From a phage: 64,000 nt of DNA. Shown in pieces: positions 1-64,000 of the stretch (the first letter of the stretch is position 1; the number at the start of each line of letters is the position of its first letter). The translations under genes were made by a program, and so were the position numbers. The stretch lies in sequence record PZ445554.1. One strand, given 5' to 3'. The notes below the pieces were generated by a model. It was not told the DNA's origin, did not search any database, and worked only from the letters and a program-made list of their open reading frames with translations.

Positions 1-1237
1 ACAGAGACGTCAAGTCAAAACTCATAATATATCGACGAGCAATTGGTTTAGGTTCAAACACAAATGCACCCGGAAAACTCTGTTTAACGTGCGAACCTTG
101 TTGAGGAATAACCTTGTGTTCACCTTTCAATGAGTTAAAAATAATAGCATCCCAAGTTTTAATAGGACTCATTACACCAGAAAAAGGCATTTTAGCGTAA
201 TAAGACATACTTAAAACTAGATCGATAAACCCGCGAATTTTATCAATTGCTTGAACTGATTCTACGTCAATGATGTTATAACTAATGTATCGTTGATGAT
301 TAGTCTCACGAAGTTTATTAATAGGACCGTCGTACGGTAATTTACCTTTTTTGGTTTCATGCTGAGCAACTGATTCCAAAGAGAATGACGGCAAATTAGT
401 AAATGCGAATTTCTTATACAAATCTAAATAATCAAGAATAGATACGCCATCAATAGAATAAATTTCTTTGCTACCGTACATATTTTGAATTAGTTTAGAT
501 TTTACTCGACCGATTGGAGAGAAGCGTTTCATACTGCGTTCACCTAGAATCATTTTAACACGATTCATGATATATGGAACGTCAAATCCCTCAATATTCC
601 AACCAGTAAAAATAGCAGGTCGTTTCTGTTCCCAGAGATTGATATATTCCATGAGCATATCACGCTCATTATCAAATGGCATATAAATTACTCGGTCAAG
701 AATTTCTTGAGGAACTTCATCACCACCTTCACAGTCAAGCTTAGCAGCTAACTTTGCATCCCATTTTGATACTGAACCGTACATTGAATTCAAAAGGTCG
801 AAAACATAAAAACGATCGTCAATTGAATCGTAATGAGTGATAGCATCAATTTCATATTCTGCTTTCATTGGGTCAGGAAATTTATCACCAGTAACCTCAA
901 TGTCACAGTTAGCTACACGAACAAATTTTCGGTCATAAACAATTTCTGAACCATACGTATCACTGATATAAGCGAGTTTAAAATCGTTCATACCGAGAGC
1001 TTCGAGACCGATGTCTTCCATTCGCTTCATCCAATCTCGAGCATCTTTCATTGATGGAAATTTTTGAGGAGCGCAGTTTTTACCATAGATGTCTTTGTAT
1101 TTTGACTCTTCCTTACAATGCCTAAACATAGTTGGAAGATATTCTACTTCACGAGTACGTTCCTTTCCGTTTTCATCAATATAACGTTCAACAATGTTAT
1201 TTCCGACTGTTTCGATAGAGATATAAAATTCTTTCAT
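1..1237 (-). CDS. 43: DNA polymerase (T4 gp43-like), N-terminal part; gene continues past window start
   Basis: Minus-strand frame open to position 1; ATG near 1235-1237 gives MKEFYISIETVGN, which I recall as the T4 gp43 N-terminus; purine-rich RBS upstream. Confidence 0.9.
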   Translation of the reverse strand, partial: MKEFYISIETVGNNIVERYIDENGKERTREVEYLPTMFRHCKEESKYKDIYGKNCAPQKFPSMKDARDWMKRMEDIGLEALGMNDFKLAYISDTYGSEIVYDRKFVRVANCDIEVTGDKFPDPMKAEYEIDAITHYDSIDDRFYVFDLLNSMYGSVSKWDAKLAAKLDCEGGDEVPQEILDRVIYMPFDNERDMLMEYINLWEQKRPAIFTGWNIEGFDVPYIMNRVKMILGERSMKRFSPIGRVKSKLIQNMYGSKEIYSIDGVSILDYLDLYKKFAFTNLPSFSLESVAQHETKKGKLPYDGPINKLRETNHQRYISYNIIDVESVQAIDKIRGFIDLVLSMSYYAKMPFSGVMSPIKTWDAIIFNSLKGEHKVIPQQGSHVKQSFPGAFVFEPKPIARRYIMSFDLTSL

Positions 1238-1295
1238 AGATATTCCTTAGTTTATAGCCCGAGTTATTAGGCTCTTGATATATTATACTCCAATT

Positions 1296-1314
1296 AAGGG
1301 GGCCGAAGCCCCTT
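1296..1314 (-). terminator. Stem-loop (UUCG tetraloop on mRNA) between regA and 43
   Basis: GGGGC-UUCG-GCCCC on the minus strand; terminator or RNA stability element, or part of the gene 43 leader. Confidence 0.45.
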
Positions 1315-1316
1315 GC

Positions 1317-1685
1317 TTAATTACCAATCGTATATTTAGGAACGAGTTTCCATTCATGTTTTTGTTTAAAAGAAATAACTCGGAAGTTATTAGTTAAATC
1401 TTTCATAAAAGTTCTTTGACCGGGAACGATTTCAATCAGTCCCCAATCTTCTAATAGCCATGCAATCGAATCACGACGAACTTCATCTTCTTCTGTCATT
1501 TCAACTTGGCGACCATCCATACGAAGCATTTCTTTAAAATGAACGATATAGTATAGTCCTTTTTTCTGAAGAATATGACAGGACTGATACAGAACTTTAT
1601 CTTTATTATTAGCAATTCCCATACGAGTCAAAGTTTCTTTTACTTTCAGAAAATCTTCAGGTTTTTTAAGAGTAATTTCAATCAT
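1317..1685 (-). CDS. regA: Translational repressor RegA
   Basis: 122 aa ORF-track protein matches T4 RegA as I recall it; sits between 62 and 43 as in T4. Confidence 0.9.
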   Translation of the reverse strand: MIEITLKKPEDFLKVKETLTRMGIANNKDKVLYQSCHILQKKGLYYIVHFKEMLRMDGRQVEMTEEDEVRRDSIAWLLEDWGLIEIVPGQRTFMKDLTNNFRVISFKQKHEWKLVPKYTIGN

Positions 1686-1686
1686 T

Positions 1687-2250
1687 TTACCATTCCAATG
1701 CTAGTTTTTTGAGTTGTTTCTGTTCTTTTACGTTCTTAGTCACTTCTTTCAAAAAATCATCCGTGACTAAACCTTTTAGTTCTTTTAATACTAAAGGAAG
1801 TTTTCCATTTTTAGTAAGAATTGATTTATAGTTAATTGCATCATTTGTATTAACTTGATACCGCTTAGCAAGTAACTTAATAATCAATACTTCGGTGGAA
1901 TCTTCAACCAGTTTTGCCCATTTACCATATCTTTTACCACGAGGAACTGCAGCCATTAGATAATTAAAATGAGCTTCATCACTTAATCCAGAACCAATTA
2001 AATTCATAGCATATACAGCTGGCATGCACTCTGGAAATTGTGATAATGCATTTTCAACCATGAATTTTGAATAATCTTTTTGAGCAATAGAGCATTTAGT
2101 TTTATTATTAATAGCTCCAATTATTTCAAAAAATTCATTTTCAGCTTTTTCTTTAAAAGAATCAGCAGCGGATTGGACAGCTGTCCAATCTTTTGAATAC
2201 CAAGCAATCTGATGCTCGTTTAATTGAATATCATCTTCAAATAAGCTCAT
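1687..2250 (-). CDS. 62: Clamp loader small subunit gp62
   Basis: 187 aa, same length and position as T4 gp62; immediately downstream of 44. Confidence 0.88.
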
Positions 2251-2251
2251 A

Positions 2252-3211
2252 TCACTTCCACTGCATTTCGCACGCTAATTGAATGAAAAGATATGCTAAA
2301 TGTAATTCCGTATTAGCCGCAATTCCATGATACTGATTATTTTCACCAACAATTTCATACATACGAATAATACTTTGCGGAGTTACACGTGAATAGATTT
2401 CTTCGGCAAGTTTACCCACGAACCACGAATAATCAGCTGCATATTTTGGTGCTAAAGCTCTGAGTTGTTTAACATCTTTATTTTTGAGAGACTCAAGAAC
2501 ATCATCAATAGCACCACGATCGTTAGTAACCAGTGATAAAATACCAGCATCCAAAACACCTTTAGATGAATAACTATCGAGCTCGCCAATAGTTTTACGA
2601 AAATCAGGAAAATTCTTTTTAACCAAAGCTGCTACAACTTTCATATCAGTTATAGCAATTCCTTCATGCTTACAGATTTCAGTCAATCGACGAATCATCT
2701 GCTTCATCATTTCAATTTTATCTTCATCGGTCGGTTGACCGAATGTAATAACTCGACAGCGTGACTGAAGTGGTTTAATAATACCATCAATATTGTTAGC
2801 AGTAATAATAATACTACAGTTTGAACTATAAGCTTCCATAAAGGAACGAAGATGTCGCTGAGACTCTGCTAACCCTGAGCGGTCAAATTCATCAATAACG
2901 ATTACTTTTTGACGACCATCAAATGAAGCGGCGCTGGCAAAATTAGTCAAAGGACCACGAACGAAATCAATTTTACAATCTGACCCATTCACAAACATCA
3001 TATCAGCATTTACATCATGACACAATGCTTTTGCTACAGTTGTTTTACCTGTTCCTGGAGAAGGAGAATGAAGAATAATATGTGGAATCTTACCTTTACT
3101 TGTAATAGATTTAAAGGTTTCTTTATCAAAGGCGGGAAGAATACACTCATCGATAGTAGATGGACGATATTTCTGTTCAAGAATGTGTTCTTTTTCATTT
3201 ACGGTAATCAT
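2252..3211 (-). CDS. 44: Clamp loader large subunit gp44 (AAA+ ATPase)
   Basis: Walker A GTGKTT, Walker B IVIDEFD, SRC motif; 319 aa from internal Met MITVNEK (track ORF carries a 5-codon N-terminal extension). Confidence 0.9.
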
Positions 3212-3243
3212 AATTTCCTCATTCAAGTTTTAGTGTAAATTAT

Positions 3244-3261
3244 AAAGGGCCGAAGCCCTCT
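3244..3261 (-). terminator. Stem-loop (UUCG tetraloop) between 45 and 44
   Basis: GGGC-UUCG-GCCC flanked by A/U runs. Confidence 0.5.
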
Positions 3262-3262
3262 A

Positions 3263-3949
3263 TTAAAAATCGTGGGTAGAATCAGCTTCAAGAGCTACTA
3301 CATAATTCGCATGTTCACCTTCAAATTTAGCAGCACCTTGTTTACCTTTTGCCCAAAGCAGAAGTTTATAATTTCCTGGTTGCATTTTCATATTTGCCAT
3401 ATTGATAATGAAATTAAATGTATTTTCACCATCATAATCACCAAGAGTCAAAGAATATTTAACACGAGTCAGAGCAGAATCTTCTACTTTATTAAAACCG
3501 TTAATTACGATTTTACCTTCTTTTACCGTGATAGCAATTGTATCAATTTGCAGACCACGAGATACACGCAACAGTTGTTGAAGGTCTTCAGCTTTAATTT
3601 CAGTAACAACAGATGCTACCGGGAATGGAATTGGTTTATTAGGAGCAACTACTGTACTCGGATCGGCTGCTGGCCAAAAAATTGTTGAGCGGGCATCAGC
3701 AATTTTAATATTTCCATCTTCTGACTGGGAAATTTCTGCATCATCATTAACTAGAGACAGAATACCGAGAAAACCATTCAAATCGTAAATTGCTACATCA
3801 AAGTCAATAACGTCAGAAATATTTGCTTCCGCATAAGTTGTACCATTAACTGCACGAGTCATAATAAATTGACCTGATTTAAGCATAATACCAGAGTTAA
3901 TAGTAGCGAAATTTTTAAGCAGAGCAGTAGTATCTTTAGACAGTTTCAT
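3263..3949 (-). CDS. 45: Sliding clamp gp45
   Basis: 228 aa; sequence recognised as T4 gp45; conserved 45-44-62-regA-43 order. Confidence 0.9.
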   Translation of the reverse strand: MKLSKDTTALLKNFATINSGIMLKSGQFIMTRAVNGTTYAEANISDVIDFDVAIYDLNGFLGILSLVNDDAEISQSEDGNIKIADARSTIFWPAADPSTVVAPNKPIPFPVASVVTEIKAEDLQQLLRVSRGLQIDTIAITVKEGKIVINGFNKVEDSALTRVKYSLTLGDYDGENTFNFIINMANMKMQPGNYKLLLWAKGKQGAAKFEGEHANYVVALEADSTHDF

Positions 3950-3978
3950 GTAATTTCCTTCAATTCAAATGAGATTTA

Positions 3979-4003
3979 ATTTTATAACTAATTTAATAAA
4001 GCA
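3979..4003 (-). promoter_or_regulatory. Middle (MotA-dependent) promoter upstream of gene 45
   Basis: Minus strand MotA box TTGCTTTA, 12-nt spacer, -10 TAAAAT. Confidence 0.5.
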
Positions 4004-4004
4004 A

Positions 4005-4394
4005 TTAACGATTAAAATCAGCCGCAATTGTTTCCGCAACAATTTGTGCAGCAACAATTAGACGTTCATCTGCATTACCGCAATAATCATCTTCAAGGCG
4101 TTCACCACATGAAGTCATAATAAATTTAGCACCAGCGTTTAGGGATTCTATAGTATGTTTGCGCATTAGTTCAATCCATTTATTACTTACTTCACGATCG
4201 ATAGCTTCATAATACGCATGACGAGCAGGTGCAGATTTAATTTTGTTCTGAATAACTTCCATTGCGTTATCAGAAAGAGACAAAACCCATGCTCGACGAA
4301 TTTTATTTTGGTTTTGTGGATTTGATTCAGAACGCACGTGTTTTGGCTGAATATCTTTTACATCAACAGTATAATTCACAGTAATTTTAGTCAT
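4005..4394 (-). CDS. rpbA: RNA polymerase binding protein RpbA
   Basis: 129 aa ORF between 45 and 46, same size and position as T4 rpbA. Confidence 0.8.
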
Positions 4395-4403
4395 AATACA
4401 CCT

Positions 4404-4592
4404 TTAGTCATAATAATCAGTAACAGTCCAAGCTTCATTTCTATTGGACATTATTTTTGTATATTCTGCTTTAAATGCATTCTTAAGCATAGATTCAGTA
4501 ACTATATGCTCTTCATTAGAAAAATTATTTCTCAGAATATATCGTTTTATTTCAGGAATAGTTAATAGATGCTGTCCAGTTGAATATTCCAT
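4404..4592 (-). CDS. Hypothetical protein (position of T4 45.2)
   Basis: 62 aa ORF, ATG start, GGAGG RBS, tightly packed between rpbA and 46. Confidence 0.6.
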   Translation of the reverse strand: MEYSTGQHLLTIPEIKRYILRNNFSNEEHIVTESMLKNAFKAEYTKIMSNRNEAWTVTDYYD

Positions 4593-4609
4593 GTTTTTCC
4601 TCCATAGAG

Positions 4610-4633
4610 ATTATACTCTAATAAATTAAAGCA
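4610..4633 (-). promoter_or_regulatory. Middle (MotA-dependent) promoter
   Basis: Minus strand TGCTTTA, 11-nt spacer, TATAAT; leader to the next ATG is short. Confidence 0.4.
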
Positions 4634-4647
4634 TAATCTCTTATAAA

Positions 4648-6330
4648 TTAAACCATTACAGTAAATCGACCAACTTTCTTCATTTGAAGATGCTGACCGT
4701 ATTCTTGCGGGTCATGGTCTTTATGCGAAATTATAAAAACATTAGTGTTTTTCATTGAATTTATAATATTAGCTACACCTTTAATACCTTCGGCATCAAA
4801 TGACCCATCAAACACTTCATCGAGTATTAATGTACTAATACTAACACCAGATACAATAGAAGCAATATCACGCCAAGTAAATAAAAGAGCAATATCAATT
4901 CGCGCTTTTTCACCTTCACTAAATGAAGCATAACTAAAATCTTCGCGACCACGGGATTTAATTGTCTCATTAAATTCTTCATCTAATGTAAACACATAAT
5001 CCGCTTCCATTATTTTAAGATAATGGTTAATCTGCTTATTAAATAATGGAATGTACTTTTTAATAATAGCACCTTTAATACCAGAATCTTTGAGCATATC
5101 AGTCAAAATTCCTCGGTGGTATTTTTCCATTACTAAATTAGTTTTTGTCTTAACAATTTTATCAAGTTCTTCTTGAAGCAGTGCTATTTCATCAGCATGG
5201 TCAATAAACTCAGAAGATGCTTTTTCTATAGCCGCTTTAACCTTTTTAGCTTTATCTACTGCTGCGATCAGAGATTGCTTTTTATTGCGAATATCATTTG
5301 CCAACGACTGCTGGGTTTTAATATTATCTCGGTATTCATCAACAAGAACTTTTAAATTATCACGGTGTGTTGAAAGCTGTTCAAACGAATGCGTACATTC
5401 AGAAACTTTATCTTTAATTTTAGAAACAACTTTATCACCGGAACTTAATTGTGACAAACAGGTTGGACATAATCCACCTTCGTGATACATATTAATGACT
5501 TTATTATACGAGTCAATTTTTGATTTAATTAAAACTGCTTCTTGACCGATTTTATTAAATGCATCAGTCGGGTCTTCATCTAAAACAATATTAACTAATC
5601 TTTCATTAGCTTCTTCTATTTCAGATTTTAGCGTTCTAGCTTCTTTTGCCAAATCATCATACATATTTTGTAGACGCGTAAGGTTGTCACCCGTTAATTT
5701 TTTCTGGCGTTCAACGTTATCATTATATATTTTAATTTGTTGGATAATACTATCTTTTTTAACATCAAGCACTTGGTTTTGTGAATTTAATTCGCGTATT
5801 AGTGCTTTATTAAGCTTATCCATTTCAGCTAATGTTCCTACCTCGAGCAGGTCTTCCACAAGCTTTCTTCGCGCAGGGGTCGACAAACCCATGAAAGGGG
5901 TATACCCTGCTGTACCAAGGACAACAATCTGCTTGAAACTGGCATATGACATTCCGATAAGCTGTTCAAATTCTGCTTGGAAATCTTTACTACTGGCAGA
6001 TTCATTAAGACGTGTACCGTTAACGGTGATTTCGAAAACGTTTGGTTTTTGTCCTCTTTTGATATAGTACTTTTTCTCATCATATTCCATCCACAGTTCA
6101 ACTAAAAGTTCTTTCTTATTTGTGCTGTTTATTAATTGGCCTTTCTTTACATCACGAAATGGCTTGCCAAAAAGCCCAAATGTGATGGCTTCTAGCATAG
6201 TAGACTTACCACCGCCATTTCGTCCAGTAATAAGAGTTTTTTGAACCTTATCTAATTGAATGTCAATAGGATTTCCACCTACTGACATTATATTTTGATA
6301 CCTAACTCGGTTTAGTTTAAAATTCTTCAC
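4648..6330 (-). CDS. 46: Recombination endonuclease subunit gp46 (SbcC/Rad50-like ATPase)
   Basis: 560 aa; Walker A GRNGGGKST, long coiled-coil, zinc hook CPTC, C-terminal signature region; start codon appears to be GTG overlapping the upstream stop. Confidence 0.9.
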   Translation of the reverse strand: MKNFKLNRVRYQNIMSVGGNPIDIQLDKVQKTLITGRNGGGKSTMLEAITFGLFGKPFRDVKKGQLINSTNKKELLVELWMEYDEKKYYIKRGQKPNVFEITVNGTRLNESASSKDFQAEFEQLIGMSYASFKQIVVLGTAGYTPFMGLSTPARRKLVEDLLEVGTLAEMDKLNKALIRELNSQNQVLDVKKDSIIQQIKIYNDNVERQKKLTGDNLTRLQNMYDDLAKEARTLKSEIEEANERLVNIVLDEDPTDAFNKIGQEAVLIKSKIDSYNKVINMYHEGGLCPTCLSQLSSGDKVVSKIKDKVSECTHSFEQLSTHRDNLKVLVDEYRDNIKTQQSLANDIRNKKQSLIAAVDKAKKVKAAIEKASSEFIDHADEIALLQEELDKIVKTKTNLVMEKYHRGILTDMLKDSGIKGAIIKKYIPLFNKQINHYLKIMEADYVFTLDEEFNETIKSRGREDFSYASFSEGEKARIDIALLFTWRDIASIVSGVSISTLILDEVFDGSFDAEGIKGVANIINSMKNTNVFIISHKDHDPQEYGQHLQMKKVGRFTVMV

Positions 6331-6590
6331 AAAAGATTCCTTTTAATGTATCTTTTAGACCATTCTATCATATCATCATAATCTAAAAAGTATTCATCAA
6401 ATTCAGCCATGCAAACAACACCTTGTGCTGCTTTTGATGTGATATAAATTATTCCAACATATCTAGAATCTTCTTCGGTATAATCAATATTTGCTATGAA
6501 TTCATCATTAATGTCAAATGTCGAAAACTTCACAGTATGCATCCTTAATACAAGATACAGCCATATCTCGTAATGATTTAGGGGTGTCAT
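6327..6590 (-). CDS. Hypothetical protein (position of T4 46.1)
   Basis: 87 aa ORF; overlaps next ORF in a different frame. Confidence 0.5.
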   Translation of the reverse strand: MTPLNHYEIWLYLVLRMHTVKFSTFDINDEFIANIDYTEEDSRYVGIIYITSKAAQGVVCMAEFDEYFLDYDDMIEWSKRYIKRNLL

Positions 6591-6777
6591 TATCTAAAAT
6601 GTTGAAGTTAAAAGATACAGCCCAGTCAGTGCAGACCGTAACCTTTTTAATACAATTATCTTCAACTTCTAGTGGTTCAAACCAGTATTCAATAATTTCT
6701 TTATGACCAATATCATCTTTTACTTCGCATTCAAAATGCTGACTCATCATAACATTTTTAAATTCATCAAAAGTCAT
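6514..6777 (-). CDS. Hypothetical protein (position of T4 46.2)
   Basis: 87 aa ORF between 47 and 46.1-like ORF. Confidence 0.5.
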   Translation of the reverse strand: MTFDEFKNVMMSQHFECEVKDDIGHKEIIEYWFEPLEVEDNCIKKVTVCTDWAVSFNFNILDNDTPKSLRDMAVSCIKDAYCEVFDI

Positions 6778-7793
6778 TGTGTTGCCTCTACATATAGCTG
6801 ATTTGCATATTGAATAAGTGCTTCACGATCAGAATCAGTGATGTCTGGAATTGCATTAATATACTCTTCCATTAATGTCTGAAGCGATTGAACTTCAACT
6901 TCTTCACTGTCATCTGACTCGACAGAGTTATCAATCTTTGACACAACTCGTAATGAATGCACAACTTTTTCTAGTTCAGATTCGAATTTCGTCAGATTTT
7001 TGTCTACTTCAGTTACTATAACACGTACTGATAGATTTGTAAAATCTTTATAGTCAATTTTTCCTTTAAATGGATAATGAATTCTACGATGCCAGGTAGT
7101 ATTGTTTGGAATAAATTCCATTCGTTCTGTTTCTGTATCAAACATCCAGAACCCACGAGGGTCATTCTCGTCACCTGCTGTTAGTGTCCATGGTGTCCCA
7201 ATATATCTGACGTTTGCAGCCTCAGAAATAGTATGGAAGTGACCAGACCACACTTCTTTATAAGTCTTAAGGAAATCAGGTTCAAGACCGTGAGATTTCA
7301 TTCCTTTATAAAAATAAAATCCATTCAGTTCCCAGTGACCAACACAAAAAGAAGCAGATGAAGTTTTGATGTGTTCAAGAATTTCACCAGTATTTTCTTC
7401 GCACATCCAAGGAATTAAATCAATCAAACACCCGTCAAAATCTACTGTAGTAGGCTTATCATATACTTTAACATTAGGATATTTAGCCAAAAGCTCAGTA
7501 GAGGCATTTGGATGCATTACATTTTTGTAGTGGAGATCGTGATTTCCTACAATAGTATGTAATGTGATTCCAGCGTCATCAAGCATTTGAACTATTTCAC
7601 GGGCAAACTCCATAGTTTTATGTGTGATTGCTTTTCGCACATCAAAAATATCACCATATTGAATCCATACAGTAATTCCATTTTTCTTAGAATATTCTAT
7701 CGCTTGCTTAATTCCATCAATTTGAATACCGCGAATCCACTCATCATCAGCTTTAACGCCTAAATGCCAATCACCCAAGTTTAGTATTTTCAT
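6774..7793 (-). CDS. 47: Recombination endonuclease subunit gp47 (Mre11/SbcD-like phosphoesterase)
   Basis: 339 aa; calcineurin-like phosphoesterase motifs (GDWH, GDIFD, GNHD, GHWE, GHFH). Confidence 0.9.
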   Translation of the reverse strand: MKILNLGDWHLGVKADDEWIRGIQIDGIKQAIEYSKKNGITVWIQYGDIFDVRKAITHKTMEFAREIVQMLDDAGITLHTIVGNHDLHYKNVMHPNASTELLAKYPNVKVYDKPTTVDFDGCLIDLIPWMCEENTGEILEHIKTSSASFCVGHWELNGFYFYKGMKSHGLEPDFLKTYKEVWSGHFHTISEAANVRYIGTPWTLTAGDENDPRGFWMFDTETERMEFIPNNTTWHRRIHYPFKGKIDYKDFTNLSVRVIVTEVDKNLTKFESELEKVVHSLRVVSKIDNSVESDDSEEVEVQSLQTLMEEYINAIPDITDSDREALIQYANQLYVEATQ

Positions 7794-8394
7794 GGTGTCT
7801 TTTCCATCCTAATTTAGCTGCTTTTGAAACCAGTTCTTTAATTTTTCCTTTTGTCCATTCAGGACCAGGAGGTTCATGACATAACATTTGCTTAACTCCG
7901 TTATTATACCATTTTTTACCTTTATTATGTGATGAAGCTTTAAATTTATTTGACCTTCCTTTTGCATAACCTTCTGGAATATAAGGCAAAAAGGCAGATT
8001 TTCCTGTTAATGGATCATGTGAATGTATATTTCCTTTACAATTATGAGAACCATATAATGGATGATTTTGTCCTTTATTATCTCTTCCAAATGAACCTTT
8101 TGGAGCAGCATATGACATATTAAAGAATAATGGATTTTTAACTGCATCATGCAATCGTTGATAATATAACTCGCATTTAATAGCTTCTTCACGCGTATCA
8201 AATTCAGCTAAAATGCATGAATCAAATAAGTGAGGATTATCTGAAAGCTCTTTATTATAAATTTTCTTATACTTTTTAGATAAAACTGAACCATGATATC
8301 CAGCTAAATGCCTATCTAAAGACGTAGATCCAATATAAAAAGGAGGAAGTTTATCTCCACTATATATTGTTAAATAAGTTATATATTTTTTCAT
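7771..8394 (-). CDS. GIY-YIG family endonuclease-like protein (seg-like)
   Basis: 207 aa; N-terminal TIYSG...FYIGST...R..H followed by FDSCILAEF...E..YYQRL, which aligns with the I-TevI/Seg catalytic domain as I recall it; its 3' end overlaps the gene 47 start by 23 nt. Confidence 0.65.
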   Translation of the reverse strand: MKKYITYLTIYSGDKLPPFYIGSTSLDRHLAGYHGSVLSKKYKKIYNKELSDNPHLFDSCILAEFDTREEAIKCELYYQRLHDAVKNPLFFNMSYAAPKGSFGRDNKGQNHPLYGSHNCKGNIHSHDPLTGKSAFLPYIPEGYAKGRSNKFKASSHNKGKKWYNNGVKQMLCHEPPGPEWTKGKIKELVSKAAKLGWKRHHENTKLG

Positions 8395-8531
8395 ATATCA
8401 AGAACCGTCATTGAAATGCAAAATAAAATTATTGAAATAAATCCATCTGGAGTGCTAAAGAACCCAATCCAACATGCTCTAGTGAATAGATAAAATGCAA
8501 GAAAAAGTATCACATATCCAAGAAATATCAT
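8391..8531 (-). CDS. Small hydrophobic peptide (46 aa, predicted membrane)
   Basis: Below ORF-track cut-off; ATG with GGAG RBS 9 nt upstream; MIFLGYVILFLAFYLFTRACWIGFF...; stop overlaps the ATG of the downstream ORF (ATGA). Confidence 0.4.
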   Translation of the reverse strand: MIFLGYVILFLAFYLFTRACWIGFFSTPDGFISIILFCISMTVLDI

Positions 8532-8554
8532 TATATCAAACTCCGTATAAAGCT

Positions 8555-8572
8555 AAAGGGCCGAAGCCCTTT
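8555..8572 (-). terminator. Stem-loop (UUCG tetraloop) after a-gt
   Basis: AAAGGGC-UUCG-GCCCUUU on the minus strand. Confidence 0.5.
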
Positions 8573-9773
8573 ATTTTGTAATAATGTCAAACTGTTCTTT
8601 AAAGCAGAAGCTTGAATCTTGATGCTGATACAAAAATTCATATGCTTTTTCTCGCTCACGGTCATAAAGAGCTCGGTCAGATGACAGTTCTTTAATACGT
8701 TCAAATGTTGATTCCATGTCATTTTCATCAAACCAAATGATACCGCTATCATGCGAGGTCAAAGGAGTATTATCAACACGGAATTTTAAATTTTCGCCAG
8801 TAGATTTCCAAAATACCGGAATTGTTCCACATGCACCAAGCTCGAGATGAGTATATTCTAAAGAACGTTGTAGATATTTTTTATCCAACTTACTCAACTG
8901 ATAACCAAAACCGGATTTACTCATGCGTTCAAGCATTTCGCTATTTACATAACGGTCAAGAATTTGCGTTGGCAAATTAGGAGCAATTTTAATTTGGTCT
9001 ACTTGATGAAGACGATAATACTCGTATGGAATTCCTTTTTCTTTAATAGGAATGAACGCTGGAGAACGTTCCAGACCTTCCATAATAGTACTTAGTCCTG
9101 CAGGTTTAAGATGTTTTTCGTGAAAATCAAACATCTGATAAAAACCTTTCCATGTAGTCGTACGACCAATCCAACGATTGATATTCATGTTAATTTCAGA
9201 AACATCTTTCCAGTAGGTTGACCGAACCTTCGCAATATCCATAGGAGGCTGAAAGTTATATACTGTCGGCGCTTCTTCAATATCATCAAATAAAGAAACT
9301 GTTTCAGGATACCACTCTTTCATCAGAACTTTATTAAAATCACCATTATCAGAATGACTAAAAATAACATCAGCTCGACGAACAGTTTCTTCTAATCCCA
9401 AATTTCGGCGCAAAGAAAGAGAAGAGTGGTCATGTTGATAAACTACAACACGAACCGAAGGTTTAATGTTATCAATAATTTTTTTATAGTTATTAATAGT
9501 GTCTTCTTCAACTGAAGTAGCAGGAACTGAATTGATAATTAGAATATCACAATCATTTACCAGCTTAAGTGTTTTATCGTATTCTTTTGCCAATAAAACC
9601 GGAATTGAAAATGATTTATAATCATGTGCACAGTTACGAGTAAATGATTTATCTTTAGCATAAACCAAAGTTACTTCATGACCATTTTTAATAAACCAAT
9701 CACGTTGCTCAAGAGAAAATTTAGTTACACCACAACCTTCAAGACCCCGAGCCATAAAAATACATACTTTCAT
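8571..9773 (-). CDS. a-gt: DNA alpha-glucosyltransferase
   Basis: 400 aa; sequence recognised as T4 alpha-glucosyltransferase with several substitutions. Confidence 0.85.
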   Translation of the reverse strand: MKVCIFMARGLEGCGVTKFSLEQRDWFIKNGHEVTLVYAKDKSFTRNCAHDYKSFSIPVLLAKEYDKTLKLVNDCDILIINSVPATSVEEDTINNYKKIIDNIKPSVRVVVYQHDHSSLSLRRNLGLEETVRRADVIFSHSDNGDFNKVLMKEWYPETVSLFDDIEEAPTVYNFQPPMDIAKVRSTYWKDVSEINMNINRWIGRTTTWKGFYQMFDFHEKHLKPAGLSTIMEGLERSPAFIPIKEKGIPYEYYRLHQVDQIKIAPNLPTQILDRYVNSEMLERMSKSGFGYQLSKLDKKYLQRSLEYTHLELGACGTIPVFWKSTGENLKFRVDNTPLTSHDSGIIWFDENDMESTFERIKELSSDRALYDREREKAYEFLYQHQDSSFCFKEQFDIITK

Positions 9774-9824
9774 TTAATATCCTCTTTGTTTTGGTTTATT
9801 TTACCAAAAATTTATAAAGCAATA

Positions 9825-9840
9825 TAGGAGCCGAAGCTCC
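9825..9840 (-). terminator. Stem-loop (UUCG tetraloop)
   Basis: GGAGC-UUCG-GCUCC. Confidence 0.45.
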
Positions 9841-10013
9841 TATCCACATAATACGCCATACAGAGGCTCGTTAGAACTTTTAAATTTTATGCGCTTATAT
9901 GTTATAGTTCCTTCTGCTTTAGCTTTATCATGAGACTCTTTAAAGCGTCTCATCATTTCCTCTTTAGAGGAACGAATTTTATTATAATCTATTTCAGAAG
10001 TCTGGGTGTTCAT
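9840..10013 (-). CDS. Small hypothetical protein (57 aa)
   Basis: Below track cut-off; ATG start; stop lies at the edge of a tetraloop hairpin. Confidence 0.35.
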   Translation of the reverse strand: MNTQTSEIDYNKIRSSKEEMMRRFKESHDKAKAEGTITYKRIKFKSSNEPLYGVLCG

Positions 10014-10016
10014 CTT

Positions 10017-10223
10017 TCATAACTGCCACCATTTTTTAACTTGATAAGAATCAACCCACACTTTCATATTAGGGTCTGCTCTTACAATAGGAGGATTAAC
10101 TTCTTTAATTGAACTATCATGGTATTCTTTTTCAGAAATTTTCACACAAAGATGACCATTCAAAGATTCAGTAAATCCTGCATTAATTTTAAGACGCTTG
10201 AATTTTACGTGTGTAAGCATCAA
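10017..10223 (-). CDS. Hypothetical protein
   Basis: 68 aa ORF in the a-gt to 55 interval. Confidence 0.45.
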   Translation of the reverse strand: MMLTHVKFKRLKINAGFTESLNGHLCVKISEKEYHDSSIKEVNPPIVRADPNMKVWVDSYQVKKWWQL

Positions 10224-10506
10224 TCATATCCTCAATCTGCGATCTAGTAGTCTTCCAAAGAATACTAATGAGTTCATCGTTATATGGCTGTTTTAGAATA
10301 TCCCGACTTTTCTTGATAGCATATTCGTATTGAGCAAAATTATTATTTTCAGCTGCAATCTGAGCGTGCTTATAAAGACGATTCAGTTCGCGTTTGTTTT
10401 TATGCAATAACTTATTTGCTTTTCTTTCTGCTTCAAGACGGTTCTTTTCTTCAATAGAAGAAATAAGCTTTTCCACTTCATCATTAATTTCGGGTTTATC
10501 AGTCAT
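10189..10506 (-). CDS. Hypothetical protein (predicted helical)
   Basis: 105 aa ORF in the a-gt to 55 interval. Confidence 0.5.
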   Translation of the reverse strand: MTDKPEINDEVEKLISSIEEKNRLEAERKANKLLHKNKRELNRLYKHAQIAAENNNFAQYEYAIKKSRDILKQPYNDELISILWKTTRSQIEDMIDAYTRKIQAS

Positions 10507-10507
10507 A

Positions 10508-10753
10508 TTATTTCTCTAATATAAAATAAAAATCATCATCTGTTAAATGATACCGATAGTTTAATTCTACACCATTAGATTTAAAAGCGGTATCATACGG
10601 ATTTTCTGGATCAATATCAATGTCAAGAGCTAAAACCTCCCTGAGATACATTTTAAGTAAATAGGGAATAGCTTCAACTTCAGGTATTTCTTCCAAGAAT
10701 CCGGAGAGGTTAATCGTTAGCCTCATATAAAAAATCCAAACTAGGAGAATCAT
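10508..10753 (-). CDS. Hypothetical protein
   Basis: 81 aa ORF; N-terminus overlaps the 3' end of gene 55, so the true start is uncertain. Confidence 0.4.
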
Positions 10754-11267
10754 CTACAACACTTTTCTTTTCAGCCCCCGGTGTTCTATAGGTTGATTCT
10801 TCGTAATGCGTCATTTTATCGTAGATGTCTTGAATAAAAGTTTCATCTACTAACGCAACCATATCGTCGTCACGGCTGTCATAGACATTGTGAACGAAGT
10901 AACTATATTTCTTTGCAACTTCCTTACGTTCCTTTTTAATACGTTGGACGAATGCATTAAAACAAGCTTGAGTTATATATGCATGTGGGTTTTTATATTT
11001 CGTTTCATCAAAATTATGAAGCCCCTTAATAGAAGCTTCTATACCATCTGCAATCATTTCTTGTTTCCAAGATTGGGTGTATCCTGAAAAGTTGAAACGT
11101 TTAGATAAGCCTTCTGCAATAAGCATAATGGCTAATCCGATAGTATCATTCTGACGAACTACTTTATTTGGGTCTTTATTATTTGCTAATTCTGTTTTCC
11201 AATCAATAATAGCTTGTAAAAGCTCTTTATTGTTTACGTAATTATATTTAGGCTTAGTTTCTGACAT
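10710..11267 (-). CDS. 55: Late-transcription sigma factor gp55
   Basis: 185 aa from Met [17 protein letters not shown], recognised as T4 gp55; track ORF carries a 2-codon extension. Confidence 0.88.
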
Positions 11268-11345
11268 TTTCACCTCTTAGCTCAATTCATAGATCTATTA
11301 TATCATAATATTTGAAGATCTATCTTAAAGCATAGAGAATATCAG

Positions 11346-11615
11346 TTATCTAAGTAAGCAGTATGCTTGGAACACTTTCTCCATCATCTTTTTAAATTCA
11401 TGAATATCTATATAATGACTAGTTAGATCAGCATGATATAAAAAGTCTAAAAACTTTTCATGTGTACTAACATATTCACTTTCATTTAATTCAGAAACAT
11501 GACTTTCCCAATATCCAACACCAGTCTTATTTGGGAAAAATGAAATTTTCATGTATTGGTCAACATAGAAAATGCCATAATTTTCAATAGTAATAGAAAT
11601 ATTAATAAATTTCAT
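11346..11615 (-). CDS. Hypothetical protein (55.x region)
   Basis: 89 aa ORF. Confidence 0.5.
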   Translation of the reverse strand: MKFINISITIENYGIFYVDQYMKISFFPNKTGVGYWESHVSELNESEYVSTHEKFLDFLYHADLTSHYIDIHEFKKMMEKVFQAYCLLR

Positions 11616-11833
11616 ACATTCATCAACTTAGCCGCTTCAAGAGCTGCATCTAGTGAATCAAATTGATCAACATATTCAATCAATTCGCCGTAATTGGCAT
11701 ATAACCACCATTGGCTAAATTCATACTCAAGGATGAATCCGTTTCCTTCAATTTGAGTTAAACCAATGCCATTTGTATTTACTTCATATCCGGCAAGACG
11801 CAAATCGTTAATAAGAGCTTCGTTCATATTCAT
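11612..11833 (-). CDS. Hypothetical protein (55.x region)
   Basis: 73 aa ORF, 4-nt overlap with neighbours. Confidence 0.5.
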   Translation of the reverse strand: MNMNEALINDLRLAGYEVNTNGIGLTQIEGNGFILEYEFSQWWLYANYGELIEYVDQFDSLDAALEAAKLMNV

Positions 11834-12156
11834 ACCTTAGCAATTTTCAGGTCTGCAAATTTTTTCTTGCGTTGATTTTTCATGCGACGAATAGTTTTAT
11901 CGGAAATTTCATGCTTTTGATAAGCTTTAGATTCTACGCCAAAAGCTTTAACATCAAATTCCGACAAGATATATTGAACCAGCAATTCACGGACAGTATT
12001 ACGTCCAATCTTCTGATCATTCTGTTTCATCGTCTGATGAAGCTCTTTTTCCCATTTATCCAAAATTTGAGGAGTTACAATATCGCCTTTTTCTAGCAAA
12101 GAAACTACTTTATCATATGCGTAAGAATTAATGACGTTTTTAATTTGAATAGTCAT
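11830..12156 (-). CDS. Hypothetical protein (55.x region)
   Basis: 108 aa ORF, basic C-terminus. Confidence 0.5.
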   Translation of the reverse strand: MTIQIKNVINSYAYDKVVSLLEKGDIVTPQILDKWEKELHQTMKQNDQKIGRNTVRELLVQYILSEFDVKAFGVESKAYQKHEISDKTIRRMKNQRKKKFADLKIAKV

Positions 12157-12194
12157 ACATTATCCTCAATTACGTTAAAATTTTATTATCCAAA

Positions 12195-12210
12195 AAGGGC
12201 CGAAGCCCTT
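12195..12210 (-). terminator. Stem-loop (UUCG tetraloop)
   Basis: GGGC-UUCG-GCCC followed by U-rich tract. Confidence 0.5.
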
Positions 12211-12409
12211 AGCTAAACTTTTTGGCACCCTTCCAGCCTTCGTACATCATTGCGACTGACAATGACAAAGCTCCTTCACATGCTGCATACTTATTATTCC
12301 AGAACCAATTTAGAAAAACTTCATCCTCAATACCATTGTGTTTCATGTTCTGGAAAAATTTGGCGCGTTCTTCAGCAATTCGCTGCGATAATTTAGATTC
12401 AGGATTCAT
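12209..12409 (-). CDS. Hypothetical protein
   Basis: 66 aa ORF; tetraloop hairpin immediately downstream. Confidence 0.45.
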   Translation of the reverse strand: MNPESKLSQRIAEERAKFFQNMKHNGIEDEVFLNWFWNNKYAACEGALSLSVAMMYEGWKGAKKFS

Positions 12410-12625
12410 TTAAATTTCCCAATTACCATTTTCATCAATAAATTTAATCCAGTCATTTACTGACCACTTAGTTGTATCGCCTTTTGGAGTAGCATTTAAA
12501 GTATATAGCCCTTGCTTAAAAAGCATTCGTTTGATATTCATATTTTCCTCAGCTGTAACGATAACACTCGTTTGATTTACGTTTAGCAACTCGTTGAGAA
12601 GTATTATAATCAAAATCATCGTCAA
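12410..12625 (-). CDS. Hypothetical protein
   Basis: 71 aa ORF with hydrophobic N-terminus. Confidence 0.4.
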   Translation of the reverse strand: MTMILIIILLNELLNVNQTSVIVTAEENMNIKRMLFKQGLYTLNATPKGDTTKWSVNDWIKFIDENGNWEI

Positions 12626-12842
12626 TGTAAACTGATTTTTTCAACTTTCTTACTTCACCGCGTAATTGACGATTTAACTCATCTTTAACTTCTGAATCAA
12701 TACCTTTCATTCTACGCCATTTATCTGAGCGAAAAATGTTTTCAACCATATCTTTATGACTTACACCATCAGGAGCTTTACGCTTTCCGAAATAGTCATA
12801 ATCACGAACTTTCAAGTCTTTACGACGATACGTTTTACCCAT
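12549..12842 (-). CDS. Hypothetical basic protein
   Basis: Internal Met MGKTYRRKDLK with AAGGAAA RBS; Arg/Lys-rich. Confidence 0.4.
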   Translation of the reverse strand: MGKTYRRKDLKVRDYDYFGKRKAPDGVSHKDMVENIFRSDKWRRMKGIDSEVKDELNRQLRGEVRKLKKSVYIDDDFDYNTSQRVAKRKSNECYRYS

Positions 12843-13017
12843 GGAGTTTAATTTCCTTAGCAACTGAACTAAATGCAGCACGATCGCAAATCATGCGTTT
12901 ATGTAACTTGAGTATAATATAGCAAACTTCAAAACTATTTACATGAGTAACACGAACAGCATTACCATTAATGAGATAATACTGTCCCTTTTTAATTTCT
13001 TTATCAACTACAACCAT
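12835..13017 (-). CDS. Hypothetical protein
   Basis: 60 aa ORF directly downstream of an early-promoter cassette. Confidence 0.35.
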   Translation of the reverse strand: MVVVDKEIKKGQYYLINGNAVRVTHVNSFEVCYIILKLHKRMICDRAAFSSVAKEIKLHG

Positions 13018-13047
13018 ATCAATTCCTCAAAGGTAATTCATATGTTA

Positions 13048-13077
13048 ATAATACCATGGTTTGAACTTGTTGTAAAC
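13048..13077 (-). promoter_or_regulatory. Early promoter (GTTTAC -35, 18-nt spacer, TATTAT -10)
   Basis: Minus strand GTTTAC-N18-TATTAT upstream of ORF 12835-13017. Confidence 0.55.
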
Positions 13078-13156
13078 AACTTTGTGAAAAATATTTTAGG
13101 GAATGATAAGAAAGGAACGATAGCTTAGAATGGTAATATACAGAATGTGAGAAAGA

Positions 13157-13173
13157 AAGGCCCAGAGGGCCCG
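13157..13173 (-). terminator. Stem-loop after nrdH
   Basis: GGGCC-UCU-GGGCC followed by CUUUCUUUCU. Confidence 0.5.
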
Positions 13174-13175
13174 TC

Positions 13176-13499
13176 TTAATCTTCTATGATATCTCTATCA
13201 TATCCAAGTGAAATGAGAGTTTCTTTGAAGTGTTTAATGTTCTTTTGTCTAGAATCATTAATGAAAATGACTGGATAACGAATGTTAAGAGATGTGAATC
13301 CAGCGCGTTTAGCAAGAGATACAATCAGTGGACGATCATACTCAATCTTACCATTATTTGTAAGAACTTTATAGAAAGTAAAAGGAGCATTGAGCTCCTT
13401 TAGAAGTTTTGTAACTGATTGACATCCAGGACAACGACCTACTTCATCTGGAATTCCATAGACTTCAATCTTATTCTTTAAGTTCGAGTTTTGTTCCAC
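13176..13499 (-). CDS. nrdH: Glutaredoxin-like protein (NrdH-like)
   Basis: CPGC redox motif in a glutaredoxin-like context (KIEVYGIPDEVGRCPGCQ); no in-frame ATG near the domain start, so a GTG start with AAGGA RBS is proposed. Confidence 0.55.
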   Translation of the reverse strand: MEQNSNLKNKIEVYGIPDEVGRCPGCQSVTKLLKELNAPFTFYKVLTNNGKIEYDRPLIVSLAKRAGFTSLNIRYPVIFINDSRQKNIKHFKETLISLGYDRDIIED

Positions 13500-13761
13500 G
13501 AGAAATAATTCCTTGGTAAGCCCAATAAGGAGGATTAACAGAATCCTCGTCAGAGTTTTCTTCAGGAAAATAAACCTGGATAACAAATCCAGATGCATCA
13601 AAGGTAAAATAAACCGTAGGCAGTTCACCTAACAATTCGGCACGAGCATTAATTTCTTCGAGATCTCGTTCACGTCCAGCCCAAAAACTAGGATTTAGAC
13701 TACATTCGTAAAAATAATAGTCATTACCGAACATGTCAAAACCCTTCCAACTCTCTACCAC
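13471..13761 (-). CDS. Hypothetical acidic protein
   Basis: 96 aa ORF; stop overlaps the proposed nrdH start. Confidence 0.45.
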   Translation of the reverse strand: MVESWKGFDMFGNDYYFYECSLNPSFWAGRERDLEEINARAELLGELPTVYFTFDASGFVIQVYFPEENSDEDSVNPPYWAYQGIISRGTKLELKE

Positions 13762-13784
13762 ATACCGCTCAAAACTAATTATAA

Positions 13785-14000
13785 TTAAGCCTTTTTATCA
13801 AGAACAGAATTCAGCTTGTTAGTAATTTTATCCAGACGCTCATTGAACTCACTAGAAGATAAGCCCTTTTCTGGAGAAATCAAACTAATCACGAAAAATA
13901 TAGCAATAAAAGGAATAAGGAAAATAGCTCCAACTGCCATAAACAGAAAGAATGTTACAGTTGTAAGAAAATCAGCTAAACCTTTACGAAATTTATACAT
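13785..14000 (-). CDS. Small membrane protein
   Basis: 71 aa, one long hydrophobic segment. Confidence 0.45.
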   Translation of the reverse strand: MYKFRKGLADFLTTVTFFLFMAVGAIFLIPFIAIFFVISLISPEKGLSSSEFNERLDKITNKLNSVLDKKA

Positions 14001-14115
14001 ATTTTACCCTTAATTAATTAACCAAGCATTGATAAGCACTAAACTATATTGGGAATAAAATTCTGGACCAAAATGAAAAATCATATCATTTATAGTATCC
14101 ATAATATAATTCAAT

Positions 14116-14586
14116 TTAATCATGTTTCCACACCCCATCGGTATTTGACCAAAGCCGCTGATTATCTGATCCTCGCCACAGCTTTTTAGTCGGAAGATTT
14201 TTCTCATACTTCCCATCAATAATAACATCAACATATTTAAGCATTTCTAGTTGTTTAATATCTTCAAACTTATATCCTGTCCACAACCAAATGCTTTTAT
14301 TGGGATAAAGATTTTTTACTGTTTGAACGATGCAATGAATAACATCTCGGTTATCAGGATAGAGAGGGTCTCCTCCAGTTATAGTTAATCCTTCTATATA
14401 ATCATTATTCAAACATTCAATTAATTGTTCTAGTGTTTCACCAGTGAATGGAATACCATTTCTAGCATTCCATGTTGATTTATTATAACACCCTTCACAT
14501 TTATGCAAACAACCTGTAACGAAAAGAACGACCCTGCAACCAGGGCCATTCACAAAATCACAAGGATAAAATCTATCATAATTCAT
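14116..14586 (-). CDS. nrdG: Anaerobic ribonucleotide reductase activating protein (radical SAM)
   Basis: 156 aa; Cys-rich N-terminus (CRVVLFVTGCLHKCEGC); adjacent to nrdD. Confidence 0.85.
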   Translation of the reverse strand: MNYDRFYPCDFVNGPGCRVVLFVTGCLHKCEGCYNKSTWNARNGIPFTGETLEQLIECLNNDYIEGLTITGGDPLYPDNRDVIHCIVQTVKNLYPNKSIWLWTGYKFEDIKQLEMLKYVDVIIDGKYEKNLPTKKLWRGSDNQRLWSNTDGVWKHD

Positions 14587-16400
14587 TGATGCTTAACCCT
14601 ATGCATGATTTCTTTATTTTTACCGAGATTAAATCCGCGTTCGTTAGGATTTCCCAAATAACCACATGTTCTTCTTATTGTGTTCATCTTTTTAGGATCA
14701 GTTTCTCCACAAATAGAACAAACAAATCCGTTTTCAGTAGGAGTCATTTCATGGGTACTTCCGCATGTAAAACATTTATCTACCGGCATGTTAACACCAA
14801 AATAATCTAAATGTTGTGCAGCATAATCCCATACGGCCTCAAGACCCTTTAAGTTATTTTTCATATCAGGAAGTTCAACATAAGAAATGTGACCACCTGT
14901 CGCAATGAAATGATATGGCGCTTCACGAGAAATCTTTTCAAACGGAGTAATATTTTCTTCTACTGAGACATGGAAACTGTTAGTGTACCAGCCTTTATCG
15001 GTAACATCTTTTACGCTTCCATATTTTTCTGTATCGAGTTTACAGAAGCGATAACAAAGGTTTTCAGCAGGAGTCGAATATAAACTAAAAGCAAATCCGG
15101 TTCTTTCAGTCCACTGTTTAAGATGAGCATTCATTTTAGTTAAAATTTCTCGTCCAATATCACGACCGACAAGAATATTCAATTCGTGAATACCAATGTA
15201 TCCTAAAGACACTGAACTTCTACCGTTTTTAAATAACTCAATTATGTCGTCATCAGGTTTAAGACGAACCCCAAATGCACCTTCTTGGTAAAGAATAGGA
15301 GCAACAGTAGCTTTAACTCCTTTTAAGGAACTAATTCTACACATCAAAGCTTCAAAACATAAATCCATTCGTTCATTGAATAATTCAACAAATTTCTGTT
15401 CATTGAACTGTGTTCCAATATAAGAATCTAACGCGATGCGAGGAAGATTCAATGTTACAACACCAAGATTATTACGTCCATCAAGAATTTCATTGCCAGT
15501 CGAATCTTTCCATACGCTCAAGAAACTACGGCAACCCATTGGAGAAACAGGAACAGATGAACCAGTGATAGCTTTATTATTCTTAGCTGAAATAATATCA
15601 GGATACATTCTTTTGCTTGCACACTCTAGAGCAAGCTGCTTAATATCATAGTTCGGATCGTCTTTATAAAGATTAACACCTTCTTCAACGAACATAACAA
15701 GCTTAGGGAAAATAGGAGTTATCCCATCACGACCAAGACCTTTAATACGATTTTTCAGAATTGCTTTCTGAATCATTCGTTCAGTCCAGTCAGTTCCCGT
15801 ACCAAATGTAATTGTTACAAAAGGAGTCTGTCCGTTTGAACTAAAGAGAGTATTTACTTCATATTCATAAGCTTGGAATGCATCGTATACGTCTTTTTCT
15901 GTTTTAGATTGAGCATAATTCAACGCATCAGCGATTTGCCATTTTTCTGCATCCTCAATATGTTTTGCATAGGTGCGTTTAACATAAGGAGAAAGTACTT
16001 TATCTACATTCGCAAAAGTCGTTCCGCCGTATTGGTGAGAAGCAACCTGTGCAGTAATTTGTGCCATAATTGCAGTAGCAACGCCAATTGATTTAGGAGT
16101 TTCAATCTGTGCATTACCAAGCTTAAATCCGTTCTCAAGCATTCCTTTTAAATCTACTAAACAGCAATTAGTAAATGGAAGAGCAGGGGAATAATCAATA
16201 TCATGGAAATGAATAATTCCGCTTTCATGCGCTTTCATAATAAAAGACGGGACCATATTTTTGGCAATGTGTTTAGACACAATACCAGCCATAAGGTCCC
16301 GTTGAGTTGGAAAAACACGAGAATCTTTATTAGCATTCTCGTTTAAAAGGTCTTTATTAGTTTTATGAATCAATCCTTCAATTTCTTTTTCAATTGTCAT
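14583..16400 (-). CDS. nrdD: Anaerobic ribonucleoside-triphosphate reductase (glycyl radical enzyme), uninterrupted
   Basis: 605 aa continuous ORF; C-terminal zinc ribbon CFTCGS...CSICG and glycyl-radical motif RRTCGYLG. Confidence 0.9.
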   Translation of the reverse strand: MTIEKEIEGLIHKTNKDLLNENANKDSRVFPTQRDLMAGIVSKHIAKNMVPSFIMKAHESGIIHFHDIDYSPALPFTNCCLVDLKGMLENGFKLGNAQIETPKSIGVATAIMAQITAQVASHQYGGTTFANVDKVLSPYVKRTYAKHIEDAEKWQIADALNYAQSKTEKDVYDAFQAYEYEVNTLFSSNGQTPFVTITFGTGTDWTERMIQKAILKNRIKGLGRDGITPIFPKLVMFVEEGVNLYKDDPNYDIKQLALECASKRMYPDIISAKNNKAITGSSVPVSPMGCRSFLSVWKDSTGNEILDGRNNLGVVTLNLPRIALDSYIGTQFNEQKFVELFNERMDLCFEALMCRISSLKGVKATVAPILYQEGAFGVRLKPDDDIIELFKNGRSSVSLGYIGIHELNILVGRDIGREILTKMNAHLKQWTERTGFAFSLYSTPAENLCYRFCKLDTEKYGSVKDVTDKGWYTNSFHVSVEENITPFEKISREAPYHFIATGGHISYVELPDMKNNLKGLEAVWDYAAQHLDYFGVNMPVDKCFTCGSTHEMTPTENGFVCSICGETDPKKMNTIRRTCGYLGNPNERGFNLGKNKEIMHRVKHQ

Positions 16401-16870
16401 TTTAAACTCTTTCTAAGCTGCTTCTTAAATGAAGCTATTAACTGTGTTTTGGTGTCAGATTCATTATATTCAAATCCTCTTTGAAGCATCTCGGCCATCA
16501 TTTCCTCTTTTCCTAAACGAGAAAATTCCTTTGATTTATCTCCAACAAAGTTAGGGTGAATATTATTTTGGGTGTAATCGGATTTTAAATAAGTAAGTAA
16601 ATTTTCTAACCATTCAAGATAATCAACACCTTGTCCCTTTAAGCCAGAACGATTAAATTTGTGCTTCATTTGACCTTCTGCGGCATTGCAGAGATTACAA
16701 AGCAATCCACGTACCTTTCCTGCTTTTGGTCCATTTAATTCATGGTCATGATCAAGATGATTAGCTTGAACATCAGGATTTAGTTCTCGTTGGCAAATTA
16801 AGCATTTACCGTTTTGTGCATTATAAAATTTCTGTTTTTCTTCTTTGTATAATTTGCCAGTCAATAACAT
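16397..16870 (-). CDS. 49: Endonuclease VII (Holliday junction resolvase)
   Basis: 157 aa; recognised as T4 gp49, including the zinc-binding CLICQ...CNLCN region. Confidence 0.9.
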   Translation of the reverse strand: MLLTGKLYKEEKQKFYNAQNGKCLICQRELNPDVQANHLDHDHELNGPKAGKVRGLLCNLCNAAEGQMKHKFNRSGLKGQGVDYLEWLENLLTYLKSDYTQNNIHPNFVGDKSKEFSRLGKEEMMAEMLQRGFEYNESDTKTQLIASFKKQLRKSLK

Positions 16871-16912
16871 AATAAAACCCTTACCTTAAATAGATAAGGG
16901 TATTTATTATTT

Positions 16913-16960
16913 TTAAGTATTGTAAAACATTCGATGCAATCGTTTATACTGTCGAATCAT
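16913..16960. repeat. Direct repeat R1, copy a (48 bp)
   Basis: About 42/48 identical to 17130-17177; encodes the C-terminal 16 aa of the 58-aa ORF. Confidence 0.8.
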
Positions 16961-17089
16961 CTTTTTAGTAGGACGAGAATAGGTTCCTACGCAAGTGGTC
17001 ATATGAGGGTCCGTAGAATGTCCTTTAATAAAAAGTTTCCAAACCTTACCGCCATTTAACTTTTCAGTATAAACCAATTCGGTTTTCAT
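16913..17089 (-). CDS. Small chimeric ORF (58 aa) sharing its C-terminal 16 aa with the next gene
   Basis: Below track cut-off; ends MIRQYKRLHRMFYNT, matching the C-terminus of ORF 17130-17615 (MIRQYKRLHQMFYNT) through a 48-bp direct repeat. Confidence 0.35.
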   Translation of the reverse strand: MKTELVYTEKLNGGKVWKLFIKGHSTDPHMTTCVGTYSRPTKKMIRQYKRLHRMFYNT

Positions 17090-17100
17090 TAAAATGCCTT

Positions 17101-17123
17101 GTCAGAAAAAGAATTTTGAGTTT
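17101..17123. repeat. Direct repeat R2, copy a (23 bp), followed by a T7 run
   Basis: Exact copy of 17181-17203; lies in the leader of the 58-aa ORF. Confidence 0.8.
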
Positions 17124-17129
17124 TTTTTT

Positions 17130-17177
17130 TCAAGTATTATAAAACATTTGATGCAATCGCTTATATTGCCGAATCAT
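17130..17177. repeat. Direct repeat R1, copy b (48 bp)
   Basis: Encodes the C-terminus of ORF 17130-17615. Confidence 0.8.
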
Positions 17178-17615
17178 TTGGTCAGAAAAAGAATTTTGAG
17201 TTTCAAGCCATTCAATATATTCTGCCGCAGCTTGCATCAGGTTACCTTCATAATCATCAATATCTTTTTTCAATGCCACTTTAGCTAATGCATATGAAAT
17301 ACGTTCACCTTGAAAAGCGGCTTTAGGCTTCTGAACATCTTGGCTAGTTCTCTCTACAACTTCCTCGATTTCACCATTTTCAACGGATTCAGTATTCCAC
17401 AAACACCAATACGTAATTGGCTTATCATAGATGTTAATAATCTTTCCGTCGGAAAGTTCAATTTCAATAATTCCAGTGTCAGGCTCTATATCATCTTCAC
17501 ATTCTTTTGCAAGTTCACGAACTTTAAAGACAGTACCTGCACTAAGTTCCGGCCAGTAATTACATAGCCCTGTATCAACACGATTAATTCTAAACCACTT
17601 ATCTACTGTAATCAT
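17130..17615 (-). CDS. Hypothetical protein, 161 aa (position of T4 pin, Lon protease inhibitor)
   Basis: ATG MITVDKW with GGAG RBS; early-promoter cassette upstream; size and position fit pin but I cannot verify the sequence. Confidence 0.5.
   Translation of the reverse strand: MITVDKWFRINRVDTGLCNYWPELSAGTVFKVRELAKECEDDIEPDTGIIEIELSDGKIINIYDKPITYWCLWNTESVENGEIEEVVERTSQDVQKPKAAFQGERISYALAKVALKKDIDDYEGNLMQAAAEYIEWLETQNSFSDQMIRQYKRLHQMFYNT
17181..17203. repeat. Direct repeat R2, copy b (23 bp)
   Basis: Inside the coding region of ORF 17130-17615. Confidence 0.8.
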
Positions 17616-17655
17616 GTCCCATCTCCATATCAATTAAGTCATTTATCGTTGGTTC

Positions 17656-17685
17656 ATTATATACTGTTTCTTCATCAGTGTAAAC
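17656..17685 (-). promoter_or_regulatory. Early promoter (GTTTAC / TATAAT)
   Basis: Minus strand GTTTAC-N18-TATAAT about 40 nt upstream of ORF 17130-17615. Confidence 0.6.
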
Positions 17686-17738
17686 CGGTTCTTCCGGCTC
17701 TGGCTCTACAGTTTCCCATCTAGCCGCCCACCAAGGTT

Positions 17739-18059
17739 TTATAGCGTAATCCATTCTCGTACTGTCTGAGTTACTACACGTTCTCGAAGCTCAACCAGTT
17801 CAACGGTAGGAACTGCATAATACCAGTCAGAATGGTAAGAACCTGAGCGAGATTCATTTACAGCCACATGTACATTATGTTTTGGACTAAAATAAACACA
17901 CTGACGATATTGGCATTTACCATCTTGCACCCAGTCTTCTATTTCGATAGGTTTAAGATAGTCGGAAAAATCGAAATCATAGTTTTCCGAAAATGCATCA
18001 TGGTCTTCGATGATTTCACTCAGAACTGCATCAACATCTAATTTATTTTCAATAGTCAT
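17739..18059 (-). CDS. Hypothetical protein
   Basis: 106 aa ORF. Confidence 0.5.
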   Translation of the reverse strand: MTIENKLDVDAVLSEIIEDHDAFSENYDFDFSDYLKPIEIEDWVQDGKCQYRQCVYFSPKHNVHVAVNESRSGSYHSDWYYAVPTVELVELRERVVTQTVREWITL

Positions 18060-18070
18060 TTTTTCACCAA

Positions 18071-18280
18071 TTAATTTCGCAATTTATTAAGTTCTTCATA
18101 ATCAATCCAGGATTCTAATCCTGATGGCAAATCAGATTCAATTTCCCACAGAAGTTCTTCAATTTTATGAAGACGATCTAATTCTTCAGCTGGAATAGTA
18201 ACCATTGATGGAGCTCTTGATACACTAATATCGTAAATCATATTTACCCCAGTTTGACCATACAATCGCCGTATTTCCAC
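18071..18280 (-). CDS. Hypothetical protein
   Basis: 69 aa ORF. Confidence 0.45.
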   Translation of the reverse strand: MEIRRLYGQTGVNMIYDISVSRAPSMVTIPAEELDRLHKIEELLWEIESDLPSGLESWIDYEELNKLRN

Positions 18281-18459
18281 TTAGAAATAGACTTTTCGCC
18301 GTTAGAATAATAAACTTCGAGTTTAGCACGATTATTTTTAATTTGAATAACCTTGGCTGTCATTAAAGTTCCATACCCATAGTAAACTGCAACTTCATCA
18401 CCTACATATACCGCGCTTCCGCGGTAATCATGGATATAATCAGTTCCTTCGAGCATCAT
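18244..18459 (-). CDS. Hypothetical protein
   Basis: 71 aa ORF. Confidence 0.45.
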   Translation of the reverse strand: MMLEGTDYIHDYRGSAVYVGDEVAVYYGYGTLMTAKVIQIKNNRAKLEVYYSNGEKSISKWKYGDCMVKLG

Positions 18460-18719
18460 TTAAAGTATTCCCGCAATTGGTCAAATCCACCAATATGACT
18501 TCCATCAGGAGCAAATACCTGAGGCATTGTCAAGCCAATTTGAGTATCACGACCTAGTTTAGTCAGAAGCTCAGCAATTTTCTCATCGTCAAAAACACCT
18601 TTTTCCGGCATAATGTTGATAAACTCAAACGGCTGTTTCTTCACGGTCAAAAGACGTTTTGCATTATCGCAATACACACATTTATGGATGTTGCTATCAT
18701 AACCATATACTTTAAACAT
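18456..18719 (-). CDS. nrdC: Thioredoxin (glutaredoxin-like)
   Basis: 87 aa with CVYC redox motif; recognised as T4 thioredoxin. Confidence 0.85.
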   Translation of the reverse strand: MFKVYGYDSNIHKCVYCDNAKRLLTVKKQPFEFINIMPEKGVFDDEKIAELLTKLGRDTQIGLTMPQVFAPDGSHIGGFDQLREYFK

Positions 18720-18720
18720 A

Positions 18721-18963
18721 TTATTCCTTAATTCCTAGTACTTGTTTAAAAGTCTCGTCGTAATCAAGACTTTGACCCGTTTGTTCTTTATGTTTGTATA
18801 TAATATCACTTACTTCTGATAGCATATTTTTATATGAACGAGTTAAAGCAGATTTAAGCACGCTGTATCTATCAGGAAATTTACCGTGTTCATTATAATA
18901 AGCTATTGCTAATTCACGGACTGCCTTTTCGGCAGTCTCCATATATTCTTTACGCTTGGTCAT
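18721..18963 (-). CDS. Hypothetical protein
   Basis: First ATG in ORF ([14 protein letters not shown]); track start is a non-ATG codon. Confidence 0.45.
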
Positions 18964-19264
18964 TTTCTTCTCGGTCAAATCGGTGTTTACAATGGCGACA
19001 TTTATAACGAAGATTATTAGTCTGCCAATGGACTAATTGCACCTGTTCAGTTCCACATTCAGGGCAATTAGGAACGTTTTTAGAAGCACGTTCGCGGCGT
19101 TCAACCATGACCATTACAGAATCCCAATTAATAGGGCTGCTATAATCATCACAACCATGAATCTTTCCACGCATTTCCAGATCGTCTTCTTCACCAGCCA
19201 TAATAATTTTAATTAGACTAGAATTACTTGAAGCTGCAATGTCTTCTAATAGACGCTTTTTCAT
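18950..19264 (-). CDS. Hypothetical protein with C-terminal zinc ribbon
   Basis: 104 aa; CPECG...CRHCKH four-Cys motif. Confidence 0.5.
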
Positions 19265-20190
19265 TTCAATACCTCAATAGCATTACGTAAACCATTTGCT
19301 TTTGCATTAAGAGCTTTTAACAATTTGGTGTGTTCTTCAATTTGGGCTTCAACTTCAATCAAACGAGCATTGAGATATTCACGTTCTTCGCTCAAGTTAT
19401 CAACCTTTTCTACTTTAGGTTCTTTTACAACTGGCTTATACGTATTAGGGTTCTTCAGTTTAATTAGAATGCGTGAACTGTATAACATTGAACCATTATC
19501 TTCGGTTTCATCATGCATTTCTACTACGTCCATGATTTTTAACATCATGCGAAGTTTATAAGACAACGAACGAATAGTTTTGTTGTGCTTATTAATTTCT
19601 CTAGCTGTCATGGTGCCGAGATTACGTGAGTAATAATAAGGAACCTGGATATTAATTAATACTGATGAACCACCTGGCTTGTGTGTTACTTCATCAGCAA
19701 TAACCCAGTCCTTAACATGAACTGTATTTGTACGGTCATCGCCCATGGTAAACAGTTTGCGAGCATGCTTAAAAAGCATATTCACTTGAGTATTGAATTG
19801 ACAAGCAAATTTATCAGCAAATTTAGTTTCAGGAATGGTAGATAACCAATCAGCCAAATGGGTCTTTTTAACATCGTTAATAATAGTAAATTCAACCAAA
19901 TCGGTTATAGATGTCGCAGATTTAATGAAGCTCGGCTTCATAAAGTTTTTAATGTTATCGCGAGCTACAGTAGAAGATAACATACGAGAACGTTTAAACC
20001 ATTCAAGCAAATTGCCTAACGAATGAGAATAAGCGTTTTGAGTATCTTTACAGATATGATTTTCCTGGCCAACATATTGAAGGAAATCACGAAGAATATT
20101 ATTGATTACTGCTCTGTGCCCGATCTGATAATTACGGTGTTTAGTAATAAGACTGTCAAAATAATCAATATAATGTTTACGAGTTTTCAT
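19261..20190 (-). CDS. Hypothetical protein, member 1 of a tandem paralog family with C-terminal coiled coil
   Basis: 309 aa; shares a KIMDVVEMH-type block and a heptad-rich C-terminal helix with the next two ORFs. Confidence 0.55.
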   Translation of the reverse strand: MKTRKHYIDYFDSLITKHRNYQIGHRAVINNILRDFLQYVGQENHICKDTQNAYSHSLGNLLEWFKRSRMLSSTVARDNIKNFMKPSFIKSATSITDLVEFTIINDVKKTHLADWLSTIPETKFADKFACQFNTQVNMLFKHARKLFTMGDDRTNTVHVKDWVIADEVTHKPGGSSVLINIQVPYYYSRNLGTMTAREINKHNKTIRSLSYKLRMMLKIMDVVEMHDETEDNGSMLYSSRILIKLKNPNTYKPVVKEPKVEKVDNLSEEREYLNARLIEVEAQIEEHTKLLKALNAKANGLRNAIEVLK

Positions 20191-20242
20191 GTTCTTCTCA
20201 CTTGGTTAATGGTTTATACTCCGAGCCATCCTTGGCTTTAAA

Positions 20243-21244
20243 TTACTTAATTAACTGTAAAGCTTGTTCAAGACGATCCAGGCGATTAACAGATTCTTCC
20301 CAAATCCTTTTAGCCTGCTCATATTCTTTCTGTGCTTTATTAGAAATTTCTAGAACTTCTTTATAAGCTTTTTCTAGTGCAATAACTTCTGGACGAATTT
20401 CTATCGGTTCAGGTGAATCGTCAAGACATTCCATTAGTTCCTCAAGGGTAGTTTCTTCTTTAGGAGTATTCACAATTTCATCACATTTTTGTTGGTAAAT
20501 TTCTTTATCAGTCGGTGAGTACGCACACTTTACTTCACGAAGACTAACTACAATTTTATATCCTTCCCAACCGCATATATTCTTAAAAGGATAAGTATGA
20601 ATATTTTCTACTGTTTCCATACAAAGTAATGCAGTCTCTAACTGACGAGTTATATCACTAGCAATTGAGAAAAATTTATTAATGTTCTTTTGATTAGCTT
20701 CTGGTGTAAAAAATTCATAATTCACAAAAATAGCTACTTTATTTTTATCAAGTTCATATTCTTTTATGATAATCATATCAGAAGCCAAAGGATGAATTTG
20801 ACGATAATCGCCATAGCATAATTTAGAAGCTGATTTCAAAATTTGCTTCTTGAAAAGTCTAAAATTACTAACCCAACGACGAGTAAAAATATTCTCAGGG
20901 TCTTCTTTAATATTAAGATGATAAGAATTAACATCACCGAACCAATTGTATCCTACTACATCTTTAGTTCGTTTAATTTCTTTCCCAAATTTACTAAGAA
21001 TATCTTGATTAACTAAATATGAAAGAAGACGAGACCCTTTAAAGGTTTCCTTAATATCATCTTTATCTGCACGACTAGAAATTTTATGAACTTCATGAAT
21101 AAATTTGCTGGAAGAAACAATACTTGCATCAGTATTATTGAGCCATTGATTGATAATGGAAATAACGCTATTCTGACTAGACATAGGTTTAACTTTATCA
21201 TCAATAACGCTATTGAATGATTTGATATATTCGTTACGAGTCAT
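20243..21244 (-). CDS. Hypothetical protein, paralog family member 2
   Basis: Start at Met MTRNEYIKSF with GAGGAG RBS and an early promoter immediately upstream; C-terminal coiled coil. Confidence 0.55.
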   Translation of the reverse strand: MTRNEYIKSFNSVIDDKVKPMSSQNSVISIINQWLNNTDASIVSSSKFIHEVHKISSRADKDDIKETFKGSRLLSYLVNQDILSKFGKEIKRTKDVVGYNWFGDVNSYHLNIKEDPENIFTRRWVSNFRLFKKQILKSASKLCYGDYRQIHPLASDMIIIKEYELDKNKVAIFVNYEFFTPEANQKNINKFFSIASDITRQLETALLCMETVENIHTYPFKNICGWEGYKIVVSLREVKCAYSPTDKEIYQQKCDEIVNTPKEETTLEELMECLDDSPEPIEIRPEVIALEKAYKEVLEISNKAQKEYEQAKRIWEESVNRLDRLEQALQLIK

Positions 21245-21272
21245 ATTAATCTCCTCAGTAGAAAGTAAGAAC

Positions 21273-21302
21273 ATTATACCACATCCTTGTGGCAAAGTAA
21301 AC
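21273..21302 (-). promoter_or_regulatory. Early promoter (GTTTAC / TGGTATAAT)
   Basis: Minus strand GTTTAC-N18-TATAAT with TG extension, upstream of ORF 20243-21244. Confidence 0.6.
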
Positions 21303-22321
21303 TAGTTCAGTGCATTTAGTGCATTATTCAGTTTAGAACGTTGCTTTGCCAGATTTTGAACCCTTGACTGAGCTTGTTCTAACACCTTTTCAGCTTCTAG
21401 CACTTCATTGGTCGCTTTAACGAGTTCATCATCTACTGCCTTGATAGACTTCTCAATCGCATCCGCGTGCCATTTTTCAACGGGTTTAAGACTCGGATTT
21501 TCAACAGGAAGAAAATTCACTTTATTGAATTTCCATGCATCTTTATTACCTGAACTATACATCCAAAATTTAGGATCGTTTGATGAGTAATTAGATAAAT
21601 TTAAGTTATCTTGCACTTCTTGCTTTTTCTCTTGCGGGACTTCGTCCTTTCTCAAAAAATCGTATTTAAATGAAACGACCATATCAAGTTCATATGTTGT
21701 TGTATGTTCCCAATTTCGCTCAAAACGAGGTAAAATCTTAGAATGAACAGCGGCAACAACATCCATATACTTAAATGCTTCTGTCAACTGCGATTTAAGG
21801 CATTCACAAATTGAAAGAGAATTTTTTGTATTAGGTTTAAAGCTAATTCGCGCAGTTCTATTATTTTCTTTTAATGGTCTTACTTCCATCTGAAGAGTAT
21901 AACCATCAAATTTCAGGTTCTTTAAGTTAATGTCAGAACCTTTTAATCGACTAGCCGTCGACAAAATTTGCTTTAATTGTTTACGGAATAGAGCAATAAA
22001 TCTCCATTCAATACGATAATGATTTGGATTGAAAAATCCAGATGATAAATCGACCTTACTCTGACCAACACCTTGAACAAATAGAGGATTTTTATAATCA
22101 ATAGTTTTACAGAAATCGGTGAGCTGCTCACGAGCAGTCATTTGTGTAATATACCCCGCTTTACTAAAATGACGTAATAATTCACTGCTATTTAGATATT
22201 TAAAGTGAATAGCACGATTAACTTTATCAGGGTCTAAATTATTTTCACACAAAAATGTCATAACATTACGAGTATCGCTGCCAGTACGAACCATATCTTC
22301 AATTTGAGAACGAGTTTTCAT
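21302..22321 (-). CDS. Hypothetical protein, paralog family member 3
   Basis: 339 aa; KYMDVVAAVH block; C-terminal coiled coil. Confidence 0.55.
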   Translation of the reverse strand: MKTRSQIEDMVRTGSDTRNVMTFLCENNLDPDKVNRAIHFKYLNSSELLRHFSKAGYITQMTAREQLTDFCKTIDYKNPLFVQGVGQSKVDLSSGFFNPNHYRIEWRFIALFRKQLKQILSTASRLKGSDINLKNLKFDGYTLQMEVRPLKENNRTARISFKPNTKNSLSICECLKSQLTEAFKYMDVVAAVHSKILPRFERNWEHTTTYELDMVVSFKYDFLRKDEVPQEKKQEVQDNLNLSNYSSNDPKFWMYSSGNKDAWKFNKVNFLPVENPSLKPVEKWHADAIEKSIKAVDDELVKATNEVLEAEKVLEQAQSRVQNLAKQRSKLNNALNALN

Positions 22322-22329
22322 GGTGTTCC

Positions 22330-23217
22330 TTAAGATTTAAGTAAATCAACAATTTTAATTAACTTTTCACGCTCAGATTTAGCTTTACTACTCAGTCCAG
22401 ATAGTCTGAAAATTTCATCATCATATTGTTGAATAGAAATATTCAGCTCTTCAATCTGTTTATTAAAATAATCAATTTGTTCAGAATGTTTTTCGTTACT
22501 ACGAAATGGTACAGGTTTTGTAGGCAATTTAGTTGAATTGGATTCATCCGGGCGATAAATTAAAATACAACTTGAACCAATCGGACATTTAGCACCAGAT
22601 GAATATTCTAACGTTCCAGCTTCTTTTAAAACTTCAAAAGCTAAACAGAGATGATGCCCCATATTGACATAATCTGTAGAGCGAGCTCTGATATAATAAT
22701 CATCGCCGCGAATACTAAATTTAAAGCATTTAAGGTCTTCTGTATTATTGGTCTTAAAAATCATTTGTTTATCTAGACCTTTAGCTAATCGAGCGCCTAA
22801 TGCTAATAATCGTCGTTGATTTTCCCACAAATCCGCAATCATTTGATCGAATGATAATTTCGGCATTAGTCGACCATAAAGGTCATATCCTTTATTATAA
22901 TTGCGAAGGATTTCACTCGCATTAATACGAGACAACGCTCCAATTTTATTAAGGGCTTTCATGATGCGATTAGATAAACCCATTCCAGACCCGTTTGTTC
23001 GTTGTAAATGTTTATCTAATCCAAACCCAATATCAACTTTAAATTTATCTAAAATTTCAGCATGAACATCTCTGTCAATAACATTCAAATCCAAAGTTGG
23101 GTTAAATCTATGAAAAAATTTATCTGGCTCTCCACGACGAAGTACAGTCCATTCATTTAATTTTTTATTAACTAAAGATTTAATTACTGCGTTGACATTA
23201 TTAATTACTACTGACAT
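22330..23217 (-). CDS. Hypothetical protein with C-terminal coiled coil (possible 4th family member)
   Basis: Start at ATG MSVVINN (track start is TTG); similar size and C-terminal helix, family membership less clear. Confidence 0.5.
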   Translation of the reverse strand: MSVVINNVNAVIKSLVNKKLNEWTVLRRGEPDKFFHRFNPTLDLNVIDRDVHAEILDKFKVDIGFGLDKHLQRTNGSGMGLSNRIMKALNKIGALSRINASEILRNYNKGYDLYGRLMPKLSFDQMIADLWENQRRLLALGARLAKGLDKQMIFKTNNTEDLKCFKFSIRGDDYYIRARSTDYVNMGHHLCLAFEVLKEAGTLEYSSGAKCPIGSSCILIYRPDESNSTKLPTKPVPFRSNEKHSEQIDYFNKQIEELNISIQQYDDEIFRLSGLSSKAKSEREKLIKIVDLLKS

Positions 23218-23228
23218 ATTTTCCTCAC

Positions 23229-23633
23229 TCAATTTTCAATTTTACTAAATACACAGAATATGATGGAAAAGACTATATAAGCACCGCATACAGATTGAAC
23301 TAATACCATTCCAAAGAACCAAACAATATTATCAAACAGTGTCTGTTTTACGTCGAAAGGACGTAAACTTACAGTAATATTATCACCTTTTTCTATTGAA
23401 GAATACATCTCTGGTGAAATATATTCGCTAAATCTATAACCGTCTTTGAGTTCATATACGGCAATAAACGATAAACTAGACCCCTTTCCTTGAGTTCCTG
23501 TAAGGGTATTAACTACAGTAACATCATAATCTTTATAATGCATATAATCATTAATTGCGTAATAACCATATGCAACTACTACACATAAACAGCATATCAA
23601 TAAATTCAATCTTTTAATTATCAACTGTTTCAT
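23229..23633 (-). CDS. Membrane protein (N- and C-terminal hydrophobic segments)
   Basis: 134 aa, two predicted transmembrane helices. Confidence 0.5.
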   Translation of the reverse strand: MKQLIIKRLNLLICCLCVVVAYGYYAINDYMHYKDYDVTVVNTLTGTQGKGSSLSFIAVYELKDGYRFSEYISPEMYSSIEKGDNITVSLRPFDVKQTLFDNIVWFFGMVLVQSVCGAYIVFSIIFCVFSKIEN

Positions 23634-23691
23634 AATAATAATCTCAATTAAAAGGGCTTAGAACCATTATACCATCCTTGGTATAAAGCGG

Positions 23692-24219
23692 TTATGCGAG
23701 TACCGTCTTTAACCGTTCTTCAAACTTCCGAAGAGTATTTTGGCGTTCAGCTCTTTGCTTTTTGTAAGTTTCAATACGCTCTGAAATGAGATTGTATCGT
23801 TCATTTACTGATTCTTTCATAAAATCAGGAATTTCACGAGAAGCTTTAATCTCGTCAAATTTATCAATAACAGCTTGCTCTTCAGCAATTAAGTTATCAT
23901 ACATCAAAATATCTTTCTTGATGAACTCAATATCTTCTTGAGTTACACGAGATAATTTAGATGCTTTATCCTTTTTGTACTGTTCGTTAGTATCACGAGA
24001 CCAGTGTAATGTACGATTTTTATTCGTATTCTTGTAAATTTCTACAATACCAATCTCATCGATAATAACGATCCAATTCCAACGGGATTTGTAAATTTGT
24101 CCTCCATCAACCGTGATTTCACCTCCGATTGAGATGTCATTAAAGAACTTGCTTTGTGCTTCAGATTTAAATTTACCATCGTTGTAATTTACCAGGTTGA
24201 AAATATCTTTAGCGTTCAT
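23692..24219 (-). CDS. Hypothetical protein with C-terminal coiled coil
   Basis: 175 aa; early-promoter cassette directly upstream. Confidence 0.5.
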   Translation of the reverse strand: MNAKDIFNLVNYNDGKFKSEAQSKFFNDISIGGEITVDGGQIYKSRWNWIVIIDEIGIVEIYKNTNKNRTLHWSRDTNEQYKKDKASKLSRVTQEDIEFIKKDILMYDNLIAEEQAVIDKFDEIKASREIPDFMKESVNERYNLISERIETYKKQRAERQNTLRKFEERLKTVLA

Positions 24220-24247
24220 TTTGTGTTCCTCCGTAGTTGATAGTTGT

Positions 24248-24277
24248 ATAGTACCACAGAGGAACAGTCTTGTAAAC
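24248..24277 (-). promoter_or_regulatory. Early promoter cassette
   Basis: GTTTAC-N18-TACTAT plus conserved initial transcribed block ACAACTATCAAC. Confidence 0.6.
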
Positions 24278-24279
24278 CA

Positions 24280-24582
24280 CTAAAAGAAACTTCTTTCACA
24301 ATTTTTTCCACTGAACCACGCGCTCACTGCTTTCTTAGTCTCAGGAGCAGTGTTATCCATAAACCATTCAAAGGCAGCCTTTTTATGATTCTGGAGGGCT
24401 TCTCGGGCTTTAATCTGCTCACGGTCTATTAACACTAACATATGAGCCTTTCTTGTCACCAAGGGCTTCTTATGATTCTTGGAGTATTCCCAGTCATTTG
24501 TCCAACGCATTGTCGTTGCGAACTGATGAACCGCGTCTTTAATTTTAGTTTCGTAAATTTCACGAGCCTTTGAGTATAACAT
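24280..24582 (-). CDS. Hypothetical protein
   Basis: Start at second ATG, which has a GGAGG RBS. Confidence 0.45.
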   Translation of the reverse strand: MLYSKAREIYETKIKDAVHQFATTMRWTNDWEYSKNHKKPLVTRKAHMLVLIDREQIKAREALQNHKKAAFEWFMDNTAPETKKAVSAWFSGKNCERSFF

Positions 24583-24683
24583 CACTACCTCCATTTACCA
24601 GTTTAATTCTAATCATCTTTTTGATGGCAGTCCATATAATCTATTTCTGAACTGCCTTTTTGTCATAGAAGGCCTCTTATGAA

Positions 24684-25652
24684 TTATTTCAGAAGAGTAA
24701 CCTCAGCAATTTCTTCCCAACCGTTTTTGTCGGTCATAATAAAGTCAGCAAGATAAAGTGCAGTACGCAGTGAAACATTGCGTAAACGATTAACATTGAC
24801 TTTCATCCATGATAATGCTTTATAAGTTTCTTCATCAGAAAGACCGCGCTTTTGCATCATGTCAGTTGAAAGAATAACATCTTCAACCCTGACCATAATT
24901 TCTTCATTAGTGTGAACACCCAAATCCAAATAAACTGAGCGGGACACTAATGCTTGTAAATGTGGAGCAAGTTTAGTACCACGGTCTAATTCGCGGTCAA
25001 TATCAACGTTTGTGATAAAAACAATTGTTCCTTTAAATTCAAACTCACGGTCAATGCCTTTTTCTTCTAAGTAAGAAGATGCAGTACTCCAGCAGACTTT
25101 ACGGGTCTCTCCAGTGTCCAGAGCAGCTTTCAGAAGATTAAGAATGTCCATATCAGAGAAAACATCCACATCATCAATCAAAAGGACAGAATTCTCTTCA
25201 CGATTATTCCAAAGCTGCTCATAAAGACCGATACCAGAGATTTTACCATTAATGCTTTTATACTCAATGTATCCAATATCATTTGCTTTATTTAAAGCTT
25301 TATCTAAAGAATACGTTTTACCAATACCCGCCGCACCAGAGATAATTAATGAACGAATGTTTCCGTTAATAATACCATTCGTCATCATTCCCATAACATT
25401 AAATCTTTTATTAATGCGGGTTTTCATATCTTCATATGATTCTTTAACTTCTTCAACTTTTACGCCATCATATGAAATGTCTGATTTGTAAACCCAAACA
25501 CCGCGACGTTTACCGTCAATTTCAACAAAAACTTTACCATCTCCTTGTGCATCTACCGGAGCATTATCTGGGAACCATTCGCCTAAGAGCTCAAAAGTTC
25601 CAGAGATTTCTTTACCGAAGTAGATACCCTTATTGATAGTTACAGTTTTCAT
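24684..25652 (-). CDS. P-loop ATPase (AAA-like) with N-terminal extra domain
   Basis: Walker A GAAGIGKT and Walker B LLIDDVD; start at first ATG with GGAGA RBS; early promoter upstream. Confidence 0.6.
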   Translation of the reverse strand: MKTVTINKGIYFGKEISGTFELLGEWFPDNAPVDAQGDGKVFVEIDGKRRGVWVYKSDISYDGVKVEEVKESYEDMKTRINKRFNVMGMMTNGIINGNIRSLIISGAAGIGKTYSLDKALNKANDIGYIEYKSINGKISGIGLYEQLWNNREENSVLLIDDVDVFSDMDILNLLKAALDTGETRKVCWSTASSYLEEKGIDREFEFKGTIVFITNVDIDRELDRGTKLAPHLQALVSRSVYLDLGVHTNEEIMVRVEDVILSTDMMQKRGLSDEETYKALSWMKVNVNRLRNVSLRTALYLADFIMTDKNGWEEIAEVTLLK

Positions 25653-25686
25653 TTTATTCTCCAAATCCGTATCAGTTGATAGTTGT

Positions 25687-25716
25687 ATAGTACCATAAAG
25701 CTTTATGCTTGTAAAC
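25687..25716 (-). promoter_or_regulatory. Early promoter cassette
   Basis: Same 45-bp cassette; between nucleotidyltransferase and ATPase ORFs. Confidence 0.6.
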
Positions 25717-25746
25717 CGTTTTGTGAAAAATTTTTGAAATAAAAAA

Positions 25747-25764
25747 GGGAGCCCGAAGGCTCCC
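25747..25764 (-). terminator. Stem-loop (UUCG tetraloop) upstream of the nucleotidyltransferase ORF end
   Basis: GGGAGCC-UUCG-GGCUCCC followed by a U-run on the minus strand. Confidence 0.6.
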
Positions 25765-25766
25765 TA

Positions 25767-26780
25767 TCATTTATAATAACTTCGGTGGTTTTCAAGATAG
25801 ACCTTCTCAAGGAAGTCATCCCAGAAACCCATGTCTACTTTTTGCTGCATACCGTTCTTAGAAGCTTCAGTAGATGCTGCTTCTACTTGATCGACCACAT
25901 CTTCCAAAAACTCTTGAACTGTTTTAAATGGATGCTTACCCAACTTCACGTCGAGAATAAATGGAGCATCTTGGAGTGGATAAACCAAGTCACCGGTTTT
26001 GTAAATTTCCAATAGTTGAAGTCCACCACGACAAGCATGGCTCAGAGCTTTCCAGTCAATACCTTCATTGGCTTCGGCCTTACGAGCACGTTCACCATAT
26101 TCAGCATCTAATTTGTTCAGTGACTGCTTAAGCTCAATAAGAGAAAGAGTTGTCTGATATTTACGACCCAACACAGTGTAGAACGTTTGTGGGCCTGTTT
26201 TCTCATGATTATAGAACACCCATTCACAGAATTCGTTTTCTGGAAGACGATGCTTAATATCTTCAACTTTAGTACGACGCTGCTTAATGGAACCGTCTTC
26301 TTGGTAATCAACCCATTGCTCAGGGATTTGATTAACTACTTTCAATACATCACGTAATGCAGCCAAACGAGAACCCTTGACACCGTATTTAGAAGCTTGC
26401 TTACGGACATATCCTAAATAGGATTTCATGTTAGTCGTATAAAAACGAGAACGGTTGTCTTGAATAAACTTCCACACGTCAGGCAAATCAGATTTAACCA
26501 CTAGCTCAGGTGGAGTGTGAAGCATATCCAATGCTACAGTTTCACCATCTGCTGCTAATTTAAAGAAATATTTAAGACTGTATAGTTCATGGTCAATATC
26601 ATCTTTAGTGTTTTTAGATGATGTGTTGTTAGTGTTTTTACTCATGTGCTCTTTGACATTTCCGATAAGAATATCGCGAGCAGGAGGAACAAAGATTTCT
26701 TTAAAATCTATATCAGATTCTGGGGTAGAAGTTCCATAAAGATGACTACCAAAATAGCTTTTCATTACTGTTTTCATCAT
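25767..26780 (-). CDS. Predicted nucleotidyltransferase (Pol-beta superfamily fold)
   Basis: N-terminal FGSHLYGTSTPESDIDF, i.e. G-S, ten residues, D-x-D, the signature of minimal nucleotidyltransferases; 337 aa. Confidence 0.55.
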   Translation of the reverse strand: MMKTVMKSYFGSHLYGTSTPESDIDFKEIFVPPARDILIGNVKEHMSKNTNNTSSKNTKDDIDHELYSLKYFFKLAADGETVALDMLHTPPELVVKSDLPDVWKFIQDNRSRFYTTNMKSYLGYVRKQASKYGVKGSRLAALRDVLKVVNQIPEQWVDYQEDGSIKQRRTKVEDIKHRLPENEFCEWVFYNHEKTGPQTFYTVLGRKYQTTLSLIELKQSLNKLDAEYGERARKAEANEGIDWKALSHACRGGLQLLEIYKTGDLVYPLQDAPFILDVKLGKHPFKTVQEFLEDVVDQVEAASTEASKNGMQQKVDMGFWDDFLEKVYLENHRSYYK

Positions 26781-27238
26781 TCAGCCTTATATTCAATAAC
26801 AGGACATACTTTAGCTTTACGAGCTTTTAAAAATTCAACGATAACCGATTTCTTGGGTTGAATAGGAGGTAAACCTTTATACGCCCTATCAATATTTTCT
26901 ACGTGTAAAGCATAATCCTTTTTCCATTTATAATCTTTATATTTTTCACGCAAATGTGCAGGAATAACAAATGAACCAATAATAAGTAAAACAACCAAAA
27001 GCGCAAGTATAAATGCCGATGGAAGAAGAGTCCATAAACTACCAAAAATAAGCCAGCGCTGTAAACTTTCTGCACAAATAATTGTTAGCCCTACGAGTAT
27101 AGCACACCCAAAAATAGAAACGAAAAATGTAGGGATAACAATAGACCAAAAATATGCGCATAGTGTCTTAGGTCGTTGCCATTCATCGTTAAACAATTTG
27201 AATAATTTATAATGCCAAGAGTTTTCATTAATAATCAT
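26777..27238 (-). CDS. Integral membrane protein
   Basis: 153 aa with about three hydrophobic helices. Confidence 0.5.
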   Translation of the reverse strand: MIINENSWHYKLFKLFNDEWQRPKTLCAYFWSIVIPTFFVSIFGCAILVGLTIICAESLQRWLIFGSLWTLLPSAFILALLVVLLIIGSFVIPAHLREKYKDYKWKKDYALHVENIDRAYKGLPPIQPKKSVIVEFLKARKAKVCPVIEYKAE

Positions 27239-27240
27239 AA

Positions 27241-27762
27241 TTATCCTTTCATTGAAGGTGTAACAGTTGTTAAATACTTAATCATAGCTTCAGCTTCTGA
27301 TTTTGATAATGAAATTTCTCCATTGTTTTGACGAATAGAAATAAAATCCGGATGACGGTCACCACCAGCTTTTAAAACACACATATAAGTATCAACTTCG
27401 CCTTCAATATTTGAAATGATTGAAGCAGTTCCACATGAATGCGGTTTTTGATAAATCAATACAGCTTTTCTTCCGCCATTTGACTGCTCATAGGCTTTTA
27501 ATACATCAAGCAAATCAGTTCTTTTATCAATAGCTAAAATGTTATTTTCATCTTCAATGTTAAATCCTTCAGATACTTCATAAAGCGTTACCCATAAATC
27601 ACCAATGTCAATAACAGCATTTACTTTTCCACGGCTTTCAAGAGTATGACAAATTTTCTTGATTTCGTCATAACTCATTTTAATAATATCATCTCCTTGA
27701 CTAAGGAAGATGTCATTTTTAAATTCAACACGAATTAAACCACTTCCACTTGAAATAAACAT
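27241..27762 (-). CDS. Hypothetical protein (paralog of next ORF)
   Basis: 173 aa; C-terminus EAEAMIKYLTTVTPSMKG resembles that of the 181-aa neighbour. Confidence 0.5.
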   Translation of the reverse strand: MFISSGSGLIRVEFKNDIFLSQGDDIIKMSYDEIKKICHTLESRGKVNAVIDIGDLWVTLYEVSEGFNIEDENNILAIDKRTDLLDVLKAYEQSNGGRKAVLIYQKPHSCGTASIISNIEGEVDTYMCVLKAGGDRHPDFISIRQNNGEISLSKSEAEAMIKYLTTVTPSMKG

Positions 27763-27768
27763 ATTTCC

Positions 27769-28314
27769 TCACTTTGAAATCATAGTTGGAATAACAGAAT
27801 CAAGATAAGTCTTTAACGCAATAGCTTCATCTTTGTTTAATGTAATGATATGTGATCGAAAATCGTCAATTTGACGAATAGATACTACATCTCCCTCTTC
27901 ATAGCATTTTGACACATTTAAAATAGTTTCATCATTCTGATTATAGGAGTTAGTAATAATAGCATTGCAATTTTTGAGCCATTTTAAACTATGTTTTCTT
28001 TCATTAGAATAATAAAAATATTTAATCTTAGCTATAAAACTATCCCAATGGATAACTGATAAACACATTGACTCACTTTTAATATTAAATCCTGGGCATG
28101 AAGAATAAAAATGAATTTTGTGCTCATCATTGATGCTTACTATTTTATCAGTATAAGGATATTCAATTTGGGTTAAATGAATAATTTCACTAGGTGTAAA
28201 ATACAGCATATCGTCTTCTTGCGTCAAACGATACATATTATTTACTTTTTCTATAGCCAATTCACCAAAAAGTGGACTAACTTCTAATACTAATCGTTTC
28301 GCCTCGCTCATCAT
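27769..28314 (-). CDS. Hypothetical protein (paralog of previous ORF)
   Basis: 181 aa; C-terminus EAIALKTYLDSVIPTMISK. Confidence 0.5.
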   Translation of the reverse strand: MMSEAKRLVLEVSPLFGELAIEKVNNMYRLTQEDDMLYFTPSEIIHLTQIEYPYTDKIVSINDEHKIHFYSSCPGFNIKSESMCLSVIHWDSFIAKIKYFYYSNERKHSLKWLKNCNAIITNSYNQNDETILNVSKCYEEGDVVSIRQIDDFRSHIITLNKDEAIALKTYLDSVIPTMISK

Positions 28315-28446
28315 TACATACTCCTTTGAATCATATCAATAATATTGTTCACCAGATTATAGGTAAACAAAGGATAATTATATTGAATCATCACATACAC
28401 AACAAACAAAATTTTCATTCTCTTCTCCTCAGCAGTTGACAAGATT

Positions 28447-28476
28447 ACTATACCATAACCTTGCCAACTTGTAAAC
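28447..28476 (-). promoter_or_regulatory. Early promoter cassette
   Basis: GTTTAC-N18-TATAGT with TG extension. Confidence 0.55.
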
Positions 28477-28478
28477 CA

Positions 28479-28652
28479 TTAAATGACGTTTTCGATAAAA
28501 TTCTGAAGCTTTGTATGAGCATCAACCATGATTTTCATTTCTTCTTTGGCGAAAGCTATACCTCTTTCCCGAGAAGAACATTCATAGTCAGAAACTGCAT
28601 TAGCGTATTCTTCAATTAGCTTCATTAAAAACATCTGCTTTTCAGTTTTCAT
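28479..28652 (-). CDS. Small helical protein (57 aa), family member
   Basis: Below track cut-off; MKTEKQMFLMKLIEEY, same pattern as neighbouring 60-aa ORFs. Confidence 0.4.
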   Translation of the reverse strand: MKTEKQMFLMKLIEEYANAVSDYECSSRERGIAFAKEEMKIMVDAHTKLQNFIENVI

Positions 28653-28836
28653 TATTCCACCTAATCATTTCAAGATATTGAACTAACTTAGCTTTAGATT
28701 TATCCAAATCCTTTTTAGCTGCTTCTATACCGTCGTATGAATATCCTTCACAATGCTCAACTGCTAATTGATATGAATCTATTTCAATATCACGTGCTAA
28801 TTTAATGATTTTTTCAAACTGTTCGCGTGTTAGCAT
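28642..28836 (-). CDS. Small helical protein, family member
   Basis: 64 aa; MLTREQFEKIIKL. Confidence 0.5.
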   Translation of the reverse strand: MLTREQFEKIIKLARDIEIDSYQLAVEHCEGYSYDGIEAAKKDLDKSKAKLVQYLEMIRWNNEN

Positions 28837-28838
28837 AC

Positions 28839-29042
28839 TTAAACTCTCGTATTATGATCGATAATTTCATCAAGAAACATATCTAACGCTTCTACAGCAT
28901 TATTAACTTTATCTTCAAGTTCTTCAATACCTTTATTTGCAATGCCTGACGAAAACCAAGCAAAGTCACTAAGTTCCTCATCTGCTTTACGAATTAAAGC
29001 TACCAATTCCTTAATTTTATCCGCTTGTTCGATACTAATCAT
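28839..29042 (-). CDS. Small helical protein, family member
   Basis: Start at internal Met [13 protein letters not shown]; track start is GTG. Confidence 0.45.
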   Translation of the reverse strand: MISIEQADKIKELVALIRKADEELSDFAWFSSGIANKGIEELEDKVNNAVEALDMFLDEIIDHNTRV

Positions 29043-29230
29043 TATTCTACCACATATGAAAGAGAGAATATTGCACACGCCATGTGAGTTGCAACTTCAT
29101 CACACATATTATAACGTTTCTTAAGAAGTTCTACAAGTTCTTCACTAGTAACTTCATCCATGTCGACGAAAAAATCACCATTAATGATGACGTAGATATT
29201 TCCTTCTTGATTGAGTGCTTCAATTTTCAT
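29042..29230 (-). CDS. Small hypothetical protein
   Basis: Start at Met [10 protein letters not shown] with GAGGAG RBS; the longer track ORF would run through the promoter cassette. Confidence 0.45.
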
Positions 29231-29258
29231 GATGTTCTCCTCTTTATCTGATAGTTGT

Positions 29259-29288
29259 ATAGTACCACAACTCAAACGGAAAGTAAAC
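29259..29288 (-). promoter_or_regulatory. Early promoter cassette
   Basis: GTTTAC-N18-TACTAT; tetraloop hairpin just upstream. Confidence 0.6.
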
Positions 29289-29304
29289 CGGTAAAATGAA
29301 AAAA

Positions 29305-29320
29305 GTCTCCCGAAGGAGAC
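29305..29320 (-). terminator. Stem-loop (UUCG tetraloop)
   Basis: GUCUCC-UUCG-GGAGAC then UUUUUU. Confidence 0.6.
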
Positions 29321-29325
29321 TAATG

Positions 29326-29712
29326 TTATTCGAGGGAAAGAAGATACTTACTCTGGTAAAACATTCCAGTAATATCATCTATCGTGCTTTGAATGGCTGG
29401 AGGCATTTCTTTATAAATGCTGTTAGATTGGTCTAGTATACGATCAATCATTTTAATTGTGTCGGTAGGAAGTTTACTGGCATTTGGAATTGAAGGTGTG
29501 TATTTTCTACCAGAATACCCCAAATATTGCTCACCAAATTTATCAATCAAATCTGGCAACTCGGAGAAAATAAAATCGTATGCTTTGTGTCTAGCATAAC
29601 TTTTAGTTTCAAAATGCGCAGAATGAAAATAAGCTTGTGCAGCCATTAATAAACCTAAGTATTCATCTGCCTTTGAAGGTTTTCCACTTTGTGAAAAGTC
29701 GCTGAATTTCAT
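29326..29712 (-). CDS. Hypothetical protein (position of T4 rI.-1)
   Basis: 128 aa ORF immediately downstream of rI. Confidence 0.55.
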
Positions 29713-30002
29713 TCAGTCTCCAATTTAATATTCATAATTCTAGCGTATGATTGTGCCATCTCCGCGCCTCGTTCTATACATTCAAAATCAGAAGAGCACG
29801 GGTCATTTTTATAGGTCGTTCTCATAAAACTATAGAATTGTTCAGACGATTCTACGCTTTTATTTTCAAAAAGCATATAAACGTGTCTAATACCAGATTC
29901 CATAAATTTATCAAAATGAGGATCGACATTCGCTTCAATCGGTGGAGATAAAGCAAACGCTAATCCTAGCATGGCAAATAGTGCCGTTGCTTTTAAGGCC
30001 AT
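29709..30002 (-). CDS. rI: Lysis inhibition regulator RI
   Basis: 97 aa with N-terminal signal-anchor MALKATALFAMLGLAFALSPP; recognised as T4 RI. Confidence 0.85.
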   Translation of the reverse strand: MALKATALFAMLGLAFALSPPIEANVDPHFDKFMESGIRHVYMLFENKSVESSEQFYSFMRTTYKNDPCSSDFECIERGAEMAQSYARIMNIKLETE

Positions 30003-30014
30003 AAAGGCCTCCTA

Positions 30015-30227
30015 TCATTTTTGTCCTGTATTTACTTTATGCCGATGCACGGCCTTAACTTTATCAAGGTATTTTTCAAAATTTCGCAATCTAGTATAGT
30101 CTGCCGGAGATTGATTGAGTGATACTTCTCGACGCAAAGCTGAAATAACATTTCCAACTTCCCTACGAATTTCATCTAATTGAAGCACAGTAAGATTGCG
30201 AAGTTGCTTTTCAGTTAATTGTAGCAT
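30015..30227 (-). CDS. Hypothetical protein (position of T4 rI.1)
   Basis: 70 aa ORF. Confidence 0.5.
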
Positions 30228-30269
30228 ATATACCCCTTTAGTTAGATAAACCTATTTATAACTTTTGCA

Positions 30270-30851
30270 CTAACCGAGCTTTTTAGTTAATTCATTCCAA
30301 TGTTTTCTACACAAGGAAACATAAATTTCATCGCCAATACAGATTTGATTACCCTCTTTAACTGGTGTTCCATCTTCCATTAATCGAGCTGTCATAATCG
30401 CTTTTTTACCACAATGACAAACTGCTTTTAGTTCAATAAGTTTATCTGCAATCGCCAAAAGTTCTTTAGAACCTTCAAACAATTTTCCAGCGAAATCAGT
30501 CCTTAGCCCATAAGCCATAACAGGAACATTATATGTATCAACAATTCGACTTAATTGATGCACTTGTTCAGTTTTTAAAAACTGAGCTTCATCTACAAAT
30601 ACGCAATGAATATCTTTTTGTGCTTCAGCCCATTTATAGAACTCAAAAATATCCATATCATCTGTAATAATATTCGCTTCCTGCTTAATTCCAATGCGAG
30701 AAACGACTTCACAGACAGAATCGCGAGTATCAATAGCAGGCTTAAGAACTAATACACTCATTCCACGTTCTTTATAATTATGTGCAGCAGTCAAAAGAGA
30801 AGCAGATTTTCCAGCATTCATTGCTGCATAAGTAAAAATTAAACTCGCCAT
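30270..30851 (-). CDS. tk: Thymidine kinase
   Basis: 193 aa; P-loop AAMNAGKS and C-terminal Cys cluster typical of thymidine kinases. Confidence 0.88.
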   Translation of the reverse strand: MASLIFTYAAMNAGKSASLLTAAHNYKERGMSVLVLKPAIDTRDSVCEVVSRIGIKQEANIITDDMDIFEFYKWAEAQKDIHCVFVDEAQFLKTEQVHQLSRIVDTYNVPVMAYGLRTDFAGKLFEGSKELLAIADKLIELKAVCHCGKKAIMTARLMEDGTPVKEGNQICIGDEIYVSLCRKHWNELTKKLG

Positions 30852-30852
30852 C

Positions 30853-31041
30853 TTAGTCCTTAGTTAAATTTTCTAAATATGTTTCTAAATCATTTTCAGC
30901 TTTATCGATAGATTTTACTAATTCGTAATATGTTTCGGCATCTCCATATTCAGAAGATATTTCAAAAGACAAATCCTTTTCTAAACTAATAATTTCACCA
31001 ACTAAAAATAATATTTCGTTCTTTTGTTCGCGAGTAATCAT
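30853..31041 (-). CDS. Small helical protein, family member
   Basis: 62 aa; MITREQKNEILFL. Confidence 0.5.
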   Translation of the reverse strand: MITREQKNEILFLVGEIISLEKDLSFEISSEYGDAETYYELVKSIDKAENDLETYLENLTKD

Positions 31042-31223
31042 AAGGAATTTATATAATTAATAAGTTCTTGTTCTTTATTATCGAATTCTTTAGAAAGTTC
31101 TTCGTACTCGTTTGCACTAAAAGGACCGCATTCATTACAAACTTTTTCCAATTCGCTATTTTTATCCATAACTTCGTGGATAAGAGAAAAGAGTTTGTCT
31201 TTTTGTTCTTTGCTTAGGCTCAT
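31038..31223 (-). CDS. Small helical protein, family member
   Basis: 61 aa; MSLSKEQKDKLFSL. Confidence 0.5.
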   Translation of the reverse strand: MSLSKEQKDKLFSLIHEVMDKNSELEKVCNECGPFSANEYEELSKEFDNKEQELINYINSL

Positions 31224-31393
31224 ATATTAATTTCCAGAAGTTTTAAAATAATTCGCTTTTGCTTAAATATTTCCATAGTTAAATGATCAGTATCTTTTTG
31301 ACCAATTCCAATGGCAAAACCTTTATTAGCAGCGAGTTCAATTAAATTATCAAGTTCACGTAACACTTCGTACTGTAACTCAGAACTATTCAT
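31220..31393 (-). CDS. Small hypothetical protein (57 aa)
   Basis: Below track cut-off; ATGA start/stop overlaps with both neighbours. Confidence 0.4.
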   Translation of the reverse strand: MNSSELQYEVLRELDNLIELAANKGFAIGIGQKDTDHLTMEIFKQKRIILKLLEINI

Positions 31394-31602
31394 TTCGGTT
31401 TACCTTCTTTAACGAAATCTGGATAAGGATAAAATCCCGAATAAAATCCTTCACCTTTATGATTGATGCATCCTTTATTAGAACAATAGCACCAATAATC
31501 GAAATCACAAGCCATTTCATCGTTGCATAAAGCAAAAACAACCGGCCACTTACACTTTTCACAATGGGCATTTTTAAGAATACTAGTTTGGCTCATAACC
31601 AT
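31390..31602 (-). CDS. Small Cys-rich protein
   Basis: 70 aa with nine Cys (CEKC...C...C.C...C). Confidence 0.5.
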   Translation of the reverse strand: MVMSQTSILKNAHCEKCKWPVVFALCNDEMACDFDYWCYCSNKGCINHKGEGFYSGFYPYPDFVKEGKPK

Positions 31603-31805
31603 GTCACCTTTAAGCAGTATTCTTCTACATGCTGTTTACGACCTTTCTTATCAATAAAGGTATATTCAACGAATGTTCCAATGTAGTCTTTATCTACATC
31701 ATGTGGACTATTAATTGGACATTTAGTACGGCAAATGCGTTCCCATTGACGAATAATTACTGCCTTATTCTTTGGGTCATACGGATGTGGATAATGTATA
31801 TTCAT
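31593..31805 (-). CDS. Small Cys/His-containing protein
   Basis: Start at first ATG MNIHYPHPYD. Confidence 0.45.
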   Translation of the reverse strand: MNIHYPHPYDPKNKAVIIRQWERICRTKCPINSPHDVDKDYIGTFVEYTFIDKKGRKQHVEEYCLKVTWL

Positions 31806-32269
31806 AATAACGGTTCCCAATCAACAATCACAATTTCTAATTTAGAGGAATATGTATCTAAAATCCCCTCAATAATATCCCAGTTCCCTTTACCTATGCC
31901 TGCACCAATCCTAGGCATATAGATTGTAGGTTTAATCAGTTTATTTTCACCAAACTCATTTAATTCTAACATACAATTCATTAAAGCGGAATACTCAAAA
32001 TTTGGCCCCGGTTGAAATTGAGTATAAAGATTGAAGCAGTAAGCTTTATGAGTCCTAAAGTATTTTTCATAGACTGAGTAAGAACCGAGTTTAGTTACAT
32101 CGCCCCATTCTGTCTGTAATTTATCAGCTTCCAAAATTTTAGGGAAAGCTTTGGTTAATTGACCCGCTACGCCTGAACCCATAGTATGAAAACAATTGCA
32201 TCCATGCGCAATATTTTTACCTTCAGCGAAAAGGGCGACAATATCGCCCTTGATATATTTTACAATCAT
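31802..32269 (-). CDS. Macro-domain-like protein (possible ADP-ribose binding or processing)
   Basis: 155 aa; GDIVALFAEGKNIAHGCN...MGSGVAG and IYMPRIGAGIGKG resemble macro-domain N- and C-terminal motifs; assignment by eye only. Confidence 0.45.
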   Translation of the reverse strand: MIVKYIKGDIVALFAEGKNIAHGCNCFHTMGSGVAGQLTKAFPKILEADKLQTEWGDVTKLGSYSVYEKYFRTHKAYCFNLYTQFQPGPNFEYSALMNCMLELNEFGENKLIKPTIYMPRIGAGIGKGNWDIIEGILDTYSSKLEIVIVDWEPLL

Positions 32270-32613
32270 CTAGTACTCAATCCTCGATTATAAGAATCTA
32301 CCAAACGGTCAACCATTGAATGACAAGCGGCTTTATCTTTCTCCTCCGCAACTGAGCATTCTAAGGTATTCCACTTTTTAGCATATCGTTTTAATAATGT
32401 ATCGTTTTTGTATCTGCTTGATTTATCTCTTTCTCCGTCTTTATATGCATATATTAATTTCTGTGCAAATTCAGCTTGGCATGCTTTATTTTTCCCACAA
32501 TAATCTGCCGCAGTGCGGTTTACATATTCTCTAATTTCAGTATATGATGTATCTGCTGATGCAGAAGCAGAAAATGAAATTAATCCTATACATAAAACCA
32601 AAATTTTAGTCAT
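32266..32613 (-). CDS. Secreted Cys-containing protein
   Basis: 115 aa with signal peptide MTKILVLCIGLISFSASASA. Confidence 0.5.
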   Translation of the reverse strand: MTKILVLCIGLISFSASASADTSYTEIREYVNRTAADYCGKNKACQAEFAQKLIYAYKDGERDKSSRYKNDTLLKRYAKKWNTLECSVAEEKDKAACHSMVDRLVDSYNRGLSTR

Positions 32614-33151
32614 TTACTATTTCCAAAAGTTTATTATTTTTAAGGTAATTAGCCTTTTCTAGGACTTCAGAAGCATATTTAGAACCTGCTTTAACATTCC
32701 ATCCCGAATTATAAGAGGATATTGCTTTTCTTATATCGCCCTTATGTATATTTAACCAATAAGAAAGTTCAATGTACGCCCAGGAAGCTGAATTGGATCG
32801 TTTATTCAACATTCTTTTTATTTCAGCATCAGTCATATTATAACCAAGTTCCTTAACTCTCGCTCGCATAGTAGGCAAATAATTTTGGAACATTCCATAA
32901 GCGTGATGCTTTGGTTTAGATTTTAAATTAACTCCGCCAGAGCTTTCTTGCCATAAAATGGCTGCCATTATATGACCTAATCCGCTCTTGTGGATATTTT
33001 TATGTGTTTTATATTTTCCATCCTTAGAAAATTGTTCCCCGAATTGATACGCGTAACGCATGTTATCGAGTTGGACATTACTGAAAGTATGCTCGGAGCT
33101 ATGTGCCATCATTGAAATGGCCAATAGACCAGCGAGTAGTGCTTTTCTCAT
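32606..33151 (-). CDS. Secreted lytic-transglycosylase-like (lysozyme-fold) protein
   Basis: Signal peptide MRKALLAGLLAISMMAHS; WQESSGG...AYGMFQ and YNSG motifs resemble SLT-domain catalytic motifs. Confidence 0.5.
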   Translation of the reverse strand: MRKALLAGLLAISMMAHSSEHTFSNVQLDNMRYAYQFGEQFSKDGKYKTHKNIHKSGLGHIMAAILWQESSGGVNLKSKPKHHAYGMFQNYLPTMRARVKELGYNMTDAEIKRMLNKRSNSASWAYIELSYWLNIHKGDIRKAISSYNSGWNVKAGSKYASEVLEKANYLKNNKLLEIVND

Positions 33152-33158
33152 GCTTACC

Positions 33159-33620
33159 TCATTGAGTTTTAATTACTGCTTTAGAAGCCTTTCCTGGTAA
33201 ACGACGACTGTTAATAATTGCCATCCTACATTGAAGTGACGGGTCTTTGAACTTCTCGTTAGGTTTACAAACTGTAAATCCAAGCCAAAGATTTCCATCT
33301 GTGATTTCTAAACGTCCAGGACGATATTCAACCCCATCAATAAAATCCTCGTCAATGTCAGGACGCGGAGGCATACTCAGGAATTCATTAACTTCTAAAA
33401 CATGGTCTTTTATTTTATGGAATAATTCAAAAACATATGTCTCATCAATCTCCCGCTGAATTGCGCGATCAAGAAGATGCTGAGAATATTTTAGATGAAA
33501 CGATGAGACCCTTGCTGCTTTTGATGCCTCACGAATCTCATTGTTAATTTGACGAAACTCCGACTCAAAGTGACGACGAAGCTTATTTCGACGGATAAAA
33601 ACTTCTGTATTGATAGTCAT
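33159..33620 (-). CDS. regB: Endoribonuclease RegB
   Basis: 153 aa; recognised as T4 RegB; early promoter directly upstream. Confidence 0.85.
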   Translation of the reverse strand: MTINTEVFIRRNKLRRHFESEFRQINNEIREASKAARVSSFHLKYSQHLLDRAIQREIDETYVFELFHKIKDHVLEVNEFLSMPPRPDIDEDFIDGVEYRPGRLEITDGNLWLGFTVCKPNEKFKDPSLQCRMAIINSRRLPGKASKAVIKTQ

Positions 33621-33647
33621 GTTGTTCTCCTCTTAACTGATAGAAAA

Positions 33648-33677
33648 ATTATACCACAGTCAAGAGGAAAAGTAAAC
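33648..33677 (-). promoter_or_regulatory. Early promoter upstream of regB
   Basis: GTTTAC-N18-TATAAT with TG extension. Confidence 0.65.
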
Positions 33678-33679
33678 AG

Positions 33680-33958
33680 TTATTCTTTAAATCTAATCAA
33701 TTTATTCATAGACTTTGAAACTTCTGCACGAACCTCATGTAGATTTTTGAGCTGTTCAAGACGCTGCGTATAGTAAGCAATTTCATCTTCTTCGAGACAG
33801 TCCTGCGAATCTTCTTTAAGATAACGTGCATAGTCCTGAAAAGCGTTACGGATTACTTCCTGGAAGTCATCAAGACTTTGAATTTTCTTAGGAGCAGCAG
33901 ATACACGACGAGGGGCAGTATAATACTCATAACCAAACCCTGCGCTTAATTGAGCCAT
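33680..33958 (-). CDS. Hypothetical protein (vs.3 position)
   Basis: Start at first [16 protein letters not shown]; track start is GTG. Confidence 0.45.
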
Positions 33959-34224
33959 TAGTATTTTTCCTCTGGTTGGAACACTGCACGACAAGCCCAC
34001 ATACTGGCTTCTTTGAGTTTCGTTTTAGCAATAGTTAACTGATCGAGGCTTTCGGCGTAATTCTTCGCGAGTTCATCATCTTCACAGCTATCAAATGCTT
34101 CCCAAAATTCATCGTATAAAGCATCAAAGATAAGTCCTAAACGAACTTCAGCGTCTTTAATAGCATTTACTTTACCGATTTTTTCGTCGGTATGTGGCTT
34201 ATAACCTTTAATATCTTCAATCAT
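33958..34224 (-). CDS. Hypothetical protein (vs.4 position; possible Acb2-like cyclic-dinucleotide sponge)
   Basis: 88 aa from [12 protein letters not shown] with GAGG RBS; assignment by position only. Confidence 0.35.
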
Positions 34225-34438
34225 ATTTGACTTCCTCACCAGTACATAAATCGTATTCAACTAAACGAATAGGTTCATGAATGCCATATCCCTGAACAGA
34301 AATTTCTGTAGTAGGATAAATTCCATTAATATCACCCATGTTCCATGCTTCGTTAAATTGCTGTTCGCCTGAATTACTAAACCATTCAGCGAAAGCATTT
34401 AGCACATCTTCAGAACCTTCAATAATTATCTTTGCCAT
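34217..34438 (-). CDS. Hypothetical protein
   Basis: 73 aa acidic ORF. Confidence 0.45.
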   Translation of the reverse strand: MAKIIIEGSEDVLNAFAEWFSNSGEQQFNEAWNMGDINGIYPTTEISVQGYGIHEPIRLVEYDLCTGEEVKYD

Positions 34439-34800
34439 TACAAACTCTCGGTAAAGGTACGAGCGATAACATCGCGCTGCTGTTCCGGAGTCAGAGAGTT
34501 AAAGCGAACTGCATAACCGGATACACGGATGGTCAGCTGCGGATATTTTTCCGGATGCTTAACTGCATCTTCCAGAGTTTCGCGACGCAGAACGTTAACG
34601 TTCAGGTGTTGACCACCTTCAATTTTAACTGTAGGCTGTTGCTCAATTTCAATTTCACGGGCATGCAAACCGTAGAAAATTTCTGGGTCTACAAAAGAGT
34701 CCTCTTTAAAGGTTTTGGAGACAATAATTCGTGCTTGAATACCATCTTCAAAATAAATAGTACCTTTATGTGTGCCTTCAAGAATTTGATATGCTTTCAT
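34438..34800 (-). CDS. Autonomous glycyl radical cofactor (GrcA/YfiD-like)
   Basis: C-terminal [25 protein letters not shown] matches the glycyl-radical motif of GrcA/PflB C-terminus. Confidence 0.8.
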
Positions 34801-34807
34801 ATAAACC

Positions 34808-35188
34808 TCAATTAGAAAATAAATTTATCCAAGATTGTTCTTTAATTAAAAATGGCTCAGAATCATATGCCATTAAACTTTGCGTAATTAATCCTTTAAA
34901 AGGTCCATCAATAAATTCCATGGTAAAATATGGAATTTTATTCATTAGCCGTGCATTAGGAGCAGTGCACAAAACTCTGCATCCTTTGAATACGCCTTTT
35001 TGTAATTTGTATTGCTTAGGATAAAATTCACTTAAAATGTTATTTTTTGCCAAAATTTCAAAATGATTCACCAATTTATTTTTAATAGTTTTTGGCGAAA
35101 AATAAAGATATTCGAAAAGCTGAGTGTCTGTCATCATTGCATTCCAATCACAAAAAATTGAGGACGAGTAATACCACCAATGCAACAT
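34808..35188 (-). CDS. Hypothetical protein
   Basis: 126 aa ORF; start uncertain. Confidence 0.4.
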
Positions 35189-35673
35189 TTACTATTACAG
35201 CAGTAGTGTACAGTGTCAATATGGACACTATAAATCTTATCCATATCAGGAGATTTGACAGGCTCATCAATTATATACAAAATTCGCGAAAGCGATAAAC
35301 CTCTGAACTTGCTTCCTTTATTACCAATAAAACTGCGCACAGAATCAGTAAATAAACGAAAACGTATATCATCATTAGAATAACGCGAAAATTCCTTTTT
35401 AATGTTATTTGCAGAAATTTTAGCGTAAGCTGAAGTATTAGAAAGAACAATAACTGTTCCGCCATCATACAGCCAATTAGCAGCAAAGTTAGTCACAGCA
35501 ATTGATTTACCAGATTGACGTCCACCGTCTAGTCGAAGTGTGCAGTACTGTTTAAGTAATTCTTCAAATGGCGGGATATATTCGTTTTTACAAATTTCTT
35601 CTACTCTAGCATCAGAATGGTGTGTAAAAGCATTCATCAGGGATAGATAAGGACCAGTTAAAAATGTTCTCAT
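35134..35673 (-). CDS. Small P-loop NTPase-like protein
   Basis: 179 aa; GGRQSGKS (Walker A-like) and ILYIIDEP (Walker B-like). Confidence 0.5.
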   Translation of the reverse strand: MRTFLTGPYLSLMNAFTHHSDARVEEICKNEYIPPFEELLKQYCTLRLDGGRQSGKSIAVTNFAANWLYDGGTVIVLSNTSAYAKISANNIKKEFSRYSNDDIRFRLFTDSVRSFIGNKGSKFRGLSLSRILYIIDEPVKSPDMDKIYSVHIDTVHYCCNSKCCIGGITRPQFFVIGMQ

Positions 35674-35813
35674 TTCTTCTCTCTAAGTTTGGGCCATTCC
35701 ATGGCGCATGAATTGTCCATTTCTGTATTTACCCATTACCGCGCTTTGGCTCGACCTTATCACAGGTTGGCGGGAATCCCTCATAGAATCATGAGGTCCA
35801 GGTTGTTCCCATA

Positions 35814-36287
35814 TTATTTGAACGATTTAACGTACTGAATAGAACCTTTACTATTCACGAAAGCGATTTTACCATTTTTATTATACATGGTAGCAGTACG
35901 TTGATAGCCATAAGTTTGTTTACCAGATTGATAACCAACTAATGCAAAATTATCTTCACCCATTTTATTCTGTTTAGCGCGAATGCGTTCATGACCATGT
36001 GCCATAAGAACCTTAGCATCACCAGTTGCAATGGATCGACGAGTTTTTTCATCTTCAACTGTATTAACAAAGTCGTCAAATGAATCAAATTTAGCATGAG
36101 ATTTATTATACAATTTTCCATCTACTGCATAATTATATCCCTGTACATCCATCTCAACTTCTGTACCATCATCCAATACAGCAGTGATTTTTTGACCTTT
36201 TTTAAATTTCAAAAGATCAGTAAAAGATTCAGCAATAATTTGAGAATTAATAGCTGCTTCAGTAATAAATTCTTGATATGTTTTCAT
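35814..36287 (-). CDS. Internal protein (IP-like) with capsid targeting sequence
   Basis: N-terminus MKTYQEFITEA is the T4 internal-protein targeting leader cleaved by the prohead protease; AAGGAAA RBS. Confidence 0.65.
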   Translation of the reverse strand: MKTYQEFITEAAINSQIIAESFTDLLKFKKGQKITAVLDDGTEVEMDVQGYNYAVDGKLYNKSHAKFDSFDDFVNTVEDEKTRRSIATGDAKVLMAHGHERIRAKQNKMGEDNFALVGYQSGKQTYGYQRTATMYNKNGKIAFVNSKGSIQYVKSFK

Positions 36288-36296
36288 ATGTTTCCT

Positions 36297-36713
36297 TTAA
36301 ATGTAAATATTTTTGCCGTAATACTTGTACCAGTGTGGCTTCATTAAAATTTTTTCATCAAGTCGTTGTTGACTCAATTTAATAGCTGATTTGCATGGAT
36401 TATAATCATTTTTCCATTCTGCTGGAATATCGCTGATGTCAGGAACTTCAGTATCTTTTATACTGAACCCGCGTTTTAAGCATTCCGTTATAATGTCTAA
36501 TTGACGCTTTCGCAAAAATTCTAACTTATCGTAAAAGAAAGTAACATGACCAGAACCTAAAATAAATTTAGAAGATATTTTAAAATCTTTAACGCGCTTA
36601 CCGTTTGCCACATGCTTACGAACTATACCAAAAACACGTGGCAATTCACGGTATTCTGCTATTAAATGTTGATCAGCAAGTTCAGATACTAAAGTCAAAT
36701 TAATACGAGTCAT
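36297..36713 (-). CDS. denV: Endonuclease V (pyrimidine dimer DNA glycosylase)
   Basis: 138 aa; [17 protein letters not shown] recognised as T4 DenV with substitutions. Confidence 0.88.
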
Positions 36714-36738
36714 TTTATCCCTCCAAGTAACTGTGAAT

Positions 36739-36768
36739 ATACTATCACAATTCTAGGAGAAAGTAAAC
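36739..36768 (-). promoter_or_regulatory. Early promoter upstream of denV
   Basis: GTTTAC-N18-TAGTAT. Confidence 0.55.
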
Positions 36769-36772
36769 AACT

Positions 36773-37303
<531 letters not shown>

Positions 37304-37759
37304 TTAAAAGAGGTTGTTCATTATTCGGTAAAGTGAAGGACCCATCACATATTGCCACTGAGTACGAGGAATAAGAGCAAAAGCATCCATCTCTGGAATC
37401 ATAACGCCATCTTTATTTTCAAAATAAGACTCACAATAGCAATTTCTGAACATCTCATGCTCTACTGGAATCGTATAATAAAATAACTGTAAGTCTTTAT
37501 TACTAGAATATTTAAATACACCTAGGTCTTCTAGAAGGTCTGGATTATAATTGCTAAAACCAGTCTCTTCTAAGCATTCTCTTCGTGCTGCATCTAGTGC
37601 GCTTAAATCAGAATTTTCTACGCGGCCCTTTGGAATATCCCAACGATGTGCCATCATTCCAGGCTTACGAGAACCAGTAACCCGACCCATAAATAAATCT
37701 TTATCTTCTGTCATAAAGATAATACCAGCTGATAATGTTTTCATTTTAATTTCCTGCAT
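37304..37759 (-). CDS. nudE: Nudix hydrolase
   Basis: 151 aa; Nudix box GRVENSDLSALDAARRECLEETGF. Confidence 0.8.
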   Translation of the reverse strand: MQEIKMKTLSAGIIFMTEDKDLFMGRVTGSRKPGMMAHRWDIPKGRVENSDLSALDAARRECLEETGFSNYNPDLLEDLGVFKYSSNKDLQLFYYTIPVEHEMFRNCYCESYFENKDGVMIPEMDAFALIPRTQWQYVMGPSLYRIMNNLF

Positions 37760-38229
37760 TCAGTGATAAAGTTATTTAAATTTTGAGCATATTTCTTTTC
37801 ATCAAAAATCTTTTGTTGTCTGCGTAACCGCCATGGCATTTCAATGAACACACACCATATTCCGGATAATATTGCTGCAGTAAAAATATTAACAAATATA
37901 GTACAAAGAGCCCAATCTCCTATTCTGTCCATTGGATTTTTTCCAAAGAAGTAAAATACGAATGATGACGCAGGAAGACTAATGATATACCACAGAAGCA
38001 TATTCTTATCCGTAAACCATTCAGCGTTCGTTAACTTAGCACGACCGTTTTGAATACAAACGAATTTATCGTCTGTTACAGTAGATGGCTTAACTGCTTG
38101 ATATCCCATTCTAAACTCCCTAATCAACAAATTTTTCATATCTTCGGAACAGCCATTCCAATCAACTCTATCAACTGGAATGCCATCATCTCCATCATCT
38201 AAATCATACCAGCGAGTTTTTAAAATCAT
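37741..38229 (-). CDS. Membrane protein, tandem paralog array member
   Basis: 162 aa; hydrophobic helices; C-terminus NNFITECRKLK. Confidence 0.5.
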   Translation of the reverse strand: MILKTRWYDLDDGDDGIPVDRVDWNGCSEDMKNLLIREFRMGYQAVKPSTVTDDKFVCIQNGRAKLTNAEWFTDKNMLLWYIISLPASSFVFYFFGKNPMDRIGDWALCTIFVNIFTAAILSGIWCVFIEMPWRLRRQQKIFDEKKYAQNLNNFITECRKLK

Positions 38230-38600
38230 TTAATTTTCCTGCAATCACTCACAAACTCTTCCATTGATTCTTTTTCAATATAAGACATGTAGTTATTATA
38301 TTCTTTTAATTGTATTTTGTAATCTTTTTTTCTTTGCCAATTTATTTTAAAATTATCATAATGAAAATATAACATGGTACCAAAGAATGAAAATAATGAA
38401 ATCGCTATAGTATAATGAAGTTCACTCCAAACTTCTATTATATCTATTATACCGCTGACGTTACTACGGATGTTTAAAATAAAACAGTCAATTAACAATC
38501 CAATAAGACTACCTGCAAGAGCTGCAAATGCTGATACGGCAAGAATTAATAGTGCCTCTGGAAACGAATATTTAACTTTATTTAGTTTTGGCTTTTGCAT
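38226..38600 (-). CDS. Membrane protein, tandem paralog array member
   Basis: 124 aa; C-terminus EEFVSDCRKIK. Confidence 0.5.
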   Translation of the reverse strand: MQKPKLNKVKYSFPEALLILAVSAFAALAGSLIGLLIDCFILNIRSNVSGIIDIIEVWSELHYTIAISLFSFFGTMLYFHYDNFKINWQRKKDYKIQLKEYNNYMSYIEKESMEEFVSDCRKIK

Positions 38601-38995
38601 CGTGATTCCTTAACAAATTTCATAATTTCATCAAATTCATACGCAGCAAGTTTAAGCTGATGTTCCTTTTTAATCTTTTTACACTGAGCTTTCCATTCGC
38701 GTACGCGTTTACGATAATGTCTTCCTTGATACCAGTATCCTACCCAATTTACAGGTACTAATAAAAATGGAACTACTAATGGAAGAATTAATACTAACAG
38801 AAATACTGCGTCTGATTCAATATCAGTAGTAACATCTATAACTATTCCAATAATCATTAGGATTATAAATGATACAGCTGTCACAGGACCTACTAATACA
38901 TCAGTAGGAATTAGCTGGCGCTTTAATTCATACTTCAACGGTTTACTTGGAAGGTATAGTGATGGTTTTGACATATTCTCTACATTCCTTAACAA
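38582..38995 (-). CDS. Membrane protein, tandem paralog array member
   Basis: 137 aa; C-terminus MKFVKESRCKSQN. Confidence 0.5.
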   Translation of the reverse strand: MLRNVENMSKPSLYLPSKPLKYELKRQLIPTDVLVGPVTAVSFIILMIIGIVIDVTTDIESDAVFLLVLILPLVVPFLLVPVNWVGYWYQGRHYRKRVREWKAQCKKIKKEHQLKLAAYEFDEIMKFVKESRCKSQN

Positions 38996-39551
38996 ATTTT
39001 TCTAATAATAAATCGCTTTCAAAATTGGGATTTTCTACGAATTTATCAAAAAGATCATCAACAATAGTTAAGATATTCTTTTTACTAAGAATACGTTTAT
39101 TTTCATGCTTCGTTTCAGAATCAACTATAAGAGTAAAGAAATATTTCTTTCCCTGAAATTTTACCGTAGTATCAATATAAAATAAATTTGACTTTTGTAA
39201 ATTACGTTTAAACCATGCGTCGCTTAAACTATAAACACCGAGATAATCAAAATCGTCGTTTAAATAACATACGGTCCATTCAGGAGAAATGAAATCAGTA
39301 AATTCAACATCAAAATCGCATGTCAATGAATAAATTGATTCAATACTGTTAATAAGTATTCCAGGACGTATTAAAGACTTTTTACCTCTGGAAAATCTTC
39401 CAGAAAGACTTTCATCAGTTTCATATGAAGAACCCCAATAATAATTACGTCCTTCTGCCATACGTTTAAGAGCATTTAGCAATTGGTCTGGAACATCAAC
39501 CTGTCTTTGGAACTCTTCAAACATTGAATTGAAATCACTTTGCATTTTCAT
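38943..39551 (-). CDS. Hypothetical soluble protein sharing the C-terminal motif of the array
   Basis: 202 aa; C-terminal EKFVKECREYVK. Confidence 0.5.
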   Translation of the reverse strand: MKMQSDFNSMFEEFQRQVDVPDQLLNALKRMAEGRNYYWGSSYETDESLSGRFSRGKKSLIRPGILINSIESIYSLTCDFDVEFTDFISPEWTVCYLNDDFDYLGVYSLSDAWFKRNLQKSNLFYIDTTVKFQGKKYFFTLIVDSETKHENKRILSKKNILTIVDDLFDKFVENPNFESDLLLEKFVKECREYVKTITIPSK

Positions 39552-39571
39552 TCCTATTTACTCCAAGTAAT

Positions 39572-39587
39572 AGGGGCCGAAGCCCCT
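39572..39587 (-). terminator. Stem-loop (UUCG tetraloop)
   Basis: AGGGGC-UUCG-GCCCCU. Confidence 0.5.
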
Positions 39588-39592
39588 TATCA

Positions 39593-40186
39593 TTATTTCA
39601 GAGAATTAATATATTCCTGAACATCGGCAGAGGTAGTTTCAACCCCAGAAATATTACCATTAAAGGTTTCAACTCGAGCAAGAGTATCTTCAATATCAAC
39701 CTTAGTCAGTGCTGCAATTTCAACTACATCATCAGCAGTACTAATTCCAAGTGCATTCGCTGCACGAGTTTCACGGATATATTCCAATTTAACTGCAAGT
39801 TCTTGGCGAGCATCATCTAACTCAACTACTTTCTTGGCGATTTCAATTCGCATTTCAGCATACCCATCAGCTTTAGTAGTCAACTGCTCAGCTGTTCGAC
39901 GATATAGCAAGCCGAGTTTAGCATGCATTGTTACATCTTGACCTTCGGAAAGAAGCTTGCGAATTTCACGCTCTTTTGATTCAGCCTGTTTATTCTTTTC
40001 AACAATAAGTTCACGAATACGCTTTTCTTCATTAATAGATTTAACAGAAGCAGTTTTTAGATCTTTAATCTTATCAAGTAGTTTTGCTGCTGCAGCAGTA
40101 TACTGTTCTTCAACAGATAGATTTTTAGCCATAGCAGAACCAAGTTTAGTGCGAATAAACTCAACAATTTTCTTCAGTGTGTTCAT
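39593..40186 (-). CDS. Coiled-coil protein (PspA/IM30-like appearance)
   Basis: 197 aa, almost entirely heptad-repeat helix. Confidence 0.45.
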
Positions 40187-40229
40187 AGTATTTCCTTAGG
40201 TTAATTAAGATTTAAAATCCATGAGAGTA

Positions 40230-40406
40230 TTATACTCCGGATAGTTTGTAAACTATTTCAACATCGCCTTTTGCTGCTTTATAACCTTCAGCCCAAGATA
40301 CAACCGAGTTTTTATCTGAAGATTCAAATTCTGGCATTGGGCTTTCGCCAATGTTCACGCAGTATGTTTCTTCATTTTCGTCAAACCAAATAATTAAAGT
40401 AGTCAT
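40230..40406 (-). CDS. Small hypothetical protein (58 aa)
   Basis: Below track cut-off; ATG with GGAGA RBS. Confidence 0.4.
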   Translation of the reverse strand: MTTLIIWFDENEETYCVNIGESPMPEFESSDKNSVVSWAEGYKAAKGDVEIVYKLSGV

Positions 40407-40475
40407 TTATTTCTCCGTTTTCTGTATTTGTTTTGATAAGTCTATAATAACACCGTCCTTGGCGTTTGTACACAA

Positions 40476-40751
40476 TTATTTCATATTATTGAAATATTCT
40501 TCTGCAATTTCGTCGTTATCATGGTAAACTTTAGAAGACAGTTTAACATAACCTTCAGCAGTGAACATGTTAATCACAACCTTTACAGTATACCACTGAC
40601 CGTCTTCATTACCCATTACTGCATAAGTTTCAAACATCGGATGGTCAGGACCGATAACTTTAATATCATTCACCGTACGACCAAAATCTTCTGAAACACA
40701 TTTCATAAAGAAGTTGAACAGTTCACCGTAATTATCCATTTCATTCTCCAA
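40476..40751 (-). CDS. Hypothetical protein
   Basis: 91 aa ORF directly downstream of an early-promoter cassette. Confidence 0.55.
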   Translation of the reverse strand: MENEMDNYGELFNFFMKCVSEDFGRTVNDIKVIGPDHPMFETYAVMGNEDGQWYTVKVVINMFTAEGYVKLSSKVYHDNDEIAEEYFNNMK

Positions 40752-40782
40752 GTTGTTTTCTGTATCAGCAGTTGATAGTTGT

Positions 40783-40812
40783 ATAGTACCATGGAAGAAC
40801 AGGGATGTAAAC
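40783..40812 (-). promoter_or_regulatory. Early promoter cassette
   Basis: GTTTAC-N18-TACTAT with conserved downstream block. Confidence 0.6.
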
Positions 40813-40922
40813 AGTTTTGTGAAAAAATTTTTAAAAAGTTTTAGGGAATTCTAGGGTCAGGAGGGGCAATTAAAAGGTAGGATAATATATTATAAAGGGT
40901 ATAAACTAAATGATGCCTAGAG

Positions 40923-40938
40923 AGGCCCGAAAAGGCCT
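40923..40938 (-). terminator. Stem-loop, second of twin terminators
   Basis: AGGCC loop GGCCU. Confidence 0.45.
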
Positions 40939-40950
40939 AGATACCAAAAA

Positions 40951-40972
40951 GCCCCAACCTTTCGGTCGGGGC
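40951..40972 (-). terminator. Rho-independent terminator (GAAA tetraloop plus U-run)
   Basis: Minus strand GCCCCGACC-GAAA-GGUUGGGGC followed by UUUUUGG. Confidence 0.65.
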
Positions 40973-40979
40973 TAAGCCT

Positions 40980-41255
40980 TGCGGCAACCTTGTCGGGGTT
41001 CCACCTGCTAAGGCAAGTGTTTGTACGAAACGCCGGGACTTGAACCCGGTTATTAAGTAGTTGACGCTACTCAATATTTTTAAAAGGCCATATCTCGACC
41101 ATATCCGAACGTTCCGTCAAAAACGCTACTCGGCTTACGGCAAAGATATTTCCTCGAATCGATAATTCGGTGCGCCGTTTCTGCTGTGATGTAAGAGGGC
41201 ATCAATAAACGCAAAGATTATTAACGCAATTCCTTACTCAGGGAACATCAGTCCG
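40980..41255 (-). ncRNA. Putative small stable RNA region (tRNA-like T-arm motif), ending at twin terminators
   Basis: No convincing ORF; GGTTCAAGTCCCGG T-arm-like element on the minus strand; two consecutive hairpins follow; position next to the tRNA cluster. Confidence 0.3.
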
Positions 41256-41260
41256 ACGAC

Positions 41261-41815
41261 TTACCGGTAGCGACCCGGTTTCTCATTTGGTATTTCAAAT
41301 TGTGTAGATTTAGTATCTAATTTTTTAACTATGGAACTTATGTCATGAAAGAAAAACCATTCACCATTTATATGGTCCTGATTATAAATGCTGTGCATAT
41401 ATTTTTCAAGTTCTACTGCATCCTGGGAATATCTAAATGATACTATTTTAAAACTTTTAAACGGTGAAAATGTATTTGCTGTTATAACTCTAACATCAGG
41501 TTCTATACTTCTTCCTATTTTATAATAATTAGGATTTGTAGTATCTACCATTATGTATACGAAAGCCTGTCGATAGCTTTTTTCTATATCAAATTCATCT
41601 TTAAATTTCAAAAGATTTAGGGCGGCAGTCCTACAAAATACTTTCCATTTTGACAAGCGTTTGGCTTTAGTCATAGAAAAGAATTTTTTCTTATCTGTTA
41701 TTTTAAGAAAAGCAACATTTTCAATTAGTTCTTGTGTTATTTCAAAATTACCATGGTATATTAATCCAGCTTTTATAGCCAAATTAATTTGGTCCCAGTC
41801 TACATCACTTCTCAT
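41261..41815 (-). CDS. T5orf172-type (GIY-YIG-like fold) domain protein inside the tRNA cluster
   Basis: 184 aa; FVYIMVDTTNPNYYKIGRS...R...ELEKYMHSIYNQDHINGEWFFF matches the T5orf172/MUG113 domain pattern as I recall it. Confidence 0.55.
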   Translation of the reverse strand: MRSDVDWDQINLAIKAGLIYHGNFEITQELIENVAFLKITDKKKFFSMTKAKRLSKWKVFCRTAALNLLKFKDEFDIEKSYRQAFVYIMVDTTNPNYYKIGRSIEPDVRVITANTFSPFKSFKIVSFRYSQDAVELEKYMHSIYNQDHINGEWFFFHDISSIVKKLDTKSTQFEIPNEKPGRYR

Positions 41816-41836
41816 AATATTATTCTCTCAATAATT

Positions 41837-41913
41837 TGGCCAGGGTGAAAGGATTCTAACCTTTAACCTGCGGTTTAGAGGACCGCTACTCTATACAATT
41901 GAGTTACACCCCG
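41837..41913 (-). tRNA. tRNA-Arg (anticodon UCU)
   Basis: Clean cloverleaf on minus strand, anticodon loop CCUCUAA, encoded CCA. Confidence 0.8.
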
Positions 41914-42039
41914 TAATTAGTTCACAGCAATACCTACTCCAACAATCAAGATGTCTTCACACGAAATTAAGAGAAGAGTGATCAGTTCAACCCCTATAAT
42001 CGCGTCAAGTAGATATTAATGTGACAACTGTCACAAGTT

Positions 42040-42114
42040 TGGCGGACGTGATAGGATTCGAACCTATAACCAATCGCTTAACAGGCGATCGCTCTGCCAT
42101 TGAGCTACACATCC
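42040..42114 (-). tRNA. tRNA-Asn (anticodon GUU)
   Basis: Cloverleaf GGAUGUG...GUCCGCCA, anticodon loop CUGUUAA, T-loop UUCGAAU. Confidence 0.75.
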
Positions 42115-42118
42115 AAAT

Positions 42119-42205
42119 TGGTGGGGAGTGGTGGAGTCGAACCACCCGAGTCGCAATGACAATGAATTTACAGTCCACACCGCTACCTCTACGGGATAAC
42201 TCCCC
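42119..42205 (-). tRNA. tRNA-Tyr (anticodon GUA), long variable arm
   Basis: Type II tRNA, anticodon loop CUGUAAA, overall layout like bacterial tRNA-Tyr. Confidence 0.7.
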
Positions 42206-42218
42206 CTAATTCGTAATT

Positions 42219-42293
42219 TGGTGACCCTGGGTGGAATTGAACCACCATCTGGCGATTATGAGTCGCTTGCTTGAACCTTCCAGCTACAGGGCC
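42219..42293 (-). tRNA. tRNA with anticodon CAU (Ile2 or Met)
   Basis: Acceptor GGCCCUG/CAGGGUC, anticodon loop CUCAUAA, encoded CCA. Confidence 0.6.
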
Positions 42294-42294
42294 T

Positions 42295-42370
42295 TGGTGC
42301 TGATTGACGGAATCGAACCGCCGACGTCCTCATTACAAGTGAGGTGCTCTACCTACTGAGCTAAATCAGC
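42295..42370 (-). tRNA. tRNA-Thr (anticodon UGU)
   Basis: Acceptor GCUGAUU/AAUCAGC, anticodon loop CUUGUAA. Confidence 0.8.
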
Positions 42371-42375
42371 AAAAC

Positions 42376-42465
42376 TGGCGGAGGCGATAGGATTTGAACC
42401 TATGAGTCGCCGGAGCGACTGCCGGTTTTCAAGACCGGTGCATTAAACCACTCTGCCACGCCTCC
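42376..42465 (-). tRNA. tRNA-Ser (anticodon UGA), long variable arm
   Basis: Acceptor GGAGGCG/CGCCUCC, anticodon loop CUUGAAA, 17-nt variable arm. Confidence 0.8.
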
Positions 42466-42467
42466 AG

Positions 42468-42541
42468 TCTCCGTGGCAGGATTTGAACCTACGACATTCT
42501 GCTCCCAAAGCAGACGCTCTACCAAACTGAGCTACACGGAG
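42468..42541 (-). tRNA. tRNA-Pro (anticodon UGG), CCA not encoded
   Basis: Acceptor CUCCGUG/CACGGAG, anticodon loop UUUGGGA. Confidence 0.75.
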
Positions 42542-42551
42542 TAAATTAAAT

Positions 42552-42625
<74 letters not shown>

Positions 42626-42630
42626 AAATT

Positions 42631-42717
42631 TGGTGCGAGAAGTGGGACTCGAACCCACAAGGAAATCATTCCGCAGCATTTTAAGTGCTGTGCCTTTACC
42701 AATTTGACCATTCTCGC
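42631..42717 (-). tRNA. tRNA-Leu (anticodon UAA), long variable arm
   Basis: Acceptor GCGAGAA/UUCUCGC, anticodon loop CUUAAAA. Confidence 0.8.
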
Positions 42718-42718
42718 G

Positions 42719-42791
42719 CTGGGAATAAAGGACTCGAACCTTTGCATCCTGGAATCAAAATCCAGTGCCTTACCAACTTGGCTAATTCCCA
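42719..42791 (-). tRNA. tRNA-Gln (anticodon UUG), CCA not encoded
   Basis: Acceptor UGGGAAU/AUUCCCA, anticodon loop UUUUGAU; abuts tRNA-Leu. Confidence 0.75.
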
Positions 42792-42860
42792 ATTATTAAC
42801 AAAGGCTCTCTAACAAGAACCCTTGATGATAGAGGGTATTAATCAGTGCGGTATGAGTTA

Positions 42861-42885
42861 ATAATAACAAATAATTCTTAAAGCA
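42861..42885 (-). promoter_or_regulatory. Middle promoter upstream of the tRNA cluster
   Basis: Minus strand TATGCTTTA, 12-nt spacer, TATTAT; about 60 nt upstream of tRNA-Gln. Confidence 0.45.
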
Positions 42886-42888
42886 TAT

Positions 42889-43176
42889 TTACCATTTATG
42901 CTGATACATATTTACGATGCATTCAAGACCCAAAGGATTCTTGAAAATATCATATTCAAGAGGACCTTTTTCTGTTTCAATAAAGAAATCAAAATTTACT
43001 GTGTTAAATTTACGGTCTTCCTTCACTAATTTAACTTGAGAAGATGAACGGTCAACATAAACCTTTTCAACTTCAAAACATGTTAAAATGCCATAATCAT
43101 CAATCAAGGCTTTAGCTGCTTCTTGATCATATTTATATCCATTTTCAATGGATGATACTTTAGCATAAAGAATCAT
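42889..43176 (-). CDS. Hypothetical protein
   Basis: 95 aa ORF upstream of the tRNA cluster. Confidence 0.5.
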   Translation of the reverse strand: MILYAKVSSIENGYKYDQEAAKALIDDYGILTCFEVEKVYVDRSSSQVKLVKEDRKFNTVNFDFFIETEKGPLEYDIFKNPLGLECIVNMYQHKW

Positions 43177-43213
43177 TATCAGCCTCTATCAACGATAGTA
43201 TGAGTATGGGCAT

Positions 43214-43588
43214 TTACGATTTGCCACCAATCAAAGCGATTGGAACCATAATCCGGTTTATTTCATTTTCTTTAATGATATCACGTAGTTTATCTTCTGT
43301 TTCAGCATACGCAATTAAATCATCATATCCACCACAAGGATAATAATTATCACCTGCAAATAAAAGAAAATTTACCTTAGATGGATTTACGTAATAATGG
43401 TCTTTAGGATATTTAGTTCCTCTCCAATCAGTTACTTCAACATAACGGTAAGAAAATCCATTTTTACTTTCAATCCAACTCCACGCTTCAAAAGGAGTAT
43501 TAAAAACTTTATCAGGTATTAAATTACCTTCAAAATGAGAAGGATTTGCATAATCCCCAGCATAAACATAATATTCGTTAATACTCAT
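43214..43588 (-). CDS. Hypothetical protein
   Basis: 124 aa ORF. Confidence 0.5.
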   Translation of the reverse strand: MSINEYYVYAGDYANPSHFEGNLIPDKVFNTPFEAWSWIESKNGFSYRYVEVTDWRGTKYPKDHYYVNPSKVNFLLFAGDNYYPCGGYDDLIAYAETEDKLRDIIKENEINRIMVPIALIGGKS

Positions 43589-43774
43589 TTATTCACCTTT
43601 AGAAATTTTATCCATAACAATAGCAATTAAACCAATTAAAAATGCTACTACAAGTGAAAACACATTTTCTGCTGTAGTCAATAATCCACATATAAATCCA
43701 ACAAACATTGAAAAACTAAAAGCGGAAGCAGAAATTGCAATAGCAACATTTCGAATTAATTCACAACGTTTCAT
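43589..43774 (-). CDS. Small membrane protein
   Basis: 61 aa, two hydrophobic helices; early promoter upstream. Confidence 0.5.
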   Translation of the reverse strand: MKRCELIRNVAIAISASAFSFSMFVGFICGLLTTAENVFSLVVAFLIGLIAIVMDKISKGE

Positions 43775-43802
43775 TTTATTCTCCTCAGTAGTAGATAGGG
43801 TA

Positions 43803-43832
43803 ATAGTATCACTACCCTATCTAAAAGTAAAC
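43803..43832 (-). promoter_or_regulatory. Early promoter cassette
   Basis: GTTTAC-N18-TACTAT (TGATACTAT). Confidence 0.55.
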
Positions 43833-44066
43833 TTATTTTTTACGAAAAATTGATTTATTTTCTGCTGCCCATTTTTCAATAACTGCAGCAGGACCAGTAA
43901 CAACAATTTTATCACCGTAATCTTCTGCGGCGAGTTGACCGAAATTATCTAATGCATCACGAAGAACTCCATGAGGCATTTCACCCATTTTATCTTTCTT
44001 GCCAGTGTAAATAAACTCAACTTTTACATCAGCAGTTTCAGCAATAAATTCTTGGTAAGTTTTCAT
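43833..44066 (-). CDS. Internal protein I-like (capsid targeting sequence)
   Basis: Met MKTYQEFIAE leader; position matches T4 ipI. Confidence 0.6.
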   Translation of the reverse strand: MKTYQEFIAETADVKVEFIYTGKKDKMGEMPHGVLRDALDNFGQLAAEDYGDKIVVTGPAAVIEKWAAENKSIFRKK

Positions 44067-44100
44067 TTTGATTTCCATTTGGTTTTGTTTTGATAGGGTA

Positions 44101-44130
44101 ATAGTATCACAACTAAAACCCTATGTAAAC
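44101..44130 (-). promoter_or_regulatory. Early promoter upstream of IPI-like gene
   Basis: GTTTAC-N18-TACTAT. Confidence 0.55.
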
Positions 44131-44142
44131 AACTTTGTGAAA

Positions 44143-44400
44143 TTATTTTAAATCTTCTAATCGTTTCTTCATCTTAGAACCGTTCTTAGCGATTTCGCCT
44201 GCATCAGAGCATAATGCTAAAAGCGCTTTAACTTTAGTTTGATCTCCTTTAAAAGATGAAGGATCAACAGCAGCAGCAAGTTCTTTAATACGAGAGAAAA
44301 GGCGCTCAGCTTCAGCTAAAGCCATTCCAAGCTTTACTTCCATACCGTGGGAAGATTCAGTAATAGTAGTTTTTGTAGCAAACTCTTTGAAAGTTTTCAT
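44143..44400 (-). CDS. Internal-protein-like small protein (CTS-like leader)
   Basis: 85 aa; N-terminus MKTFKEFATK resembles the internal-protein targeting leader. Confidence 0.5.
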   Translation of the reverse strand: MKTFKEFATKTTITESSHGMEVKLGMALAEAERLFSRIKELAAAVDPSSFKGDQTKVKALLALCSDAGEIAKNGSKMKKRLEDLK

Positions 44401-44430
44401 TTTATTTTCCTAATTAATTTTGATGAGATA

Positions 44431-44460
44431 ATAGTATCACTACCTCATCAGTATGTAAAC
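44431..44460 (-). promoter_or_regulatory. Early promoter upstream of IP-like gene
   Basis: GTTTAC-N18-TACTAT. Confidence 0.55.
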
Positions 44461-44472
44461 AACTTTGTGAAA

Positions 44473-45157
<685 letters not shown>

Positions 45158-45158
<1 letters not shown>

Positions 45159-45883
45159 TATAGTACCTTTAGTGTATTTTTAATTTTAGAAAAAAGTTCT
45201 TCAAGAGAACCATCGTTTGTAATTACTAAATCGCCATCACGAATTGGCAATCCAGCTTCTGTAATATGTGTATCATTGGATTTTTGACCAGGACGAACTA
45301 CATGAATTACTGTAGCACCCATCGCCCTAGCCGCATCCATTTCATGATCTTGACGGGTATCAGGAACGATATAATAATCATAACCTGAGTTAAATTTATC
45401 AAGATAATCTAAAGCAAATAATTTTACCCAGTACATGCGGTCGAAGTTATTAACAATCAAATCCGTACCTAGGGCTTGCATCAGACGACGGACTGACCAT
45501 TGATCTTCAATATTATTTATAACGTCAATAATCTTGTTAAATGCTACGGAATTAACTGATTCTTGTCCTTCGTCATCAAAAACAAACACACCTTTAATTG
45601 GGCTTTTACCATTAAGATAGCAAAATGCTTGTTCCATAATCGTGATTACTTCTAATTTAGTCAGATTTAAATTAGTCTCACGATCATAGTCAATTCCTTC
45701 AAACTCTTTACGAGTTAAGCAAGGATAGTCAGTGTTTGCTGCAAATACTCCCCATGCATAAGCCAATGCATCCTTAATAGGACCGGCAAGTTGGTATTTA
45801 ACTGCAGAATAATTGCTCATGATAAAATCAGCAGTAGTATCTTTTCCACTACGCTTTACACCGCTTAAAAAGATTAGTTTCAT
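45158..45883 (-). CDS. 1: Deoxynucleoside monophosphate kinase
   Basis: 241 aa from Met MKLIFLSGVKRSGKDT (P-loop); track ORF has a 13-codon extension. Confidence 0.88.
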
Positions 45884-45932
45884 GTGTTTCTCCTCAAATT
45901 TAATTAAGATTATAACACACAAAACTGAAGCA

Positions 45933-46463
45933 TTAAACTTCTGCTATAATTTTACCATCTTTTTCTACTTGAAAATACGTATAAGGAATCGTAGCTGTAC
46001 ATACTAAAGCCGGGTCTGAATCTTCTGTGTAGCTAAATTCTACTTCAGATAGGTCAGAAACCCAAGGCTTATAAAAATTTATTGACATCACGATTTCAGT
46101 TTTGCTATTATCTAAGATGTAAAGCGTAATGTACTCAGGACCTGTTTTTTGAGCAGTATTTTCACCTGTAAGATAGTTGCTAGTTCCTAGCATCCATTCA
46201 TACATTCCTATCCATGACTTAAGTTCTTCATCAACTATAAATCTCACAATGAGTGGATCATACTCAAATGTAACACCTGGACGTTGTGCTCGACCCAGGC
46301 CAAATGGCCCAGTCACGGTATCAGTAACAGGTATTCTAATTCCTGGAATAGGAACTGACTGAGCATTTAAAGTAAAAGCAGATGTAGTATTACTATGTGG
46401 TATTGATACTACAAAGTTAGTTGTATTTGCTTGGTTAAAAATTTGTTGCAGAGCTTGCGACAT
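45933..46463 (-). CDS. 3: Tail completion / sheath stabiliser gp3
   Basis: 176 aa from Met MSQALQQIFNQ; track ORF starts at an upstream non-ATG codon. Confidence 0.8.
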   Translation of the reverse strand: MSQALQQIFNQANTTNFVVSIPHSNTTSAFTLNAQSVPIPGIRIPVTDTVTGPFGLGRAQRPGVTFEYDPLIVRFIVDEELKSWIGMYEWMLGTSNYLTGENTAQKTGPEYITLYILDNSKTEIVMSINFYKPWVSDLSEVEFSYTEDSDPALVCTATIPYTYFQVEKDGKIIAEV

Positions 46464-46569
46464 ATATTCCTCATAATGCTTTATAACTGTTGGTGGTATA
46501 ATGGGTCTAAGTCCCTTCCATTCAATTCCATTTAGAACAAACAACAGAAAAGAATGGAAGATAATAGAA

Positions 46570-47394
46570 TTAGATATTTGACCAGACTTTGTTTGCAGAG
46601 AAACGTTTTCCTTTTGAAACGAACTGCTGAAGTGGCATTAACACAACGTTCGCCCAGTCTTTCGGGGCGATTTCAACAAGGCTACCCATAACATTACCAG
46701 GTATATATGCCTTAATCATTTGGTCTGCACCCCTAAATCCTTTCACTTGACTCCAATCAATTTTTAATTTCGTTTTATTAGTAATAGTCGGTGTATTTGC
46801 ATATTGCTTTAAAAGCTCTTCTAGGAATTGCTGGCGAGCTTTAGGTGGAATATAGTGCAAGTTCAATCCGTACATTAAATTATGCTTACCTAAACCAAGG
46901 TAAATTATTAAAGGAAATTTATCCCAGTAAGGAAGAGTTTCCTTGTGTTTAGCATCATAAGCAAAAGCATATATTCGTCCCGGCTGCGGGCGAACAACTT
47001 TATGTCCTTTTACTTGCTTAATAGTTTCAGCAAACCACTTTCTGGTTTTATTATTAATTGCTGCACCTTCATTACGAATTTTATCACGCAATGTTTGTCT
47101 GAATGAATTTATCATAAGCAGTTGTCTTTCTTGCTTATTGAGTTTATTCATTGGTTTTGATTCAAGCTTTTGAATCTTTTCAGCCGTTTTAATTCCTGAA
47201 GCATATTTTGACATTGCCGAAGTAAACGTAGAGTATTTGATTCCTCTTTCTTCAGCAAATTGCTTTCCTGTCATTCCTTTTGCTTTGGCCTTTTTATATT
47301 CAAGACCTATCTGAATCCATTTCTTTTCGTTTAATGATTGCTTAACCTTTGGAACTTGGGGAGTGCTTTCATTAATTATTTGAAAAATAGCCAT
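46570..47394 (-). CDS. 2: DNA end protector protein gp2
   Basis: 274 aa, basic; same size and position as T4 gp2. Confidence 0.8.
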
Positions 47395-47846
47395 TATGCC
47401 CCCTTAAAGCCAAGAGCTCGTAATCCATCTTCTGTTAGAATTCTAAATTTTATTCCACGCTTTTCAGCTAAAGATTGTGCTGCTTTCCATTTGTCGGTAT
47501 TAACAGACCAGGTATAAATTTCATTCATAAATCTTTTCTTCGCTGCGGTTGTTAGATGTGCTGGTTTAACCGGTGGTTGTGTTTCTTTTTTAGGTTTTAT
47601 TTCAATAAAAAATTCTTGTCCAGAAGAATCTTTCATCCAAATATCCATGAAGTATCTACGTTTTTTTCCTTCTGCATTACAAAAATAAGGAATTACTGCT
47701 GTTTCACTACCCCATGCAATAATTTCTGGATTTTTATCTAACCATTCAAAAAAGAATTTTTCCCAATTTGATCTATACGTAATTTTTTTAGGGTCACCTC
47801 TATACTTTGATATATTTTTAGGAACCCATTTTCCAGAATATGCCAT
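47394..47846 (-). CDS. 4: Head completion protein gp4
   Basis: 150 aa; late promoter and AAGGAG RBS upstream. Confidence 0.8.
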
Positions 47847-47857
47847 TGGATTCTCCT

Positions 47858-47865
47858 TATAAATA
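47858..47865 (+). promoter_or_regulatory. Late promoter (TATAAATA) for gene 53
   Basis: Plus strand TATAAATA about 29 nt upstream of the gene 53 ATG. Confidence 0.6.
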
Positions 47866-47872
47866 GATAATA

Positions 47873-47880
47873 TATTTATA
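47873..47880 (-). promoter_or_regulatory. Late promoter (TATAAATA) for gene 4
   Basis: Minus strand TATAAATA about 27 nt upstream of the gene 4 ATG; divergent from the gene 53 promoter. Confidence 0.55.
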
Positions 47881-47893
47881 AACAGGAGGGCCC

Positions 47894-48484
47894 ATGCTCT
47901 TTACATTTTTTGATCCGATTGAATATGCGGCCAAAACGGTGAATAAAAACGCGCCGACTATTCCTATGACAGATATTTTTAGAAACTATAAAGACTATTT
48001 TAAACGCGCTCTTGCGGGATACCGCTTACGTACTTATTATATCAAAGGTTCACCACGCCCGGAAGAATTAGCAAATACTATATATGGAAATCCACAGCTG
48101 TATTGGGTTTTATTGATGTGTAATGATAATTATGATCCGTATTATGGATGGATTACTTCACAAGAAGCAGCTTATCAAGCATCTATACAAAAATACAAAA
48201 ATGTAGGTGGAGACCAAATAGTATATCATGTGAATGAGAACGGTGAAAAATTTTATAATTTAATATCATACGATGATAATCCATATGTTTGGTATGATAA
48301 AGGTGATAAAGCTAGAAAATATCCTCAATATGAAGGAGCACTTGCTGCTGTTAATACGTATGAAGATGCTGTTCTTGAAAATGAAAAACTTCGTCAAATA
48401 AAAATAATAGCAAAATCAGACATTAATTCATTTATGAACGACCTTATACGTATAATGGAGAAATCTTATGGAAATGATAAGTAA
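47894..48484 (+). CDS. 53: Baseplate wedge protein gp53
   Basis: 196 aa; AGGAGG RBS; late promoter TATAAATA upstream. Confidence 0.85.
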   Translation: MLFTFFDPIEYAAKTVNKNAPTIPMTDIFRNYKDYFKRALAGYRLRTYYIKGSPRPEELANTIYGNPQLYWVLLMCNDNYDPYYGWITSQEAAYQASIQKYKNVGGDQIVYHVNENGEKFYNLISYDDNPYVWYDKGDKARKYPQYEGALAAVNTYEDAVLENEKLRQIKIIAKSDINSFMNDLIRIMEKSYGNDK

Positions 48485-50195
48485 TAACCTTAATTGGTTT
48501 GTTGGTGTTGTTGAAGATAGAATGGACCCATTAAAATTAGGTCGTGTTCGTGTTCGTGTGGTTGGTCTGCATCCACCTCAAAGAGCACAAGGTGATGTAA
48601 TGGGTATTCCAACTGAAAAATTACCATGGATGTCAGTTATTCAACCTATAACTTCTGCAGCAATGTCTGGAATTGGAGGTTCCGTTACTGGACCGGTAGA
48701 AGGAACTAGAGTTTATGGTCATTTTTTAGACAAATGGAAAACTAACGGAATTGTCCTTGGCACGTATGGTGGAATAGTTCGCGAAAAACCGAATAGACTT
48801 GAAGGATTTTCTGACCCAACTGGTCAATATCCTAGACGTTTAGGAAATGATACTAACGTATTAAACCAAGGCGGAGAAGTAGGATATGATTCGTCTTCTA
48901 ACATTATCCAAGATAGTAACTTAGACACCGCAATAAATCCCGATGATAGACCGCTATCAGAAATTCCAACTGATGATAATCCAAATATGTCAATGGCTGA
49001 AATGCTTCGCCGTGATGAAGGATTAAGACTAAAAGTTTATTGGGATACAGAAGGATATCCAACAATTGGTATTGGTCATCTTATCATGAAGCAGCCAGTT
49101 CGTGATATGGCTCAAATTAATAAAGTTTTATCAAAACAAGTTGGTCGTGAAATTACTGGAAACCCAGGTTCTATTACAATGGAAGAAGCGACGACTTTAT
49201 TTGAACGTGATTTGGCTGATATGCAACGGGACATTAAATCACATTCTAAAGTAGGACCAGTCTGGCAAGCTGTCAACCGTTCTCGTCAAATGGCGTTAGA
49301 AAATATGGCATTTCAAATGGGTGTTGGCGGTGTAGCTAAATTTAACACAATGTTAACTGCTATGTTAGCCGGAGATTGGGAAAAAGCATATAAAGCCGGT
49401 CGTGATTCATTGTGGTATCAACAAACAAAAGGCCGTGCATCCCGTGTTACCATGATTATTCTTACGGGGAATTTGGAATCATATGGTGTTGAAGTGAAAA
49501 CCCCGGCTAGGTCTCTATCAGCAATGGCTGCTACTGTAGCTAAATCTTCTGACCCTGCTGACCCTCCTATTCCAAATGACTCGAGAATTTTATTCAAAGA
49601 ACCAGTTTCTTCATATAAAGGCGAATATCCTTATGTGCATACAATGGAAACTGAAAGCGGACATATTCAGGAATTTGATGATACTCCTGGGCAAGAACGA
49701 TACAGATTAGTTCATCCGACTGGAACTTATGAAGAAGTATCACCGTCAGGAAGAAGAACAAGAAAAACTGTCGATAATTTGTATGATATAACCAACGCTG
49801 ATGGTAATTTTTTGGTAGCCGGTGATAAAAAGACTAACGTCGGTGGATCAGAAATTTATTACAACATGGATAATCGTTTACATCAAATCGATGGAAGCAA
49901 TACAATATTTGTACGTGGCGATGAAACTAAGACAGTTGAAGGTAATGGAACTATCCTAGTTAAAGGTAATGTTACTATTGTAGTTGAAGGTAATGCTGAC
50001 ATCACAGTTAAAGGAGATGCTACCACTTTAGTTGAAGGTAATCAAACTAATACAGTAAATGGAAATCTTTCTTGGAAAGTTGCTGGGACAGTTGATTGGG
50101 ACGTTGGTGGTGATTGGACAGAAAAAATGGCATCTATGAGTTCTATTTCATCCGGTCAATACACAATTGATGGATCGAGGATTGACATTGGCTAA
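48468..50195 (+). CDS. 5: Baseplate hub and tail lysozyme gp5
   Basis: 575 aa; central T4-lysozyme-like domain (MAEMLRRDEGLRLKVYWDTEGYPTIGIGHL) and C-terminal VxGxxxxx beta-helix repeats. Confidence 0.92.
   Translation: MEMISNNLNWFVGVVEDRMDPLKLGRVRVRVVGLHPPQRAQGDVMGIPTEKLPWMSVIQPITSAAMSGIGGSVTGPVEGTRVYGHFLDKWKTNGIVLGTYGGIVREKPNRLEGFSDPTGQYPRRLGNDTNVLNQGGEVGYDSSSNIIQDSNLDTAINPDDRPLSEIPTDDNPNMSMAEMLRRDEGLRLKVYWDTEGYPTIGIGHLIMKQPVRDMAQINKVLSKQVGREITGNPGSITMEEATTLFERDLADMQRDIKSHSKVGPVWQAVNRSRQMALENMAFQMGVGGVAKFNTMLTAMLAGDWEKAYKAGRDSLWYQQTKGRASRVTMIILTGNLESYGVEVKTPARSLSAMAATVAKSSDPADPPIPNDSRILFKEPVSSYKGEYPYVHTMETESGHIQEFDDTPGQERYRLVHPTGTYEEVSPSGRRTRKTVDNLYDITNADGNFLVAGDKKTNVGGSEIYYNMDNRLHQIDGSNTIFVRGDETKTVEGNGTILVKGNVTIVVEGNADITVKGDATTLVEGNQTNTVNGNLSWKVAGTVDWDVGGDWTEKMASMSSISSGQYTIDGSRIDIG
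49930..50060 (+). repeat. 24-bp periodic coding repeats (gp5 beta-helix)
   Basis: Recurring GTTGAAGGTAAT / GTTAAAGG units encoding VxGxxxxx octapeptide repeats. Confidence 0.7.
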
Positions 50196-50229
50196 TATAC
50201 TTCCAATGAGCGCTGATTTAGGAGAATCC

Positions 50230-50724
50230 ATGGAAGGTTCTTCTATCGACGTCACCTTTACCGCTCAATTAGAAACAGGTGAAACGTTAGTATCTATAAA
50301 TATAACTAGTTACGAAGAAACTCCTGGGGTTTTAGTAGAAGAAAATCGCTTATATGGAACATATGAATCTGTGTTTGGATTTGGAAATGACGCGTTGAAA
50401 TATCGTTTAGTTGATGAATTTAAAACTGCTGCTTCATGGGAAGACCTTCCAACTGATTCTAATACTCAGTTATATTTATGGAAAGCTCCTCAAAACCTCC
50501 AGAAGACATTCACTTACGAAGTAACATTAATATATGACTACCAAGAACAAAGTGAATCTGGAGGTTCTGGCAGTAATTCTAGATCATCTTCTGATACTAC
50601 TGAACCGACAGATCCTCCTGCTCTAGTAAGAAAAACTCTCGTTAAAAATTATACTAAAACTATAGTTGGAAATTGGAGTCGTTGGGCTAATAAATTAAGA
50701 AGCTATGTGTATGAGAGGTCATAG
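50230..50724 (+). CDS. Hypothetical protein (position of T4 5.1)
   Basis: Start at Met [10 protein letters not shown] with GGAG RBS; the longer track ORF overlaps the gene 5 end. Confidence 0.5.
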
Positions 50725-51018
50725 ATGTCAGGATTAAGTTATGATAAATGTGTTACTGCTGGTCATGAAGCATGGCCTCCAACAGTTGTGAATGCTACAC
50801 AAAGTAAAGTATTCACTGGAGGAATTGCTGTTCTCGTAGCAGGTGATCCAATTACAGAACATACAGAAATTAAAAAGCCATATGAAACACATGGCGGAGT
50901 GACACAACCCAGAACTTCTAAGGTATATGTCACTGGAAAGAAAGCTGTTCAAATGGCTGATCCAATATCATGCGGTGATACTGTGGCTCAGGCATCATCT
51001 AAAGTATTCATTAAATAG
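50725..51018 (+). CDS. 5.4: PAAR-repeat spike tip protein gp5.4
   Basis: 97 aa; recognised as T4 gp5.4-like. Confidence 0.8.
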
Positions 51019-51026
51019 GATTTAAA

Positions 51027-53009
51027 ATGGCAAATACCCCTGTAAATTATCAATTAACAAGAACAGCAAATGCTATTCCCGAGATATTCGTCGGGGGTAC
51101 GTTTGCTGAAATAAAACAAAACCTCATTGAATGGCTTAATGGCCAAAATGAATTTTTGGATTATGATTTTGAAGGCTCAAGATTAAACGTTCTGTGTGAC
51201 CTTTTGGCTTATAATACATTGTACATTCAGCAGTTTGGTAATGCTGCTGTGTATGAAAGCTTTATGCGTACTGCTAACTTACGAAGTTCAGTTGTTCAAG
51301 CTGCACAAGATAACGGATATTTACCTACTTCAAAATCCGCTGCGCAGACCGAAATTATGTTAACATGCACCGACGCATTGAATAGGAATTACATTACTAT
51401 TCCTCGCGGAACTCGCTTTTTAGCATATGCAAAAGATACTTCTGTTAATCCATATAACTTTGTATCTACCGAAGATGTTATTGCTATTCGTGATAAAAAT
51501 AACCAATATTTTCCACGATTAAAATTGGCCCAAGGACGTATAGTAAGAACTGAAATCATTTATGATAAATTGACACCTATTATCATTTATGATAAAAATA
51601 TTGATAGAAACCAGGTTAAATTATACGTTGATGGAGCGGAATGGATTAACTGGACAAGAAAGTCAATGGTTCATGCTGGTTCTACATCAACAATTTACTA
51701 CATGCGTGAAACTATTGATGGAAACACTGAATTCTATTTTGGCGAAGGTGAAATTTCCGTTAATGCTTCTGAAGGAGCTCTAACTGCTAACTATATTGGA
51801 GGTCTTAAACCTACCCAGAACTCTACTATTGTTATTGAGTACATCAGTACTAACGGTGCAGATGCGAACGGCGCAGTCGGATTTTCATATGCAGATACAT
51901 TGACAAATATAACTGTCATCAACATTAATGAAAACCCAAATGATGACCCAGATTTTGTTGGGGCTGATGGCGGTGGCGATCCAGAAGATATTGAGCGTAT
52001 TCGCGAATTAGGTACTATTAAACGCGAAACCCAGCAACGCTGCGTAACCGCAACTGACTATGATACATTTGTCTCAGAAAGATTTGGTTCTATTATTCAA
52101 GCTGTTCAGACTTTCACTGATTCTACTAAACCCGGGTATGCATTTATTGCTGCTAAACCTAAATCAGGATTGTATTTAACTACTGTGCAACGTGAAGATA
52201 TTAAAAATTATCTCAAAGACTATAATTTAGCTCCTATTACGCCATCAATTATTTCTCCTAATTATCTTTTTATTAAGACTAATTTAAAAGTCACATATGC
52301 TTTAAATAAACTACAAGAATCCGAACAGTGGCTTGAAGGTCAAATAATTGATAAAATTGATCGCTATTATACCGAAGATGTAGAAATTTTTAACTCGTCT
52401 TTTGCCAAGTCTAAAATGTTAACTTACGTAGATGATGCAGATCATTCTATCATTGGTTCATCAGCTACTATTCAAATTGTTCGTGAAGTACAAAACTTCT
52501 ATAAAACGCCTGAAGCAGGTATTAAATACAATAATCAAATAAAAGATCGTTCTATGGAATCTAATACGTTTTCATTTAATTCTGGACGAAAGGTTGTAAA
52601 TCCTGATACTGGTTTAGAAGAAGATGTATTATATGACGTTCGTATAGTATCAACAGACCGAGATTCTAAAGGAATTGGTAAAGTTATTATTGGTCCATTT
52701 GCTTCTGGCGATGTTACAGAAAATGAAAACATTCAGCCGTATACGGGCAACGATTTTAACAAATTAGCAAATTCTGATGGACGCGACAAATACTATGTTA
52801 TCGGTGAAATAAATTATCCAGCTGACATGATTTATTGGAATATCGCTAAAATTAATTTAACATCTGAAAAATTTGAAGTTCAGACTATTGAATTATATTC
52901 TGACCCAACCGATGATGTTATCTTTACTCGCGATGGTTCACTGATTGTATTTGAAAATGACTTACGTCCACAATACTTAACTATCGATTTGGAGCCTATA
53001 TCACAATGA
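51027..53009 (+). CDS. 6: Baseplate wedge protein gp6
   Basis: 660 aa, size and order as in T4. Confidence 0.88.
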   Translation: MANTPVNYQLTRTANAIPEIFVGGTFAEIKQNLIEWLNGQNEFLDYDFEGSRLNVLCDLLAYNTLYIQQFGNAAVYESFMRTANLRSSVVQAAQDNGYLPTSKSAAQTEIMLTCTDALNRNYITIPRGTRFLAYAKDTSVNPYNFVSTEDVIAIRDKNNQYFPRLKLAQGRIVRTEIIYDKLTPIIIYDKNIDRNQVKLYVDGAEWINWTRKSMVHAGSTSTIYYMRETIDGNTEFYFGEGEISVNASEGALTANYIGGLKPTQNSTIVIEYISTNGADANGAVGFSYADTLTNITVININENPNDDPDFVGADGGGDPEDIERIRELGTIKRETQQRCVTATDYDTFVSERFGSIIQAVQTFTDSTKPGYAFIAAKPKSGLYLTTVQREDIKNYLKDYNLAPITPSIISPNYLFIKTNLKVTYALNKLQESEQWLEGQIIDKIDRYYTEDVEIFNSSFAKSKMLTYVDDADHSIIGSSATIQIVREVQNFYKTPEAGIKYNNQIKDRSMESNTFSFNSGRKVVNPDTGLEEDVLYDVRIVSTDRDSKGIGKVIIGPFASGDVTENENIQPYTGNDFNKLANSDGRDKYYVIGEINYPADMIYWNIAKINLTSEKFEVQTIELYSDPTDDVIFTRDGSLIVFENDLRPQYLTIDLEPISQ

Positions 53010-56000
53010 CAGTAAAAGCACCTTCAGTCACTAGTCTCAGAATTTCCAAGTTATCCGCAAATCAGGTGCAAGTACGCTGGGATGACGTTGGTGCTAATTT
53101 CTACTATTTTGTAGAAATCGCTGAGACAAAAACAAACTCGGGGGAAAATCTCCCGAGTAATCAATACAGATGGATTAACTTAGGATATACTGCAAATAAC
53201 AGCTTCTTTTTTGATAATGCTAATCCATTGACATCGTACATTATCAGAGTAGCTACAGCTGCGCAAGATTTTGAGCAGTCTGATTGGATTTATACCGAAG
53301 AGTTTGAAACTTTTGCTACAAATGCTTATACATTTCAAAACATGATTGAAATGCAATTAGCCAATAAATTCATTCAGGAAAAATTTACTCTTAATAATTC
53401 TGATTATGTTAATTTTAATAATGACACTATAATGGCTGCATTGATGAATGAATCATTTCAATTCAGCCCATCGTATGTTGATGTTTCATCAATAAGTAAT
53501 TTTATTATTGGTGAAAATGAGTATCATGAAATACAAGGTTCTATTCAGCAAGTGTGTAAGGATATTAACCGAGTTTATTTGATGGAATCAGAAGGAATTC
53601 TATATCTTTTTGAGCGCTATCAACCTGTAGTTAAAGTATCCAATGATAAAGGACAAACCTGGAAAGCCGTAAAGCTCTTCAATGACCGTGTAGGATATCC
53701 TTTATCTAAGACAGTATATTACCAATCTGCGAACACAACATACGTTCTAGGATACGACAAGATTTTCTATGGCGGCCGTAAATCGACTGACGTTAGATGG
53801 TCAGCAGATGATGTCAGATTCAGTTCGCAGGATATAACATTTGCTAAACTTGGTGACCAGTTACATTTAGGATTTGATGTAGAAATTTTTGCCACTTACG
53901 CGACTTTACCAGCGAATGTATACCGCATTGCAGAAGCTATTACTTGTACAGATGATTACATTTACGTTGTTGCCAGAGATAAAGTTAGATATATAAAAAC
54001 GAGTAATGCACCTATAGATTCTGACCCGTTATCACCAACATACTCGGAAAGACTTTTTGAACCTGATACAATGACTATAACTGGAAATCCTAAAGCAGTA
54101 TGCTATAAAATGGATTCTATCGGTGATAAAGTTTTTGCTCTTATTATTGGTGAAGTTGAAACATTAAATGCCAATCCGAGAACTTCAAAAATAATTGATT
54201 CTGCTGATAAAGGAATATATGTTTTAAATCATGACGAAAAAACATGGAAAAGAGTTTTCGGTAATACCGAAGAAGAAAGAAGACGTATTCAACCTGGATA
54301 CGCAAACATGTCAACTGACGGTAAATTAGTTTCTCTGTCTTCGAGTAATTTTAAATTTTTAAGTGATAATGTTGTTAATGACCCTGAAACTGTGGTGAAA
54401 TATCAGTTAATCGGTGCTGTTAAATATGAATTTCCCCGTGAATGGTTAGCTGATAAGCATTATCATATGATGGCATTTATAGCGGATGAAAAATCTGATT
54501 GGGAGACTTTTACTCCTCAACCAATGAAATACTACGCAGAACCGTTCTTTAATTGGTCTAAAAAATCTAACACACGCTGTTGGATAAACAACTCTAATAG
54601 AGCTGTAGTAGTTTATGCTGATTTAAAATACACTAAAGTTATAGAAAATATTCCGGAAACATCACCAGATAGATTAGTTCATGAATACTGGGATGATGGT
54701 GATTGTACGATAGTAATGCCAAATGTTAAATTCACGGGATTTAAAAAATATGCGTCTGGGATGCTTTTTTATAAATCTTCTGGTGAAATAATTTCTTATT
54801 ATGATTTTAACTATCGTGTGAGAGATACAGTAGAAATTATTTGGAAGCCGACTGGAGTATTTTTAAAAGCATTTTTACAAAACCAAGAGCATGAGACTCC
54901 TTGGTCGCCAGAAGAAGAGCATGGATTAGCTGACCCTGATTTAAGACCATTAATTGGCACAATGATGCCTGATTCTTATTTGTTGCAGGATTCGAATTTT
55001 GAGGCATTTTGTGAAGCATATATTCAATATCTTTCTGACGGATACGGAACTCAGTATAATAATTTACGAAATTTAATTCGTAATCAGTATCCACGAGAAG
55101 AGCATGCGTGGGAATATTTGTGGTCAGAGATATATAAAAGAAACATTTATTTAAATGCTGACAAACGTGATGCTGTTGCAAGATTTTTTGAATCACGTAG
55201 TTATGATTTTTATTCTACTAAAGGAATTGAAGCATCATACAAATTTCTTTTTAAAGTTCTTTATAATGAAGAAGTTGAAATTGAAATTGAATCTGGAGCT
55301 GGTACTGAATATGATATAATCGTTCAATCTGATTCTTTGACTGAGGATTTAGTAGGACAAACGATTTATACAGCTACAGGAAGATGTAATGTTACTTATA
55401 TAGAAAGAAGCTATTCTAATGGTAAATTGCAATGGACCGTAACTATTCATAATCTTTTGGGACGATTAATTGCTGGTCAAGAAGTTAAAGCAGAAAGACT
55501 CCCTAGTTTCGAAGGCGAAATTATTCGCGGGGTTAAAGGAAAGGATTTGCTTCAAAACAATATAGACTATATTAATAGAAGTAGATCATACTATGTAATG
55601 AAAATTAAATCCAATTTACCTTCTTCCCGCTGGAAATCTGACGTTATTCGTTTTGTTCATCCAGTAGGATTTGGATTTATAGCAATCACGCTTTTAACTA
55701 TGTTTATTAATGTCGGTTTAACTCTTAAACACACAGAGACAATAATTAATAAATATAAAAACTACAAATGGGATTCTGGATTACCTACTGAATACGCAGA
55801 TCGTGTAGCTAAATTGACTCCAACTGGTGAAATTGAGCATGATTCGGTAACAGGCGAAGCAATTTATGAGCCTGGCCCAATGGCTGGTGTAGAATATCCT
55901 CTTCCTGATGACTATAATGCTGAAAATAACAATTCAATATTTCAAGGTCAATTGCCGTCTGAACGACGTAAATTAATGAGTCCTTTATTTGATGCATCTG

Positions 56001-56107
56001 GAACAACATTTGCGCAATTTAGAGATTTAGTTAATAAACGTCTAAAAGACAATATAGGAAATCCGAGAGACCCTAAAAATCCAACACAGGTTAAAATAGA
56101 TGAATGA
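53006..56107 (+). CDS. 7: Baseplate wedge initiator gp7
   Basis: 1033 aa, size and order as in T4. Confidence 0.88.
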   Translation: MTVKAPSVTSLRISKLSANQVQVRWDDVGANFYYFVEIAETKTNSGENLPSNQYRWINLGYTANNSFFFDNANPLTSYIIRVATAAQDFEQSDWIYTEEFETFATNAYTFQNMIEMQLANKFIQEKFTLNNSDYVNFNNDTIMAALMNESFQFSPSYVDVSSISNFIIGENEYHEIQGSIQQVCKDINRVYLMESEGILYLFERYQPVVKVSNDKGQTWKAVKLFNDRVGYPLSKTVYYQSANTTYVLGYDKIFYGGRKSTDVRWSADDVRFSSQDITFAKLGDQLHLGFDVEIFATYATLPANVYRIAEAITCTDDYIYVVARDKVRYIKTSNAPIDSDPLSPTYSERLFEPDTMTITGNPKAVCYKMDSIGDKVFALIIGEVETLNANPRTSKIIDSADKGIYVLNHDEKTWKRVFGNTEEERRRIQPGYANMSTDGKLVSLSSSNFKFLSDNVVNDPETVVKYQLIGAVKYEFPREWLADKHYHMMAFIADEKSDWETFTPQPMKYYAEPFFNWSKKSNTRCWINNSNRAVVVYADLKYTKVIENIPETSPDRLVHEYWDDGDCTIVMPNVKFTGFKKYASGMLFYKSSGEIISYYDFNYRVRDTVEIIWKPTGVFLKAFLQNQEHETPWSPEEEHGLADPDLRPLIGTMMPDSYLLQDSNFEAFCEAYIQYLSDGYGTQYNNLRNLIRNQYPREEHAWEYLWSEIYKRNIYLNADKRDAVARFFESRSYDFYSTKGIEASYKFLFKVLYNEEVEIEIESGAGTEYDIIVQSDSLTEDLVGQTIYTATGRCNVTYIERSYSNGKLQWTVTIHNLLGRLIAGQEVKAERLPSFEGEIIRGVKGKDLLQNNIDYINRSRSYYVMKIKSNLPSSRWKSDVIRFVHPVGFGFIAITLLTMFINVGLTLKHTETIINKYKNYKWDSGLPTEYADRVAKLTPTGEIEHDSVTGEAIYEPGPMAGVEYPLPDDYNAENNNSIFQGQLPSERRKLMSPLFDASGTTFAQFRDLVNKRLKDNIGNPRDPKNPTQVKIDE

Positions 56108-57104
56108 TTCAAGTGTTATCTATCGTGCGATAGTTACTTCAAAATTTAGAACAGAAAAAATGTTGAATTTTTATAATTCAATTGGAAGTGGTCCGGATAA
56201 AAACACTATCTTTATCACATTTGGAAGATCAGAACCGTGGTCATCAAATGAAAATGAGGTGGGCTTTGCCCCACCTTATCCAACCGATTCTGTATTAGGC
56301 GTAACTGACATGTGGACGCATATGATGGGAACAGTAAAGGTTCTTCCATCAATGCTTGACGCAGTTATTCCTCGTCGAGATTGGGGAGATACTAGATATC
56401 CGGATCCATACACATTTAGAATTAACGATATTGTAGTGTGTAACTCAGCTCCTTACAACGCTACTGAATCAGGCGCAGGGTGGTTAGTATATCGTTGTTT
56501 AGATGTTCCTGATACTGGAATGTGTTCAATCGCATCTTTAACTGATAAGGATGAATGCCTTAAATTAGGCGGAAAATGGACACCTTCTGTTAGGTCAATG
56601 ACTCCTCCTGAAGGTCGAGGAGATGCTGAAGGAACAATTGAACCTGGGGACGGGTATGTATGGGAATATCTTTTTGAGATTCCGCCTGATGTATCTATAA
56701 ATAGATGCACGAATGAATATATCGTGGTTCCTTGGCCTGAGGAATTAAAAGAAGACCCGACTAGATGGGGATATGAAGATAATCTCACTTGGCAACAAGA
56801 TGATTTTGGATTAATTTACCGGGTTAAGGCAAATACTATCCGTTTTAAAGCATATTTAGATTCAGTTTATTTTCCTGATGCTGCATTGCCAGGAAATAAA
56901 GGATTTAGACAAATATCAATAATCACGAATCCTCTTGAAGCTAAAGCTCATCCAAATGACCCAAACGTTAAAGCTGAAAAGGATTATTATGATCCAGAAG
57001 ATTTAATGAGGCATTCGGGCGAAATGATTTATATGGAAAATAGGCCACCTATTATCATGGCAATGGATCAAACAGAAGAAATCAATATTCTGTTTACATT
57101 TTAA
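56100..57104 (+). CDS. 8: Baseplate wedge protein gp8
   Basis: 334 aa; followed by a terminator hairpin with U-run. Confidence 0.88.
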   Translation: MNDSSVIYRAIVTSKFRTEKMLNFYNSIGSGPDKNTIFITFGRSEPWSSNENEVGFAPPYPTDSVLGVTDMWTHMMGTVKVLPSMLDAVIPRRDWGDTRYPDPYTFRINDIVVCNSAPYNATESGAGWLVYRCLDVPDTGMCSIASLTDKDECLKLGGKWTPSVRSMTPPEGRGDAEGTIEPGDGYVWEYLFEIPPDVSINRCTNEYIVVPWPEELKEDPTRWGYEDNLTWQQDDFGLIYRVKANTIRFKAYLDSVYFPDAALPGNKGFRQISIITNPLEAKAHPNDPNVKAEKDYYDPEDLMRHSGEMIYMENRPPIIMAMDQTEEINILFTF

Positions 57105-57109
57105 ATTAA

Positions 57110-57133
57110 GGGAGCCCATGGGCTCCCTTTTTT
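57110..57133 (+). terminator. Rho-independent terminator after gene 8
   Basis: GGGAGCC-CAUG-GGCUCCC followed by UUUUUU. Confidence 0.7.
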
Positions 57134-57136
57134 CTT

Positions 57137-57144
57137 TATAAATA
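57137..57144 (+). promoter_or_regulatory. Late promoter (TATAAATA) for gene 9
   Basis: Plus strand TATAAATA about 25 nt upstream of the gene 9 ATG. Confidence 0.6.
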
Positions 57145-57168
57145 TTATAAACTCATAAGGAAACCGCT

Positions 57169-58035
57169 ATGTTCATTCAAGAACCAAAGAAATTGATTGA
57201 TACCGGCGAAATTGGTAACGCTTCTACTGGTGATATCTTATTCGACGGTGGTAATAAAATTAATAGTGATTTTAATGCAATTTATAACGCGTTTGGCGAT
57301 CAGCGTAAAATGGCAGTAGCAAATGGCACTGGCGCTGACGGGCAAATTATCCATGCTACTGGGTATTATCAAAAACACTCTATTACAGAGTACGCAACTC
57401 CAGTGAAAGTTGGCACTAGACATGATATTGATACCTCTACTGTAGGTGTTAAAGTTATTATTGAAAGAGGCGAACTCGGCGATTGTGTTGAATTCATTAA
57501 CTCTAATGGATCAATATCAGTTACTAATCCTTTAACAATTCAAGCTATTGATTCAATTAAAGGTGTTTCAGGTAATTTAGTAGTAACTAGCCCATATAGT
57601 AAAGTAACTTTACGCTGTATTTCATCTGATAATTCTACATCGGTTTGGAATTATTCTATTGAAAGTATGTTTGGACAAAAGGAATCACCAGCTGAAGGTA
57701 CATGGAATATTTCTACATCCGGATCAGTTGATATTCCACTATTTCATCGCACTGAATACAATATGGCTAAATTGTTAGTTACGTGCCAATCGGTAGATGG
57801 AAGAAAAATTAAAACGGCAGAAATAAATATTCTTGTAGATACTGTTAATTCAGAAGTCATTTCTTCTGAATATGCTGTCATGCGGGTTGGAAATGAAACA
57901 GAAGAAGACGAAATCGCTAATATTGCATTTAGTATTAAAGAAAATTATGTAACGGCAACTATAAGTTCTTCAACTGTCGGTATGAGATCAGCAGTTAAAG
58001 TTATCGCTACGCAGAAAATCGGGGTGGCTCAATAA
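57169..58035 (+). CDS. 9: Baseplate wedge / long tail fiber connector gp9
   Basis: 288 aa; late promoter TATAAATA about 25 nt upstream. Confidence 0.88.
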   Translation: MFIQEPKKLIDTGEIGNASTGDILFDGGNKINSDFNAIYNAFGDQRKMAVANGTGADGQIIHATGYYQKHSITEYATPVKVGTRHDIDTSTVGVKVIIERGELGDCVEFINSNGSISVTNPLTIQAIDSIKGVSGNLVVTSPYSKVTLRCISSDNSTSVWNYSIESMFGQKESPAEGTWNISTSGSVDIPLFHRTEYNMAKLLVTCQSVDGRKIKTAEINILVDTVNSEVISSEYAVMRVGNETEEDEIANIAFSIKENYVTATISSSTVGMRSAVKVIATQKIGVAQ

Positions 58036-59840
58036 TGAAACAAAATATTAATATCGGTAATGTTGTAGATGATGGTACCGGTGACTACCTGCGTAAAGGT
58101 GGTATAAAAATAAATGAAAACTTTGATGAGCTTTATTACGAGCTTGGTGATGGAGATGTTCCATATTCAGCCGGTGCCTGGAAAACTTATAATGCTTCAT
58201 CAGGACAAACATTAACAGCAGAATGGGGAAAATCATATGCTATTAACACTTCATCTGGAAGAGTAACTCTACAACTTCCTAAAGGAACCGTTAATGATTA
58301 TAATAAAGTAATTAAAGCTAGGGATGTATTTGCAACATGGAATGTTAATCCAGTTACTCTAGTAGCCGCTTCTGGTGATACTATTAAAGGATCATCGTCA
58401 TCAGTTGAAATTAATGTTCAATTTAGCGATTTAGAGTTAGTTTATTGTGCTCCAGGACGTTGGGAATATGTCAAAAACAAACAAATTGACAAAATTATTA
58501 GTTCAGATATTAGTAATGTAGCACGTAAAGAATTTTTAGTCGAAGTTCAAGGACAAACAGACTTTTTAGATGTTTTCCGCGGAACTAGCTATAATGTTAA
58601 TAACATCCGAGTAAAACACCGTGGTAATGAATTATATTACGGCGATGTATTTAGTGAAAACAGTGACTTTGGCTCTCCTGGGGAAAATGAAGGAGAATTG
58701 ATTCCTCTTGATGGATTTAATATTAGGTTAAGACAGCCTTGTAATATTGGTGACACTGTTCAAATTGAAACATTTATGGATGGTATATCACAATGGAGAA
58801 GTTCATATACAAGACGCCAAATAAAAGTATTAGATTCAAAATTAACGTCAAAAACTTCTTTAGAAGGAAGTATTTACGTTACTGATTTATCAACAATGAA
58901 ATCAATTCCATTCTCTGCATTTGGATTAATTCCTGGAGAACCTATTAATCCTAATTCTCTTGAAGTTCGTTTTAATGGAATTTTACAACAACAAGCTGGA
59001 ACAGCAGGATATCCTCTGTTTTTGTGTGAAGGTGCTAACTCAGATACGCAAGCAGGATGTATATCTCTTGGTGGTGAATGGAAAGAATCGAACACAGATT
59101 ATTCTATAGAATATGAAGATGGAAAACCTGTCAGTCTTTTATTTGATAGAAAATTTGAATCAGGTGATATAATCGTTATAACATGGTTTAATAATGATTT
59201 AGGAACTCTTTTAGAAAAAGATGACATTATTGAATTAACTGATGACCGTTATGTTAGTAAAGGATCATCTACTGAAGTTACTGGGGATGTAGCCTTAACA
59301 GATTTTGATAAAATCGGTTGGCCAAATGTTGAAAAAGTTGATTCTTATACTAGAACGTATAATTCAATATCATCTATTTTCGACAGCATTTATCCTGTTG
59401 GTTCAATTTATGAAAATGCTATAAACCCAAATAATCCGGTGACTTATATGGGATTTGGTTCATGGAAATTATTTGGTAAAGGACAAGTTTTAGTAGGATG
59501 GAATGATGATGTTACGGATCCAAACTTTGCTTTAAACAATAATGATTTAGATTCTAGCGGAAATCCTTCACATACTGCCGGTGGAACAGTTGGTACAACA
59601 TCAGTAACGCTTGAAAACGCAAATCTTCCTGCGACTAAAACTGATGAAAGAGTTTTAATTGAAGACGAAAATGGATCAGTTATTATTGGAGGATGTCAAT
59701 ATGACCCAGACGAAACTGGTCCTATATATACAAAATATCGTGAAGACTACGCAACAACAAACTCTTCACATACTCCTCCTACTAATATTAGTAATATTCA
59801 ACCGTCTATTACTGTATACCGTTGGATAAGGATTGCATAA
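58035..59840 (+). CDS. 10: Baseplate wedge / short tail fiber attachment gp10
   Basis: 601 aa, size and order as in T4. Confidence 0.88.
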
Positions 59841-60499
59841 TGAGTTTACTTAATAATAAAGCGGGAGTTATTTCCCGCTTAGCAGATTTTCTTGGTTTTA
59901 GAACTAAGAAAAATGATATTTCGGTTATGAATAATCAGCCGGTAGGCGCTGTAACAATTTCACAAATAGCAAAAGGTTTTTATGACTCAAATGTAGAATC
60001 TGCTATCAATGATGTTAGAAATATGGCAGAGCAACAGGTTGGAGCTGTATTAATTAATATAAGCGGCGTATCTCCTACTGGCGTGCAACAAACCGACTAT
60101 TGGTCATTTGAAGGAACTGTTACTGATACTTCAGCCAAACCAGGTGACCCAGTTATTGTTAACATGTTTGGTATTCCGGTTAAAGCTACTAATGGAATGA
60201 CTTCAATTGAATTTACTAGTGCTGTTAGAACAGCTCTACAGGAAATGGTTGTAAAATTTATTGCAATTGATTCATTTGAAGACCATCCTACTATAGGGAA
60301 TAAAATACAAGTTAAGTATTTAGATAACCAAGAACATATCTTAGAGCAATACTCTGATAAAGGAATTACTTTCAAACAAGAAATAATTTCTCCTTCTAAA
60401 CCCGGGTATGGAACTTGGCAATTATTAGGTGCGCAAACTGTTACGCTAGATAGTCATACACAACCTACAGTATTTTATTATTTTGAGAGAATAGCATGA
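59840..60499 (+). CDS. 11: Baseplate wedge protein gp11
   Basis: 219 aa from Met [14 protein letters not shown]; start overlaps the gene 10 stop. Confidence 0.85.
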
Positions 60500-62046
60500 G
60501 TAACAATACATATCAGCACGTATCAAATGAATCAAAATATGTTAAATTCGATCCCACTGGATCGAATTTTCCTGGCACTGTTACGACAGTACAGTCTGCA
60601 TTATCAAAAATAAGTAATATCGGCGTAAATGGTATTCCTGATGCAACTATGGAAGTTAAAGGAATAGCAATGATTGCATCAGAGCAAGAGGTTTTAGATG
60701 GAACAAATAATTCTAAAATCGTTACACCAGCTACATTAGCAACAAGATTATTGTATCCAAATGCTACTGAAACTAAATATGGTTTAACGCGCTATTCAAC
60801 AAATGAAGAAACATTAGAAGGCTCAGATAATAATTCATCAATAACGCCGCAAAAACTGAAATACCATACTGATGATGTGTTCCGAAATAGATATTCATCT
60901 GAGTCATCAAACGGGGTTATTAAAATATCATCTACGCCTGCAGCTTTGGCTGGTGTCGATGATACTACGGCGATGACTCCGTTGAAAACCCAAAAACTTG
61001 CAATAAAATTAATTTCACAAATAGCTCCTTCAGAAGACACTGCAACAGAATCGGTGAGAGGAGTAGTTCAATTATCTACTGTTGCACAAACTCGTCAAGG
61101 AACTCTCCGCGAAGGATATGCAATTTCCCCATATACCTTTATGAATTCTGTTGCAACACAAGAATATAAGGGTGTTATACGTCTAGGAACACAAGCAGAA
61201 ATTAATAATAATTTGGGGGATGTTGCAGTAACAGGTGAAACACTAAATGGTCGAGGAGCTACCGGTTCTATGCGTGGGGTAGTAAAATTAACGACGCAGG
61301 CCGGTATTGCTCCTGAAGGCGATAGCTCTGGGGCATTAGCCTGGAACGCAGACGTAATTAATACTCGTGGTGGACAAACTATTAATGGTTCTTTAAATTT
61401 AGATCATCTCACAGCAAATGGAATTTGGTCGCGCGGCGGAATGTGGAAAAATGGCGATCAACCTGTTGCCACTGAAAGATACGCGTCCGAAAGAGTTCCA
61501 GTTGGAACTATTATGATGTTTGCGGGTGATTCAGCACCTCCAGGTTGGATTATGTGTCATGGTGGAACCGTGTCAGGTGACCAATTTCCTGATTATAGAA
61601 ACGTAGTTGGAACAAGATTTGGTGGCGATTGGAATAATCCTGGCATTCCTGATATGCGGGGTCTTTTCGTCAGAGGAGCTGGCACAGGCGGTCATATTTT
61701 AAATCAACGAGGACAAGATGGTTATGGAAAGGATAGACTTGGCGTAGGATGTGACGGAATGCATGTTGGCGGTGTTCAAGCACAACAAATGTCATACCAT
61801 AAACACGCTGGTGGTTGGGGAGAATATAACAGAAGTGAAGGTCCATTTGGCGCGTCTGTTTATCAAGGATATCTTGGAACTAGAAAATATTCCGACTGGG
61901 ATAACGCTTCATACTTCACCAATGATGGATTTGAATTAGGTGGACCGAGAGATGCCCTTGGTACACTTAATCGCGAAGGATTAATTGGTTATGAAACTAG
62001 ACCATGGAATATATCATTAAACTATATTATTAAAGTTCATTACTAA
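60496..62046 (+). CDS. 12: Short tail fiber protein gp12
   Basis: 516 aa; Gly-rich C-terminal receptor-binding region. Confidence 0.85.
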
Positions 62047-63513
<1,467 letters not shown>

Positions 63514-63516
63514 CAT

Positions 63517-63532
63517 GGGGCCGCAAGGCCCC
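63517..63532 (+). terminator. Stem-loop (GCAA tetraloop) after wac
   Basis: GGGGCC-GCAA-GGCCCC; no strong U-run. Confidence 0.5.
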
Positions 63533-63544
63533 AAAGGATTTTAA

Positions 63545-64000
<456 letters not shown>

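Follow-up and report, generated by a model that had tools for sequence, protein, structure and literature searches.

The window, by which we mean the whole 64,000-nucleotide stretch of phage DNA analyzed here (PZ445554.1), is a Tequatrovirus (T4-like) segment in which the order e.5, tRNA cluster, trna.2 was recognized. Ten co-oriented tRNA genes were located in the cluster. The last of these, a tRNA-Arg(UCU) gene denoted Arg-prime, is followed by an open reading frame (ORF184) and then by the genes for two stable RNAs; tRNA-His and segB are both absent from the array upstream. The features of the locus, in the direction of the tRNA genes, are as follows:

42040-42791, minus strand: upstream tRNA array, with genes for Gln, Leu, Gly, Pro, Ser, Thr, Ile/Met(CAT), Tyr, and Asn
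41914-41928, minus strand: left-junction filler of 15 nt, gctgtgaactaatta (alignment with related phages)
41287-41913, minus strand: mobile cassette of 627 bp, comprising Arg-prime, the spacer, and ORF codons 1-176 (alignment of the window with VR26)
41837-41913, minus strand: tRNA-Arg(UCU) of the cassette, Arg-prime (ARAGORN; Rfam tRNA model, 59 bits, with alignment)
41816-41836, minus strand: spacer of 21 nt; GAGAG, resembling a Shine-Dalgarno element, stands 9 nt upstream of the ATG (read from the sequence)
41261-41815, minus strand: ORF184, a two-domain protein (ORF listing, Pfam and PHROG matches, dN/dS, AlphaFold2 model)
41570-41815, minus strand: N-terminal domain, residues 1-82, with four helices and a conserved R-TAALNLLKFK motif
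41351-41563, minus strand: T5orf172/MUG113 core, residues 85-155, assigned to the GIY-YIG superfamily (Pfam, conservation)
41261-41287, minus strand: non-native C-terminal tail, NEKPGRYR and stop (alignments with T4, VR26, and orthologues)
41169-41286, minus strand: rnaD (T4 species 2 stable RNA), 99.2% identical to annotated T4 rnaD, its 5' end within ORF184
41024-41162, minus strand: rnaC (T4 species 1 stable RNA), 98% identical to T4
40950-40973: terminator-like hairpin after rnaC (operon terminator)

ORF184 starts with ATG and comprises 184 codons for 184 amino acids, its stop codon lying within the interval given; it overlaps rnaD by 26 nt at its 3' end. A sequence-only reading of the window had placed an ORF at this position, with no strand stated, between a tRNA-Arg and a probable small-RNA region. 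The ORF was borne out; the tRNA-Arg(TCT) gene does lie 21 nt upstream on the same strand, and the small-RNA region proved to be the T4 pair rnaD (99%) and rnaC (98%). Rfam holds no family for either RNA, and both were identified only via the T4 annotation. ORF184 is a real gene and not a chance ORF, given its low dN/dS and its homologues in 278 phage records, mostly T5-like (tblastn). The dN/dS values were 0.13, 0.13, and 0.12 against orthologues 95%, 92%, and 80% identical in DNA, and 0.10-0.15 overall with N- and C-terminal halves alike, as expected under purifying selection. The identical protein in UFV-AREG1 is annotated as hypothetical.

The anatomy of the insertion was reconstructed by aligning the window with T4, slur04, FriedrichZschokke, REP2, 236Ecol005PP, and VR26. 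The commonest related phages carry tRNA-His and another tRNA-Arg at the cassette site, followed by nothing, by a 116-aa ORF (ORF116, phrog_3355), or by a 79-aa ORF. FriedrichZschokke, for example, has tRNA-His and a tRNA-Arg that abuts rnaD, and slur04 has tRNA-His, tRNA-Arg, and ORF116; in T4, tRNA-Arg and rnaD are directly adjacent. At the left junction, the 15-nt filler occupies the place of aatgt, tRNA-His, and atta in related phages. The right junction is a microhomology, ATACCAA; the T4-type tRNA-Arg ends with the first six of these bases, and the seventh directly follows it. Because the junction falls there, the native stop codon was lost, and the last eight codons and the stop were supplied by rnaD: the tail is encoded by the last base after the CCA of the old tRNA-Arg and the first 26 nt of rnaD, while orthologues finish in ...IPL or ...IPI at 177 aa. 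No difference in rnaD consistently distinguished cassette-bearing from cassette-less phages in the alignment, as a signature of target or immunity might; any target is therefore assumed to sit in the replaced segment. ORF116 and ORF157 (phrog_2280), found at or beside the site in other phages, were considered as decayed nucleases and rejected, having no recognizable domains.

ORF184 matched the Pfam models MUG113 (E = 2.7e-9; 37.9 bits against a cut-off of 22.3) and T5orf172 (E = 3.4e-6; 27.9 bits against 20), with curated gathering scores as cut-offs; together the matches cover residues 85/98-155. The canonical GIY-YIG family, PF01541, scored below its gathering threshold (13.1 vs. 22.6 bits), and ORF184 accordingly belongs to GIY-YIG at the superfamily level only. 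The T5orf172/MUG113 call of the sequence-only reading was therefore right; the motifs it had quoted are all present (FVYIMVD, YKIGRS, R109, VELEKYMH, and GEWFFFH), and its N-terminal extension of roughly 80 residues was confirmed, some 84 residues preceding the core. PHROG 5032 (function unknown) matched over the full length (2e-59). NCBIfam gave no match, a sequence search of the PDB gave chance matches only, and the only PADLOC matches were weak ones of the core domain, to PDC-S57 and PD-Lambda-1, with nothing that pointed to a defence system.

Seven residues (Y87, K99, G101, R109, P118, E137, and E152) were invariant among 59 homologues; across 75 representatives with a mean identity of about 23%, Y87 was still invariant and the other six were at least 90% conserved. 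The core signature Y98-K99-I-G101, R109, E137, and E152-W153 was likewise invariant or at least 90% conserved, and H141 was conserved in closer relatives. An AlphaFold2 model built from the 59-homologue alignment (mean pLDDT 94, pTM 0.89) comprises four helices in the N-terminal part (residues 7-74) and an alpha/beta domain after them. The C-terminal half of the model is closest to the GIY-YIG nucleases Slx1, PD-T4-3, and I-TevI, and the core is predicted from it to have the GIY-YIG alpha/beta fold; Foldseek against the PDB with the ORF184 model gave no significant match. The T5orf172 domain of ICP1 Odn has been proven by experiment to be a DNA nuclease domain, and replacing a Glu by Ala inactivates Odn, the only T5orf172/MUG113 protein for which metal-dependent DNA endonuclease activity has been demonstrated (PMC8263062). 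A role as homing endonuclease genes has been proposed for T5orf172 genes (PMC10448857). Judged by its sequence, ORF184 appears to belong to these known T5orf172/GIY-YIG homing-type nucleases.

The N-terminal domain is presumed to be the target-recognition module. Its conservation extends to both T4-like and T5-like members, and it contains a single Cys; no Pfam family matches it, and no recognizable DNA-binding fold was found in it. From 1.84 billion representatives, a profile of the domain recovered no more than 108 clusters, almost all of them proteins of 160-190 aa with the domain N-terminal, and 72 of 75 N-domain proteins from the profile search also carried T5orf172/MUG113. The few clusters, the uniform length, and the nearly constant pairing of domains together define a small subfamily of fixed architecture.

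The cassette was found in 19 phage records, representing about 15 distinct phages in four T-even genera, or about 2.6% of the 720 records with rnaC/rnaD that served as the comparison set; the ORF116 allele occurs in 278 records and segB in 183. Among nine Tequatroviruses of different species, the cassettes are 98.6-99.8% identical (99.4-99.8% in all but TB004) within mosaic flanks that are mostly 92-98% identical. Breakpoints come close to the cassette: the tRNA-Asn gene about 130 bp upstream exists in two alleles, only 85% identical, among cassette carriers. Teqskov has the cassette but no Thr, Ile, Tyr, or Asn tRNA genes. Near-identity extends across genera: the cassette follows tRNA-Met, an upstream neighbor other than that in Tequatroviruses, at 95% and 94% identity in the Gaprivervirus phages VR26 and VR7 and at 92% in Dhakavirus ESCO10, where it has the same rnaD read-through junction as in the window. 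The 21-nt spacer is kept in VR26 and ESCO10. The Mosigvirus phages AV110 and ECO111 5-P carry the cassette after tRNA-Met at 81% identity, and ESh27 (80%) has kept the ORF and lost the tRNA by deletion between 8-bp direct repeats. Orthologues at 55-59% identity also follow tRNA-Arg in T4-like phages of Klebsiella and Serratia. Empty and alternative alleles align at an otherwise collinear locus, and presence and absence are sporadic among close relatives. The cassette has a more recent origin than its flanks and has passed between lineages, as is characteristic of a free-standing homing endonuclease gene. The reconstructed order of events is likely as follows: the ORF was inserted behind an Arg-prime-type tRNA in a Gaprivervirus- or Dhakavirus-like phage, after which tRNA and ORF moved together into Tequatroviruses.

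Arg-prime shares only 57-58% identity with the common tRNA-Arg of Tequatrovirus and 41% with that of T4. It has C33 in place of the near-universal U33, the T-loop GGTTAGAATCC (with A56), and a D-loop without GG. It is a credible tRNA, on its Rfam score and on three fully compensatory stem changes (positions 4-69, 10-25, and 49-65) between the window allele and that of Mosigvirus. SegB requires the element GGTTCRANTCC (PMC2330249), which Arg-prime does not contain, since the D-loop GG is missing and the T-loop has A56; the element is present in eight of the nine other tRNA genes of the window and in rnaC. Relatives of Arg-prime, 80-90% identical, are the resident tRNA-Arg in about 230 records without the ORF, VR20 among them. 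The ORF-less phages VR20 and SP21535 share the odd elbow (A56, no GG), which was therefore ruled out as cassette-specific and is a trait of the lineage.

The C33 substitution is distributed otherwise. It was found in every ORF-linked Arg-prime allele, including the 80%-diverged lineage, and is absent from VR20 and SP21535; none of 119 other phage tRNA-Arg(UCU) genes in IMG/VR with the same anticodon arm has it, and the ORF lies near none of them. C33 may represent one ancestral change, yet it was retained over a divergence of dS ~1.1. It is not universal in the family, because the tRNA-Arg genes upstream of the Klebsiella and Serratia orthologues have a normal U33. A comparable association was found in T5, where the allele bearing ORF172 has a tRNA-Asn quite different from that of the ORF-less T5-like locus, with homology resuming at the tRNA 3' end. 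A linked divergent tRNA allele has therefore been seen twice, as Arg-prime here and as tRNA-Asn in T5.

All 34 of the related N-domain loci examined lie between co-oriented tRNA genes. They comprise seven annotated records, four Mosigvirus/Dhakavirus cassette loci, 19 loci from IMG/VR (some of which duplicate loci of the annotated records), and four metagenome contigs, and they span T5-like, Klebsiella, Serratia, and Aeromonas-type phages as well as unclassified contigs, with T5p067, the original T5 ORF172, among the loci. In the IMG/VR scan, 19 of 19 N-domain loci were in tRNA arrays, as compared to 0 of 31 core-only T5orf172 loci with a tRNA within 1.5 kb; the more distant members, on metagenome contigs of 39-96 kb, were in dense tRNA arrays in four of four cases. 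The order is Arg-ORF-Thr in KpV477 and Arg-ORF in Serratia SP1; the ORF overlaps tRNA-Arg in RN29 and phiR2-01 and tRNA-Lys in S114. At 11 distinct site types, the ORF stop lies at the 5' boundary of the next tRNA, overlapping or adjoining it, with offsets of -39 to +4 nt. At the loci examined, the family with this N-terminal domain is confined to phage tRNA arrays; we found no description of this association in the literature. Neither this confinement of the closest relatives nor the travel of the ORF with its own divergent tRNA-Arg had figured in the sequence-only reading.

The 3' end of ORF184 is inside rnaD and, in relatives, inside the next tRNA. RNA processing at this boundary would therefore be expected to remove the stop codon, and it could limit expression of the predicted nuclease.

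Like SegB, ORF184 is a free-standing gene of nuclease type in the T-even tRNA cluster, co-oriented with the tRNA genes and assigned to the GIY-YIG superfamily; both have a patchy distribution and are associated with the replacement of neighboring tRNA genes (PMC2330249, PMC13096335). ORF184 is not SegB, however: no sequence similarity was detectable (BLASTP E = 0.59; hhalign probability 0.2%), and the order of domains is reversed, SegB having its GIY-YIG domain N-terminal and NUMOD C-terminal whereas the nuclease core of ORF184 is C-terminal. The sequence-only reading had already separated the two proteins. It had also assigned ORF184 to the segB niche, which holds for the tRNA hot spot but not for the intergenic site: segB lies between Ile and Arg, ORF184 between Arg and rnaD. 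Cleavage and homing have been demonstrated for SegB, whereas ORF184 is known from sequence analysis. By analogy, its mechanism would resemble that of SegB with no evolutionary relationship between the two.

A close known counterpart is ORF172 of T5 (T5p067, 172 aa), the protein on which Pfam T5orf172 was founded; it is homologous over its full length (29% identity across residues 14-170). T5 ORF172 and its paralogues in T5-like phages were also found as structural matches in BFVD (TM 0.68-0.74). The two proteins share the architecture of N-domain and core and a niche between tRNA genes; they differ in that T5 belongs to Demerecviridae and the phages of ORF184 to Straboviridae, that the T5 gene lies between tRNA-Cys and tRNA-Asn, and that the T5 protein ends within the downstream tRNA rather than within rnaD. 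ICP1 Odn (Gp88) and the putative homing endonuclease genes of ICP1 resemble ORF184 in having a C-terminal T5orf172 core after an N-terminal specificity domain, but the DNA-binding domain of Odn is RepA_N, whereas the N-terminal domain of ORF184 is an unrelated helical one. In an ICP1-centered survey, 87% of T5orf172 homing genes had Zn-finger DNA-binding domains (CapR, DUF723, DUF4397); their neighborhoods were terminase, ribonucleotide reductase, and capsid genes and not tRNA arrays, and T4 was recorded as having no T5orf172 genes (PMC10448857). No such Zn-finger is present in ORF184, whose N-terminal domain has one Cys, no Pfam match, and four modeled helices. Site-specific nucleases among phage tRNA genes are also represented by the endonucleases F-TflI, F-TflII, and F-TflIV of the T5 tRNA region, but these belong to the HNH superfamily.

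[quoted passage not shown] The proposed mechanism is as follows: ORF184 would be transcribed as part of the tRNA operon, since it is co-oriented with the tRNA genes and the sole terminator-like site follows rnaC. Its family-specific four-helix N-domain of about 80 residues would recognize tRNA-array DNA, which the C-terminal T5orf172 domain would then cut. During mixed infections, alleles without the cassette would be cleaved, the tRNA-His/tRNA-Arg segment that the cassette replaced being the candidate target. Recombinational repair from the cassette-bearing genome would copy the ORF and the linked tRNA-Arg(UCU), biasing inheritance in their favor; the divergent Arg-prime is presumably resistant to cleavage and would leave its own genome immune. 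The precedent is SegB, which recognizes tRNA T-loop DNA and drives the inheritance of neighboring tRNA genes (PMC2330249).

Several observations weigh against homing. The N-terminal domain shows no recognizable DNA-binding fold, and rnaD does not differ consistently between phages with and without the cassette. Recombination among T-even phages is so free that a patchy, mosaic distribution is possible without any nuclease. In addition, a homing gene that is selfish and nothing more would not usually be under such strong purifying selection or lack decayed copies in all 19 records, a pattern that fits a gene beneficial to the phage equally well. ORF184 may accordingly be a domesticated nuclease that cuts DNA and is kept for the benefit of the phage; it might promote recombination at the tRNA/anti-defence locus or the amplification of segments of it, or exclude the markers of competitors. 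Such a role would explain why dN/dS stayed at 0.10-0.15 over dS ~1.1 with 19 of 19 copies intact, and why the 55-59% orthologues of Klebsiella and Serratia phages still follow tRNA-Arg, an arrangement that looks stable rather than transient; SegB in T6 does stimulate recombination and segmental amplification of this locus (PMC13096335). However, the cassette is rare, the remaining phages have other small ORFs or nothing at the site, ESh27 kept the ORF and lost the tRNA, and amplification of the locus was observed in no record. We regard a beneficial nuclease as an unlikely explanation on its own, though it is compatible with homing and does not exclude it.

Roles other than the cutting of DNA appear still less probable. 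CapR is a relative of the T5orf172 homing endonucleases that was domesticated as a repressor (PMC10448857), and ORF184 could by the same route have become a non-catalytic DNA-binding protein that regulates the tRNA operon. The InterPro name for the domain, T5 Orf172 DNA-binding, and the database names given to homologues point the same way. We think this very unlikely, because even at about 20% identity the GIY-YIG catalytic Tyr, Arg, and Glu stay invariant or conserved in at least 90% of sequences, and they would not be expected to persist in a protein that only binds. A nuclease directed at RNA would account for the strict location of the family in tRNA arrays on the tRNA strand, and for a C33 that is confined to ORF-linked alleles and missing from the 119 other tRNA-Arg(UCU) genes sampled. 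It might cleave the canonical tRNA-Arg(UCU) made by the host or by competing phages, with the C33 tRNA-Arg resistant, as a module of toxin and immune tRNA; or it might act on tRNA precursors and process the transcript of the array. This seems to us the least probable reading. The Klebsiella and Serratia orthologues adjoin a tRNA-Arg with U33, the isotypes of neighboring tRNAs vary widely, and the activity would be unprecedented for the fold; we know of no GIY-YIG or T5orf172 enzyme that acts on RNA.

Returning to homing by ORF184, a wider version can be put forward only tentatively, and we would sooner doubt than accept it: the whole N-domain/T5orf172 family, T5 ORF172 included, would be a dedicated tRNA-array homing nuclease that moves with an immune tRNA allele as a two-gene module, U33-to-C (found only in the ORF-linked tRNA-Arg) would be the mark of immunity, and the module, by overwriting resident tRNA genes, would be a main vehicle by which variant tRNAs pass between T4-like and T5-like phages. 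The tRNAs so moved are potential decoys against host defences that cleave tRNA. In a more radical version, the nuclease may act on tRNA itself.

Phage tRNA clusters are now seen as anti-defence loci, which SegB spreads and amplifies. If the homing interpretation is correct, a second, unrelated nuclease family operates in the tRNA arrays of T4-like and T5-like phages, and several independent homing systems shape these arrays; the original T5 ORF172 protein would gain a testable role, and a naturally occurring nuclease would become available that targets tRNA genes through what may be a novel kind of DNA-recognition domain. What makes the family interesting is that it is tied exclusively to tRNA arrays in different phage families, that it moves together with a tRNA allele, and that C33 is specific to the cassette. 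The C33 tRNA-Arg with its altered elbow is well suited to testing the idea of tRNA alleles that are immune or that resist defences.

The cassette, a 627-bp unit (41287-41913) in which a divergent tRNA-Arg(UCU) gene and a spacer precede codons 1-176 of the ORF (the T5orf172-type protein), carries a tRNA with an altered anticodon loop:

41837-41913, (-) strand: cassette tRNA-Arg(UCU), with C33 replacing U33; anticodon loop CCTCTAA

When compared with ORF-less relatives and an IMG/VR sample, C33 was confined to ORF-linked tRNA-Arg(UCU) alleles: T33 was observed in the tRNA-Arg of the ORF-less relatives VR20 and SP21535, and in all other phage tRNA-Arg(UCU) genes of the sample (119/119). The elbow of the cassette tRNA (41837-41913) is also atypical, with the T-loop GGTTAGAATCC and a D-loop without GG; it therefore lacks GGTTCRANTCC, the core recognition motif of SegB, the T4 homing endonuclease of the tRNA cluster (PMC2330249). 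This motif was found in eight of the nine remaining tRNAs of the window (eight sites between 42054 and 42740) and also in the stable RNA gene rnaC, at 41036-41046.

Linked tRNA alleles were observed in T5-like phages as well. The ORF172 allele of T5 lies between tRNA-Cys and tRNA-Asn, and the linked tRNA-Asn is quite unlike that of an ORF-less relative (L026, 1370-2060, vs L022, 2945-3275); homology picks up again at the tRNA-Asn 3' end. Among cassette-bearing Tequatroviruses, two alleles of tRNA-Asn (42040-42114 in the window), only 85% identical, are segregating, which places recombination breakpoints at most about 130 bp from the cassette. In T2L, the preferred cleavage site of SegB lies within tRNA-Asn. 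Some ORF-bearing phages lack tRNA genes: ESh27 (about 2027-2060 of its locus) retained the ORF and lost the linked tRNA-Arg by deletion between CAATTTAT direct repeats, and teqskov (4994-5366 of its locus) carries the cassette and is missing the Thr, Ile, Tyr, and Asn tRNA genes. The 126-bp Asn-Arg spacer contains an element that is conserved in cassette-less phages too, possibly a hairpin for RNA processing or a site bound by a protein:

42020-42035: perfect inverted repeat TGTGACA-AC-TGTCACA, directly downstream of tRNA-Asn

At the other end of the ORF, the stop codon of family members lies inside or directly against the 5' boundary of the tRNA gene that follows, with offsets of -39 to +4 nt (loci L006, L007, L011, L012, L021, L028, L030, L039, L072, and L074); in the window, the 3' end of the ORF (41261-41286) overlaps the stable RNA gene rnaD rather than a tRNA. 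RNA processing at this boundary would sever the stop codon, a loss that might act as an inherent brake on expression of the nuclease. A promoter match lies some 95 nt upstream of rnaD, in a region where the total of promoter-like sites was not above that in shuffled sequence:

41381-41409, (-) strand: sigma-70-like promoter match inside the ORF, score 11/12 (TTGAAA, 17 nt, TATAAT)

This predicted promoter could drive rnaD and rnaC independently of the tRNA operon.

Relatives carry other small ORFs of unassigned function in place of the cassette ORF after tRNA-Arg, and further ORFs occupy other positions in the region:

L002 1942-2292: 116-aa ORF, phrog_3355, after tRNA-Arg; found in 278 records
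L075 (VR20) 1595-1834: 79-aa ORF, after tRNA-Arg
L002 1081-1554: 157-aa ORF, phrog_2280, inserted after rnaC
40230-40406 (window): 58-aa ORF, filling the e.6-e.8 interval

The phrog_2280 ORF after rnaC is present in slur04, REP2, UFV-AREG1, and teqskov and absent from the window. T4 e.7 had no BLAST match in the window, and the e.6-e.8 interval is a further variable spot of this region.
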